64,000 nucleotides of DNA, from positions 2,160,689 to 2,224,688 of the forward strand of contig CM074809.1 in NCBI GenBank assembly GCA_037447605.1, written 5' to 3'. Origin of the DNA: Zygnema circumcarinatum SAG 698-1b. Taxonomy: Eukaryota > Plantae > Zygnematophyceae. Below, one piece after another: positions 1 to 64,000 of this stretch. Made by a program: the position numbers and the translations under genes. Under the pieces are notes generated by a model that saw only the letters and a program-made list of their open reading frames with translations, had not been told where the DNA came from and did no database searches. Each line of letters begins with the position of its first letter. Within the stretch, counting starts at the first letter, position 1.

Positions 1-2126
1 ATTGAATTCAATGGTTGGTTGCCAGCCATTGCAAACAACCGGTGGCTGCCATCCATTGGATTCAGTGGTCGGTTGCCAGCCATTGCATACAACTGTTGGT
101 AGCCCGCCTGGATTCAGTGGTCGGTTGCCAGCCATTGGATACAACAGTTGATTCCCAGCCATTGGATTCAATGGTTGGCTGCCAGCCATTGCAAACAACC
201 GACGGTTGCCTGCCATTGGATACAGTGGGCGGTTGCCAGGGATTGCAAACAACCAGTGGTTGCCAGCCATTGGATTCAATGGTCGGTTGCCAGCCATTGC
301 ATACAACGGTTGATTGCCAGACATTGAATTCAATGGTTGGTTGCCAGCCATTGCAAACAACCGGTGGCTGCCATCCATTGGATTCAGTGGTCGGTTGCCA
401 GCCATTGCATACAACTGTTGGTAGCCCGCCTGGATTCAGTGGTCGGTTTCCAGCCATTGGATACAACAGTTGATTCCCAGCCATTGGATTCAATGGTTGG
501 CTGCCAGCCATTGCAGACAACCGACGGTTGCCTGCCATTGGATACAGTGGGCGGTTGCCAGGGATTGCAAACAACCAGTGGTTGCCAGCCATTGGATTCA
601 ATGGTCGGTTGCCAGCTATTGGAAACAACCGACGGTTGCCTGCCATTGGATACAGTGGGCGGTTGCCAGCGATTGCAAACAACCGGTGGCTGCCAGCCAT
701 TGGATTGAGTGGTCTGTTGCCCGCCCCAACCTGACCGCGCTCGCCAGGTACAGGCCCGCCACGACCTTCTGCGCACACCCGTACGAGATTTGGTACACAG
801 CTGCACGGGGCACTCCGGCCAAGCGCTGCAGATTAGGGTTGGCATCGGTCAGTCTGCTCGTCGCCATACAAGGGCCCGCCTGGATTCGGTGGTCGGTTGC
901 CAGCCATTCCATACAACGGTTGATTGTCAGTCATTGGATTCAATGGTTGGATGCCAGCCATTGCAAACAACCGGTGGCTGCCAGCCATTGGATTCAGTGG
1001 TCGGTTGCCAGCCCCAACCTGACCGCGCTCGCCAGGTACAGGCCCGCCACGACCTTCCGCGCACACCCGTACGAGGTTTGGTACACAGCTGCACTGGGCA
1101 CTCGGGCCAAGCGCTGCAGGATTAGGGTTGGCATCGGTTCATCTGCTCGTCGCCATACAAGGGCAGAAATCTACAAACGAGTCCGTCAAGTTCATTTGTA
1201 GATGCATGATCATACAAGTGTATATGTATACAGATAGTAGTTCATGAAGTTGTGCTAAGATTACAGCCCTTATGCATACAACTGTTGGTTACCCGCCTGG
1301 ATCTAGTGGTCGGTTTCCAGCCATTGTATACAACGGTTGATTGCTAGCCATTGGATTCAATGGTTGGCTGCCAGCCATTGCAAACAACCGATGGTTGCCA
1401 GCCATTGAATTCAGTGGTCGGTTGCCAGCCATTGGATTCAGTGGTTGGTTGCCAGCCATTGCAAACAACCGGTGGTTGCCAGTCATTGGATACAGTGGGC
1501 GGTTGCCAGCCATTGCAAACAACCGGTGGTTGCCAGCCATTGGATTCAGTGGTCGGTTGCCATCCATTGCATACAACGGTTGATTGCCAGCCATTGGATA
1601 CAATGGTCGGTTGCCAGCCATTGCATACAACGGTTGATTGCCAGACATTGTATTCTATGGTTGGTTGCCAGTCATTGCAAACAACCGGTGGTTGCCAGCC
1701 ATTGGATTCAGTGGTCGGTTGCCATCCATTGGATACAATGGTCGGTTGCCAGCCATTGCATACAACGGTTGATTGCCTGACATTGAATACAATGGTTGGT
1801 TGCCAGCCATTGCAAACAACCGGTGGCTGCCATCCATTGGATTCAGTGGTCGGTTGCCAGCCATTGCATACAACTGTTGGTTGCCCGCCTGGATTCAGTG
1901 GTCGGTTGCCAGCCATTCCATACAACGGTTGATTGTCAGTCATTGGATTCAATGGTTGGATGCCAGCCATTGCAAACAACCGGTGGCTGCCAGCCATTGG
2001 ATTCAGTGGTCGGTTGCCAGCCCCAACCTGACCGCGCTCGCCAGGTACAGGCCCGCCACGACCTTCTGCGCACACCCGTACGAGGTTTGGTACACAGCTG
2101 CACAGGGCACTCGGGCCAAGCGCTGC
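1..2126. repeat. 27-bp-monomer satellite with a 322-bp higher-order repeat
   Basis: A conserved core GGTTGCCAGCCATTG is followed by a variable ~12-mer (GATTCAATGGTC, CAAACAACCGGT, CATACAACGGTT or GATACAGTGGGC). The block starting at 1 recurs at 323 (offset 322 = 12x27-2). The array is interrupted by a GC-rich module (3 copies) and an AT-richer unique piece at ~1165-1275. It starts before the window. Confidence 0.97.
724..875 (+). other. GC-rich exon-like module embedded in the satellite, copy 1 (other copies 1012-1164 and partial 2021-2126)
   Basis: The three copies are near-identical. The frame PNLTALARYRPATTFCAHPYE(I/V)WYTAA..AKRC has mostly G/C third positions, and copies 2 and 3 follow an acceptor-like CCAG. 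I do not recognise the protein. Confidence 0.6.
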
Positions 2127-2708
2127 CGCCCCCGCCCCGTGCCGCGAGGCACGTCCCCCTCCCCCCCCTCCTGGCAGGGGGGGTATGCCCTGTGACGTGA
2201 CTACACTGAGAATGAAAATCGGGCCGACGACGAGGCGTGCCCCGAGCACGGACGGTCGAAAATGCGGGGCATCTTTCCCCCCCCCCCCCCTCCCCGCCCG
2301 GGGGGCACCTCCGTGCCCCCATGCCCCCATCCCTATACATGGACGGGGCGGCCTGTGCCACGGGTTGTTTAACTGCCGACGGGACTGAGTGGCTGAATGG
2401 CATGGGACGGCGTGATGAAGGCGGCTGCCTGCAACAGACAAGGCTCAACGCTGTCATGGCTGCTATGGCTGTCGGGCTAGACGCGTCCTCTGTATCCTGT
2501 GACGTCTTTGGATGCTCCTGAACGCATTGATGTATCATTGAGGACTTTGTCAAGTTTGTGGCTCAGTGTAGGCTGGAGTTGCTACTTTTCATCCATCCTG
2601 CATTGAGAAGCGCGTCTGAACTCTGCATAGAAACGGTTCTGAGGTTTCGCAGCTGTATTTAGACAATTCATTCTTTTTTTAAATTTATATTCCGATGTTC
2701 ACGAAGAA

Positions 2709-5700
2709 ATGCGGAAGAAGATTGTAGCAGTGGCCTTTCAACTCTCGGCCGCCTCTGGGCCTCGTTGGGAAAGCGAGCTGCCATTGGCCTTTTCTTCGTC
2801 GCCTCCTTTGTCGAGGGTCACTTGGAAACCATGGACCCGCAAGTCGCAAGCTCGAAGCATGAGCACTTTCTACGATGTCACAGTGGAGAAGTTCGCTGCA
2901 CAGCCGATCGAGACAATGTCACTGCGACAAATGCTTGCATTTGGAGAGCGTGTGAAAGATGAGGAGATTCGAATTCTCAAAAGCGCTCGGTTTGTTCAGC
3001 GAGAACTGCCAATACGACTTGCTAAGAGGCTCATAGATTTGCAGTTTCTGCCATACATATTTGTTACGAATCCTCACATTTCACAAGTGTACGATGCTTA
3101 CCATAGAGCTTTTCAGCAGCTGCGAGAGTTTCCTTTGGTACAAACAAGCGAGGAGAACCAACGGTTCACGGTTCTTCTGAAAGAGGTACGGCGCTTTCAG
3201 ATCGAAGCTAGATTTTACAAGGTTTGGTGCCACTCAAGAAGCCTGTTTTTGGCTCAAGAGAGAAAAGAGAAGAAACGAAAATCAACAAAAAATACTGTTC
3301 TTTGTTTGCTTAAACAAAAATACAGATATTTCTCTAGCGGAGCCGGAAATAGGAAAGGACACTTTTTGGTCGTCGAGGCGAAGTCATCAAAACAAATTGT
3401 GTTAAATCACTAAAGCGTTGTATGCTGCACACAGAAAAAGCGTAGCTGGCTCAGAACAAACTATGGAGCCATTCCAAGTTCGTAGCAGCGAATTGCCAGA
3501 CCGAATAGCGGTTGTAGTCTTGCTGTCAAAATCCTCTACAAAGGCATTGTTTACTAAAACAAAGGTTGGCTGAATCTCGTGCAATTTGACCTCACTTTCA
3601 CATTCTCTTTCTCAACTCCGTTGATTGCAACCTTTCCTACAGTAGAGTACCACGTTTCCTTTTCTTTGTTCATTTCCTATATGTTTGTGAAAACAAAGCA
3701 AACATATGGGAAATGTCCCTGGTCGTCCTCTTGCGCAGTACTGCCCAAAATGTTCGCATCCCGCTTGTTCGCCCAAACATCTGCTAACAAAACATGGTAC
3801 CCTATTGTACCGTGAGTGAGTCTGACAGTTTGTGACATTCAAAAAGAAATTAGTTGACACTTCCTGTTCTGTACACCTTTGTTCCGATGACTGCAGTTGG
3901 TGGACGAACAAACGCCTCTGCTATCTGTGCTTGCTAAAGGAGTCCGTGAGTGTGCATCACGCCCGCTGGTTGGTAGGGAGCTTGACCTCGACGGGTTTCT
4001 GAACAGCATGTGAGCCTGAATGCCTTTCACTGACTGCTTCTGGACGCGCGGACTGATCACAGTAGAATGCGCCACAGAAGCTGAACAGTTGACATCATAC
4101 GCACGGCATGTAGCAGATGATATATGGTTTGGCCAGTTGCCTATGGACGGAAGAAGCAATCCCAAGATGAGTGAAACTGGTTTAAGGTGTCAGTAGTATC
4201 ATCTGATTTCGAAAGTTGCACAAACTGAGAACAAGGAATGGGCACCTTTGAGAATACCATGCACGAAGGCGGAAAGGAGTCCCTGGTTTAAACTTCTAGT
4301 CAAGCAAGGCCTTTCGAGTAGTAGTATTCCTATTGTGAAAGGAGGCTTTAATACGCTGCAGAAATGAATTCACGAGGGTATTGGCTAGTTGAATTCTGGA
4401 CTATCGTCGTCGTTGAGTACTTGCCCTGGATGAGTAATTCAGTGCAGATGTGGCATATCCTCTTTGGGATTTTGCCTGACGCTGCTGACTTTGAAAGAAA
4501 TAATTTTCGGGATTATGGGAAACAGGCTACGATCACGAATCAGTCGAAGAGTGATAGCTGAGCAACATATCTGCCTTCAAACCCGTAGAGACGGCTTCAT
4601 AGGAGTCATTCATACTCAGGTACAAGCTCAAATGGTAGCACTTGAGATCGGATGGTTCCTACTCTGGTAAAAACTCCCATAACTCTTGTGTTTCAAGCAA
4701 GACACAGAAGGCAGTATAATGCTCATGGATACGAAAGGGAGGAGAGTGTTGGACTGACTTGGGTCTCTGAAGCACCTTTTGAGAATTATATAAAAACAGA
4801 TGCAAAGTTATCCAGAACAATCACACTGAGATTGACTTTCAAACTTTCAGCTTGTCTTAGCTCACTGAATGGCTCCGGGCGATCTGACTGCCAACAGCGG
4901 TGCGAATAGACAGCCTCAGCGTCGCACTACAGTTTTGAAGTTTATTGTGGAAAACATTCCTTCGTTAACATGACTTTGCTAGGGGATGCGTTTGGGGCCG
5001 TCAGCTTTCAGTGGCTGCCGCAGTGCAGAAGGCCATTGGGCAGTGTCAGGAGGTATGCAGGGAGACATATGGCGTGCACCCCGAGTTCACCATAACGGGT
5101 GACATAGACACTACTTTCGCCTACATTCCAGCACATCTGGATTATATGCTCTTTGAAATTCTCAAGGTATCGTGAAGAATCTTCACTGTTTGTCCTCTCT
5201 AAAATTTCTTGCACTATCATCAGATGGAAGTGCCATAAATTATCACAACTTGGCTAGGCTAAACTGGAGGCTCTAGACTGATCCGTACTCTAGAATCGCA
5301 ACTTTGACATGCGCTATCTGGCTGAGCCTCCACATGAGGTTAAGGTGACCTAGCAATACTTGCTCCCAAACCCCATGCATGGTTTAAATTGCCCAGAAAG
5401 GACAACTATCCATAACGTGTCAAGGCCACGCTCTCGGCGTGTCAATCATCAGAATGCATCGCGGGCAGTAGTGGAGCACCACTTAGCGCGGCGCCGCGGC
5501 CACTTCTGGCCCAGTGAACAATGGCTGCCACCAATCGTGGTTCAAATCTGCTGCGGCCGACAGGAAGTTGGGATAAAGGTCAGTTGCTGAAACAGAAACT
5601 TGAAACTTGAAAGTAGAATCCCGAAAACTCAGACCAAACCAAAGACCAAACCAAAGACTGAAATTCCCTCTCTAAGGTGACGAGGTTTGCAGCATGTTTC

Positions 5701-7248
5701 CGCGTTTTGGTCGTAAAACATAAAGTATATTGTCTCCACCATCAACCACCATTAACTCATCATTGCAACACAGGTTAACGTGCCGTGAAGCAGATGCTAA
5801 CTGTATCCAAGTTTTTGGAGGTGGCAGGTATCGGATCTCGGAGGTGGCATTGATGAAGATCAATTAGAAAAGGTGGGGGAAACACAAAGGATTCCGTTGT
5901 AGCCTCAGCTACCACTTGCGGCTGTTTGGACGTTTTTTTTTTTTGCTGCAACTGTTGAACTAGAACTTGAACTTCGTTAATCTCTCGTTGACTATGATAG
6001 TGAAGGGCAAAACGTCGCATAAAATAAATGATAGCACGAGCAACAAACTTGAACTTTTGGACATGATTAAGAGTCCTTGTCTTGTCTTGTCCATGATATA
6101 GTGCTTTCTTGATCCTGCTAGTTCTTCCCTTTTGCTTCTCTATGCCCCTCACAACTTTCATTTCGTCCCACTTTTGTTACCCAACTCCCTCTCTCCCCTC
6201 TCGCTCACTCTCCCTCCTTCATCTCTCTTCCCTCCTTTTTTCAAGTGAATGTGACCCCTCCTGTTCCTTTCAATTCATGAAGCAAGGAAATCTCGTCTGT
6301 GTTGTTTGTCTTGCACTGTAGTTCATACATCGCATGGTGACGAGCATTTACCACAATGGCAATAGACGGATCATTGTGACATTCATCCCATTCTCACTTT
6401 GGTTTCGCCTCGCTTTGTCGGAGCTAGGACAGGTGTGGAAATACGGCTATTCAACAGTAGAAGATTCCATGTTGGCTGAGCAGGACATGGTGGCAGGGGG
6501 AAACAGCCCTTACAGCTATGGGCTTGGAGGTAATGGTTCTTCTTAGCAAAATTCAGCAAACCGGACCTTTGCTGGGTGCAATTTTAATGTCAATGAAAAA
6601 GATTCGATACGTTTGATACATTCAAAATATGCTTCTGCCCTGTTTTTCAGCCAAGGATTTCTCTCCTTATAACAGCGTGTGCTGATAGCAGGCATAGGCG
6701 CCACTTCTCAGCAGCAGAGCAACCCGATGGCCGGCCTTGGCTTCGGCCTGCCCCTCTCCCGTCTTCATGCGCAATATTTCGGTGGCGGAATACAGGTGGG
6801 TTCTTCTGATCATTTTCTGATTCCATTCACTCAATACGCTATTGCAGGACTGGGTATTTTTTGCGCTTTCCTTTAGGCACCGTTTATCCTGCAGGCATGG
6901 GATTCCGGAAGTTGTTGCGCATTTCGGGTTTTTTTCCAATCAGTTTTCCCTGCAACTGGCAACCAGCCATGTTGCATTTTCTCCTCCTGGCTGCAAAAGT
7001 TGTGCTGTGATCGATAATCAACCAGCTCCGTAAAACTAGCTTCACTTCGCGACCAAGTTGCATGTGGTACCGGGTTCTCTTAATTTGATGGGTTCAGCCC
7101 GCCATGGATGACATCACATGTAAAACAAGGGCGTGACACACGGCTTCACTTTTGAATGTGGCAGTTGGTCAGTATTCCAGGATACGGAACAGACGCGTAC
7201 CTGCGGATACATCGGCTCGGCGACCAGACAGAAAATATCGAGATATGA
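2709..7248 (+). CDS. PDK: Mitochondrial alpha-ketoacid dehydrogenase kinase (PDK/BCKDK family), 9 exons, ~433 aa
   Basis: Exons 2709-3185, 3897-4009, 4526-4619, 5005-5166, 5453-5578, 5828-5872, 6433-6529, 6692-6795, 7165-7248 (1302 nt, phases consistent). Motifs: ELPIRLAKR, SRISRRVIAEQH, N-box FEILKNASRAVVE, G1 VSDLGGGI, G2 MAGLGFGLPLSRLHAQYFGG, GYGTDAYL. The start could be the later Met of MSTFY. Confidence 0.93.
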
Positions 7249-8646
7249 TGTGCAACTTTTCCTTCTGCCACCCCAATGAAGCATCGTCAGCAACTGTTGG
7301 CATACCCCCTTTTAACTAGCTGCTTGACTCGCGGCGGCCCTTGTGATTAGGAGTCGCCAGGTGCCTCGGCCAACGCTTAGGTCCCGTGCCACGAATGTAA
7401 GATAGGTCAGGTATTTCTTTTTTCGGATACTTTTCTGAATCTTTTCGGACTAGTTTAGTCCGTCACCCACGCTTGTCTGAAAAACAGAGACGGCTTCTGG
7501 AACAGCGCGACATTGTGGATGGGATCGAATCGCCACCGGTACGTTTTCGGCTTTTAGAAAGCTGCCGTGTTGGCTGTGTATGGGGGTCAGAGGGGCAGGG
7601 TTGGATAAGGAAGCTCCTCGGGAAAGACTATCACCTTCAGTTTAAGTTGTACTGGAAGTACTTCGTGTTTAGGTCATCATCGTCCCCGATGAGGGGCATC
7701 AAAGGCAAGAATAAGGGAATGGCGATCCGTCGTATTCGACATTCTTGAAACAAAGTCGCGGTGACTATCAGGTTCCTTTCATTAGTGGAAGAGTTGTGCT
7801 TTAATGGGAAAGTTCGCTTCTGAGGATGTCTTATAGAGAGGTTGATGTTTTCGAGGTGGAAGGCATAGACTCTATAGTTAAGAAAGCAAACAGTCTTGTC
7901 AGTGAAAGCATGAGGGCAAGATTTGGCTGCTTTGGGGGGTGGGGGGAGGAGGGGGGGGAGAAAGCACGAGGGAGAAGAGAGGAGAGAGGGGCGGGAAGAA
8001 GAGGAGACGGACAAGACCTTTTTTGACACTCGGTGATTGTAAGTAATCTATTGTTCCCATAATCTTGTCTTCTTTGCCTCCTTCATACGATGGTGGCTGG
8101 GACGACTACTGGGCTTGGCATGTGAGCCAAACGAACTGTGAAGCAGAATCGTGGGCACATTCAGAGTCAAAGAGGGAACCGAATTGTATGGCGCAGGACT
8201 TTCGTAGCAAGCTGAACTTAATTTCTGCTCTGATATTGAAATATTCGAAAGAGCGGCATCGGAGTCTTGGAAGCCAACTAGGCAGCCAGAAGGCGAAGAA
8301 AACAAGCTAAGCTGCACAAGCCATGGCTGGGGGCGGGCAGAGCTCTTGATCCAGATCAACCCCACATATGCATTGAACCTGGCCGCGCCCTGGCCCTGCG
8401 TGGATCCTACGGCACGTGCCGTCAGGTCCGCCATGATCAAAAAATCTCTCAGCACCACGTGGCAGGTCGCGAGTGGTCCACCTTGCCCGACTCAGATCTT
8501 CCCTGACACGCGTCGAGCGCAGCGACGGCCTGAATCCTCGAAGATCTCGCCCTGCTTCAGTTGACCTGTACGGACCTCGAGACGCCCTGGAGCGCAGACC
8601 GAACATCGGACCCTCTCTTGTATTGGAAATAATACACGGGCATCTG

Positions 8647-8698
8647 CCAATGGCGTTTTGCCACGTGTCAACAAATACACGTGACCAATCGTAATTGG
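8647..8698. promoter_or_regulatory. Proximal promoter motifs upstream of the hydrolase: two G-boxes and CCAAT boxes
   Basis: CACGTG at 8662-8667 and 8678-8683, CCAAT at 8647 and 8685, ATTGG at 8694, ~100-150 bp upstream of ATG 8798. Confidence 0.5.
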
Positions 8699-8797
8699 CC
8701 GACGGTCCAGTACGAGCTCCCAAGGGTGCCAGGCGAGTCCTCGGTCCCCGCCTCGCCTCTCGCCTCACCTGCAGGCGGCGCTGCGGAGCTCGAGGCC

Positions 8798-11700
8798 ATG
8801 GCGCTGACGGCGCATCGAACCGCGGCCTGCTGGTCGGTACTCGCATGCATGTTGATAAGAATTCCGCAGAAGTCTATGCAGAAGAAATATTTGAACTGCT
8901 GGCTTCGTCGTATAATGCCGCTGTCCCTGGGGACGTGTTCAGTTGTCTGTTGCACTGCAGTGACAGCGATATCCACGCTCTTGTTAAGTCTGGAAAATTG
9001 ATCCAACCGGAGGTGATGCTGTATTGTTTCAATCCCCTTTTTTTTCTGCCTGACAAGAAGAAGAAGAAGAAGAAGAAGAAGATGTCGTAGCCCGAGGCCA
9101 GGACAGCACATGGCATGTTCCAAATAAATGCTGGCATAAGTGCTTTTTGTTTCTGGTTCTTGCCAATTCTAGCAGAGCATTGGCACAACGGTACAATTCG
9201 AGTCTTTTGAAGCAGCTGTGGTACTGAAAATTCAAATTCGGTCAAAGTTAAATGTATGTGAGAATACAGAAGAGTTCAATGAGACGAGTTGCAAGGAGAA
9301 AATTATTAAAAACTGAGATTGTGGCGAAGAAATGCAGAACAAATAGGGCTTCAGACCTATTGAAGTTAACGGATCCCAATGCCGTGTATCACAAGGGAGA
9401 ATGCTTACAAGATAGGCAATTTCATACTGAATCATTCTCAAAACGTGGGAGCAATTGGCAATCTAAGGACCAGGCTGCACTATTGAAACATGCGGGTGAC
9501 TTGTTGGAAAACGAATTCCTATTGTCGAAGCAAAGGCCATGCAGCAATATGAGTCAGAGATGGGAGGTGAAGAAAAATCAGACTGTTTGCATAAGGGGAA
9601 AAGGAAGCCCATCGCAAGCACCTTACTTCGGCTGACGAATTGGATCCTTTGTTTCCCCGACAAGGATTAGTTAGCACCGTTAAGAATTGCGCTGTCCTCA
9701 ACGCCTGCTCCAAACAGCCATATGTTTGCAACTGATGTTTGATTTTTTCTACTGCTTTGTAGCTTCTCTGCGGGGCTCACGAACGAGCCCTCCGGCTTTC
9801 TTTGCCAGCCGATCAATGTAGCACGGCCCCGACATGCCATCCGGCAGGTACGCATTATCTATCTGAACACTCTACTTTGCGTTTACTCACTGCCCATCCA
9901 TAAGCGCGCACATGTACGGTTAGCGTTACAGTACAAGTCTTTGAGTCTAAGCAACAAATTTATGCTATCGATTTCCTTGTTCAGGGCAGGCCATACAGAC
10001 TGCATGTCGCAGCAGTTGTCGACGACGAGGAAGAGAGCTCCAAGGGCCTTTTCAACTTTGTGACGGATAATCCGAGCAGTCGGAGTGCAATTCAGTTGAT
10101 CTCAACGCCGGCAGAGGACGGGAATCTGGGGCAGATGATAAGTGTAAGTGAACATAAGTGGGGAGACTGTCAACTTGGTTGCAAGCTGATGTCGTATACC
10201 TCTGAAGTTACAAAAACTGGCAATCCAATGGACGAAAGCGGTCACTACATTAAAGAAATGCGAACAGAAGCAAATGAGCGGCCCTCTTGGTGCCAACTAA
10301 ACTACATAGATTTGCGGCGAAGTGTTGCTACTATTGCACGTCTTGCTGTTACAAGGCAAGCTGGCTGGCTCATTTGCTGAAGATGCAGAAAGCAGTTCTC
10401 AGTAAAGGGGCAAAATGTTGCTTGGACCTGGTTCTTGATTTAAGCAGATTCTGGTGTTCGAATAAAAATTGTTTCACTCAAAAGAATCTTGTACTAGCAG
10501 AGAACCACGATTGTAGGATCAAGCCTTCATCTCCTTGGTAACAGACATACCCCTTTCTCTTGCAGATTCTTAACCTTCTCGAAAATACCTTATGTGAGGC
10601 TTCCATGCGTAATACTGAAATTGATCGTTTTCTTTTCTTGTAAAATGTCACACCATGGAAAAGTCACATTGGATGAATGTCTTGAGTTGGAAATCTGTCT
10701 TTGATATGAGTTCAGGTTTATATGCTAACATACGGGAGTATGGGCGCATCTGAATAAGGGCCAGAGGTTGCTCTTGCTTTGCTGATTTACATGTGCCTTT
10801 TTGTTTGGGATATGGCGGCAGCAAATAGAGTTCAAGGGCAGAGAGAATGGACGATATGTCATATCAGGCGGCTTGGAGCACTGGGTCCGGGAAACTCGTG
10901 AGCTTTAATCTGACCATCCTGTAACAAAGTTTACCATCCTGTAACAAAGTTTACCATCCTGTAACAAAGTTTACCATCCTGTTTGAAGTCTTACGGTTCG
11001 TTCTCTCTCTCAATTTAAAAACTATCGTACAGCACAACCTCATGTTTCAGTTTACATCATCATTGCATGCATGCATCATCATATGCATCATTGCATCACT
11101 CCCGGGGAGGATTTCGAACTATTGTGAATGTTGTTTCGTCACAAGCTTTGGCGGCCTTTCATCGATACATCCTCATCTCCGGAGGAAGGGGCTGGGCTAG
11201 TGCAGCTGCCAAGGGACTCTTTAACAACGCTTCGGATGCTCCCAAAGTCCTTTTCCTCCATGGAGTCCCCACCCAATCCTACAGTTTCAGAAACGTCATG
11301 TTGCAGGTTAGCTGGCTGAAGCTCGCACCCACCTATGAAAGCGACAATTACTTGGGCTTCTGAGTGTACCCGCAATTCCGTGCAATCTTGGTAGCTCCTC
11401 TCTTATCTGTAGTCCCTTTTGAGAGGGGTACGTGATTAGCTAAGTTTTGGCTTGTGCGGTGGGTCCACAGCTGTCAGATAAAGGCTTCCACTGCTATGCA
11501 CCGGACTGGATCGGTTTCGGACTTTCGGAGAAGCCTCAGCCGGGCTATGGCTTCAACTACACAGGTGGGCATTGGGCCGAAGGTCCCGCCCGCAATCTGA
11601 AGCACTTAAGCACCCTGCAAACCTCCGTTTGAAGTTAGTCTTCGCGGGGAAGCTGTTGGACAGAGACAAACGAGAATGTCACAGAGAATGTGCAAGCCAC

Positions 11701-14147
11701 TTGAAACGAGTTGTTAGACTTAACAAAAAGAGTCCAACTATGTCCTACCGTGTTCGGCCCCTTCAGTTTTCCATCCATTCTTCTCCTCTGCATCGCCCAT
11801 TCGTTACTCTCGCGAACTCGTCTCTGTTCTGTTTCACAAAAGAGTCTTAACTGATAAGCGACACTTTTGAAGTTCTAATGCAGCCTCTTCCTGCATGGAA
11901 CGCTGAAGAACCCGAGCCAAGTCTGTTGAAAGTAGAGTGAACTGAGACGGGCAATGGACTCGGGAATGCAGAGGAGGAGTTCCATCAGAGCCTCGATGAG
12001 CTGCTCACTGTACTCGGCCTCACGCAGCCTTTGTACCTTGTCGTGCAGGTCGGCAGCCTCTTCCCTTCCCTCCCCTCTTCTCTTCCCTTCCCTTTCCTCC
12101 ATAGCTTTCCACTAGAATCTCAGGAAAAGGTTGCCACCTGCGGCTCGTCAAGCTGTAGCAAGTGATCACCCGTTGATCACCAATGAAAGGATCGGAGGTG
12201 GCTAATTTCACCTCCCCCTCCTCCTCCTTTAAAAAGACAAATCCTTCCGATGAGTGGGTGTGTCCGCAGGGCTTCGTGTTGGGGAGCTACGGGCTGACGT
12301 GGGCGCTGACGCACGCGGCGCACGTGCGGGCTTTGGCCGTTCTGAACACACCGCTGACGGCGCAAGGCGCGCTGCCCACCGCGCTCTCTCTGCTCAGGTC
12401 CGGGCCGAGCCTCAGGCTCGGGATGGCAGGCATTGGAAGATGGGGTCGCGGCTTTGCAGGAGCATGCATGTGGATGTGTCCCCCGGCAGAGGGGGCATGA
12501 TTTGTTGGGTTGGTCGCTAGGTGAAGTCAGCAGGACAATGAGCGTTTGCAAAGGAAGGGAAAGCTCAGCTCAGCTTACAGAGTTTGCGATGAATGATCGC
12601 CATGAGGTTCACGTCTGATGTGAGGTGGCGGCTTGTTACGCTACTAATGCAGATTGCCTTTTGTTGGGGAGTTCGCATCACAAAATGCAATCCTCGCAGA
12701 GCGATTTGTGGAGAAGGGCAGCCCGTAAGCTTAAGGCTTTCCCTGAACTTTCTTGAGTTGTTGCCTTGCATCTGCCAATTTTGGGCCAGTGTGTTCGACG
12801 ATTGAAGATGCTAGCAAAGGAGAAAGGCTTGCAGCAAAAAGTAACAATTATCAAAGCACATACTTACATCGTTTCTACGTGTTCTGATAAGAAAAAAGGC
12901 CTACTTTTTGCAGATATGTGTTGGAAAATGACGATGCAGATGTTTATCGTCTGCCCTACCTCGATACAAGCGAAGCCGGCTTCTGTGAGTGTCTCCTTCC
13001 GTTTGTGCTCCGTCAGCCTGCACCGCTCTTTATATTTTGGTCTGCCCTTGGCACGTGCGGAGCCCTCAGCGGAGAGACCCTGACGGCGCTGTGGGGGGGC
13101 GGCCAATGGCAGCGCTTTTGGAAACAGCGCGGCGAGCGCCCCTGAAGGAGCTGAGCAGACGCATTCCGGAGGGTTTCGCCGCAGGGAGGTGGGTGCTTGG
13201 AATGGTCGGCAAAGGGCAGAAACATGCCAGATGTCATATAGATGCGCTCCCACATGAACTTTGGATGCAGCACGCTGAACGTAGGGTTCAAAGACAGTCT
13301 TAGGATAAGGGACATGAAACGTTGTTTTATGGCAGTGTGCAAGATTCACTCGAAACAGAAAATAGTACGAGGAAGGTGATATGCTGTGATGGCTACGCCT
13401 TTGGATCCATAAACTGGAATTGCGACAACCTTCGTGAAGTGACAACTTGAGGAGCAACTTCTTGCTTTCTAATTGTCGCTTCCTAAGGGCGGCATTGCCG
13501 GGAGTTGCAGATGGAATGTCCCAACGGTTGTTGCATGGGGCGAAAAGGATCCGTACCTCCCAACATCGGAAGCGACCACATTTGCAGCGGCCAATGCGTC
13601 CAAAATCACAGTCAAACTCTTGGAGGGGGCGGGGCACTTACCTCAGGAGGACTGGTAAGTTGTCGACCTGCCGACCTTTCATTTCCTCGTTCTTTATAAA
13701 AACCCTGATTCGGCAGCGCTCTCTGCATTCTTTTTAGGATCATCAAATGGCATTTTAAGAAACCCGGCAGAGTCAACAGGCTGCTCTTGTGTACAATGTA
13801 TTGCTGCACATGAAGTCCATGGCGAAATACACCATTCTGTGAATATTCGGCTAAGTCCTGTCGTATGACTCCAGCCAGGCAGAGAGTGTTTACTCCCTCT
13901 CGTGTTAACTGCGGGTCACCTTAGGCCTGCTAGAATCCTCCACTTACCACATAAAGCGTAGAGACAGTGACTAGTTGCTGCAGTGTAATGAACGAGAGAA
14001 TACATGATCTGAAATGCAGTACCTTTCTTTGGTCCTGGAACTGCTCGTCCATCTGTCTTAGTCGCAGCTTACAATTGCTTGAAGTCGTGCAGGGCGGAGA
14101 AGGTTGTGGACGCATTGAGCGCACACTTCAAACGAGCGCAGTCGTGA
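8798..14147 (+). CDS. Alpha/beta-hydrolase (haloalkane-dehalogenase-like fold, plant At1g52510-type) with a probable plastid transit peptide, 13 exons, ~390 aa
   Basis: Exons 8798-8832, 9763-9847 (these two less certain), 9985-10143, 10822-10897, 11206-11306, 11471-11564, 11972-12048, 12270-12397, 12653-12724, 12914-12984, 13113-13188, 13511-13654, 14093-14147 (1173 nt). Motifs: FVTDNPSSRSAIQL..PAEDGNLGQM, LFLHGVPTQSYSFR, APDWIGFGLSEKPQPGYGFNY, VVQGFVLGSYGLTWAL, DVYRLPYL, GAGHLPQEDW. Confidence 0.93.
10913..10982. repeat. 20-bp intronic tandem repeat, 3.5 copies
   Basis: ACCATCCTGTAACAAAGTTT repeated exactly. Confidence 0.95.
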
Positions 14148-15017
14148 TAGCAGGCGCGCAGTCTGCTCCGTCTTGGTCAGAACGCGTCACAGGCGAACCG
14201 AATTTATCATTTTGTTTGTTTAAAGGATTGAAATATAGTCTTCAATGTATCCTCAATATAGATGGAGTTTGATAGGCTCGACTTGTGCAGACGGAGTGCC
14301 ATCCTGCAATGCAGTCGTGCCCACGTGCACATGCACATGTTACATGCCGCTTTCACGCCGCACTGCCACATGGGACGAGAAGTCTGCGGAATCACAGGGC
14401 GATGCAGTAAAGCTTAATTGAAGCTATCCTACAACACGACGCGAGTTCTGCCGACGAATTGCAAATTGAAGTCCACGAAACCTTGGACACGCTCCAGCAC
14501 GTCGTCGGGCGAAACTTGAAGGAATACGTTTAATATGGCTTGAAATGAAGTCAAGGTGACTGACCAAGCCATTGCGAGACGGGCGAGCAGCATCCAATGG
14601 ATTGCGTACACTCTTTATGAGCATACAACAGTCCGCCAACGGCTTGAAAGCTCGGCACTCACACTGCAGTCACGAAAGCTCAGAAACCATCACCCTGTCA
14701 CATGTGCTCAGTTACCTAAATCCGGTGTTGTACACTAGTACATGAACCAACTGCATGCATAGAAACGAAGCTAATGCTACCGTACAAGGAGTTGTACACA
14801 ATGCTCCTTCTGTAAACGGGAGAAAATCGGCATTCCGTGGAAACACATGCATAATGATCGGTAACCGAAATCCTTTGGAAAAAGTTCTCAAACCTACCGG
14901 AAAATTCATGGCGACACATTCAACATTCTGGCTGATAAACTTTGGCTGACGGCATTTCCCTGTGAATTGTTTACTGCCACGGTCTCTAAAGCTTAGTTCA
15001 GGAGACTAGGTTCACTA

Positions 15018-18000
15018 TCATCTGTGCCGATCCCTATGAGGCTTCTTCCTGGGTTTCTCCTCATCCCACACTTCGTCTCTTCCACTCCCCCGATACGACT
15101 GATCCTCGTCCCTTCCCCCAGTCCTTGATGCCTTTCCATGCACCCGCACCCCAGAATTTTTGCCAGACAATGCCTCTGCCACGTCATCATATCCACTGCG
15201 CCGTCCCCCACCCCCAAGCTCTTCTCTGTTCCCAAGCAGCTCCACTCTGCCAGGCACTTCTCCCTTCCTCCGCTCATCTCGCCCATCAAACTGGCCTTGC
15301 ATGGATACACTTCCAGAGCCACCCGTCAGTGAAGCATAGCCCCCGGCCCCAGAAGGTGAATCTCCTGCGGCGCCCCCAAAGTCACCTCTCTTTAGCTTTC
15401 GGCGCTTCGATTGACTGGCTGCTGCCTCTTTCTCCTCTTCTTCCTTTGCTATAGTGGCTGCTAAGGCTGCCTCCTGTATGCGGATTTTTTCCGCCCGTTC
15501 GCTCGCTCGCTCTCGCTCCCGCGTCAAACGTTCCAGCTGCAGGCAAGAAGCAAAAGATAGAGGTCAAACCAGAATGCTTCCCCTTCGAGGAACAATCATC
15601 CTATGCCATCTGCCAGGTGAAATACTTCGTTTTTTAAACAGAAGCAATGATCTCGCAACATTGCATCTCAGCGGCCACACAAGCAAATTTGTGCCTTGGC
15701 TGCTCAAAACCTGGGGACACTTTGCAGGTTTGAAGTGGTGAGAAGTACACCAACGGAAGGTTCCTGCAACAAGTCAACTCTCTCTTCTGTCTTGCAATAT
15801 ACCTATTTCTTCTCGTATTTCACAATTAATGACAAGTAGACACTACCATAGACCTCTCAGCCCAAACTTAATACAACTTCCACTTTCGCCTTTATGGACG
15901 TTCAGAACGCTTTCTCCTAGCCGTGCATATTCCCCGCTGCAAAGTATTTGCAATGTTCATGTTAACTTTCTAGAATTCCTTCATTTCCTGAAGGAATCTT
16001 CACAAAAGCATTGTTAACTCCGGAAAACGTCCAAAAGACCCTTCATTCCCATGCTGGGTGCATTGTGCACAACCCACAGGGCAATGCCAATAAAGTGACC
16101 TGGAGCAGAATTCTCACAGAATTAAACAAAACGCAAAAAGTGCTCTCCAGTGACTCTATCCTTTACTTTCTTGCCATTTCCAAGCCCACCTTCTGACTAG
16201 CAGACGAAGGTGCATCCTCCCGCCGACTTCGCTCCCTCGCACCATCATCCTCCCCAACAATCCTGCGTCTCTCAAGCCCTTCCTCTACTCCTCGTCCCTC
16301 TCCCTCCTCACTTATCATCCATCTCCTCTCTCCTCCCAAAGGGGACGTTTTTCTCACCTCGCGGACCGCCCCTCGTGTTCCTTTCCTGTCAGAATCGGTC
16401 TCCACTCTTCGCCCCACAGTGGACGGTGTTACATGAGGCTGAATGGGAGGAGGAGGAGGAAGTTCTCTCCCAGCCGCTTGCATGGGAAAACGGTCATCTA
16501 GGTGGGCCTGCTCTGCAATCTCGCTAAAGCGGGTGGCACCATGTCGACCTTCGACCTTCATTTCCTTGCCCAACCCCCTATCTCTTGGACTCGCTCTCTC
16601 TTCCTTGGAATGTCGCTCATATCCACGGTCCACCTGTGCCTCCTCGACTATCCTCCTGTCAAACTTTTCCCACCTATCCCCCAACGCCTTTTCTCCAACC
16701 CTGTCACTAACAGTGTCCCCCCTCTCAACTTTGTCTGACCGCTCAGCTTCCAACATTCTTTCACGTCCCCTTTCCAAAACTCGATCTCCTCTATCGAACC
16801 TCTCATCCAGTCTGCTATCCATCCCTTTCTCAGACAAGCGAAAATCTTGTCCACCAGCCCTTTCTGGGCCCTTTCCATCACCTCGCATCACTTCACCCCT
16901 CTCCCACCTCCCATCTACACTCCTCGCATCTTGACGTCCCTCAGGTATCCTCACCACCTCCCCGGGTTCCATGCTCCCCTCCATCTTTCGAGATCGTTTG
17001 ATCGCCCAATCGATCCCTTCCTCTCCGCTTGGAGGCCCTCGCTTTGAAACTCGTTCTTTGAGTCCTCCTCCGTCATTCAATGGACTCTGGCCACCATGTG
17101 GCTGTTCTTCACGATATGGTGATCTTGAAGTAGGCCTTAGTTTGCTGTGAGGCCCAAGGGTCCTTGTTTCTCCATCGAAGTTTTCTCCTCTTTCCCAATC
17201 CTTCTCCACGATTTTCATCTCTCCTCGTGTTCCAATATTTCCTTTCTCTCCCAATCTACCGCCAACAGCGGCCGCTTCCTGCCCCCTGCCTCCAATCCTG
17301 CTGGAAATTGACCCTCCTCCTCTTCCTCCCCCAAGTTGGCGTAGCTCCGCTTGAGCCTTCTTCTCTACTGGCAAAGGTCCTCGGCTATTTATAGACGCAT
17401 TCCGACCAGCATTTGAGCTGCTCCCAATGGGAGTGCCCACTGCAGCTGCAGCCCCCCCCTGCCTGATGTCCCCGTCTATGGACACTACTGGCGAAACCCT
17501 AGAGGGTGCAGGAGATGGTGCAACAGGGGTCATGGAAGCCCTAGCGAGCTGAGTTGTGGCTGATGAGCTGCTTCGCTTTTGTGATTCTTCCTTCTGCACT
17601 GCAATTTCCCCAACCTCTGCCTTTCCCAAACTAGGTCTTTGGCCAAAAACTGTCGGCGGTGTCAACTCAATCCCTGCAGCCATACCTGCAGCGGATGACG
17701 CAGGAACAGACGCACCATCCTCTGATTTTGATGGAGGACGTGTCACCGAATTCTCTCCCTTTACAGTTGCTTGCGATTGGGGCCGAGGAGCCCCCCTTGT
17801 GGGTCCTTGTGTCTGTCCAGTCCTCCCTTGCCCAGTCCCACCTCCCCTCGTGCCCCCCCCTCCACTTGATGCAGAGACTTCCCCTAAACTCCCTGCACTG
17901 CTAGGGGGGGCAACAGACCTGACTCTGCCCTCCCCAGCAGCTGCTCCTCCCCCAGTCACTCCCCCATGCTGAACCCTTCCCGTAGAACCCCCCGGCCCAC

Positions 18001-21000
18001 TGGCAACCCTGCCTTCGGATGCCACATTGGCAACACCGCCTGATTTTGCCCCTCCTTGCTGCGGGGGTTTCGTCGAACCTCCCGCAGCAGCCAATGCAGT
18101 AGGAGTGGACGATGATGGGGTGTTCAACGGGCCTCCCTTCGGAACAGCTGACATCGTTACGGCAGGAGAACCTACTGCTTCTCCCGTTGGCTTGAAGGGA
18201 GCTGCGGCAGCATTCAGAGGTCGGACGGGGGTTACAACAGTCCGACTTGAAGGACTGTCTGCTTTAGGAAGAGCAGACGCATTTGGTCGAATAGCGTTGC
18301 CTTCAGCCTTCCCACTTGGTGTCGGTGTGCGTGCAGGGGGGGGGGGCTTGGAGGTGGAGGAGGGAGTCTGCCCACTGCCAGAACCACTAGCAGTCCCCCC
18401 TGCTTTCTCTGCCGGCCCACCAGGGAGGGTCGGAGCTGAAGGGGTTGCTTGGGGTGGAGGGAGGGAGGGAGGAGCGGCGGAGGAGGGATGGGGGAGGGCG
18501 GCGGCCGGTGGGAGAGGGACAAGGGGAGGGACGGCCGAGGGAGCAGCAGGGGCAGGGGAAGGAGTAGAGGAGGAAGGGGGGGGGGCTTTTGTGGAGACTG
18601 AAGGCAGCTTGGGGGCAGTAGGCTTTGCGGAAGGGGGAGGCGCACCTCCAAACTCTTCGTCTGACACCCACGATGACTGCAATTGCGTACAAATCACAGG
18701 TTACATGCGAGAAAAAGCGTACGCAAAAACAATCAATGAAGAAGATGTTGCTCGAGCCCAAAAGGAGTAGAGAAAGAGGGAAGGAATATACGAGAACATT
18801 AAGGCTCAAGCCACCCGAAGCCCATTAAATTCAGGTGGAGGAAGCTCAAGCACACAGGCTCACCAACATGCGTCAAAATTGCTTCGAACAGACGATGACA
18901 AGAATATCTGTGTTCGAGACTTACCAATGACAGTCACTTTCCCTCTGTACATGGGTTGCTAGTGATGGGGTCATAGCAGTTAGCAAAACATACAATCTCT
19001 GAAGTGCCAGTCATGAGTGACTCCTGTCCTATATGCATTTTATGGAAAGCAGTGATCACCCACATCTGAAGCTAATGATGTTACCTTTCTTGCTGCCAAA
19101 GCTGCGGATACACTTGTTGCGAGCAAACTCAAATCCTGCCTCTCCTCCCCTCGCAATTTTTGTACCTGAACCCAATTATTGCGAAGCTGTATAAAATTGC
19201 AGACAAACTTCTTACACCAGGCAACCAGGAGGTATTAAACTCCAAGTCAGCCTCCTGCACGTTACACATACCGCGTAACATACAAGGGTTCCCCAGAAAT
19301 GATATGTGTGTGCTCTTTGCTAGCTTAAGGTCAAATTGGAGTCAAATCTTACTCTTTTGTCAATCCACACCCCGCTCTTACGCGTGGCAGGAAACTGAGG
19401 CACAATTTTGGAGAGTACAATGAGTGCATTTCGTATGTCCATGTATTCGGTCGACTCCAGTGCAGTCGTCAATACCTTGACCAGTTTACCATTCCATTTC
19501 CAATTGATCTGCACCTCGGTCGATTCCCAGAATGGTGAATCCTCCAGTAGGAACGGGAAACTGGATACTCACATATGTCATTCTGATGGGAGCACAAAGC
19601 TGAAGAAAAGAGAACCAAGACCGAACAGAACTGTCCTAAAACTATGCTCTACTAAACAACACTAATAAGCCCCACTGACAGCTATTGGGACAAGCCTTAG
19701 TCCCTAGCATTGTGAAACAATGTTGACGCAAGTAATGTAAAGCATATTGACCAGGTCATTTGTACTTACAAAGTACAAAATAAAACTTTATGGCGATTCA
19801 CATGGAATATTTCTGCCATCTTTGTCTCTGCTTGGGCTTAGATAACGATGACTTGGATAACTCATTTAACTAAGGGTCACGACGAGTGTCGATTTATCAC
19901 TTCACTATTGTAAATGGTGCTGAGTCTCCATAAGCGCTATTCAACCCAGTGGCTCGAGAAAGAGAGAGAGGCATAACTGACCTTCCTGAACTGTGAAAAG
20001 GTCATCCCGGCGGCGTTTTTAAATCCCGAGGCAAAGCCGGGCTTTGACTGACATTCACGTTCGTAAAGAGCCTCATCGCTCTGCTTGTTTCATGTCCCCC
20101 CCCCAATAGTCGACGTAAGTAACTTTCAAAAAGATCGACGGCCCAGCTCCTTCCCATGCAAACCAAAAATGCTGCAGAAGCTTGGCACCAAAATAGGAAT
20201 TGCATGTGGAAGTTTTGAGTTCCTGGAAAACCCTCCATAATCCTTCCGACTAAGTTACGGCGCATGCAAAAGCCAATTCTTACAAACAGAAGGATTGAAT
20301 GTGTTCAGCCAAGGGATTAGACTTGGATGAAGGAAAGACCAGCCAAAATGACCATCGAACTTCCTCCTCCCTCCAACCAATAGACATTTTGTGCTGGTTA
20401 TTATTGTACAGAAGGTCGCGCAAACGACGGACTTCTTGTATTACTGTAGCAAACCTACGAAACAGCCTTCTGACAAAGAAACGCAGTTTCAAGCCAAGCA
20501 CATACCTCAGCCTTCCCAGGTTCCCTACCTTCCAACGGTGAACCAGAATGAGAATTTCGCTAAGGAACCGTCCAAGCCTCTTTGCTTCAGCATCAGTGCA
20601 GCAGCAGAGCAGGCCGTGAAGACTTCTACAGATGAAATTGTCAACTCCCATCACCACATTGAAATAGGGCGTTGCGAGCTCGTGCAGCTTCTGTATGAAC
20701 CTGCTTCCGCCCCCTCCCCCCCCAGCATCGCTCCCCTTGTGAGCGCAGCCCGAGAATTTTCCCCCCCCATACCCCCATACCCCCATACCCCCATACCCCC
20801 ATACCCCCATACCCCCTACCCCCTACCCCCTGCCCCCTACCCCCTACCCCCTACCCCCTACCCCCATACCCCCATACCCCCTACCCCCTACCCCCTGCCC
20901 CCTACCCCCTACCCCCATACCCCCATACCCCCATACCCCCATACCCCCCATACCCCCCATACCCCCCTACCCCCCTACCCCCCTACCCCCCTACCCCCCT

Positions 21001-24000
21001 ACCCCCTACCCCCATACCCCCATACCCCCATGCCCCCTACCCCCTACCCCCTACCCCCTACCCCCATACCCCCATACCCCCATACCCCCATAACACCCCT
21101 ACCCCCATACCCCCCTACCCCCATACCCCCATACCCCCATACCCCCATACCCCCATACCCCCATACCCCCATACCCACATACCCCCATCCCCACATACCC
21201 CCCTACCCCCCTACCTCGCGCAGTAGAGCGCGTCCTGCGCGCTGAGCAGCGCGCGGGGGAGGACGCAGCGGTGCACGAACTGCGGCATCGTCTGCCACCA
21301 GTCGCGCGCGCGGGCGAGCCACGTGTCCTTCTCACGTGCGAGGCGCTGCGCCACGCTCGCCACGTGGCGCTCCTGCGCGCGCTGCTCCGCGTCCAGACTG
21401 CGCTGCGCCTCCTGGAGACGCTCCTTCTCCTTCTTGCGCTTCTGCACGCGTTTGCAGCCACAAGATTAGGTTTGGTATTCAAAGGCGCTACTGTGTGCTC
21501 GAAGAGATTTACACACAAAGGAGACAAGCAATCGCAAGAACAGTTTTTCCAGCATTTGCCATGCGAAGGAAAACCAGAATCGGTGCTAGACTCCCATCTT
21601 GGGGGCATCGCAACTGAGAAAGGTTAAGAAGAAGGAGATGTTGGGTGTTGGGAGGGAGGCTGTTCTACTGTGGAGTGGCTAACCTGAATAGCCACACTGG
21701 AATTGTCTTGGTTGGTCTCCAACACTGTGAGCGCGTCCTTGAGCTTCTTCTGCTCGGCTGCATAGGAGTCTGCCGGCACGTGCAGGTCCCCGAGCTGCAG
21801 TCCCCAGAAGACGAGGTACAGCTCCGGGCTGATGCCCGCCCAGGCCTCCTCGGGGAGGATGGACCGGACCGTCCCCACAAGGTGCTCCCATCTGCAATTC
21901 GCAGTCAAGGGACTTGTGGGTCAAGAGAGTTGTAGCTCAATGGAGTTGTAGGTCAAGAGAGTTGTAGGTCTTAAGGCTTCGTTGGATTTGGGGTCTTCAA
22001 TCTGAGGACAGTTCTATATCACAGGCAATGCAGGAATTCTGAAGCTATCGTACCAGAAAAGAGACCAATAGGCCGAAGGACTTGCGATCAACAAACAGGG
22101 AGGCTCTAACTATTCATTTGGTTCAGAAAGAAAGACAAAATATTCTGAAAATTTAGTTGCTGGTCGCTGGTTAAATCGAAAGCCTAACACATCAGTGGAA
22201 CCCAAGTTCCAACGAGCAGAAGGGATGCTGACAGATTTCTAAAACGATCAATCAGAATTGATCGCTTGAAGGTGCCATGATGGTCCAATCAATGGATCCA
22301 AACGCACAGCATTGGATCCATCCAAACAGAGATCCATTGGCCTGAGTTGGCTTCTCCTTACTTTCATGCATTACCTTCCCAATTTCCGTAGCAAGCCTCT
22401 GCCCCGCACTCTCCACCAAGATGGAAGTGGCTAACAGACCCCTACCTATCCTCAAGACTCCCATCTTCGCTAGCAAAGATTGTCTGACGTAGGGAGTTTC
22501 CACACACTCACAAGAGAATTCGGCCCTGACCTAGACTCCATAATCCTGAATATTTCAACAGATCTATGAATTGAGCCATACAAATGTTGCCTTCTGGTAT
22601 TAAGTAAACATGAACGACATGGGACCTTCTCCGGAAGAAAATCCGCACCACCTTATGGCGCTAATTCTCACCAAAATCATTTACGTGCAAACTTACGTGA
22701 CAGGTGGACTCCTTTCGCCGGCTGAACCAAGGTCGAGTGTCAAGTTCTCTTCAGGCACAGTAGCCTTCCCTGCATTGTCCTTCAACAACATTGCGGCCGA
22801 CTGCTTCCTGTTGCCTATCTCCTTCACCTCCTCGCCGCTCCCATCCTTTCCCGTCTCCTTATATTTAGAGACTTCTTTTCCCGCCTTCCCATGGCCATTC
22901 GCTTCCGCGGGTGCGCCGCCCTGCGATGGGAGGGAGGGCCATGCGGAGGCAGCCCCTCGGTGCGGCTTGAAGAGGCGGAGAACAGGCCGGTAAATCAGGA
23001 AGGCGACCTGCAAAGCTCGCATTCGCCAAAGAGGTTTTAGGCTTCTATCACCTGTCACGCTCATCAGAACAGATTTCTCCAAACTTGAGGTTTCTTGGGG
23101 CTAGTCTCACTTCTGACATTTTGAAACAGTTACATTCTGGCATCAGATAATAGACGGGTTCTAATGCATGTCCCCTTGCAATGCTCAACAAGGTGAGTTT
23201 CTTGCAACCTTCACCGCTTAGGCTGCATATGCCAACGCGACTGAGCATGAGCACGCCTACTTGATGGCAGCACCAATCACATCGAACAGCAACTAAGTCG
23301 ACAAGCTATACTGCAGCCTCGTTCAGCTTATGAAAACTTCAAGACTTGTATTTCTTCCCTTCCTACTACCTCGGCTACATGAATGCACGACATAAAACCT
23401 TAAACACACCTCCGGTGGTAGGTGGTAGACGTTAACGAGGTCATAGAGAGAGGGTACAAGCTGCGCATAGGCAGTGCTGGGAGTCACTGCCAGCGTCAGA
23501 AACTCCACATACTGCAGAAGAGTGGCATGGCAGCGGTCCAACTGCTCGCCGACGAGCTTTATGTGGGGAGCCGATGATGCCATAACAATGCTGCAAAACA
23601 CAACCGATGAAATAGGCGTGACGACATGCACTCAAAGGATCAATAAATCATGAAGGAGACTATTCCAGTAGCCAACCTTCCTTAATAATGACCAAAAAAT
23701 AAATAAAGATAACGTGCAATTCGCTGCTGTGAATGACCAGAATGGAAGTATAGGTGATGCGAGTTTGTAGCAACTCTCACTTGGTCCGCTGCTGCGCAAT
23801 GAGGATGAGCAGAGGCAAAGCCACTCCCGCCTCGTCGCGAGGGAGGAGAGCCTCCCTCAGCCGCTCTCTGTGCTTGGCCAGAGCGCTGGCCTGACCCAAA
23901 TTCCACCCATCCCACCACTTGTCAACATCTATGAACCCCACCATAGTTTAACATTTTGTGACTAAGCCACTCCACTTCATGTTTCACATCCTCAGCTGCT

Positions 24001-27000
24001 CGGGCAGCAAACGACCTCCTGAGATTTCTGTGTCTGATGATGATACTGATGGGCAGATAGAACACCTTTTGGTTTCGGGCTTGCCCAAAGCTGGTTGCAA
24101 TTTGACGCAGGTTGTCTCCCCCAGAGAGGGCTTCCAACTGCTCGTCAGTGAGACCCTCCATGAACTCCACACACGCCATCTGCTGTATGAGCTCCTGAAT
24201 TAAAAACAACAGTTTGAAACAAGCAGCCTACCCATCATTAAACTCCGCCTAACATAGCAGCATCGTTGAAGCGGTGCTTTCTTGTCCCTCCGCTAGGCTC
24301 AAACATTACTCTTCCGAAAAAAATCTCGATTCATCCTGTGCACGCAAGTGATGGCTGGGTGCCCAATCAATGGCAGCGGTTGAAACGGTAGGGTCCCATA
24401 ACAACTTGCCTGCAGGAAAATGAGCTCATTGCCTTCCCCAAGCTTCAGCTGGGCAACAAGGTATTGGAAGAGACCACGGAGCTCCATTGAGGCGTAGCGT
24501 TTGCATCTGTTGTCACAAAGTGAAAGGTATGTGCTTCAGAGGCTGAACAAGCTCCCTATTATTGCAAGTTCTACAACTACACACTACGCGACAAAATTAG
24601 AACTAGCCAAGCAGCACTTTAGCAGGTATCTGCTCCCTTTTCCTCCCTTCTCGCATCTATCTAGTTTATCTTCTTACACATTCTTCCTTTCCCCTTCTGA
24701 GTTACCACGTCTTTCCCCTCCCTGCCCCTCCGCTGCTCCCTCCTCTACATCCTCTTCTCGCCTATACCCACTCTTTCCCCATAGTTCCATTCCACACCCT
24801 CGCCCTTCACACTTTGACGCTCTCCTACGCTCTCCTCGGTCTGGAAACGTAACGCATATGGCCCCACTTTCCCTCTTCCAAAGACTAAAGCAACTTCCAT
24901 GTGGTACAGACGAGAAAGCATGCATCTAAAACAAGACGGTTGGGACCCAAAAACCGAGATGAATGTATGAATGATGCAGCGAGTGCAGGAGGAGGGGCCC
25001 ACAAAGTGCCCCAGAAGGTGGCGAGGCATTGCAGCCAGTCCGCCAGGTTGCATCCGTCATCCTTCACGCGCCGCCGCCCGGGCAGAGAGAGCCGTTCCAC
25101 TACCACGTACTCCAAAATGTCAAACTCCAACTGCACAGAAGGGCAGGGTGAGACGCAGGGCCTTCCCAGAGAATGGCTCTCCAAAAAAATTAACAGCAAA
25201 ACGAGCCGTCCTGCGGCGTGCACGACGAGCACCGCAATGCAGAAATTCTTAACACCCATCTCCTGCAGCTAACAACTTCATTTTCTGTAGGGCACTCACT
25301 AGTATGAATGCGTGTCCAAACCCAAAAGTGATACCAGGAGCACACCTGATTGAAGTACTTGAAAGCATCAACTACTGGAGCAATCATTTCCTTATACGCC
25401 TCCACCTGTCCCAAGAGAATATAGCAAAACAGGTCTCCCGGAGAAAGTTATTCGATGAAAAAAAAGGTTAGTCGCTGGCCAGCTTTTGAAACTCCCTCCC
25501 TAAGCAGAGAGAGGGGGGGGGTCCGACCTGATGCACGATGGTCCGCAGAACGGTGAGGGGGTTGGCATGGGCGAGCTTTGCGAGCACTCGTCCGCTCGGC
25601 TTTAGATTCTCCTTCGCGAGTCGCTTCAGGATGCGCCGCGTGTCCAGCTGCATGCACAAATTGCCCTTTGCCCTATGAACGATGTCAAACAGCTCCTCTG
25701 GAAAAGAAAAGAAGTACAACAAGACTCCACCAATTGGTGCAGGCAAACGGGAAGTCGGCCAGAGTGGACGGTGGGTTGGCACAATGAGTGACTCTATGTC
25801 GACAATTTGACGATGAAGTAAGAGGGCTGGAAGACCTGCCTACAACTGGTTGCAGCTGTCAAAACAAGATAGAGAAGCCTTGAAACACGCAAGCCAGTAG
25901 CATTTCAGTGCATTGGCTTGTGCTCGCAGGCAAGAAGAAGAAGGTCAAGTTAGGCAGCATGAGGTAAACGAAGCATACGCGAGCAATTTGACGAGCAGCG
26001 ATCAAGGCAGGAAGCTTTTCATCCTCCTTTTCCCACTCCCCATACAGGCGGTATCGCATCTGCACAAATAACGATTCATAATCCTTCAAATGACGACATG
26101 CACACAAAGAAAAAATCGCCAGAATACAAGAAAGGAAGCGGTCAACGATCTGTAAACGGAGACGCAACAAACTAACAAATTTAACTTCGGCCTATCTTAG
26201 TAAAGGACTGATAGCTTCACATACTGAGACGGCTTGCTTTAGAATGTCAGCGAGTGAAGCTTCTGCCTTTCTCAGGTGAACTTGCACCTTTCCTTCGAGA
26301 GAAAGTCTGTCTAGCTATTATGTTATTGGCTAAACCGTGGTCAGCCATTGCAGGACCCTCTTACTGCAACATTCCGAAGTGGAATCAGCGTGGAAATTTA
26401 TCAACATACCTCATACGGAATGCGTTCCAAGACTTTCCATATCTGTATGCATACTGCCGGATTGGCCACAATCAGCTGCAAAGATGGCAGAATCGCCATC
26501 TCCAAAGCTCCGGCCACTCTCTCCCGGACCTCCTTCAACTGAGGACCTTTCTCCGCTTGAATCAGATTCCAGCAAAGAGCACGGCAGATCTGCACAGCAG
26601 CACCGCCAACAATTCCCGACAAGAGACATTCCTCAAGGAGTGGTTAAGAAGAATCTGCAAAAGCTTGCATAAAACTATTCATGACAAAGAAACGGAGAAC
26701 TTGCAGAACCGTCTAGCAGCCATGAACACCACTTAACTGCCACAACGGCAAGGGAACGAAGGCTCGGGAATTCATGTCATTCCCAAATGGGATGAAACTT
26801 GAACAGTAACCTGTAGACCCTCTTTCTTCGGACTCCCTCAACCTGCCAATTGCTGAGCGAAGAAAGCTCACCTTCTGAAGCAGAATCACATCCCGGTGCA
26901 GATACGGCCCCATGAATGCCAACATTTCAAAGACTTCAGCCGCAACTCCGGTCCTTTCAGACTTTTCAGGGGCACCTCCTCCCCTCCCCATCTCACGCAA

Positions 27001-30000
27001 GACGAGCTCCAACCCTCCCACTCCATTCTCTCCATCCCCCATGTTTCCATCCCCTCCCCCCCCAGTCTCCCCCTCCTCCATTTCCATATCCATCGGCTCC
27101 GCGAGCCCCTGCATGGGCTCGCCCCCACGCATGGCCGGCGGCTTTGGCGGACTCTGCAAGGCGGTGGCTTCTCGGAGAAGTTGGAGGGGTTTGGGAGGGT
27201 TCAGGCGCGCGAGATAGGGGGGTTGGGCCTGCAGATAGGCTGCTTCCAATGCGCGGTCAATGGCCCTGCCGTGGAAGACAGGGGGAGAGACGATTGTGGT
27301 TCAGTTTTGACACTAGCTGAGTGCTTACCAGCTCAACATTCAGCAAAAGTAGTTGCAGTAGCAGTGCTGCTTTGCGCTGCATTTAAAGAAGGAAAGGAAG
27401 AAAGAAATGGATTCTGAAGGGGGTCATCCTCTCTGGAGATGAAAAGACAACTTCCCTCCAAGCGATTCAAGCGTCGCATCACACAAGCAGAAGGCAAGCA
27501 CGGTGAACAGCAAAAAAACACGCGGAGAGCTACTGGAAACCAAACCTAGAAAGGTTAGCCTCTGTCCCACAAAAAAAGGCTTTCAGCATGTTTCGCACCT
27601 GCAGAGGGCATAGCAGATGGGTAGGTGAGCAACCGGGTTGAGCGGTGCAAGACGTTTCAAAAGGGTATGAGCGTGAGGCCTGCAAAAAAACTGAAATGGC
27701 TCATCAAAAAAACCATTTTTCTAGAGTTCAGTGAGCTTGGATGATTTCAAAGCAGCTAAAAGAGAGCCTAGACGAAAGGGTACTGTACTTATCAAGATGC
27801 AGAACAACCTTATCATAACCTTTCAAAGCTGTCACTTCGAACGACTCAGTAAGTTCATGCGCCCACAATCCACTATAAAGCAAGGTTCAGGCCTATGACC
27901 GATATAGTTCTGAAGCCACAACTTCTGCTTAAAATTGGAGAGCAAACAAATCCGTGTCACAGCACATTGAAACCTACGGAAGCTTCGATTGCTTCGAAAC
28001 TCGGGTCAGAGCGATTTCTAAAATGAATGCTCTCCCTGAGCATTTGATAGGGTACAAGTCCTTCAGTCTCTAAACTTGAAAGGTTTGCACAGAGCTCAGG
28101 TTATTGCTTAGATCACTGTCCTTTGAGCCCAGTTTCACGTTAACAAGGAGAGTTAACTACTATGACTTGGGGATGTCTTCTCCCTTTCCCTCCTCCTCTC
28201 TCTCTCTCTCCCTTTCCCTCCACCTCCTCGCTCTCCTTCTCACCAGTCCTCCACCGCCAGCAGCCCCTGCAGCAGCCCCAGCTTCTGATTGGCCCGCAGG
28301 TGCGGCTCCCACGTGCGAAGAGCGACCACCTCCTCATTGGCGGGCGCGTGCAGGTCGACCTCCACCGCCTGCGGCTCCTCCCCGAGGTAGTCCTTGCCAG
28401 TTGCTGTAAGCTTCGGCCGCCCAATCTTGTTCACCTGCAATCGACGATTAATAGTGAAATTTTGAATCATTAACATAGGTGGGGGAGGAAGAGGGGGAAG
28501 GGAGATGGGAGTGGTTGCAATATCGCGAGCATTTTGGATAAAACCCACACAACGACTTGCCTACTGCAGAGGGTCTCAAAATGACGTTTTTTTTTACCAG
28601 AGAGTTGAGATTCTCGTAGAGCTTTTATGTCCACAGTAGTTTTAAGTCTGGCAGTTTGAACGCGCGTGAATGTAAGTGCACATAAACAGGTTGAAAACGA
28701 CAAAGAAGTGACAGTTTAGTCAACAGGTCCAGCAGCGGCGGAACATACCTCCTCGATTCGAGCCTTGACAGCTTCCTTATACAGCTCCGCTGCTTCCTCA
28801 TCGTCCGGAGTTAGATGAACATATCTGCCATGCGTACAGGGTTCAAACAATGGGTCCAAGGAACAGACTGCATAATCTCATTTTCTCAGAGATGACAGGG
28901 AAAGCACCCACTTTATACATTATCGTTGACGAAATGAAGAATTTTGGATTTTGGAAACAGAACATGCTGCCTCACTCCAGGGGCCGCCATCATCTGCAGT
29001 GCGAGAAGTAGGTTTTGAACTTACATTCCATCAATCTCCATGAGATTTTTCTTGATCAACATTCCTGCCAGCAAGTAAAGACTGTCTGGCACTGGATCTG
29101 TGACATCCGGTCGTTGGTAATATTGGAATTTAAACCCCAATATGTGCGTCCCGTGGGCCTATAAAGAAAGAGCAAAAAATCAGCGAGTGAGATAGCGAGC
29201 GAGTGAGGATGTTTCACATCTTCAATGAACACAACATCTTTCTGTCAGCAGGCCCTGAAAGTGCAGGGACTTAGCACTCTTTCTGCAGAATCCCCTTCAA
29301 CAAAAGATTCAGTATGAAATCACCTGATATGTTGAATGCTTCAAACATTCAACTATGACAAAAGAGTGAAAACTGAAGGAAACTGAATCGAATATCTTGA
29401 ATGTTTTCTGTTAACCTGTAGGCTTAAACGGTTTTCCAGACAAGGCCAGTCCACATATCCCTATAGGTCCATCTTAAAACTAAATCTCCTTGTTGCGGGT
29501 TTCGCATCCCCGGTTTGTAGCAGGATAGACCATACCTTAGGAAAAAGCGGAATGAGGTTGAGAAAGGCGGTGTTCTTTGGCTGCAGCTCAAACGAGTCAA
29601 GAACCTGTCCATGCAAACCCTCCCATGACCCGTTCAAGTTCTGCATGCACATGCCAAGCCATCTCAATCCTTCACTATCACTCGTGAAAACTAAGATCGA
29701 CTGCTGAATCTCACTCTAATGGAAATGGAAAAGACACAACCGGGGAAGTGCATGTCCAGGGATAGAGAGTGAAGTAAAGAGTTCAATCTGCCACAAATGG
29801 TTTTTCCTGTGAGAACTGAACTCACAATATCAAACACTCGATTTGGATCTAGATCAAAGTGCCCAATAAGTGACTGCAAGAACGTACAAACACAGATAAT
29901 TGTGAGCCCTTTAGCAGTGTCCTTCCGAACAATTGTTCCAAAAGTATTAGAGATGCAAGCACTGCTGCGAATGAACCTAGGCAAGCAGCCCCATGGAGCA

Positions 30001-33000
30001 CCGTTCACATGTTTCAGGGAAGGCAATGGCTAACCACCCTGTGACTAGCGCACAGGAATTCTCCGTTCGACAAAATGACTAATGTCTTCTGGCGAAGCAG
30101 TTTTGGGAGTTTGGACTTCACCTTGATGGCCTCAACGGCCAAGGGAGCGTTCTCGTCAGAGAGGGAATCCGGGCCTGGCTGATTCAGCATCGTTATCTGC
30201 ATATCACAGGTTCACATGCATCAGAATGAGGAGGTGGAGCCAACAAACTTGAGTCGGAAAATAATGAGTTTGAAGTTTGGCATAGTCCAGACACGAGCTT
30301 GCATGCGTTGCATCTCAACATGTCTCCCGTTAGCCTTCCAAGACAGGAGGATGAAGGACAAACCGGCACATGCAGCTTTATACGCAATCATTTGTCAGGC
30401 CATACTCACATGTTCCAGAGTTGTCCAGACCAAACAAAACGAAACGTACACTATGGAGTCAACGATCACTGAGCTCAGCAATAAGGAGTACCCAGTTGAA
30501 GAAAAACTAATTTACGATCAAAAGAGAACAGTCCCTTACCAGTTTGGCGTATCCCTCGCTTTCCTCTCGCAAAAGATTGAACTTCGTCTGCGTATAAATC
30601 AGGCGCGTGTTCACTCTCACCTGCAAAATGGGTTTGCAAGAGACCTCAAGAACTCAAATTCGGCTGTAGACATATTCATCTTCTCTTTCACAATCACATT
30701 TGCCCGTTCCTCAGTTTCCCTACCATCTTGCAAAGATGGACGTCAATGCAGTGGACTTTCAACAGAAAATTTTAGGCAGGCCACTGCTGACTTCAAGATC
30801 AATCAGCCAAGTCGGCTTCAGATCTACTACAAGGAGGGCGGATAGTAGAGAGCACACCGCTTTTTTCTTGAACTCGGTGGGTTCTAACTTCCACATCTCC
30901 GCTTCGTGGAGAAACTCCTCCTGCACAGGTCCAGTATCCACAAGCAGTGAAAAGAAGTGACTTAGCAACCGACTGGCAGGCTTCTCGAAGATTGCCCTCC
31001 AATAAATTACAAAGTACACTGCAATTGCCGCTTGATTTCAAACAACACAAAAAAATAAATCCTCCACACGTGCAGGTTCCGCGGCTACTACTAGTGATCC
31101 AAGCAGAGAAACTTTAGGAAGGAATCAATTTGGAGTAAGAAACAACCCGTCCCATAATCCCAGCAAGACTGTTCTGTGTTCCGCTTGGAGCCACATGCTA
31201 CGGGGGAACTCGATTTTAAAAACTATGCTAAGCTTGTGAAGGTAAGCTTTTATTCTCCTGAGCTAAAACTCGCTAGCTCACTCCACCCTTGTGCATTCTA
31301 CAGGTCTAGACCACGTCCGTACATGTGAGTCTATGAACAGAAAGAGGTTAGTTCGGCCGTGATAGGATAGATCTTCCCAAGCATGCATTCAGAGAAAAGC
31401 ATGAAAAGTAAATTGACAGCATCCAAGAGAGACTTCCAGTGCCTTATTGGTGAGTACCTCACACCGTTCTTGAAGCAATCGAATGGGGATAAGGCCTGAG
31501 TTGGTCAGCCACTTTGCCTGTGGCCCCATGATCAAAGACACAGTAGTTACACTGATTAGGAACTGTCAAGTATTTGTCCTTAATCAGCCAAGTGTTTTCC
31601 ATAATCACCAAGGTCCTGCTTTGATAGTTAAAGTCCTGGACAGCAGGTTATCGGAACTCAGGAGGCTCAGGGGTTTAGAGCTTTTTGTTCATTAGGTAAA
31701 CGATGAGCATTGTCAATGATAACACAGGAAACTACAGCAAAATGCATTGTGTATCCCATAAAATTTTCATGACAATGGCCTAAAATATTTTCGAAATCAG
31801 TAAGCGCATGAAGTCCATCGTCAGGTGAAGGTGACTACAGTACCATGTCTATGAGACGAGAACGAAGCTCCCCCGGCGTCGATAACTGCAAAGGGAAAGG
31901 ACAGCCCACAGAGGAGACACGTGTTCAAGCTTCATAGGGCGCTGACCTGGACAAGTCGTATAGGAACTGTCTGCCTTCATTCGGGAGACAACGCATTTTG
32001 TTATGGCATAGATCACGAAACTGATCTGTGGCAAGATAGTCGATCATCAATTATCCCCAAAGAGCTATAAGGAAGTTAAAGTTTTTCATTGTACACGTCC
32101 CAATTGTCATACTCAAGCTACCCACCTTTCACAAAGAAAGACAAGGAAATAGTCCTAAAGTGTGACTGTGCCGTTCATCATAGTTTTGGAAAAATAAAAT
32201 TGTTGCAACGACAATAGTTCGTCATGTGAGCGTTAGTTTACTTCTACGGGGACAATAGTTCACTATGTAAATGACACAAAGTAAATGTGATATGCATATG
32301 TTAATCGTTAGAATCACGACGTGCATAAATTCAAACTAAAGAGAAACGCGAAGTCTGCTGACCTCTTGACCCATATGGGCTATGGTGTCAGCTAAAATTG
32401 AAGCGACATCATCGGATTGAAGGGTCGCAGAAGAACCAATAAGATCTGCTGCTTCCAGCGCCACTCTGCATTTCATGTACGGCAGTTCTGCCTTCACCTG
32501 TGCTCGTAACAAGTTCCGGAAGATAAGGAATGGCACGAGCATTAGCAGGTAACACATCATCTCGCACTGCCAAAAATGTTGGAGCACTCTCGGTGATAAC
32601 AGCCCTCAGCGGCACGCTCATTCATCAGTAAGAAAAACATCCACTTATTGTGTATGTCGCACAGGTGCCACACAGGTGCCATATAAACCACGTCCACAGC
32701 AGTCCACAGGAAACACAGAACAGCAGATGCATCGAATGAGCAGTTACTGGAGAAGTTCAATGGGAAGAGGCAAATGTATGGTAGCATATGGCAACATATG
32801 GTAATATATGGTTTCTACATTCAACGTCGCTAGAACAATAAAAAGTGCAGGGCGCGAATTCTAATTTTCTTTTACTTAGTTGATTCAATGTAAAAAAGAG
32901 ATCACGTTGACTAGGAAATGGACATCGTAAACACACGTTTGGAGATCAACTGTCCAAAGCACATAATGCCAAGACACTAAGACGACTCCGACAAGCAACA

Positions 33001-33694
33001 AACGATGAGAAAAGCAAAAACGTCAACGAACAGCAATGGAAAAGTATGGAAAAAGCTAAAGAGAACACATACAAAACTGTTCTCCTATAGTTTCTCCGGG
33101 ACCAAGCCAAACTACAACCTTTGTGGCGAATCATGTGAAAACAAAAAGGCGACTTTAAGGAATGCCAAACCAACGTGAAGTTGGCCATTAATCTACATTC
33201 ATTTTCTTGTATTTCTGTACAAATCTGCTTTTATTGACCAACGAGGTACCCGGGTGGATATTCAGACTTAGCTACTTATGTCCATTCCAACTTGGGAGAA
33301 TATCCACGTGACCGAAAATTCAAGCATAATTTCTACCAGCCTGAACTATTTCATGATTTGCCATGGTCTCCAAAGACTAAATTCGTTTTTTAGTACACTT
33401 GAAAGCTTCTATTTAAGGGTTTAGAAATAAGGAGAAGGAAAATCCTGCAGTGAAATATTGGGAGTGTGCCAGGAATTTTATGCGAATAAAACGTCATAGA
33501 ATAACCCAGGTTTTTCATCCCAAAAACAGGTTCAAGAGGATCCAAAGTAGCCTTACCACTGCCCAGCAAAGCTCGTACACAAATCGGGTAGCGGCAGGCT
33601 TGAGAGGCATCTTCTTCACTTGATTTGTGCTCCTCCACTCCTGCACTCTATCCTCGGTAACATATACAGCTTCCACAAACCGAAGAACCGCCAT
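15018..33694 (-). CDS. THOC2: THO complex subunit 2, 32 coding exons, ~2310 aa
   Basis: Exons (high to low): 33694-33557, 32497-32363, 31885-31844, 31517-31458, 30920-30858, 30620-30540, 30196-30122, 29873-29826, 29604-29536, 29158-29025, 28824-28749, 28434-28244, 27679-27599, 27265-26872, 26589-26410, 26059-25979, 25647-25528, 25405-25346, 25130-25003, 24506-24410, 24194-24066, 23890-23781, 23590-23410, 23007-22697, 21891-21684, 21441-21215, 20700-20529, 20080-19982, 19508-19353, 19165-19085, 18676-16190, 15536-15018 (6933 nt). Plant THO2 motifs: [89 protein letters not shown]. Confidence 0.96.
20761..21214. repeat. G-rich simple repeat ((GGGGGTAT)/(GGGGGTAG) on the THO2 sense strand) filling intron 26
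   Basis: About 450 bp of CCCCCATA/CCCCCTA units on + inside the 514-nt intron 20701-21214. Confidence 0.97.
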
Positions 33695-34503
33695 CTTGTC
33701 TGCCAGCTAACACCCAATACCCAAAATTTGCGCTTGCTCACACTACACAGCGGTAGCGCAGCGTAGCCTCCGCTCCAGTGAGGTGCCTCTCCACCAACAT
33801 CCTCCTCCCTCCCCTCCCCGCTTCCCACGAGCGTTGGAGAGGCGCAGCTCCACCCCCACGGCCGCGGCCATGCCTGCCTGCCTGCCTGCCTGCCTGCCTG
33901 CTTCCCGCCCTCTCCTCTTGCTACCGCAGCTCCCTCCCTCCCCAAAGGCACGATACCCGATATATCGTGATCGATATTCCGTCGTTGCCGCCCAGCTTGG
34001 GATTGGGTCTTCCGGGCTACCGTAGCCGTACACATGACGGGCGGGGGAAGGGGGTATCTCGATATTCTAAGATAATATCGAGAGCTCTTTATTCGATATT
34101 ACCTCGCCCTATCTTGAACAAAGGGAGAGAATGGATCAGGCATTGATCTCACGATGGCGAGGATGCCATCAAATGTGCATGTGTGAAATCAGCATGGGGA
34201 ACCACGAGGAACGGGTCACAAAGGATCTCAGGGAGGCTTTGGGATCTCGACTTCGTCGGTGTGACGGACAGTCCCGAGCGCTTCTTGGCCCCTCTTCCAC
34301 TTCTCTTTTCTCTCCTCTTGGGGAGCGCGATTGCTCTCTAAATGATCTTTGTTTATGTACAAATGATGGTGATTGCCAATTCACTCTTCATTTTTTGAAT
34401 GCACCATTGCAACCGTGTCGAGGGGACTCGAGTAAAGTTCACACTAACGCTGAAATTTGCACCAAAAATGGATTTGAACTTGCTTCGACAATAATAAATG
34501 ATG

Positions 34504-34531
34504 AATAATAATAATAATAATAATAATAATA
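34504..34531. repeat. (AAT)n microsatellite
   Basis: Direct reading. Confidence 0.9.
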
Positions 34532-34658
34532 CTAATACTTGGCTAAGGGCCATCTCGATAACTTTTAGGATGTGTTAGGGCGCGTTGTCATGTTCCGACA
34601 TTCATTCGTTCATATAGTTGAACGATGGCTGACGTGGTTCAACATCACTGACGCAATC

Positions 34659-35030
34659 TGTAACGAACTTGCCTGCAGCAGGGTTCGAACTCAGGACCTC
34701 CCGGTATTCACCTAAGTGCTTTACCATTAAAAGGCAACCGCGGATGTAAGTACTCGGCCATACAACCCATGTATAGCGTTTCGCTACATTCCTCCCCACC
34801 TAAACCGGGCTCGTCCTCGAGCGCAGTCAAGGTTTTTCACGAGCAGCGTTCAAGCTCTTTCAACACATGAAGGTGGCGTACGGTTCAGACCCTCTGGTCA
34901 ACCGTACCATGCTCAGAGATCACGGTGTTTTTAGGGTGGATTGCAAATACCAGTCCTTAGGCTCTGATACCAATGTAACGAACCTGCCTGCAGCAGGGTT
35001 CGAACTCAGGACCTCCCGGTATTCACCTAA
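34659..35030 (-). mobile_element. TRIM (non-autonomous miniature LTR retrotransposon) with a tRNA-like module in its LTRs
   Basis: 130-bp LTR 34659-34788 (TGTAAC...CGCTACA). A second LTR starts at 34974 and runs into the N gap (56/57 identical). PBS TGGTATCAGAGC (tRNA-iMet) at 34972-34961 lies 1 nt from the LTR. PPT AGGTGGGGAGGAA at 34801-34789. The 185-bp interior is non-coding. Confidence 0.92.
34671..34743 (-). ncRNA. tRNA-derived sequence (Pol III A/B-box-like) inside the TRIM LTR; not a functional tRNA
   Basis: The minus strand reads ...TTGCCTTTTAATGGTAAAGCAC...GGGAGGTCCTGAGTTCGAACCC... This gives D-loop-like TGGTAAAGC, variable-loop GAGGTC and T-loop/B-box GTTCGAACC at tRNA-like spacing. 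The stems are degenerate and the anticodon is not callable. Confidence 0.7.
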
Positions 35031-35040
35031 NNNNNNNNNN
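35031..35040. other. Assembly gap (10 N placeholder); others at 39720-39729, 40760-40769, 42830-42839
   Basis: All four N runs are exactly 10 long, so true gap sizes are unknown. Confidence 0.95.
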
Positions 35041-38000
35041 ATCTAAGAGCACTACGCCTAGCAGATCTCATGTTCTACAAACTGAGTACCACAACAAGTT
35101 AGTGTGTGCCATACAATGTCTAACTATCATACACTAACACTAACAATCCCCCTCTTGGGACTCAGTTCCTCATGGGCCCTAGCCCAATCAACCTGCTGTT
35201 CACTAGTAGTGTCTCCCCGCTGACCCCCTTAGTCAACATGTCTGCAGCCTGCTCTTTTGTTCCTACAAACTTCACCACTATCATCCCTTCCTCTACCAAC
35301 TCTCGCACATAATGATATTGCACCCTAATGTGCTTGGTTCTTTTATGGAACACAGGGTTTTCCATAAGAGCTATAGATGACTGGTTGTCCGTAAAAAGAG
35401 TCAATGGTGTTTGTGGTCGCTTACATTCATCAAAGAAATGTTGGAACCACATCCCCTCCTTCGCTGCGTGGCACGCTCCCATGTACTCTCCTTCGGTGCT
35501 CGACAGCGCCACCGAATCTTGTAACTTCGAGCTCCATGAGATCGCGCCTCCTCCGTTCAGGAACACAAATCCTGACGTCGATCGTGACGTGTCCACGTCA
35601 CCTCCCCAATCTGAGTCGGTGTATCCGATCACTCTAGTCGGCCCCCTCTCAAACCTGAGGCCGTAATCCAAGGTCCCTTTCACGAATCTGAAGATCCGCT
35701 TCACGGCCTCCCAATGTTCAGGACCGGGATTCTCCATGAACCGACTTGCTGAGCTCACGGCTTTCGCCAAGTCAGGACGAGTACCTATCATCAGATACAT
35801 TAAACTCCCGATTGCCGATCTGTACGGCACTCCGTACATTCTCTGTACCTCCGCATCTGTCGCAGGCATCATATCTTTCGACAATCGCGTTCCGATCTCC
35901 ATCGGACTCGAGCAAGGACGGCACTCCTCCATTTTGAACCTGGCAAGTACATCTGCGGCGTACTTCTTCTGACAAAGAAATAAGCTGCCGTCCTGCCCCC
36001 TCTTCAACTGCATTCCTAGGAGATACTGTGCCTCCCCTAGATCCGACATTTTGAAGTTAGCTTCCAAAAGCTGTTTCAAATCATTGATTCTCTCCAATGA
36101 GAGGCTCACCATTATGAGGTCGTCCACGTAGATCCCAACGTACATGAGATCCGCCTCTTCCCCTTGTCGATAGACGGAATGATCTGTCTCGAATCGCGCA
36201 AATCCGTTACTCCTCAAGAGGTCATCAATTTTCTCGTACCAAATCCTGGGCGCTTGTTTCAATCCGTACAGACTTTTCACAAGACGACAAACGAGATGCT
36301 CTTGCCCTGGGACAACTTTCCCTTCGGGCTGTACCATGTAGATCTCCTCAGCGAGATCTCCGTACAGAAACGCGGTCTTGATATCGAGTTGATGTACGTG
36401 CATCCCCTCGGCCGCTGCAATCGATATTAGGGCACGGAGGGAGTTGAACTTCACCACGGGGGCGAAGGTCTCCGTGTAGTCGATTCCGTACGCCTGGCTG
36501 AAGCCCTTCGCCACCAGACGCGCTTTGTAACGGTCGACGCTCCCGTCCGCCTTTCGCTTCACCTTGAACACCCACTTGCATCCAATGGCCCGCCTTCCCC
36601 TCGGCAGCTCCTCAAGTCGCCACGTGCCGTTCTCCAGCAAACTGTCCCACTCGCTGTCGATCGCTGCTCGCCACTTCTCTCCATCGACCCCGTCGTGCGC
36701 CTCCTCAAAGGTTTGCGGTTCGGTGATCATAAAACAGTGGGCAGCTCCCGCGAGGTCCGCTGAGTCTGTAGGCACTCTTTCCTGTACTAGGTTAGTCTGC
36801 GAAGGCCTGTAGTGATCAGGCCTCCTCACCACACGGGTGCTCCTCCGAGGTCCTTGCGCTCTCCGGCTCCTCGTGTTGAAGAAAATCCCCGGGACAAACC
36901 CGGGAGGCATGCTCGACAACATAGCCTCTTTCTCAGCCGTCTCCAAATCCTCAGACTCCTGCCCATGCAAAGGTACAGTTTCGGCCGAGTTCTCCTCGTC
37001 GGACAGGTGAGTGTGTAGTGGTGCCGTCTCCGTCGAAGGTTGCGGCTCCCCCGCTTGCGGCTCCTCGGGTTCAACTCCCACGGCCGCCTCCACGTTCGGC
37101 GTTGCTTCCGGCTCAGCTCCCGCGCTCTCAGGCGTGCTGATCTCCTCTGAGGCTGGGACCTGAGAGGCGTCCATGCCCTCTTCGCTGGTCTCCACATCCT
37201 CGTACACAATTTCCAAACTTGCCTTTGGGGTGCGGGTCTCACCTAGCCGAGTCACCGCCCCCTTCTCGTCCACCGTAACGTCTCTCGAGCTCTGCACTTC
37301 GTTTGCTCGAGGATTCCACACCCGGTAGGTGCGACTGTCCATGTTGTAGCCGAGAAGGTACCCTTCCACGGCTCGGGGGTCGAACTTTCTCTTCTGCCTC
37401 GCCTTCGGCACTGTCGACCAGCAGCGCGCTCCAAAGGTCTTCAGGTGGGACACCGTGGGTTTCCTCCCACTCCACACCTCTTCAGGAACCTGATCCTTAA
37501 GCACAGAAGATGGGCATCTATTTCTAAGGTAAGTTGCGGTCATTACCGCCTCTCCCCAAAAAGATGCCGGGAAGGGGGAATCTATCAGCATGGTCCGCGC
37601 CATGTCCCCCAACGTCCTATTGACCCTCTCAGCAGCTCCATTACTTTGAGGGGAGTAAGGAGCAGAAAATTCATGCCTTATTCCGCGAGCCTTCAAGTAC
37701 CCGCCGAACTCCTTCGACTTGAATTCCCCTCCGTTGTCTGAGCGCAGCGTCTTCAGTTTCTGACCGCTCTCTCGCTCCATCTGAGTCTGCCAATCTCTGA
37801 AAGCTCCGAAAGCTTCAGACTTGTACTTGAGAATTTTCACCCAAATTTTCCTCGAAAAATCATCAAGGAAGGTGATGAAGTAGCGAGCTCCTCCACTCGT
37901 TGCCGGTGTCACGGGGCCACACAAATCGGTATGTACCAATTCCAGTTTCTCCTGCGCGTGAAATGACTCCTCTCCACTCCTCGAAAAGGGTCTCCGATGC

Positions 38001-40115
38001 GCCTTCCCCTCTACACACTCTTTGCAAAAGCCTAGCTCCTTCTCAACTATGTCAATGTCTAACCCGCGGACCAGCCCCCTTGCAGCAAGCTGTTGCAGTC
38101 CCCTATGGTTTAGATGACCAAGTCTACGATGCCAGAGATTTACTGCACCCTCAGTTACGGCCATCACACCCTCATCTTCTTCTCTCCTATAATGAAGGTA
38201 ATATAGGCCTCCCTTCTCGTACCCCTCAAACAGCCGCTTCCCCGACTCCAAGTGAGTAGCTACGCAAGACTTCTCCTTAAAGGTGACTTCGTACCCCCTC
38301 TTACATACTTGACTGACTGACATGAAGTTCTGTTTCAGATCAGGGGTGTGAAGTACGTCACCGATGCACAACCGCTCTTCTCTTTCTTCTTCGTAGATGA
38401 CAGAGCCGTCTCCGAGGATCATCTTTACTACTCCTCCTTTTGTAACTGTCACTCCCTCTCCGGTTGCCGAGTGAACAGATCTGGTCCTCTCCAAGGTGTC
38501 CAGCGTAGAGAACATTCGCTTGTCGCCACACATGTGCGTGGAAGCGCCAGAGTCGATCAGCCATGGCCGCTTCAGATCCGCAACCTGGATCTTCCCAACA
38601 AAATCAGAATGTTCAGTCAGCATGAGATTCGTCTCCACCGCCACTCTGCAATCTGTGCTCTTGTGGCCTCGCTTCTTGCATTTGAAGCAGATTCCCTTGA
38701 ATCCCTTCTTGACGGATGACGATGCTCCCCCACCCCGATCTTGGGTGTTCTTGTTCTTGTAACAGTCGGCCGAGAAGTGGCCCGTCTTGCCGCACGTGTA
38801 ACACGCTCCCGTAGGGCGTTCCCCACGGTCTGCCCTCGGCGCACCTCCTCTTCGAACTTGTCGTGAGTGCAGCGCCAACACCTTCTCCTCGGTGCCCCCA
38901 ACGTCTTGGACAGTGTTCTCCTCCTTGATCCTCCGTTTCACTTGCTCAAGGGTCATCACGGTGTTTGTTAGAACAGTCCTAAGAGCTGCAACTGCTACAT
39001 CGAATCGGCCAGGCAGTCCCCCTAGAAACTGGCTGATTTTATGGTCTCCCTCTAACGGTTTTTGCAGCGCTATGAATCTCTCCATTAGAGTATCAAATCT
39101 GACCATATATTCACTCAGCTTCTCTTCCGAGGACATCTTCATTTTCCCAAGCTGCGTGTAGAGGCTGACTATCGTTACGTTATCCTTTACGTCATACATC
39201 TCCTCTAAGCATCTCCACATAGCATGTGAAGTCTTAAGGTCATACAGCATGGAAGAGGGACTTCCCCTCACGCTCATGACGATCTGGGTGAGGGCCTTGT
39301 TGTCCTTGGTCCTCCATCTGGCGAGCGCTGTGTCGAACTCCGACTGCTGCTCCGCCGTGGCTCCCTCCGGCTGCACCGGTGCCTTGATGGTGCCGTCAAC
39401 GTACCCCAACAGCCCCTTGCCCACAAGCAAAGGAACCAGCCGCCATCTCCACCCCTTGTAGTCCGAACCATCGAACGCTGGGATGCTGAACTTCACGTGG
39501 TCCTCCTCGCCACCTTGGGCTCTGATACCACTTGTTGAAGCAGGGGTCTGCTCCCCACTTCCGGCGCCACCTCGGGTGTCGCCCTCCATTGGAACTTGAG
39601 TTCCCACGGATGAAGACATTCAAACACTCAAAGCTCTATCTTACTTCACTCATCGCCCATAACAACAGAATGAAGCTACAAGACAAGCACAGCGGAAATC
39701 ACAATGAGAGAGTGTTAGGNNNNNNNNNNACATCGCGAGTGGTCCACGTGGCGCATTCCGGTTCGCCGCCAAATATCTTCCATGTCGTTTCCGCGCCGCA
39801 ACTTTGCGCTCCGCGTTTCGCGCCCGCGTCGCGACCAATCAGAGTCGCTCGCGTCCGTACTTCGCGAATCCGCGGCCGCGCCTCGACCAATCAAAGTTGC
39901 GCGTTCGTACTCCACTTACTTGTGTCACCGCCGCGACCAATCAGCGCCGCTCGTTCGTACTCCGCGCACTCGCGGCGCACTCACCAAAGTCAGAGCACCG
40001 ACATTACTAAATCTAAGAGCACTACGCCTAGCAGATCTCATGTTCTACAAACTGAGTACCACAACAAGTTAGTGTGTGCCATACAATGTCTAACTATCAT
40101 ACACTAACACTAACA
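35041..40115 (-). mobile_element. Ty1/copia LTR retrotransposon, apparently full length
   Basis: Partial 3' LTR 35041-35145 is identical over 105 bp to 40011-40115. PPT AAGAGGGGGAT at 35156-35146. PBS TGGTATCAGAGC at 39530-39519 follows ...CAACA-AG. The 5' LTR is therefore ~39533-40115 and contains a gap. The left end lies in a gap, so the TSD cannot be checked. Confidence 0.95.
35162..39619 (-). CDS. gag-pol: Copia Gag-Pol polyprotein, single uninterrupted 1485-aa ORF
   Basis: Two CCHC knuckles (CYTCGKTGHFSADC, CFKCKKRGHKSTDC), protease WLIDSGASTHM, LWHRRLGH...CKEC, integrase HTDLCGP/FLDD/SDNGGEF/NGAAER, RT YKARLVAKG/LDIKTAFL/IYVDDL and RNase H YTDSDW/STEGEY/TDNQS/ADMLTK, in copia order PR-IN-RT-RH. 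Confidence 0.97.
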   Translation of the reverse strand: MSSSVGTQVPMEGDTRGGAGSGEQTPASTSGIRAQGGEEDHVKFSIPAFDGSDYKGWRWRLVPLLVGKGLLGYVDGTIKAPVQPEGATAEQQSEFDTALARWRTKDNKALTQIVMSVRGSPSSMLYDLKTSHAMWRCLEEMYDVKDNVTIVSLYTQLGKMKMSSEEKLSEYMVRFDTLMERFIALQKPLEGDHKISQFLGGLPGRFDVAVAALRTVLTNTVMTLEQVKRRIKEENTVQDVGGTEEKVLALHSRQVRRGGAPRADRGERPTGACYTCGKTGHFSADCYKNKNTQDRGGGASSSVKKGFKGICFKCKKRGHKSTDCRVAVETNLMLTEHSDFVGKIQVADLKRPWLIDSGASTHMCGDKRMFSTLDTLERTRSVHSATGEGVTVTKGGVVKMILGDGSVIYEEEREERLCIGDVLHTPDLKQNFMSVSQVCKRGYEVTFKEKSCVATHLESGKRLFEGYEKGGLYYLHYRREEDEGVMAVTEGAVNLWHRRLGHLNHRGLQQLAARGLVRGLDIDIVEKELGFCKECVEGKAHRRPFSRSGEESFHAQEKLELVHTDLCGPVTPATSGGARYFITFLDDFSRKIWVKILKYKSEAFGAFRDWQTQMERESGQKLKTLRSDNGGEFKSKEFGGYLKARGIRHEFSAPYSPQSNGAAERVNRTLGDMARTMLIDSPFPASFWGEAVMTATYLRNRCPSSVLKDQVPEEVWSGRKPTVSHLKTFGARCWSTVPKARQKRKFDPRAVEGYLLGYNMDSRTYRVWNPRANEVQSSRDVTVDEKGAVTRLGETRTPKASLEIVYEDVETSEEGMDASQVPASEEISTPESAGAEPEATPNVEAAVGVEPEEPQAGEPQPSTETAPLHTHLSDEENSAETVPLHGQESEDLETAEKEAMLSSMPPGFVPGIFFNTRSRRAQGPRRSTRVVRRPDHYRPSQTNLVQERVPTDSADLAGAAHCFMITEPQTFEEAHDGVDGEKWRAAIDSEWDSLLENGTWRLEELPRGRRAIGCKWVFKVKRKADGSVDRYKARLVAKGFSQAYGIDYTETFAPVVKFNSLRALISIAAAEGMHVHQLDIKTAFLYGDLAEEIYMVQPEGKVVPGQEHLVCRLVKSLYGLKQAPRIWYEKIDDLLRSNGFARFETDHSVYRQGEEADLMYVGIYVDDLIMVSLSLERINDLKQLLEANFKMSDLGEAQYLLGMQLKRGQDGSLFLCQKKYAADVLARFKMEECRPCSSPMEIGTRLSKDMMPATDAEVQRMYGVPYRSAIGSLMYLMIGTRPDLAKAVSSASRFMENPGPEHWEAVKRIFRFVKGTLDYGLRFERGPTRVIGYTDSDWGGDVDTSRSTSGFVFLNGGGAISWSSKLQDSVALSSTEGEYMGACHAAKEGMWFQHFFDECKRPQTPLTLFTDNQSSIALMENPVFHKRTKHIRVQYHYVRELVEEGMIVVKFVGTKEQAADMLTKGVSGETLLVNSRLIGLGPMRN

Positions 40116-43000
40116 ATCCTTTCCCCTTTCCCTTCTTTTCCGTACCCTTATTCCCCTCGCCATTCCTTCCTTTCCTCTCCCTCCCCTTCCCGTCCCTTCC
40201 CTTCTCTTCCCTACCCTTCCCTCCCCTTTCTCCTCCCCGCCCACCCGCTTCCCTTCCCTCATCCATTCCCTTCTCCTTCGTCATGCCTCTTCGTCGCTCC
40301 TCTCGTTCCCCTTCCCCTTCCCACCCCCTTGCCTTGTCATCTGCTGTTGCTCTTCCCCCTCCTGTCCGTTCTTCCCCTCTTCCTTCTTCCCCTCCCGCTG
40401 CTCGCCCCAGGCCTCTCCCCCCGGGTTCCTTGTGATCATTGTGGAAATTGTTTTGGTCAGGTGCAGGTTTGTTGCTCAGCATGTCGCACATGTCCTCTTC
40501 GTCCTCCTCCATCTGGCCCCTCTTCTACTCCCTCTTCTTCTCTACCCGTCACTGCCACCCCTGGGTCTACTTTGCATGTTGGGCCTAGTCCGGCTGCTTG
40601 GGCGTATGCTCGGTCTTTAGATGTCCTTGGGTCGTTTTTTGTTGGGTCCCGTCGTCCTCGTCTTTACGCTCGTATCCCACGGGCTTTGCGTGTTTGTGTT
40701 CGTGATGCTTTGCGTTTGCCTCTTGCTCGTCTTGCGTGTGATCCATCAGATGTTGCTGCNNNNNNNNNNACGCCCGCCCCGGCCAACAACGACAATTTGG
40801 ATCGCCTTCGGACTCTCCATCCGGATGCGCCTGCGGATGTCCCTTCCTTCATCGACACTTTTGAGCCTGTCGACTCGTTTGTGCTTGATCGTGCCGCTTT
40901 CATTCGGGCGCTTACTCGCTCCCCTCATTTGTCTGCAGGGGGGCCTTCGGGCATGGTTTATGAGTTGCTTCGTGATGTGTTTTCTCCAGACACCGGGGAT
41001 AGTGGGTTTGGTTTGCTTTTTCAGCTTGCTTGTGTCATATCGCAGGGTCGTGTTCCCTCGTCCGTGAGTCATATTCTTACGTCAGCTCGTTTGGTTGCCC
41101 TTGCCAAGCCTGCAGGGGGAGTTCGCCCCATAGCCGTAGGGGAGGTTTTGTATCGCATGGTTGCTCGCGCTATGTGTTTTCAGTTACAGGGGGCCTTTCA
41201 GGATCATTTTTCCCCTTACCAGTTTGGTGTGGCGACCCCTGGGGGCTGCGAGGCCGTAGTTCATGGCATTCGTGCGACGTTGGATCTTCACCCTGATTGG
41301 GTTGTTTTGCAGGTTGATGTGACAAACGCTTTTAATACGGTGGATCGTCATGAGATTTTTCGCGAGTTACGAGAGGCCCCTGCACCGATTGCGTCCCTTT
41401 TTCCTTTTGTGCGCACATTTTATTCTCGTTCGAGCCCGCTCCTTTTTCCTCTTGGCGATGCATCTGGTGGAGTGGCGACCTTGGAGTCTGCGACCGGGAC
41501 CCGCCAAGGCGACGATACTCATATCATTGGCCCTGCTGACCAGGTCGTTGCCGCGTTTACTGATTTTACTACTCGATTGGCCGCTATGCGTTTGACGGTA
41601 AATTTGTCGAAGTGTTTTGCTTGGTCTCCGGTTGGTATCCCTTCTACCCTTTCGCTCCCTTGTGGTATCCAGACTTGTGCTGATGGAATTGGTATTCGTG
41701 TTTTAGGCTGCCCTTTCGGCGTTGCATCTTATGTTGATCGTTTTGTTGATGATGCTTTGGTTGAGGATACGTCTCAGGTCGATGAGCTTCCACATCTTTC
41801 AGATCCTCAGGTGGCTTTTTCTTTGCTTACTCGTTGTTTTGCTTTGCGTCCGTCATACCTTTTGCGAACTCTCCCTCCTAACCCTGCTTTCCTTGAGTCA
41901 TTGCAATCTTTCGATGAGCGTTTGTTTTCTGTATGTCATCGCCTTTTGGGTCCTGGTATTTTCGATCGACCGGAGGGTCCGCTTGCACGTACGCAAGCCT
42001 CGCTCCCTATTTCGGCGGGCGGTTTAGGACTCATCCCGACAATTCGTGTGGCGCCTTCTGCGTTTTTGGGTAGTTGGGCTCTCGTTGCTCCTATTTTGGC
42101 TTCGCGTTTTATTGTGGCTGATCGTCCGTTGCTTCAGTCTGTTGTCGCTCATGTTGATGATGGTGATCTTCCGTTTCAGGTTGCATTGCGTGACGCCCAT
42201 GGTTTGCTTCCTGCTAGTGCTCAGGCTCGTGCGCCCCCGTTTGTTTCGCTTGCCGTCGAGTCTGTTCCACGTGTCCAGCTCACTTTGACTGATGAGGTTG
42301 TTGCTGCTGAGTTCTCTACCCTTATTGCGGCTCTTCCTTCTGATGTTGCGCGTGCTCGGCTTCGCTCTTGTGCGGGTCCTGGGGCTGGGGCTTGGTTGGC
42401 TGTTACCCCGATATTTTCCACCCTTCGTTTGACCCCAGGCCAGTTTCAGCTTGCAGCGCGACTTCGTCTCGGGCTCCCCCATCCGCCATTGCAGGGTTCT
42501 CCTCGTTGTGTTTGTGGTGATTCGATTGATGCGCAGGGCGTTCATCTACTTCGATGTGCACACGGGGGCGAACGCATTTTGGCTCATAATGTTGTGCGCG
42601 ATGCGATTGCTGCGGTGGCTCAAGAAGCTAACTACCTTGTGCGACGGGAGCCGAGCCACCTGGTGTCCCCACGGCCGACTATTCGTGGCGAGCGCGGAGT
42701 TCGCCCTGATTTGGCTCTTATGGATGGTGCCCGGCGTATTTTTGGGGATATTGTGTTGGCCGATCCAACCCGTCGCGATTTATTGTCACGTGCAGCACAT
42801 CATGAAGGCGTGGCTGCTCGCGATGCGGCNNNNNNNNNNCAGCGTTGCCTCGCTTCTACGCTACTTCGGCGTGCTGCAGTTGTTGGTGACCGTGTTGGTG
42901 GACTTCCGCCGCTCCCTCCTCGCGACGTGCCTCACATCGGTGACCTTCGCGGCTGCTTCTAGGGCTGCGTTGTTGTGCCTAGGCGTAGTTTTCCGCTCCT
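40116..43000 (+). mobile_element. CRE-clade (RLE-type) non-LTR retrotransposon, defective
   Basis: CT-rich leader, then RT (SAGGPSG, KPAGGVRPIAVGEVLYR, QFGV, DVTNAFN, TRQGD, LGCPFG), LP...GGLGL, a C-C-H-C knuckle (CVCG...HLLRC, HNVVRD), RLE RPDL...GDIVLADP and terminal QRCLA. Stop at 42962; two N gaps; the RT lacks the segment between QGD and YxDD. Confidence 0.85.
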
Positions 43001-43604
43001 AGCTTCGTTTTATTGTGTTTCGGTCCTTTGTGACCAGTCCTTCGTGGTTCCACATTTTGCCTTTATCCATGTAAATTTGATGGCCTCGCCATCGCGAGTT
43101 CAATGAAAGTTTGCGGGACCCGAAGACTTGTACGGTCGCTAAGGCGATCCTCCATGCAATATGGACGCTATAAGCACACCACTTAGAAAGCCGGGCGCCA
43201 TCCGCGCGTCGCATCTGCGCGTCGTATTCGCGTGTCGCATGAACGACGTCGTTGGTGTCGCACGCGCGCGTTGCCGGCCACGTGGCGAACCGCCACGGGC
43301 TAGCAAGAGGGACGGGCCACGGGCTACAAACATGCCGTTTCGGGCATTGTCAACCGACAATCACAATCCCGCGATTACGAACATCGTACAAAAAAGGGCC
43401 ACATCCAGGGCTCCACAGCCTGTTGCCGGTTTCGTGCCTGTACGGTGACGTCGACGACGTTTTGATGACGAAGCGATTCAGAAACACGGTAATATCATCT
43501 TCCCCTGTTCTTTACGTCCTCCCGACATCCATTTTCTTACACTCGCCAGTCTAACAGAAGAGTTGCTGCTGATCATTCCGAGGATCCTCCTGGTCTGCTG
43601 AGGA

Positions 43605-43980
43605 TGGAACATGGAGTGGAGTGAAGGGGAGAATGGTGGAAAAATGAAGGAAGAAAAGGATGAAGAAGAAACATCGAGAGTCGAAAGAGCAGAATGGTGG
43701 AGGGGGGAAGGAAAAAAAGGAAGGGAAGTAACATGGAGTGTGATGAAGGGGAGAATGGTGGAGAAAGAAGGAAGAAGAGAAGGAGGAAGGAATTAGATTG
43801 TAGTGAAAAGGAAAATGGTGGAAGGAAGAAGGAAGAAACAGAAGGAGACAGGAACATGGAGTGTGGTGAAGGAAAGATGGTGGAAAGGAGATGGAAGAAG
43901 AAGAAAGAAGAAAAGGAGAAGTGTACTGAAGGAAGAATGGTGTATGGAAGGAAGAAGGTGGTGTTGATGGAGATGAAAGT
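43605..43980. repeat. GA-rich low-complexity tract with degenerate ~122-bp periodicity
   Basis: AACATGGAGTG recurs at ~43609, ~43730 and ~43853. Confidence 0.7.
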
Positions 43981-44268
43981 TACTAACTAACAAGTCAGTC
44001 TGTTAGCTTGTCAGGTTGTCGGGAAGTCTGTCAGTCTGTCCGTTAGTCAGTCGTCTGTCTGTCGGACAGTATGTGTGTCCGTCTGTCAGTCAGTCTGTCG
44101 GTCGTCGGGCAGTCTGCGAGTTAGTCGGTTTGTCGGTCGGTTTGTCGGCCAGTTCGCGTGTCCGTCCGTCAGTCAGTCGGCTAGTCCGCCAGTCCTCTGG
44201 ACTATAAAGACTTTGTCTGTCGGCTAGTCCGCCATTTTAAAAACCTCTTATGTGGAATTTTCGACTAA

Positions 44269-44564
44269 GATAAGGTTCGTATCTATTTTTATTTTCATAT
44301 GTAAAATGACAAATAACCATACTTTGATTTCTGAAGGACCCAGTCCTGGAGATAACGAAATTCCGAAACACCGATAAGGTTCGTATCTATGTTTATTTTC
44401 ATATGTAAAAAGACAAATAACCCTAATTTGATTTCTGAAGGACCCAGTCCTGGAGATAACGAAAATCAGAAACACCGAAAAGTTAAGTATATATGTTTAT
44501 TTTCATATGTAAAATGACAAATAACCGTACTTTGATTTCTCAAGGACCCAGTCCTCGAGATAAC
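44269..44564. repeat. 104-bp tandem repeat x~3
   Basis: ATTTTCATATGTAAAA at 44291, 44395 and 44499. Confidence 0.93.
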
Positions 44565-44874
44565 AAAGATCTAAAAGAGCTGAAATCGTCAAACTTGGAA
44601 ATCCGTATCCAAAACAGGTTCGTACTTCAATTTCTCATTCCTCCCACTTTTATAGTTTTCAGAAAGACAGAAGAGTTGTAGAGGTAAACCGGTAGGAAGA
44701 ATGGTAGAAGACAGGAGGAAGAAAAGAAAGAGAGAGAGAGAGCTTTTACCTTTTTTTTTTCCTTTTCTTTTTCTTCTTTAATAATGTTTTTGTTTTTTTC
44801 CATTATGTGAGTGTCGGCGTGTGTGTGGCTATGTCTGTATGTTTGTCTGACTGTGCGCATTCTTTTATCTGAAA

Positions 44875-45235
44875 ATAGAAAAAAAAAAAAAACAAAATAA
44901 TATTACAACAGAAGGCCTAATGTTGTAATAATTACATTGTTTTTTTTTTTTTCTCTGCGAGTGTTTTTGTGTGCGGCAGAATTTGCGTGTGTGATTTTTC
45001 TACAAATAAGAAAAAAAAAAAAACAAAATAATATTACAACAGAAGGCCTAATGTTGTAATAATTACATTGTTTTTTTTTTTTTCTCTGCGAGTGTTTTTG
45101 TGTGCGGCAGAATTTGCGTGTGTGATTTTTCTACAAATAAGAAAAAAAAAAAAAAAAAGGAAACAAACTACTACACATAGGGCCCTATGTTGTTAAGTTT
45201 GTTTTTTTTTTTTTCGACTGTGATGATGTTTGTGC
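44875..45235. repeat. ~131-bp tandem unit x3, each built on a polyA-stem-loop-polyT foldback
   Basis: TTACAAC at 44903 and 45034. Units 1-2 have ATTACAAC/GTTGTAAT arms. Unit 3 has the palindrome ACATAGGGCCCTATGT plus AAACAAACT/AGTTTGTTT arms. Confidence 0.88.
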
Positions 45236-45914
45236 GTGTCTCAATTTGCGTGTTAGACTAAAAAACAAGGGTTTTTATGATTTCTTAGACATTTTCTATT
45301 TTCAAGATTTTTAGGAATTTTAAGATTTTTAAGGTTTTACATATTTAGGTTATTATTTAGGTTTTTTAGAAATTTTATAGATATTTTAAGCATTTTTAGC
45401 GCTTTTACAGTTTTTTTAATCTTTCAGAATTTTTACAGTTTTTAGTCAGTCCGTTAGCTTGTCAGTTTGTCGGGAAGTCTGTCAGTCTGTCCGTTAGTCA
45501 GTCGTCTGTCTGTCGGACAGTATGTGTGTCCGTCTGTCAGTCAGTCTGTCGGTCGTCGGGCAGTCTGCGAGTTAGTCGGTTTGTCGGTCGGTTTGTCGGC
45601 CAGTTCGCGTGTCCGTCCGTCAGTCAGTCGGCTAGTCCGCCAGTCCTCTGGACTATAAAGACTTTGTCTGTCGGCCAGTCCGCCATTTTAAAAACATCTT
45701 ACGTGGAATTAACGATAATATAGAAATTGAAAACATCGATAAACATCAAAAATTATTGGCAACGTGGCAACACTTGATTGAATAAAATAAGACCCATTTC
45801 CTACAAAAAATCAAGAAAACACACAACACCCACGTCGCAATCTCTGACTGGATAACACGTATACCACATTCCGTTCCACAATCCAAAAAAAAAAAAAAAA
45901 AAAAATTTTTTTTT

Positions 45915-45978
45915 AAACCACACACAAACTTGACGACAGAATGATGTGTCATTCTGTCGTCAAGTTTGTGTGTGGTTT
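45915..45978. other. Perfect 30-bp inverted repeat with a 4-nt loop
   Basis: AAACCACACACAAACTTGACGACAGAATGA-tgtg-TCATTCTGTCGTCAAGTTTGTGTGTGGTTT. Confidence 0.97.
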
Positions 45979-46121
45979 TTTTTTGATTTTTTTTCCCATT
46001 TTAGGGCTACGTGGCAACACCCGACTGGATAAAAAACATACCCCATATCCTACAAACGATCCAAAAAAACACCACAATACCAACGTGGCAATTTCTAACT
46101 GGATAAAAGCATAACTGAATA

Positions 46122-46158
46122 ACGTTTCGTTTCAACGCTGTCCGCTGAAACGAAACGT
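46122..46158. other. Perfect 13-bp hairpin
   Basis: ACGTTTCGTTTCA-acgctgtccgc-TGAAACGAAACGT. Confidence 0.93.
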
Positions 46159-46766
46159 AATTATGAGTACATAAATACGCGATATACCCCATTTTAACCG
46201 CATTCGATCCAACGAAGAGCACACCAATCAGGACGCGCGACGTGGCAACGTCACACTCGCGGAAATTATACCCCATTTTCATCAAAATCATCTTTGACAC
46301 CTTAATCGAATAATCGTACGGATGAAAACGATGACAAAGCTTTTGCCTACGGCAACGCAAAAAATGGGGTTATACTTGGAAGATCCAAACTACCAACGAA
46401 ATTACGACACGTGGCAGAAAGCGGTCCTCACTCTCCACGCTGGCGCGCTTTCGCTTGAACATTCTCATTTTTGTTTGATCGGTGGACCCAGGGAGAGAAA
46501 AGATGTTTGATTGAACTCACGGGAAAACTCAAATTGAACACTAACGATAATTAATTGTTCGATGTTTAATTGGTTCTCCATACAAATTGTATTGAGAAAA
46601 AAATTTAGGAATTCATTTCTCATTTCCTAAAATGAATCGTGTTCACAAATATAGGATTTTTTTTTGAGAAACTGGTTTTGAAAGGTTTTTTTTTTGAAAA
46701 ACCAAAATCTTTAATTTCGTTTTTTCTCAACCTGTTCGGTTTTACGGTAGAAGTAGGGAGGGACGA

Positions 46767-47135
46767 AAACAGGCAACTGCATCCATAGAGTACACTGCGA
46801 CTTCCTGTATTTACCCTTGAAATCATCTCCCTTGTGGTCTCCCCCACCGGAGGTTTTAGAGGCGGAAAGCTTATTGGGTTTGCTTCATCAATCAAAATTA
46901 AAGTAAAGCCGCTTTCGCCGTGCGCGTCCAGTAAGGCTGGTAGAGGCTCTTTGCGCCATCATACACATGCCTTCTTTTTCGATGGAGAGATAACAACATC
47001 ATAATGGTAAATAGTCATCACACTCCCGGTGCTTTAGTTCTTTGGTATGCATGTCCATAAAGTTCTGTCAAAAAATTAGTTTTTTTCTGTCCAAGTTTGT
47101 AACCAAATAAAAAATGCTACCAACGAAAACCGGGC
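46767..47135 (-). pseudogene. AGO: Degenerate Argonaute N-domain fragment
   Basis: Collinear motifs in shifting frames: KLGQKKTNFLT/NF (cf. GQKIxLLTNHF), TIYHYDVVISP (cf. HYDVTITP), VYDGAKSLY (cf. AYDGRKSLY), ESGFTLILIDE (cf. SKEFxIxLxDE), FK-x-IQEVAVYSMDAVACF (cf. FKVxIKxxA). Multiple frameshifts, stops and a deletion. Confidence 0.58.
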
Positions 47136-47523
47136 CCTCTCAATGTCTCCGCCTCTACAACCTAATTTCAAACATCGTTCTCCCAGTCAGCTTCTTTGCC
47201 TCTGTGCCACACTTCACCTAAGGACCTCCACCCGTCCACCTACCAAGCTGCCGTTCTTTCATCCACACCAACAATTCAGGGAAACGAGGTATTCACGGAG
47301 CGTTCAAGAGAGGAAACTTGGTACAAGAGGCACTGCTGGTAGAAATTCTGCCTGCACTGCCACCTACCAACGTTCGCAATAATAATAAGTCAAAGAGGAG
47401 AAGCCACAAAAGGGAAAAAATTCTAAGCACAAGCACTTTCCTCTCCGGTGACATCTCCAACGTGTCTAGCACTACGACAACTTCATCTAGAGGCTATGTT
47501 CTGTCTGCGGCGCGAGCATTGCA

Positions 47524-50500
47524 TCACATTACAACACAGTTACTTCCACTTTTCCTATCCCTTTCGTCAACCCTAGCAGCGGCTGCAGCAGTTGGTGGCC
47601 AAGTGGGACCCTGCATCAAGGAAAACAAAGGAAGCCCTGGTAAGGATGGACCCATGACCCGTGATGGAGTGACCGTGCGGGAAGGTGCAGGCCGGTAATG
47701 GCCAACCTCCTTTCTAAAGCAAAAGCATGCTGGGTGACTAACCCATGCTCCTGTCCAAGGACTTGACCAACGGCTCCCCTTTCCAAAGCACATGTGGGCA
47801 TGATGCATGTTGTCGGCAATTGACTCCTCATGTCAAGCTTCTCCAACAAAGGAAAAGCGAATGCAAGAAATTACAGATCATGACTATCACAATTTCCAGC
47901 CAAAAACAAGCCTACAAACAGCAACAGCAACAGCTTACAGCCTGCTCACCATTTGACAATAACAAAAGACTCGGTCCTTTTTCCACTGGTATGAGACATC
48001 GCATGGCAGGTCAGTTGTCTCAGGCGCTACCGTTCACGAGTCCATCGACCTACCTCGATTAGACAGCTCATTGCAGGCCTGAAACAACTAAGTTACGAGC
48101 TAGACACTTATGACAACACTCAAAACAAATGATATCTGTGCATAAGAAATCACCATAGCAAACGACTTGCGTGGCCTCCAACAAAACGGAGGAACACACT
48201 TAATAGGGAAGTTGAGCATTTCCGAATGCACATGGCACAAGTGTGATCTCGAAAACTCACCACTACTAACCTTTGAGAGGATGATGGAACTCTCAAAGGT
48301 CTACCTTTAGACACCCCTGCTGACTGCTGCTGCTGCTGCTGTTGAAGCTGATGTTGATTCTGGTGCTGATGCTGATGCTGATGCTGCTGATGCTGATGCT
48401 GCTGCTGCTGACGCTGATGCCGCCGTTGCTCGTCCATCTCCTGCTGTTGCAATGCAAGTGCAAGCTGTAGATCGGAACTGCAAAATCACAAAAAGGTACA
48501 GGAATCATTACATGTGCTGCTCTAGTTCTTGCCATGAATAGACAATTAAAAATTCAAAAATGTTTTCGCAACGGCCAATAGGGTCGGAGCTTTGTCAAGA
48601 GTACGTAGACACACTTGAAACTTTAGAAGGCCATTTCGAACACAAAATTATCATTCACCATTGCCTACCTATGACCCGAACTGCGTCTTGAAGGACCTCT
48701 AAAACCAGAACCATCAAACAAAACTGGTGCACTTTTTCCAATCTCATTGCTATTCGGTTGCCTGAATACGCTATCAGCACCCACGGGTTTCGAGATTTGA
48801 GGACAGGTACCCACTTGTAATCATTCTCTTGGACGCCTGCTCCTCCGACCTGATCCTGCAGTTCACCAACAGATGAAGACGGTGAGACAAACATAAAAAA
48901 TAAAAATAAAAAAAATAAAAAAAAACCCGGGTGGACATCAGCATCAAAAGAAAAGGGAATTGTGGTGCAGTGCCCCCAAATGACTGTGTCCAATACCGTT
49001 GCTTTACTCTACATCCTGGGAGTAAAATACAGAAGCCCATTCCCCTATTACAGACGTGGTTGTGTTCAGAGGAGAGGTATAACTCTCCAATAAGCTAGAA
49101 CACATCCTTGTTTCTGGCCACCGGAATGCTGGATGAAACAGTTTCTCGAAGAATGAAGTCTATACTGGAAAGCCTAAAAATCCTAGATAGAGAATTTAAC
49201 AAAAGAGGAGAATACCCTAGTAGCGGCGGCGACAATAGCTGCTTCATCTTCCTCAGCCCAAGACCTGGGAATGCTTTCGGCATGGAAAATATGGAAGTCA
49301 CCTGTGCAGAACTGGTTGTCTCCTTCAACCTGTCAAATGCGAAATTCAAGAGCAGTAAGCCTGCAAGTTATGCAGCCAAAACAACAGCGGTTGAACAAAT
49401 TGTGAGAGACCGTAGCTCCACGCGGGGCTCTTATGCCATTGTCATAACTTGTCAGAGTAGTGATCTCCTGCTCCAACTTCATGATCCAAATTTAACCAAG
49501 GCAATATGAAAAACAACAAGGTTTTCATTACAATGACAAAAGTTTTATCTTCACATCATGGTCTCAGAAATTCGTCAGCGTCATAACAGCTGTGCATCGA
49601 TTGCCTTCTAATTAGTCCCCTATAAGCCCTCTTAAGAATCCTAAAAACATAGAGCACACTGCACATAGAGCACACTTTTCGTCTAACTAAGGTCCAAGGA
49701 AAAAGAAACAACGAGACTTTACAAAGCCAAACATTGTAAGAATTGTCAATCACCTCGCTTAGCCTCTCCCAGACAAGGTTTGACTGATTGTAATATCCTT
49801 GATCGGTGGCCAATAGGTAGAGAGATCCTTCATACTGCAGACACAATGCAAAGTAACCAAACATTGAGTCAGACCACATCCATTACCATGGCCACTTCAA
49901 AATAAATACAGCAGAAAATAAAGTTAAAAACATAACAACCGGTCAGTACTTCTCTGGGCAAAACACGTTTGCTAAAACTCTTCACTCGCAAAGCGGAAAC
50001 CATCCACATGGCAGGCATCCAGGACTGATACATCACCATTCATCGTACTCAATATATGCACGACCACATCATGTCCGTCCAATGGACGGCCTGACATTAG
50101 AGACAGACTGAAATTAGAGACAGAGAAAATAAGCCGGAACAGTATCCACTTTGCAAATGTCCTGTCATGAAGACTGGCGCCAAACACGCACGTCTCTGAA
50201 GCCACTGGAGCAAGGTCAAAGGACATCCTGAAATCCGCTGAAAAGGACCAACCTTGAACATGGTGCTAAAGTGATTATTCCTAAAGAAAACACAAAGCTC
50301 TCGTTCTTTGATCCCCTCCTGCAGACTGAACAGTCTGCACACAGAAACAAAAAAGGGAAGAAATTCATTTTAGAACTTAAAAATGAAAGAAACTTGTCTC
50401 CTTCGTTCAAAAGCAGTATGTTGGATGTGTACTCTGCAAGGCAACTTAAAGCCTTTGTTGCTGCTACAATGCGAAAGTACAAAAAAGGGAAGGGGCGAGT

Positions 50501-53458
50501 CAGAATCATGAGAGCGAATCGCATCGGAGCACATTACCCGTGATACGTTAGTTGAGACGCTGTGCTGCTCAGAAAATTGTCTGACAATATTGCTGCATTC
50601 CCACATGCAACGGTAGCAACACGTAAGGTTGCTTAACAAATGGTCCTACACATGTGGAAAGTAAAGTCGTTCTTCAAGTACGGAATTTGACATTCATATT
50701 ATCGAACAAAGTTATCTCTCCTTCCACTTCACAACCAGGGACCGAGAGGCCATTTTCGGACTTGCCCTTCGTGACATTCTGCCAAACAAGCACTGACTTT
50801 AACCAACTCTGCTCCATAATGCCGAGCGCATGCTGAGGGGTCGTCCAGCCTTCCAACAAGTGCAGCCATCCTGCTAATAACACACTTTCATCACTTTCTT
50901 ACTAACCTTCCTTTGTAGCTTCAGTTAACTCCTCATCACTGGCTTTTACTTCGTCCTCTCTTGGATTACATTCATCAATATTCTGTTGCTCCTGTGCCCT
51001 CCACTGTGGTGATCGCCCTGCCTCCGAAAGAGTGGGCATGGTACTTTCCTCTTCAACAGTGCGCATATGAGGCTCGCTCAACCTCACTCGGTCAGCCATA
51101 GTTTCTCCTTCACTCAGCCACACCCTCAGGCTCGGCTGCACATCACTCGTTTCATCTGGCTTCAAGGCAACATTGTCCTCCTCTTCGTCCAGGTCCTCAT
51201 CATCGGGCTCTTCATCCAGAAACGAGTCATTCTTAGGAGGTTTGACACCTCCTGTGGCCCGTGGCTTTCCTGGTGTTGGTCCTGTGTTCGGAATTTTCTC
51301 CCAGGGATCAATGTGAGACTCGTGCTTCTCTTTAGTATCGTCAGATGCAACGAAGATAGACTTCTCCCCGCGTGGAAAGGCTGCTTCCGAATCATTATCA
51401 TTCCCTTCATCCAGCTGCTGCGCTTTGAGCACCCTGCTCAAAGCATCAACACTGCCTTCATGAAGCATAGTCGCAGAGCTCTCAGCGCGGCCAATAGCGG
51501 CCAAGCTGGGCCTGTCCTCATCGTCGTCGTCATCATCATCCTCATCCTGAAGTAGTCCTGCAGCTTTTGCAATCCGATCCACATCATCCTCGTGTATCAA
51601 TGAATCCGCTGTTGCGTTGTCCATGTGCTCCCAGTTGACGGGATTGAATGATGTCATTCTGACAGTAGGTCCTTCCCCGTTTTTGCTGAAGTCCGAATTG
51701 ACCGCCACGCCTTCGGAGGGAACAGGCTCTGACGAGGCTTTAGCAGCTAGACTACTAGAAGGTTCTGAAAATCTCGAAGAATGCAAGTCAACCAACTTCT
51801 CCACTAATGTGTTGTACGATTGCGACCCAACTGCCTTCGTTGTCAAATCATCCTGCTCCCGAATAGCAAACGGGCGGTGAAGAAAATGAACTTTAAGCAA
51901 TTTACTATCGGCGATTCACAAATTCAGCCAGGTTCCATAGAGAAACATCGATCCTATACTAATATTCAACAATTTAAGTCAGAACAGGGCTTAACTGCAA
52001 CCTCAAAACACCTTCATACTGTACAAGCACCACTAGAGTACGAATCCCCTATCTTCGGGGGTTTTTTTTTTTTTTTTACTAGTCCAAGTTTAGACTTTTG
52101 CAGCGACAAGTCTGAGCGGGAGGAGAAAGCAAAAATAACAGCATTGCAAAAACTGCACCTGTTGGTTATCCCTAAAAAGTGGTCATGCTTCTGCTGTGAC
52201 TCACGAAAAGAGAAACTTGACGATAAAAACTGGAAGTTAATCCCCACCGCTCCTTTAAAATCGGTACTCATAAATAAATACTTGCAACTGGAGACTCTGA
52301 ACTTCGAAGAAATTGAGCTACTGACGCCCTGCCAGTCGTGCAGCAACAAATCTCGCACTGTTCATGAATACGAGGCTCTCCTGAATATACAATATCACAA
52401 ACATATGAATATGCAGTTCAATTGCTGCATACCTGTGGATCCACGAGCCAACCATGCACGAGGCTTATGTCCAGAAGGTCGAAAATGGCCGTCTCAGGAG
52501 TGAACTCGAAGTCATGAATACTGCGGTTCAACCAGACGAAATTAAGTGGGATAGCAGAGAGCAACAAGTAAACATCGATGAGGGAAAAAGGAAGGGAAAT
52601 AACCTGGGAGGAGGATAAGGAGAAAGAAAGTAGTCGGGAAACACCTTTACGGCAGAACCGCATACAAAGCTTTTACGGGCATGAGCGAGCATATCAGGCG
52701 CAAGCAACTCTACATAAAAGATAAGCTCGAAAGAGAATGTGACAGAGCATGTTTGCTCACTTTCTGAACCGGACATTCACGTCAATTCCTGTTGCCAGTC
52801 GAGGAAGCATCGCAATTACGTCAGACACGTTTTGTTGTTGGTTTTTAGCATAAGAATCATCGTTTCCCTGTAATAAATTGGGAAAAAACCTTGTAAGCAC
52901 GAAAGGTAGTTAACAAAGAAGGTGATCAGAAGCTGAAGCACTAGGTGTATTCACGAAAATAAAACCTTTTTCCAAAAAAGGGAGAGTCAGACATGACTTA
53001 CCGCGCTGCTAAGGTTGGAGTCGAGAAGCCTGTGTGCAACAAGTGAAAGAAGATCTTCCAGAGAAATTTCAGGTGCGTCAGGGTGCATGTTGATGTTATT
53101 GCGAAGGAGAAGCACGTTCGCTGCAGCCATGGCACAAATTTAAACTTGAAAAAAGTCAACGGTGAAGCTATAGGCCTCATTCAATCTTTACGCATAAAAA
53201 GTTGATCTGTTCACACTAGCTGTAAGTTAAACAATGAAAAAATCGTCTCATATTCCATCCAATGACAACACACGTATTCCTCCAATTTCACAACGTAAAT
53301 CACAGCTGTTTCACGACAGGAGAACAATGGCGCGCGCACATACATATTGCAAGCAAGGGACACGGCCCGTTCTCATTCTGAAGAACTATCGGAACATTCC
53401 TGCGACTCAGGAAGTCAATCCGCTTGATTTTGTACGCCTGCTTGCCTTCTGTCGCCAT
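47524..53458 (-). CDS. MINDY1/2: MINDY-1/2 (FAM63)-type K48 deubiquitinase, 12 exons, ~683 aa
   Basis: Exons 53458-53344, 53120-53002, 52867-52761, 52520-52433, 51852-50907, 50592-50538, 50334-50253, 49834-49754, 49329-49216, 48855-48815, 48477-48261, 47610-47524 (2052 nt). Catalytic QNENGPCPLLAI and FFRNNHFST; LATGIDVNVRF; LVHGWLVDPQ; ASQLTYHG; LYLLATDQGY; MIU-like SDLQLALALQQQE; C-terminal CaaX CVVM. Confidence 0.95.
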
Positions 53459-54716
53459 TTTCCCTGCTATCCCTCTTCTTCCAGCTTCTGCAGCAGCAGC
53501 AAGTAGAAGCAGCAGCAGCAGCAGAAACAGACAGCTCTTCCTCAGCACTGCAGGAAGATGACGCCACACTTCACGCGATCAAACCGAGGACCATCCAAAC
53601 CTGCCCAACCGTAACGGCCCGTTGGATGACCGTCGGCCGTACGGTGTACGTCACGTGCGTTGCCGTACGACTTGCCGTACGTGTGTGTACGGCGCAGTGC
53701 CAATGTGCGGACTTTTCGTCGCGAGCCGGCGGTAAATGGTACCGTACGAACCACGTCAGCGTCCAATAAGATTTTTGACGAGTCAGAGCCCCCCACGTAT
53801 GATAGAGTCGGCCACGTGTGCGTGCAACGTGTGTTCGGGCGAGCGGGGCGCGTTGTCGATACAGTACTGTAGCGCCTCGCTAGCTGTACGGTAGGCTGGA
53901 CGGCAGCGTCGCGGCTACCGGCCGCCGGCCCTGGCGACAGGCGTACGGCGGCCGGCCGTCCGTCAACCGGCTACCGGCCGGCCGGCCGACTGGATGCTGC
54001 CATGGGCGGGAGTTCCGACCGGTCAGTGCGAGAAACTGAACTGGACACTGAACTGAACTGCGCTGTTCTCTGCCTGTGCTGTCGAAACTGAACTGGAATC
54101 CACTTTTCATGGAAACGTTGGGAGCGCCTTGCCGTTGGCCCGCCGTGCACGCTTCCTAGGGACGCGCCACAACGGCAAGCGCAACATTGGGCCAGCTTTA
54201 GCATGAAGGCCATGGCGCAAGCAGGACACGGAAGACAACGTCATACATCGGAGTTTATGGCACGGCCTTTGGAAAAAAAAAGGAAAGTGTTGGTGTTTGC
54301 TGCAGTGGTTTGTTTTTTGTTTGTGAGGAAGGCGGGGAAGGCTGTGAGTGAAGGGACTCAGGAAGACTGGGGATGAGGGAATGTAGGCCTATGTTTGAGG
54401 CAAGGCTCTTCGCGTTCGCATAATATGGAGAGAAAAAGAGAGGGAGAGGATTGTGGAGGCTACAAAAGGACATGGACCATTGTGTAGTAAAGGCAAGGCA
54501 AAATGAACACGCTTTGTGAAGAATGCAGAGCTTTATTTGCAATGGAATGTCCAGGAACATTTGTTGCGCAGAAAGACAAAAACTTCAAACCATCTCATCT
54601 GATCTTCATGAAGAAGAACTATCTTCAGCACTGCAGCCCTCCCTCTCTAATCGCTCTCCCTCATCAGGTCGAATGAAGATTCCCGGCGAAGCGCGAGCCC
54701 TTGCGGGCGCGTGACG

Positions 54717-56413
54717 TCACCCTTGAGTTGCCGCGGTGATGCCCTGCACGACGAAGTAGTAGGGCTGGTTCGCGAGGGAGACCTTCCCCGCCCAGAAGGG
54801 GTCGCCGCCCCGCCAGGTCACCACGTACACGTACACGCTCTTGGTGAACCCCGTCGCGGCGTACACCTGCGCGCCGTTGATGGACCACCTGCGTGCATGC
54901 GCGCATGCCGGAAGCAAACACTGCTCAGTTGCGCTGCGCTGCACTCAAAGGTCACACCAGCATGAAGAAAAAACGCTCCAAAAACGCTTCAAATGTTGGC
55001 GTTCCGACGTTCGCTTTATGTTTTTCCAAGTTGAGGAGGAGACCAATGGAGGTGGTTGGGCCGAGAGCAAGAGACGCACTTCGACAGCCATCCGTATTCA
55101 ATGGAGTACGTTTGAAAGTTCTGAGAGCAGTCGAAGCCGAGCTGAGCAACACTTACGTGCGCGTTTGGATCGCTGCGCGGCAAGATTGGAAAAAAAAACT
55201 TGGAGAAAAAGTCTTATTTAGCCCAACGATAGAGGGTTATACTTTGAAGTGGCCACATCCTGGCTAAACCTGGTTGGAAGCTCGATAAATCACAGCAATG
55301 TAATGTGCCTGCTGCCGCTTACCTGGCCCTCCAATAATTCGTTTGTAAAGAGGTTTTTTGCGCTCCTACAAACTCAAAATCTAATTCATCGCGACCAGCT
55401 TCTCCCTCTCCGGACGAAAGATACACCGACGAGACCATGCCGCTGCAAGGCCATCATAAACAGGCAATCCTAAGATCTTCTTCCTCACGAACAAAAAATG
55501 TTAGGCATACAAGGTAACCGGAGCACTTATTCTTACATTTTAAGAATGCATATGTGACCCACTGTTTTTCTGCTTCTTTTAAATCGTTTTCCTTTAAGGC
55601 AATGAGCGCAAACGGAGGAGCTCGGTTTTCGTTCTTGGAGAATCCTGCTTAAAGCCAGGAGAAAGTCCGAGAGTACAACCTCGTATCTCCCGCTGGGCAT
55701 CTTGCCTGGAAGGTGAAGGTAGTGCCAGGGGGGTAGCTCCTTACAGAACGGGCTCTTGCCTCTGTAGAACGCAGAAAGCATGACCATGTTTAACCGAAAA
55801 AAATGGCTAAAATTGCATTCAACATTCAGCATTCAGCAACATGGCTTCGATGCCCTCAAAAGCAGCGAGACATGTCAGTGTGGACTCACTGCGGCGTATT
55901 GCCTAAACTAAGAAGCATACCTCCTGTCCCATCCATCCTTATGTTTACAAACGCGCCATGGACCTCAATGTGGTCTGCCCTCCCGCTGTTGTCGAACTGC
56001 ATCGCAACTTCTTCCACCTGCGCAAGCTGCCGCCCACGTGCCACCTTCGAGTTGAGCTCACCAAAAGCGATGTTGTCATGATCTGATAAGTTTCTTGCTC
56101 TTGCATCGTCCGCCAAATGCTGCACGTTCTGGCTTTTGCCAGAAATCCGTATTGCTCCTCCGGTGGCGGTGCACCTGTCGCTAAAGAGATCCAGCATGAG
56201 ACATTTGATACTGGCAGCATTGACAAACAGAGCAAGACCAAGAACAGGCACATCGAGAATCTTCGCAGCTGCTGGACAGAGCGACTTCCAAGATGTGGAC
56301 ATCAAATCTTTCACACGCTCATTATTTCTACAACAGAGCAGAACTATTAACGGGCTCGCTCACCATATGAATACCACAGTAGCGACTGTGAGCAGCTTGC
56401 TAGCCACTCCCAT
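54717..56413 (-). CDS. EG16: Glycoside hydrolase family 16, EG16-like endo-beta-glucanase with an N-terminal signal peptide, 6 exons, 256 aa
   Basis: Exons 56413-56364, 56174-55921, 55761-55680, 55442-55323, 55172-55080, 54888-54717 (771 nt, all GT-AG, phases close). Product MGVASKLLTVATVVFIWCTATGG...MDGTGEARARS..TFTFQARCPAGDTSGMVSSVYLSSGEG..RDELDFEFVG.QKTSLQTNYW..LGFDCSQNFQTYSIEYG..WSING..VYVVTW..WAG..PYYFVVQGITAATQG*. It is collinear with plant EG16 (GARWRS, TFxxxxxCPxGNT, DEIDFEFLG, QTNY, LGFDCS, WLIDG, PY). Confidence 0.92.
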
Positions 56414-58173
56414 GGCAAGACGGACTGTGCTGGTGCAGCAAACCCCTCCAAAGTCGCAGGCCCTCAAGCGACCTAAGGAGTGATGAGAGCTCCAGTGAAC
56501 GAGCCCCCTTCTCGGCCTTTCCCACCGCGACGAGTACTGAGGAAGGCAGGCAGCCGAGCAGCGATCGCTCCAGCTCCCGCAGCTCGCCTTTATCCTTTCC
56601 CCGCCGGCAGTCACTCGTCACCCGCCGGCGCTTGTCAAGCCCACACGTGTAATCGGCCCAGGGACTCCAAGAGCGGACTGCCACGTGTCCGCCTGCTTTG
56701 GCAGTAAGCGCACACCTTTCGGGTTCTGGGTTTCCGATTGGTGAAGGGTGTGCCATGTGGGACTGACGTGGCAGGCTGTGATTGGCTCCCTGTGCTCCGC
56801 AGTCAACGTGAATCTCGGGGGAGGAACGCGGATACCTTTGTTGGTAGTTGTGATGGCCCAAAAATTTACGGCGAACCCGCTCAAATTCATGTGCGAAGTC
56901 TTAAAGAAAACAAATTCAAATTACAAAAATGTACCACAAGAACCCCAAAAAGCTGAAATCTTTCTTTTCGCAGGGGCCCCCGGCTGGCAACTTTGGCAGG
57001 AAAATTTTCCGATTCTGTGCCGCAGTGCTTTTCTGATTTCCCCAACGCGGCCCGGCGTTGGAGGTTCCGGGCGACGCGCCCGAGCATGGGACCAGGGCTC
57101 GTGACGTGACGCGACATGACAACAAGCAACCACGAATGCGCCATTCCCATGGGATGGGGTCCATGGGACCCATGGGAGCCATTGGGCCCGTTGGGAAACG
57201 TGTAGCGTTGGGGAACACATGCCACACGGGACTCGTTGTTTCTGCGGGAATACAAGAGTGAAAATATTGGAAAACCTGCAATGTGCACTTTGCGGGGTGC
57301 TACTGTTCTGCATATGCGATGGGCGCTTTGCATGCGCAGGCACTCGTGCACCACATTCAAAATCGCTGCTGACATCTCTGAGAGTGCTGCGCCTCCCTGC
57401 CAGCCTGCAGGCAGCATGGCCAGTGCGCATGCCCTCATGCACCTCTTCAAAGTGCAATTGCACGCATATGCGCGCATCATAGAAACAGCGAAGGAGACAT
57501 TAGAGCATTCTTTCTCCGTTTCATTCTTAAAGTGCCAGTGAGCTTCAAGAGTGTTGAAAGATGACAAACAACAAAGAGTACCAGACACAACACCGAGGCT
57601 ATTGTACAACGCATAATTGCTTGGGGGACAAGCGCTGTCATCCGGAACAGAAAAAACAGAACGGAACAGAACAGGAATTTGGCTCCGACTGGAAGGAAAG
57701 CTATGCTTAAAAGCCGAAGAATTTTCCCAGCTCGACCTGAGCACGCCTCAGACGGCCGTCCACAAAGTGCCGCATAACAAAGTGTACATTGAAGCCATTT
57801 CCATTTTTTGCTGCCCGCGTGCGAGCGGGCCATGGAGCTGTCCTACTCGGTCCAGGCGAAAGCGAGAGGGTGCGCACGTACCCTCACTGGCAACGGGCAG
57901 CAACCATTGTGCTGCAATACATAGGCTGCTCTCTCCTGCGCCTGAACATCTATACACTGATCAGCTCCTAAGTTTCAAGCCTACATCTGCTCCCATCCTT
58001 CTGGATTTCAAGCATGTGCAGTTGAGCACTTATTTCAGCACCACAAATGACGGCCCAACTGAAACATCTGACAGGAGAAAGCACGGGCTCACGCAGAATT
58101 AAACTTATTTTGAGAAGTTGAGGGGTCATCGGACTCTCCGGAACCCTGCCGCCGCATACATTCTCACAGGGCT

Positions 58174-61100
58174 TCAAGTGCCGGCCTCCCTAAGGAGCCT
58201 TTTCATTGTCTCATAAGTGAGAAATGCGATGCTGACACCGGGAACCACCTTGTAATATTCTGGGATGATTCCGCGGTACAAGGCCAGCCATCCCTCTGTT
58301 CTGACAATATGCGCAAATGTTCCAGGAATGCCCTTCGAGTGCACTGCTGCCCTTTCCCCGGCTCCCTCAAGCTGCATTCTTCGTCGAACAAGGTCCAAGG
58401 GAAAAGTAGCTGCATGCCACCAAATGCGACAAGTCTCAAATGAGTCATTTATTAGGTTATCTGTCTGGAGTGCCTCCTTATTTGTAACCGTACTAGTATC
58501 GAAGGGAGAGGCTCTTTTAGGCAGATAAAGTTATTAATCCTTTGCCCCATACTGGACAATCCCAAGCAGCACATGACCCTAGCTACATAACATGTCAGGC
58601 AAGCAAAAACATATGCAACATGTAGACAAACATTCAGAAATCCTCTCGAAACAATCTCTCACGAGCATGTCCACACCCTCCAGAAAACCGAGGTACCCAC
58701 ACATAGTCATCCTCCCTTTTTCATGCACAATCTGGCAGACGACTGCTCTAGAATATAACGAACAGACAGTGTTTCACACTTCAGACAACATGACCTCACA
58801 ATGAAGAGGCCTTTCTGACAACCATTGCAAGTTGACACAGTGCAGTTGCAGTATCAGGTACAGTTAGTTTGCAAACGCCCCCTTCACTTTTCTGCCCGTC
58901 CTAAAAGAGGAGTCTAGAATGTGACACTGCAGCTCACCTGTGGAGGAGCATAGCCCTGCAAGACTCCCACATGCTAAACTGACTAGCGGTCCAGGACTAT
59001 CCGGGATGGATGCTCCCCATCGGGCTTTCAAAGTCTCATATACACAAAAATTGATAGCAATTGCGGGCCCCACACCCTGCATGAAGACCAAATAGTCAGC
59101 GTCACGCTTCCAAGCAAACCGTAAGGACTTCCAATCAGACTGAAGTTGCTATGCAACCGCAGCCTACAAGACCGTATGGCCTGGCTCAGATCCACATGTC
59201 AGCTAAAGCAAACCAAATGAGACAAGGAGATGCACTTGTAACCTCTGCCAACTTTTTGTGCGTCAGGAGTGGATGCATATATTAGTGAAAATTGCAGCTA
59301 AACGAACACCTATGGTGAGCTTAGAGAAGCTCCATCCCATAAAAACAACCAAGTTGCCGATCGGAACTTCCAGTGCTTCTGTAAACACTGGTTCTACCCA
59401 CTAAAGAGTTCGAGTTGATTAGAGCACCTAAGGGAAAGCGAGTGCCAACAGAATTCAAGTTCCAATTCAAGAAACAGCCATAAGCTGATATAAGCTGAGA
59501 ACGGACGAGGCACCGGCTCACCAGCAGCGTTGCGCCCATGCCCTTGTAGAGGCCGAGGATGCCCTCGTCCCTAGTAATGGTTGCAAGCGTGCCTGCGATC
59601 CCCTTGTAGTATCGCGAGTTTGTCTGTATGGCCCATTCCCTAACATTGAAATAAGTTCTGAGCATGAAATGGAAGTACATAGACGATAAAGTTGATCTGT
59701 TGCACAAGATATCACAACCCATACATTCAGAACGTTATTGAACCAAGTGCGCTTCACGAAGTCCTCTACGTGCCTTTACTTTAGTCCTTCAGAGTTGAAC
59801 AACGCTAAGATGACAAGACAGACAGTGGCAATAGGGACATGATTGGCCCAATTTCTCATTTATCCTCTAGTTTTAGGAGATGAACCTTTCTCAAGGTCCC
59901 AGTGTTTCATGTTCCTTTCCTTAGTTCCGTATCTTCCCAGAATGCCAAAGTTTCCATGTGGTAATTGGTGATCGCCATCTCAAGAATATATAACTTCCCC
60001 ATGGCACTTTTTTGGCCACAGTTTCAGCCAGGTACTTTTAATATATTTCGGTAAATTCGTCATAACATAAAGAGATCTTCATTGCAGACTCTAACGTGCA
60101 TTTTGCTGCATCTATATACAACTTCTTCTTGGCACTCCTTCAGGACTATGATGGTACATGCACAAAAAACCACGCTAATCAATCTGTATGCATGGAATCG
60201 ACATAGTCATGCACTTGCTGGACCTCGGTTGCCCATTTGATGCCCTGGCATGCTTCAACTGGGAAACAACGTCCAAACGATTACAATGGGAAGAATGCTG
60301 ACTTTCCAATCAGTCAACGAAATCAAATTGACAGAAACTATGTTATCTAATGGGAAGAATTCTGACTTTCCAATCAGTCAACGAAATCAAATTGACAGAA
60401 ACTATGTTATCTAATGGGAAGAATGCTGACTTTCCAATCAGTCAACGAAATCAAATTGACAGAAACTATGTTATCTAATGGGAAGAATTCTGACTTTCCA
60501 ATCAGTCAACGAAATCAAATTGACAGAAACTATGTTATCTAATGGGAAGAATGCTGACTTTCCAATCAGTCAACGAAATCAAATTGACAGAAACTATGTT
60601 ATCTACAAATCTTCTCCTTAAGCTGATTGCAATGGGGTCTGGCCATAACACTTGCCTAGCATATGCCGCTATTGACGCAACATTTGCCAATGATGCACCA
60701 AAACTTGGATCAAGAAAGTTGCCACCTAACAATTTCGACAAAGTTTCTCCCTGGTTCTTTCTGGCTGGAATATAATTCATTAAAGGAATGACCCCATACT
60801 GTCACCGCCAAGAACAACTGCCAAAGACTGGTGTCATACCCTCAAAGTGGTGACTGCCAACACATGCAAGTAATGGCTTGCCAATGGGTGGTACGGGATA
60901 GGCGGCCTAGTACGCGACCTAGACTCGAAAGTCTGAGGTCCGCTCCCATTAGACACTTAAGTTGACATCGTCTCTAGAGGGAAATTCTGATTACGAGCTA
61001 TACAATCAAGCGCGTCACCTTTCTTCTTTCTTGCAACGTATAACGGTCTAATGCAGCCTATTTTTCTCAGAAAGAAACAATTTGCATGATAGCACAAAAG

Positions 61101-63243
61101 GACTTTCATGTGAATCACTGGCAGTTATAACGGAACTCGTTTCAGGCAAAACCCAACCCATCCTGGTCAGTGACGTACCTGAGCAGCTAACCTTGTTCGA
61201 ACCAAGTCAAGTGGGTACGTCAAGGATGCTGCTGTGACTCCTGCACCTCCTCCAGCTATCAACTTGATCCCCACTCCCACAGAAAGGCTTTCCTTCTCCC
61301 TATCCACCCCTGCCATTTTAATCAAGTACTGCCCAGTCCACCACAACCAGACGAGAAAGCGTGGGCCCATGGTCAGGCTATGAAAGGCTACAAATATAAT
61401 TCCTCGTCATGTTTTGATGCTTTACGTAAATACACAGAATCTCCCTCGAAAAACATCAGCATACAATTGCGAAATATGCAACAATTTATATTAGCGGTCA
61501 GACTTCCTAGAAGTGTATTGACCAGGCACGCGACCTGGTGTCCAAAAGGAGCGCAAGAAGCTTTGAGAACGGAGAACGTAATTCACTTGAACCGGGTCAG
61601 TTTTCTTCACCAAAAGGCCTTTTATCTTCAAAACTGAGCTCGGAGTTCACTATTCTAGAGACCAGGCAACAAATATGTTCTCGTTACTTCTTGTGCCCAA
61701 CGGATGTCCATATTGGAGAAATAAGGTAGAAGGTTTGAATGAAACAAGATCGTAACAATTCCAGTGGTTCAGTGGTTCATCAGGCTGGCTGGAAGTTTTT
61801 TCAGTGGTATGAATTATCTCTCACACTTTAGACTGCTACTTACAGATTTATATTTCTCATAAGCGAAGAAATTAATGGCCGAATAGGGTAGACGATGCAC
61901 GATTGTCACAACGTTCCCTTTCCAAAAGGCTGTGAAACCTTCTTCTCGTAAAATTCTTGCAGCTTCCTTCATAATACTTGGCCTTTGCAACCGCATCCCC
62001 GGAGCTGCTCGCATGCCTTCAACCTGGAATTTGCAAACCGCTAGTGATTGCTCAATTTCTCCTAACTTTCTAAAAAGATCAAACCCCAACGAGGCGAGAA
62101 AAAAATCCAGAAATGGCTTGACATCTCTGGCAATCCTGGGATTCACCAGCACACTATAAACACACTGTTATTGTTCCCTCCCAGCTGGAAAAACTATACT
62201 GGCAGCCTGCAAACAAGCCCTCAGAATGCCTAGGGAAAAGTTGAAGAAGCCTGAATCTCTATCTCTGTTATGGCAGACAGCAGCCCAGGCACTGTCAGCT
62301 GTATGACAACACTGCTTACCTGAAAAAGTATTGTCAATCTAGAAAGAGGAGCCGTACAGGTTTTGCTGATTGCTCCTGCCACACCTCCTGCGAGAAGCTG
62401 TGCGGCTGTACTCAGCTGCACAGGCCTGACTACCGACTCTGTCGCTTCTGGGCTCAGTCTTTCTAAGTCGTCTACTCGAGGTTGCGGCGGCAATGCATGA
62501 TCGGGCCTGCAGAAATGGACAAGCAGACCCGTCTTTACAACTTTCACATTCAAAGAATTGAAAGACAGGGGAGGAAAACACGAAGTGGAGAACAGAAAGG
62601 GAAAAACCACCTAAAACTACACGCTCGTGCCTATGAGATAAGTTTCCTAAACAGGAACATCTCTATTACATCATATAAAAGTAGGACGCTTGAAGCATAA
62701 GAATGATACCTATTTATACTATTGTCTATTTATTTATTTTATTTATCTATTCAGTTTATAGATTGAGAAACAAACTAACGATAAGCATTCCTCCCGATTT
62801 TTCTCTCATTAGGAGCCATAAAAATTAGAAAGAATTGCCTTAAAATGCAAGGAAGGCATTAACGACAAAACATTCTCACGTATGTCCAAAAAAAATACCT
62901 CGAGTACAACAAGACAAAAAAAAGGGTTAAGCGTTTCAAGAGGCGTCATGAATTTATCAAAAGGAAAATGCGCTCATTTGACATTTTTCACAAAGGAGTC
63001 ACGTTCTGACTTGATTTGTCAACTCCTGTCTGTGAAGCAGAAGGTATCGCTCTTGCAGTACCTAATGGGTTCATCTTCCGCCAACACTGCAGGAGCAGCG
63101 CGACTGTTGTCGTGGATGCCTCCCACTGAGCCCACCCGAGACTTTCCCAGTTGCGGGATACTCGCTGAATTCGAAGATACGCCCCCCCCGTGACCTGGAT
63201 GCAGGCGCGACTCCGCCGCTGCGTCTACGTGCATGACGGCCAT
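58174..63243 (-). CDS. Mitochondrial substrate carrier (SLC25, adenine-nucleotide/CoA-carrier-like clade), 7 exons, ~391 aa
   Basis: Exons 63243-63062, 62506-62320, 62023-61844, 61328-61179, 59623-59522, 59076-58938, 58409-58174 (1176 nt). Three carrier repeats: APLSRLTILFQ...FWKGN, YPLDLVRTRL...LYKG, FPLDLVRRRMQ...LYRG. Confidence 0.95.
60285..60604. repeat. 64-bp tandem repeat x5 in carrier intron 4
   Basis: Units start at 60285, 60349, 60413, 60477 and 60541 and are identical except for one alternating G/T. Confidence 0.97.
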
Positions 63244-63685
63244 GCGCGAGGAACCCTAAACTTCAGCACAGAGACCTCACCTTCGCCAGCAAACTACACG
63301 CTGCGCGATGCAACTTCCACAGCTTCTACCAAATCCTTCAATTACTGAACATAAAAGTTTCCGGCCGAATTTCTCAAACGCTCCCTATAGAACTTAAAAT
63401 AACGAACCATGCAGCCGGAAGTACGAACGAAGCTCTAGCAGTCTCAACGTACGCACTAAGCAGCCGATAGCCCCTCGTCTCCTCCCTCCACCTCCCTCCA
63501 CCTCCCTCCACCTCCCTCCCTCCCGCCCGCCCGCCAGCGCCTGAGCGGGCAGGGCAGCTCAAGAGGCCTCCCGCGCCGCAAATAATGATTCTGCAGCGTT
63601 CCATGCGCGCCGCCCCGTTCTACGGGACGGGCGGCCGTTCCAGCTTCGTCCTCCGCCCGCTGGCGCCTCCCCTTCACCTCGCACT

Positions 63686-63774
63686 CGTCCGTCCGTCCGT
63701 CCGTCCATCCATCCGTCCGTCCGTCCGTCCATCCGTCCGTCCGTCCGTCCGTCCATCCGTCCGTCCGTCCGTCC
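63686..63774. repeat. (CGTC)n microsatellite upstream of the carrier gene
   Basis: Direct reading, with occasional CATC variants. Confidence 0.92.
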
Positions 63775-64000
63775 ACTACGCGGCTAGGGCCAAACCAAAG
63801 ACATGAAAATTGGCATTGGCGTTCACAAAATCATTTCAAGGCCGTACTAGCGGTACAAAATTTCGATCAATGCTGAACTGCCACGTGTCTAATTCTGTCT
63901 ACGTGGCATGTTTCCATTATTTGGAAGATACAGTACTCGATTTACAGTAAGCGATGGTCGAGGTCTGAGGAAAATTGGGCGAAAATCTTGGAATTTGAAA

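What the first reader, a model, noticed from the sequence alone, without database searches (positions are those of the whole stretch)
54717..56413. Hidden secreted EG16-like GH16: a candidate intermediate between licheninases/EG16 and XTH wall enzymes
Seen: six small exons give a 256-aa protein with an intact DELDFEF catalytic motif, EG16 signatures (ARxRS, TFxxxxxCPxGDT, QTNY, LGFDCS), a clear signal peptide (MGVASKLLTVATVVFIWCTATGG), a ~45-aa linker with an NLS sequon, and a stop right after the jelly-roll, with no XTH C-terminal extension. Established: land-plant EG16s (e.g. poplar, grape) lack both a signal peptide and the XET_C extension and are viewed as the link between bacterial licheninases and XTHs; a charophyte EG16-like sister clade has been reported (from memory). 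Inference: an apoplastic EG16-type enzyme acting on mixed-linkage glucan, xyloglucan or cellulose, informative for the origin of cell-wall remodelling and easily missed by annotation.
Basis: partly seen in the sequence, partly recalled or inferred. Interest (0 to 1): 0.8.

Follow-up and report, generated by a model that had tools for sequence, protein, structure and literature searches.

The report
Divergent secreted EG16-2-like algal glucanase gene
The six-exon gene is real, expressed and encodes a probably secreted cell-wall-type GH16 enzyme, but it belongs to an already described algal group (EG16-2-like) and is an unusually fast-evolving copy, so it is a modest addition, not a new evolutionary link.

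Summary
The six minus-strand exons (56413-54717) join into a 771-nt, 256-aa reading frame with GT-AG introns. All five junctions occur exactly in spliced contigs of public runs, and the 44-nt GT-AG segment is retained. Exon 4 matches Pfam GH16 and, among solved structures, grape EG16 best (33 bits; licheninase 19; XTH 14). The DELDFEF catalytic motif is intact. The N-terminus looks like a signal peptide. No XET_C exon follows.

In a tree the protein falls inside the streptophyte EG16/EG16-2 clade (100/100 against bacterial ExoK-like enzymes). It shares that clade's markers: the R of ARxRS, the CPxGDTSG insertion, QTN and a Cys pair. Its C-terminal motif resembles Klebsormidium EG16-2.

Secreted, extension-less charophyte GH16s are already published as "EG16-2", proposed ExoK-to-XTH intermediates. 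This copy is strongly derived: its end branch is 2.1 against a median of 0.41. It keeps 30 of 48 near-invariant positions, as few as catalytically dead domains. Its exact placement is unresolved, and XTHs could not be sampled.

The scan had already noted multi-domain EG16-like genes elsewhere in this genome.

Verdict: a confirmed gene and a new, divergent member of a known kind. Interest is modest.

The parts
56364..56413 (-). Exon 1: start codon ATG at 56413-56411 and most of the signal-peptide-like segment (MGVASKLLTVATVVFIW)
   Evidence: The E1/E2 joint 56364|56174 is seen in runs X1, X2, X3 and X5.
55921..56174 (-). Exon 2: end of the signal peptide (CTATGG), a linker of about 45 aa with N45-L-S (56092-56084), and the first beta-strands of the GH16 domain. 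The internal 44-nt GT-AG segment 56061-56018 is retained.
   Evidence: Contigs are contiguous across 55921-56171 in X2, X3 and X5. No PDB or Pfam match for this exon on its own.
55680..55761 (-). Exon 3: ARARS and TFTFQARCPAGDT, carrying the streptophyte-type R104, C123 and the two-residue DT insertion
   Evidence: Joints 55761|55921 and 55442|55680 are.
55323..55442 (-). Exon 4: catalytic strand YLSSGEG...DELDFEF (55390-55370; E148, D150, E152) and QTNYW
   Evidence: Pfam PF00722 at E=5.7e-9. Best PDB matches are VvEG16 entries 5sv8 and 5dze at 33 and 30 bits.
55080..55172 (-). Exon 5: LGFDCS (C184) and FQTYSIEY. The conserved GxGxxE loop and the His of FHxY are replaced.
   Evidence: Joints 55172|55323 and 54888|55080 are.
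54717..54888 (-). Exon 6: last beta-strands (WSING...VTWRGGDPFWAG...ANQPYYFVVQGITA) and the stop codon TGA at 54719-54717. There is no C-terminal extension.
   Evidence: Contigs run unbroken from 54456 or 54590 to 54888, through the stop. The C-terminal motif resembles Klebsormidium P0154.
56414..56649 (-). 5' untranslated region, at least this long, with no upstream ATG
   Evidence: Contig X2 record 7 is continuous over 56361-56649. The uATG scan is and the in-frame stop.
54456..54716 (-). 3' untranslated region
   Evidence: Contigs X3 record 9 (54456-54888) and X2 record 4 (54554-55763).

Best explanation
This is an expressed six-exon nuclear gene of a streptophyte alga, apparently a zygnematophyte. 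It encodes a small single-domain GH16 protein of the streptophyte EG16/EG16-2 lineage. The best description is a derived EG16-2-like protein: an N-terminal signal peptide, a linker of about 45 residues with one N-glycosylation sequon, and a compact beta-jelly-roll with no XTH-type C-terminal extension. Inferred mechanism: it is co-translationally secreted to the wall or apoplast. There the retained E148 (nucleophile), D150 and E152 (acid/base) would perform retaining endo-cleavage of a beta-1,4-linked glucan backbone such as mixed-linkage glucan, xyloglucan or cello-oligomers. Its loop regions are heavily remodelled, so its specificity, or even its activity, may differ from characterised EG16s. 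What is shown: the gene model, transcription, splicing, GH16 identity, clade membership and absence of XET_C. What is inferred: secretion, activity and substrate.
For: The gene model and all five splice junctions are seen in RNA contigs from two studies. The ATG at 56413 is the first in-frame start. Pfam GH16 matches exon 4. Among PDB chains, EG16 outscores licheninase, which outscores XTH, on the catalytic exon. The full domain (residues about 83-254) aligns at 33-45% identity to Spirogloea, Mesotaenium, Netrium, Closterium and Klebsormidium proteins and to land-plant EG16s. It scores 119 bits against an EG16/EG16-2 HMM. The ML tree separates bacterial ExoK-like enzymes from the streptophyte clade that holds the window protein at 100/100; the window protein groups weakly (58/75) with Klebsormidium EG16-2. 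It shares streptophyte-only characters: R104, the DT insertion in CPAGDTSG, T163, and C123 plus C184. Its C-terminal AN.PY.F..QGI(S/T)A motif is like K. nitens P0154. The N-terminus has the layout of a signal peptide: n-region MGVASK, an 11-residue h-region (mean Kyte-Doolittle hydropathy 2.7) and a small-residue c-region. It is the only hydrophobic segment in the protein. K. nitens EG16-2 P0154 also starts with a classical signal peptide. The literature reports signal peptides in 5 of 6 K. nitens EG16-2s (PMC8711696). Intron positions are shared with the closest relatives, genomic contigs L008 and L009.
Against: No SignalP-type predictor was available, so secretion rests on heuristics. The protein has the second-longest end branch in the tree (2.1 changes per column; median 0.41). 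It keeps only 30 of 48 near-invariant columns. Lost residues include some conserved from bacteria to plants: the GxGxxE loop, the His of FHxY, the D of W.ID and a PxP loop. Activity is therefore uncertain. Its placement inside the clade is unresolved: AU tests reject neither a sister position to land-plant EG16 (p=0.27) nor a grouping with L009m and P0155. No XTH sequence could be put in the tree. If the transcript starts upstream of 56755, two upstream ATGs would precede the main ORF.
Confidence: 0.68

Rival explanations
1. It is a rapidly evolving paralogue under relaxed or redirected selection. It is transcribed and spliced, but it is either enzymatically crippled (a glycan-binding or decoy protein, or a gene on its way to decay) or has a specificity unlike any known EG16 or EG16-2.
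For: The end branch is 2.1 against a median of 0.41. It keeps 30 of 48 near-invariant columns, the same range as catalytically dead D1 domains (21-31, one 39) and bacterial enzymes (23-30); every other active-type domain keeps 39-48. The losses include G102E, Q146R, G169S, G171P, E175V, H189Q, D204N and R209Y, plus two deletions. Partial intron retention and one frameshifting exon-2-to-exon-6 joint are seen in the contigs.
Against: The open reading frame is intact across six exons, with all splice sites canonical and used. The catalytic E-D-E and the core around it are retained (YLSSxEG, QTNY, LGFDCS, both Trp of W...WxG, the Cys pair). Dead domains in this family lose exactly those catalytic residues.
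Confidence: 0.22
2. It is an orthologue of canonical land-plant-type EG16, which has no signal peptide and reaches the wall unconventionally. The N-terminal exon would then be a misread.
For: The catalytic exon matches VvEG16 best in the PDB. The AU test does not reject a clade of the window protein plus land-plant EG16 (p=0.27).
Against: Exon 1 is spliced to exon 2 in four runs from two studies, and intron 1 has no coverage, so no alternative start lies inside it. The N-terminus is hydrophobic and signal-peptide-like, whereas EG16s start with a short polar MADP... stretch. The window protein lies outside the starred (100/99) EG16 clade. Its C-terminal motif is of Klebsormidium EG16-2 type.
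Confidence: 0.05
3. The hydrophobic N-terminus is an uncleaved signal anchor, which would make this a type II membrane-tethered GH16 with a short stalk and not a soluble apoplastic enzyme.
For: The hydrophobic stretch can be read as 17-19 residues (LLTVATVVFIWCTATGGAI, mean Kyte-Doolittle hydropathy 1.86). It is followed by a linker of about 45 residues that could act as a stalk.
Against: The strongly hydrophobic core is only about 11 residues. It is followed by a small-residue c-region with several sites that fit the -3/-1 rule. Relatives carry classical cleavable signal peptides (PMC8711696).
Confidence: 0.08
4. It is a canonical XTH, or a recent bacterial transfer of a licheninase or ExoK gene.
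For: It shares the GH16 fold and the DE(I/L)DFEF motif with both groups.
Against: There is no XET_C exon or domain. XTH chains score only 14 bits on exon 4 and do not match exon 5 at all. A 100/100 branch separates the protein from bacterial ExoK-like sequences, and it carries streptophyte-only characters. It has five spliceosomal introns, three at positions shared with eukaryotic relatives.
Confidence: 0.02

Closest known systems
Charophyte EG16-2 group (Behar et al. 2018, as cited in PMC8711696; Klebsormidium nitens has 6 genes and Penium margaritaceum 12, per bioRxiv 10.1101/835561)
   Same: Both are single GH16 jelly-rolls with EXDXE, an N-terminal signal peptide and no XTH C-terminal extension, from an algal streptophyte. 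The window protein groups, weakly, with K. nitens P0154 and P0019 in the tree and shares the C-terminal AN.PY.F..QGI(S/T)A motif.
   Different: There is a linker of about 45 residues between the signal peptide and the domain; in K. nitens P0154 the domain follows the signal peptide directly. It has lost the DY N-terminal motif, the GxGxxE loop, the His of FHxY, D204 and R209, and has two loop deletions. Its branch is much longer. EG16-2 itself is biochemically uncharacterised (PMC8711696).
Land-plant EG16 endo-glucanases (VvEG16, PDB 5DZE/5DZF/5DZG/5SV8; PtEG16)
   Same: These are the best solved-structure match for the catalytic exon (33 bits). Shared motifs are ARxRS, CPxGxTSG, YLSSxEG, DE(I/L)DFEF, QTNY and LGFDCS. 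Neither has XET_C.
   Different: EG16s lack a signal peptide (PMC8711696, PMC9887094), and the window protein has one by heuristics. Identity is only about 35-45%. The window protein lies outside the starred EG16 clade.
Tandem 'dead + active' GH16 proteins of zygnematophytes, Sphagnum, lycophytes and ferns (e.g. Spirogloea SM000073S21496, Mesotaenium ME000043S07435, Sphagnum KAH9556967)
   Same: The highest-scoring full-length-domain BLAST hit is the C-terminal active domain of Spirogloea P0003, at 42% identity over 158 aa. These proteins belong to the same streptophyte clade.
   Different: The window gene encodes a single domain. No second GH16 copy or fragment is present anywhere in the 64-kb window.
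Alphaproteobacterial ExoK / GH16_21 licheninases
   Same: Same fold and catalytic motif. Exon 5 scores licheninases about as well as EG16.
   Different: They are separated by a 100/100 branch. Bacteria lack the DT insertion and the Cys pair, and have E instead of R104 and L instead of T163.
XTH (GH16_20)
   Same: GH16 fold and DE(I/L)DFEF motif, and a role in the secreted wall.
   Different: There is no XET_C extension and only weak sequence scores. XTHs were not sampled in the tree.

Membership tests
GH16 (Pfam PF00722) | Significant match to the family model and an E-x-D-x(-x)-E catalytic motif | tested here: met
   Exon 4 matches at E=5.7e-9, 36 bits, against a cutoff of 22. DELDFEF is present at 55390-55370.
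Streptophyte EG16/EG16-2 composite clade | Phylogenetic position on the plant side of the split from bacterial GH16_21/ExoK | tested here: met
   100/100 branch in the ML tree (LG+C20, 55 domains). Streptophyte-only characters R104, DT insertion, T163, C123 and C184 are present. XTHs were not in the tree.
EG16-2 | N-terminal signal peptide for secretion | tested here: inconclusive
   The n/h/c layout, the sole hydrophobic segment and several -3/-1 sites fit a signal peptide. No dedicated predictor could be run, because the joined protein has no reference.
EG16-2 | No acceptor-side C-terminal extension (XET_C) | tested here: met
   The stop at 54719-54717 lies inside contiguous RNA contigs. Downstream ORFs show no XET_C.
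EG16-2 | Clusters with reference EG16-2 sequences (K. nitens) and not with EG16 or XTH | tested here: inconclusive
   The window protein is sister to K. nitens P0019 and P0154 in the best tree, but at only 58/75 support. Alternative placements are not rejected.
EG16-2 | Signature residues common to EG16-2s (Behar 2018; Dataset S1 of PMC8711696) | not testable with these tools
   The text does not list them and no supplement is held.
EG16 sensu stricto | Absence of a signal peptide | tested here: not met
   A hydrophobic, signal-peptide-like N-terminus is encoded by exon 1, and its splicing is confirmed.
EG16 sensu stricto | Membership of the land-plant/Coleochaetales EG16 clade | tested here: inconclusive
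   The window protein lies outside the starred 100/99 clade, but the AU test does not reject a sister position (p=0.27).
XTH (GH16_20) | C-terminal XET_C extension (PF06955) | tested here: not met
   None of the relatives recovered carries it either.
Active retaining endo-beta-glucanase | Measured hydrolysis or transglycosylation of beta-glucans | not testable with these tools
   Only the catalytic triad and part of the cleft can be read from sequence, and 18 of 48 conserved positions have changed.

The most novel reading that the evidence does not exclude
The gene encodes a neofunctionalised secreted EG16-2 derivative. Its remodelled loops (loss of the universally conserved GxGxxE loop, the FHxY His, the W.ID Asp and the PxP loop) would give it a substrate range or transglycosylation behaviour not seen in EG16, EG16-2 or XTH. 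Alternatively they could turn it into a wall-glycan-binding protein that keeps a catalytic triad. Together with its 50%-identical, stalk-bearing relatives (L008, L009), which share the QTNYW and ..YYG features, it might define an undescribed algal subgroup.
Probability: 0.18. Interest if true: 0.55.

Novelty: new member of a known kind. Interest (0 to 1): 0.3.

Why it matters
EG16-2 enzymes are the proposed bridge between bacterial ExoK-type glucanases and the XTH wall-remodelling enzymes of land plants, and none has been characterised biochemically (PMC8711696). This report adds a validated gene model from an alga close to land plants, with all junctions confirmed. That model appears to be missing from public protein sets. 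It also shows that the family includes fast-evolving single-domain copies alongside the multi-domain forms noted elsewhere in the same genome. Because this copy is so derived, it is more useful for asking how GH16 specificity drifts than for reconstructing the ancestral intermediate.

Tried and rejected
- **PDB and Pfam on the other exons.** PDB searches with exons 2, 3 and 6 gave no GH16 hit. Pfam on exons 2, 3, 5 and 6 gave none. These pieces are too short or too divergent, so this says nothing against the model.
- **Word search for the window's own protein.** I queried the stop-free ORF around exon 2, region 63-146, which admits candidates of 86-274 aa. It found nothing.
- **phmmer with exon 4.** A search of 1.84 billion representatives gave 25 hits, none above 57% identity. 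The window's own protein or a close orthologue is therefore not in that collection.
- **Loose end in X3.** The 30-nt loose end of an X3 contig at 56785, a possible upstream exon, has no match in the window. I treat it as chimeric or unresolved.
- **First bacterial scan.** The scan with alignment A1 failed because no stretch was conserved enough. I repeated it with A2.
- **Exon rows as a profile.** Alignment A3, with exon rows on homologue scaffolds, mis-placed exon 2 and the start of exon 6. I did not use it as a search profile.
- **Supplement of PMC8711696.** The file with clade assignments and signature residues is not held.
- **Second GH16 copy in the window.** None found.
- **XTH reference sequences.** None could be obtained by reference, so XTHs are absent from the tree.
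- **Rejected readings.** XTH is rejected because there is no XET_C. Recent bacterial transfer is rejected because of the introns, the 100/100 split and the streptophyte characters. A start inside intron 1 is rejected because coverage there is zero.

Full report
**1. The observation**

The minus strand of 54717-56413 carries six exons: 56413-56364, 56174-55921, 55761-55680, 55442-55323, 55172-55080 and 54888-54717. They join into a 771-nt frame of 256 codons plus a stop. All introns are GT-AG; intron 3 has a weak GTTGTA donor.

I laid the contigs of four public runs of the same organism on 54300-56900. The runs are coded X1, X2, X3 and X5 and come from two studies.
- All five predicted joints appear at exactly the predicted borders. 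The E1/E2 joint is in all four runs, E2/E3 in three, and the other three in X3 and X5.
- Intron 1 has zero depth. The spliced contigs show that these unlabelled runs are RNA.
- Contigs also run unbroken from 54456 through the stop codon.
- Some contigs retain introns 3-5.
- One X5 contig joins exon 2 directly to exon 6, which would shift the frame.

The ATG at 56413 is preceded by an in-frame stop with no intervening ATG. No ATG in any frame lies between 56414 and 56755, and the 5' UTR is continuous to at least 56649.

**2. What it is**

The joined protein was built only inside local scripts, for alignment, HMM scoring and trees against sequences already fetched.

Exon-level results:
- Exon 4 alone matches Pfam GH16 (E=5.7e-9).
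- Among solved structures, exon 4 matches grape EG16 best (5sv8 33 bits, 5dze/f/g 30 bits). Licheninase scores at most 19 bits and XTH about 14.
- Exon 5 scores licheninases (17 bits) and EG16 (15.5 bits) about equally, with no XTH match.
- Exons 2, 3 and 6 are too divergent or short to hit anything.

A phmmer search of 1.84 billion representatives with exon 4 returned 25 proteins, none above 57% identity. Named members of their clusters are:
- Spirogloea, Mesotaenium, Netrium and Closterium;
- sequences labelled Leptophrys, possibly from its algal prey (my inference from knowledge, not tested);
- Klebsormidium;
- Sphagnum, Adiantum and Diphasiastrum;
- Paspalum and Nyssa EG16-type proteins.

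None carries XET_C.

The joined model aligns over residues about 83-254 at 33-45% identity to these proteins. It scores 119 bits against an EG16/EG16-2 HMM. Typical active domains score 250-340 bits, and bacterial ExoK-like enzymes about 70-115.

The closest relatives are two genomic contigs from one public run, L008 and L009. They are about 50% identical over exons 3-5 (41% over 168 tree columns). They share the intron positions at E2/E3 and E5/E6, and L008 also shares the one at E3/E4. A proline-rich stalk precedes their domain.

**3. Phylogeny and characters**

I built an ML tree of 55 GH16 domains (LG+C20+F+G4, ultrafast bootstrap / SH-aLRT).
- A 100/100 branch separates the bacterial ExoK-like sequences and one metagenomic three-domain protein (P0013) from a streptophyte clade that contains the window protein. 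The bacterial sequences came from Jannaschia, Roseovarius and metagenomic hits.
- Inside the streptophyte clade, land-plant EG16s form a starred clade (100/99) that excludes the window protein.
- The window protein sits on an end branch of 2.1 changes per column (median 0.41). It groups with the two Klebsormidium proteins at only 58/75.

K. nitens has only EG16-2s, with no EG16 or XTH, according to PMC8711696.

AU tests reject neither a sister position to EG16 (p=0.27) nor a grouping with L009m and P0155. The exact placement is therefore unresolved.

Characters support membership of the streptophyte clade:
- R104, where bacteria have E;
- the two-residue DT insertion in CPAGDTSG, which bacteria lack;
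- T163 in QTN, where bacteria have L;
- the Cys pair C123/C184, where bacteria have A.

The C-terminal ...ANQPYYFVVQGITA resembles K. nitens P0154 (...ANAPYSFQLQGISA) more than it resembles EG16 or zygnematophyte tandem domains.

**4. How derived it is**

Of 48 columns that are at least 90% conserved across 34 active-type streptophyte domains, the window protein keeps 30.
- Every other active-type domain keeps 39-48, most of them 45-48.
- Catalytically dead N-terminal domains of the tandem proteins keep 21-31 (one keeps 39).
- Bacterial enzymes keep 23-30.

Changed positions include several that are conserved from bacteria to plants:
- G102E;
- the GxGxxE loop (G169S, G171P, E175V);
- H189Q in FHxY;
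- D204N in W.ID;
- a deleted PxP loop.

Also changed are Q146R and R209Y (bacteria have His at both positions).

What it keeps is the catalytic E148-D150-E152, YLSSxEG, QTNY, LGFDCS and both Trp of W...WxG.

The gene is therefore intact and expressed but is evolving quickly. Its activity is plausible but not assured.

**5. Secretion and architecture**

The N-terminus has the layout of a signal peptide:
- a charged n-region, MGVASK;
- an 11-residue hydrophobic core, LLTVATVVFIW (mean Kyte-Doolittle hydropathy 2.7 over its best 9 residues);
- a small-residue c-region, CTATGG, with several sites that fit the -3/-1 rule.

It is the only hydrophobic segment in the protein. This fits a cleavable signal peptide, but I could run no predictor.

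A linker of about 45 residues with one N-L-S sequon precedes the domain. In K. nitens P0154 the domain follows the signal peptide directly.

There is no downstream XET_C. The next gene downstream is a MINDY deubiquitinase. The next gene upstream is a mitochondrial carrier. No other GH16 copy lies in the window.

**6. Comparison with what is known**

- Land-plant EG16s lack both a signal peptide and the XTH extension, yet are found in walls (PMC8711696, PMC9887094).
- A second group, EG16-2, is charophyte-specific and mostly carries signal peptides. It lacks the extension and has been proposed as the intermediate between alphaproteobacterial ExoKs and XTHs (PMC8711696).
- Penium has 12 EG16-2 genes and Klebsormidium 6. 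The expansion of EG16 homologues in charophytes has been noted before (bioRxiv 10.1101/835561).

This gene is a new and unusually divergent member of it.

Earlier notes of this scan (unverified by me for this genome) report multi-domain EG16-like genes elsewhere in the same genome and call the organism a zygnematophyte. My own hits confirm that such tandem dead-plus-active proteins exist in zygnematophytes, Sphagnum, ferns and lycophytes.

**7. 'Hidden'**

No protein of 86-274 aa shares exon 2 words, and no near-identical exon 4 exists in the representative library. The protein is thus absent from those collections. Whether the genome's own annotation contains it could not be checked.

**8. 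Verdict**

The gene is confirmed. The gene is a new member of a known kind. Interest is about 0.3, because the category is published and this copy is too derived to serve as an ancestral intermediate. Its divergence gives it a modest chance of being functionally new.

The joined protein was not sent to any database, fold or signal-peptide tool. XTHs are not in the tree. No structure model was made.

Noticed in passing
window 54888/55921 (minus strand, exon 2 joined directly to exon 6): One contig of run X5 (depth about 10, 26 nt on the shorter side) skips exons 3-5. This joint shifts the frame and would stop about 22 codons into exon 6. It is either an unproductive isoform or an assembly artefact.
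   Followed up: partly
window 56640-56889: The region upstream of the GH16 5' UTR is transcribed at higher contig depth (about 19-22 in X2) than the gene itself (about 13). It could be a longer 5' UTR, which would contain upstream ATGs at 56756 and 56890, or a separate or overlapping transcript. An X3 contig has a 135-nt loose end at 56785 that matches nothing in the window.
   Followed up: partly
window 54554-55763: One X2 contig runs unspliced through introns 3, 4 and 5, while intron 1 has no coverage in any run. This suggests partial intron retention and not DNA contamination.
   Followed up: no
window 49972-53569 (minus strand): The downstream neighbour is a multi-exon MINDY-type deubiquitinase gene (Pfam PF04424 on ORFs at 53303-53569 and 50100-50342). 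It includes a long acidic, low-complexity exon at 50905-51900 with no Pfam match.
   Followed up: partly
window 58174-62610 (minus strand): The upstream neighbour is a multi-exon mitochondrial carrier family gene (Pfam PF00153 on three exon ORFs).
   Followed up: partly
window 63481-63519 and 63686-63774: Two simple tandem arrays: a CCTCCCTCCA unit (3.9 copies) and a CGTC / 24-nt unit (22 and 3.7 copies). They create spurious repetitive ORFs (GRTDGWTD...) on both strands.
   Followed up: partly
L008 and L009 (Logan contigs of SRR30199805): Two paralogous or allelic genomic contigs from an unidentified eukaryote encode the window protein's closest relatives. Identity is about 50% over exons 3-5, and they share the QTNYW and ..YYG features and intron positions. 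A proline-rich, extensin-like stalk lies directly upstream of the GH16 domain.
   Followed up: partly
P0013 (ENA metagenome protein, 806 aa): A protein with three tandem GH16 domains. In the tree it groups with the bacterial ExoK-like sequences, not with the streptophyte clade.
   Followed up: no
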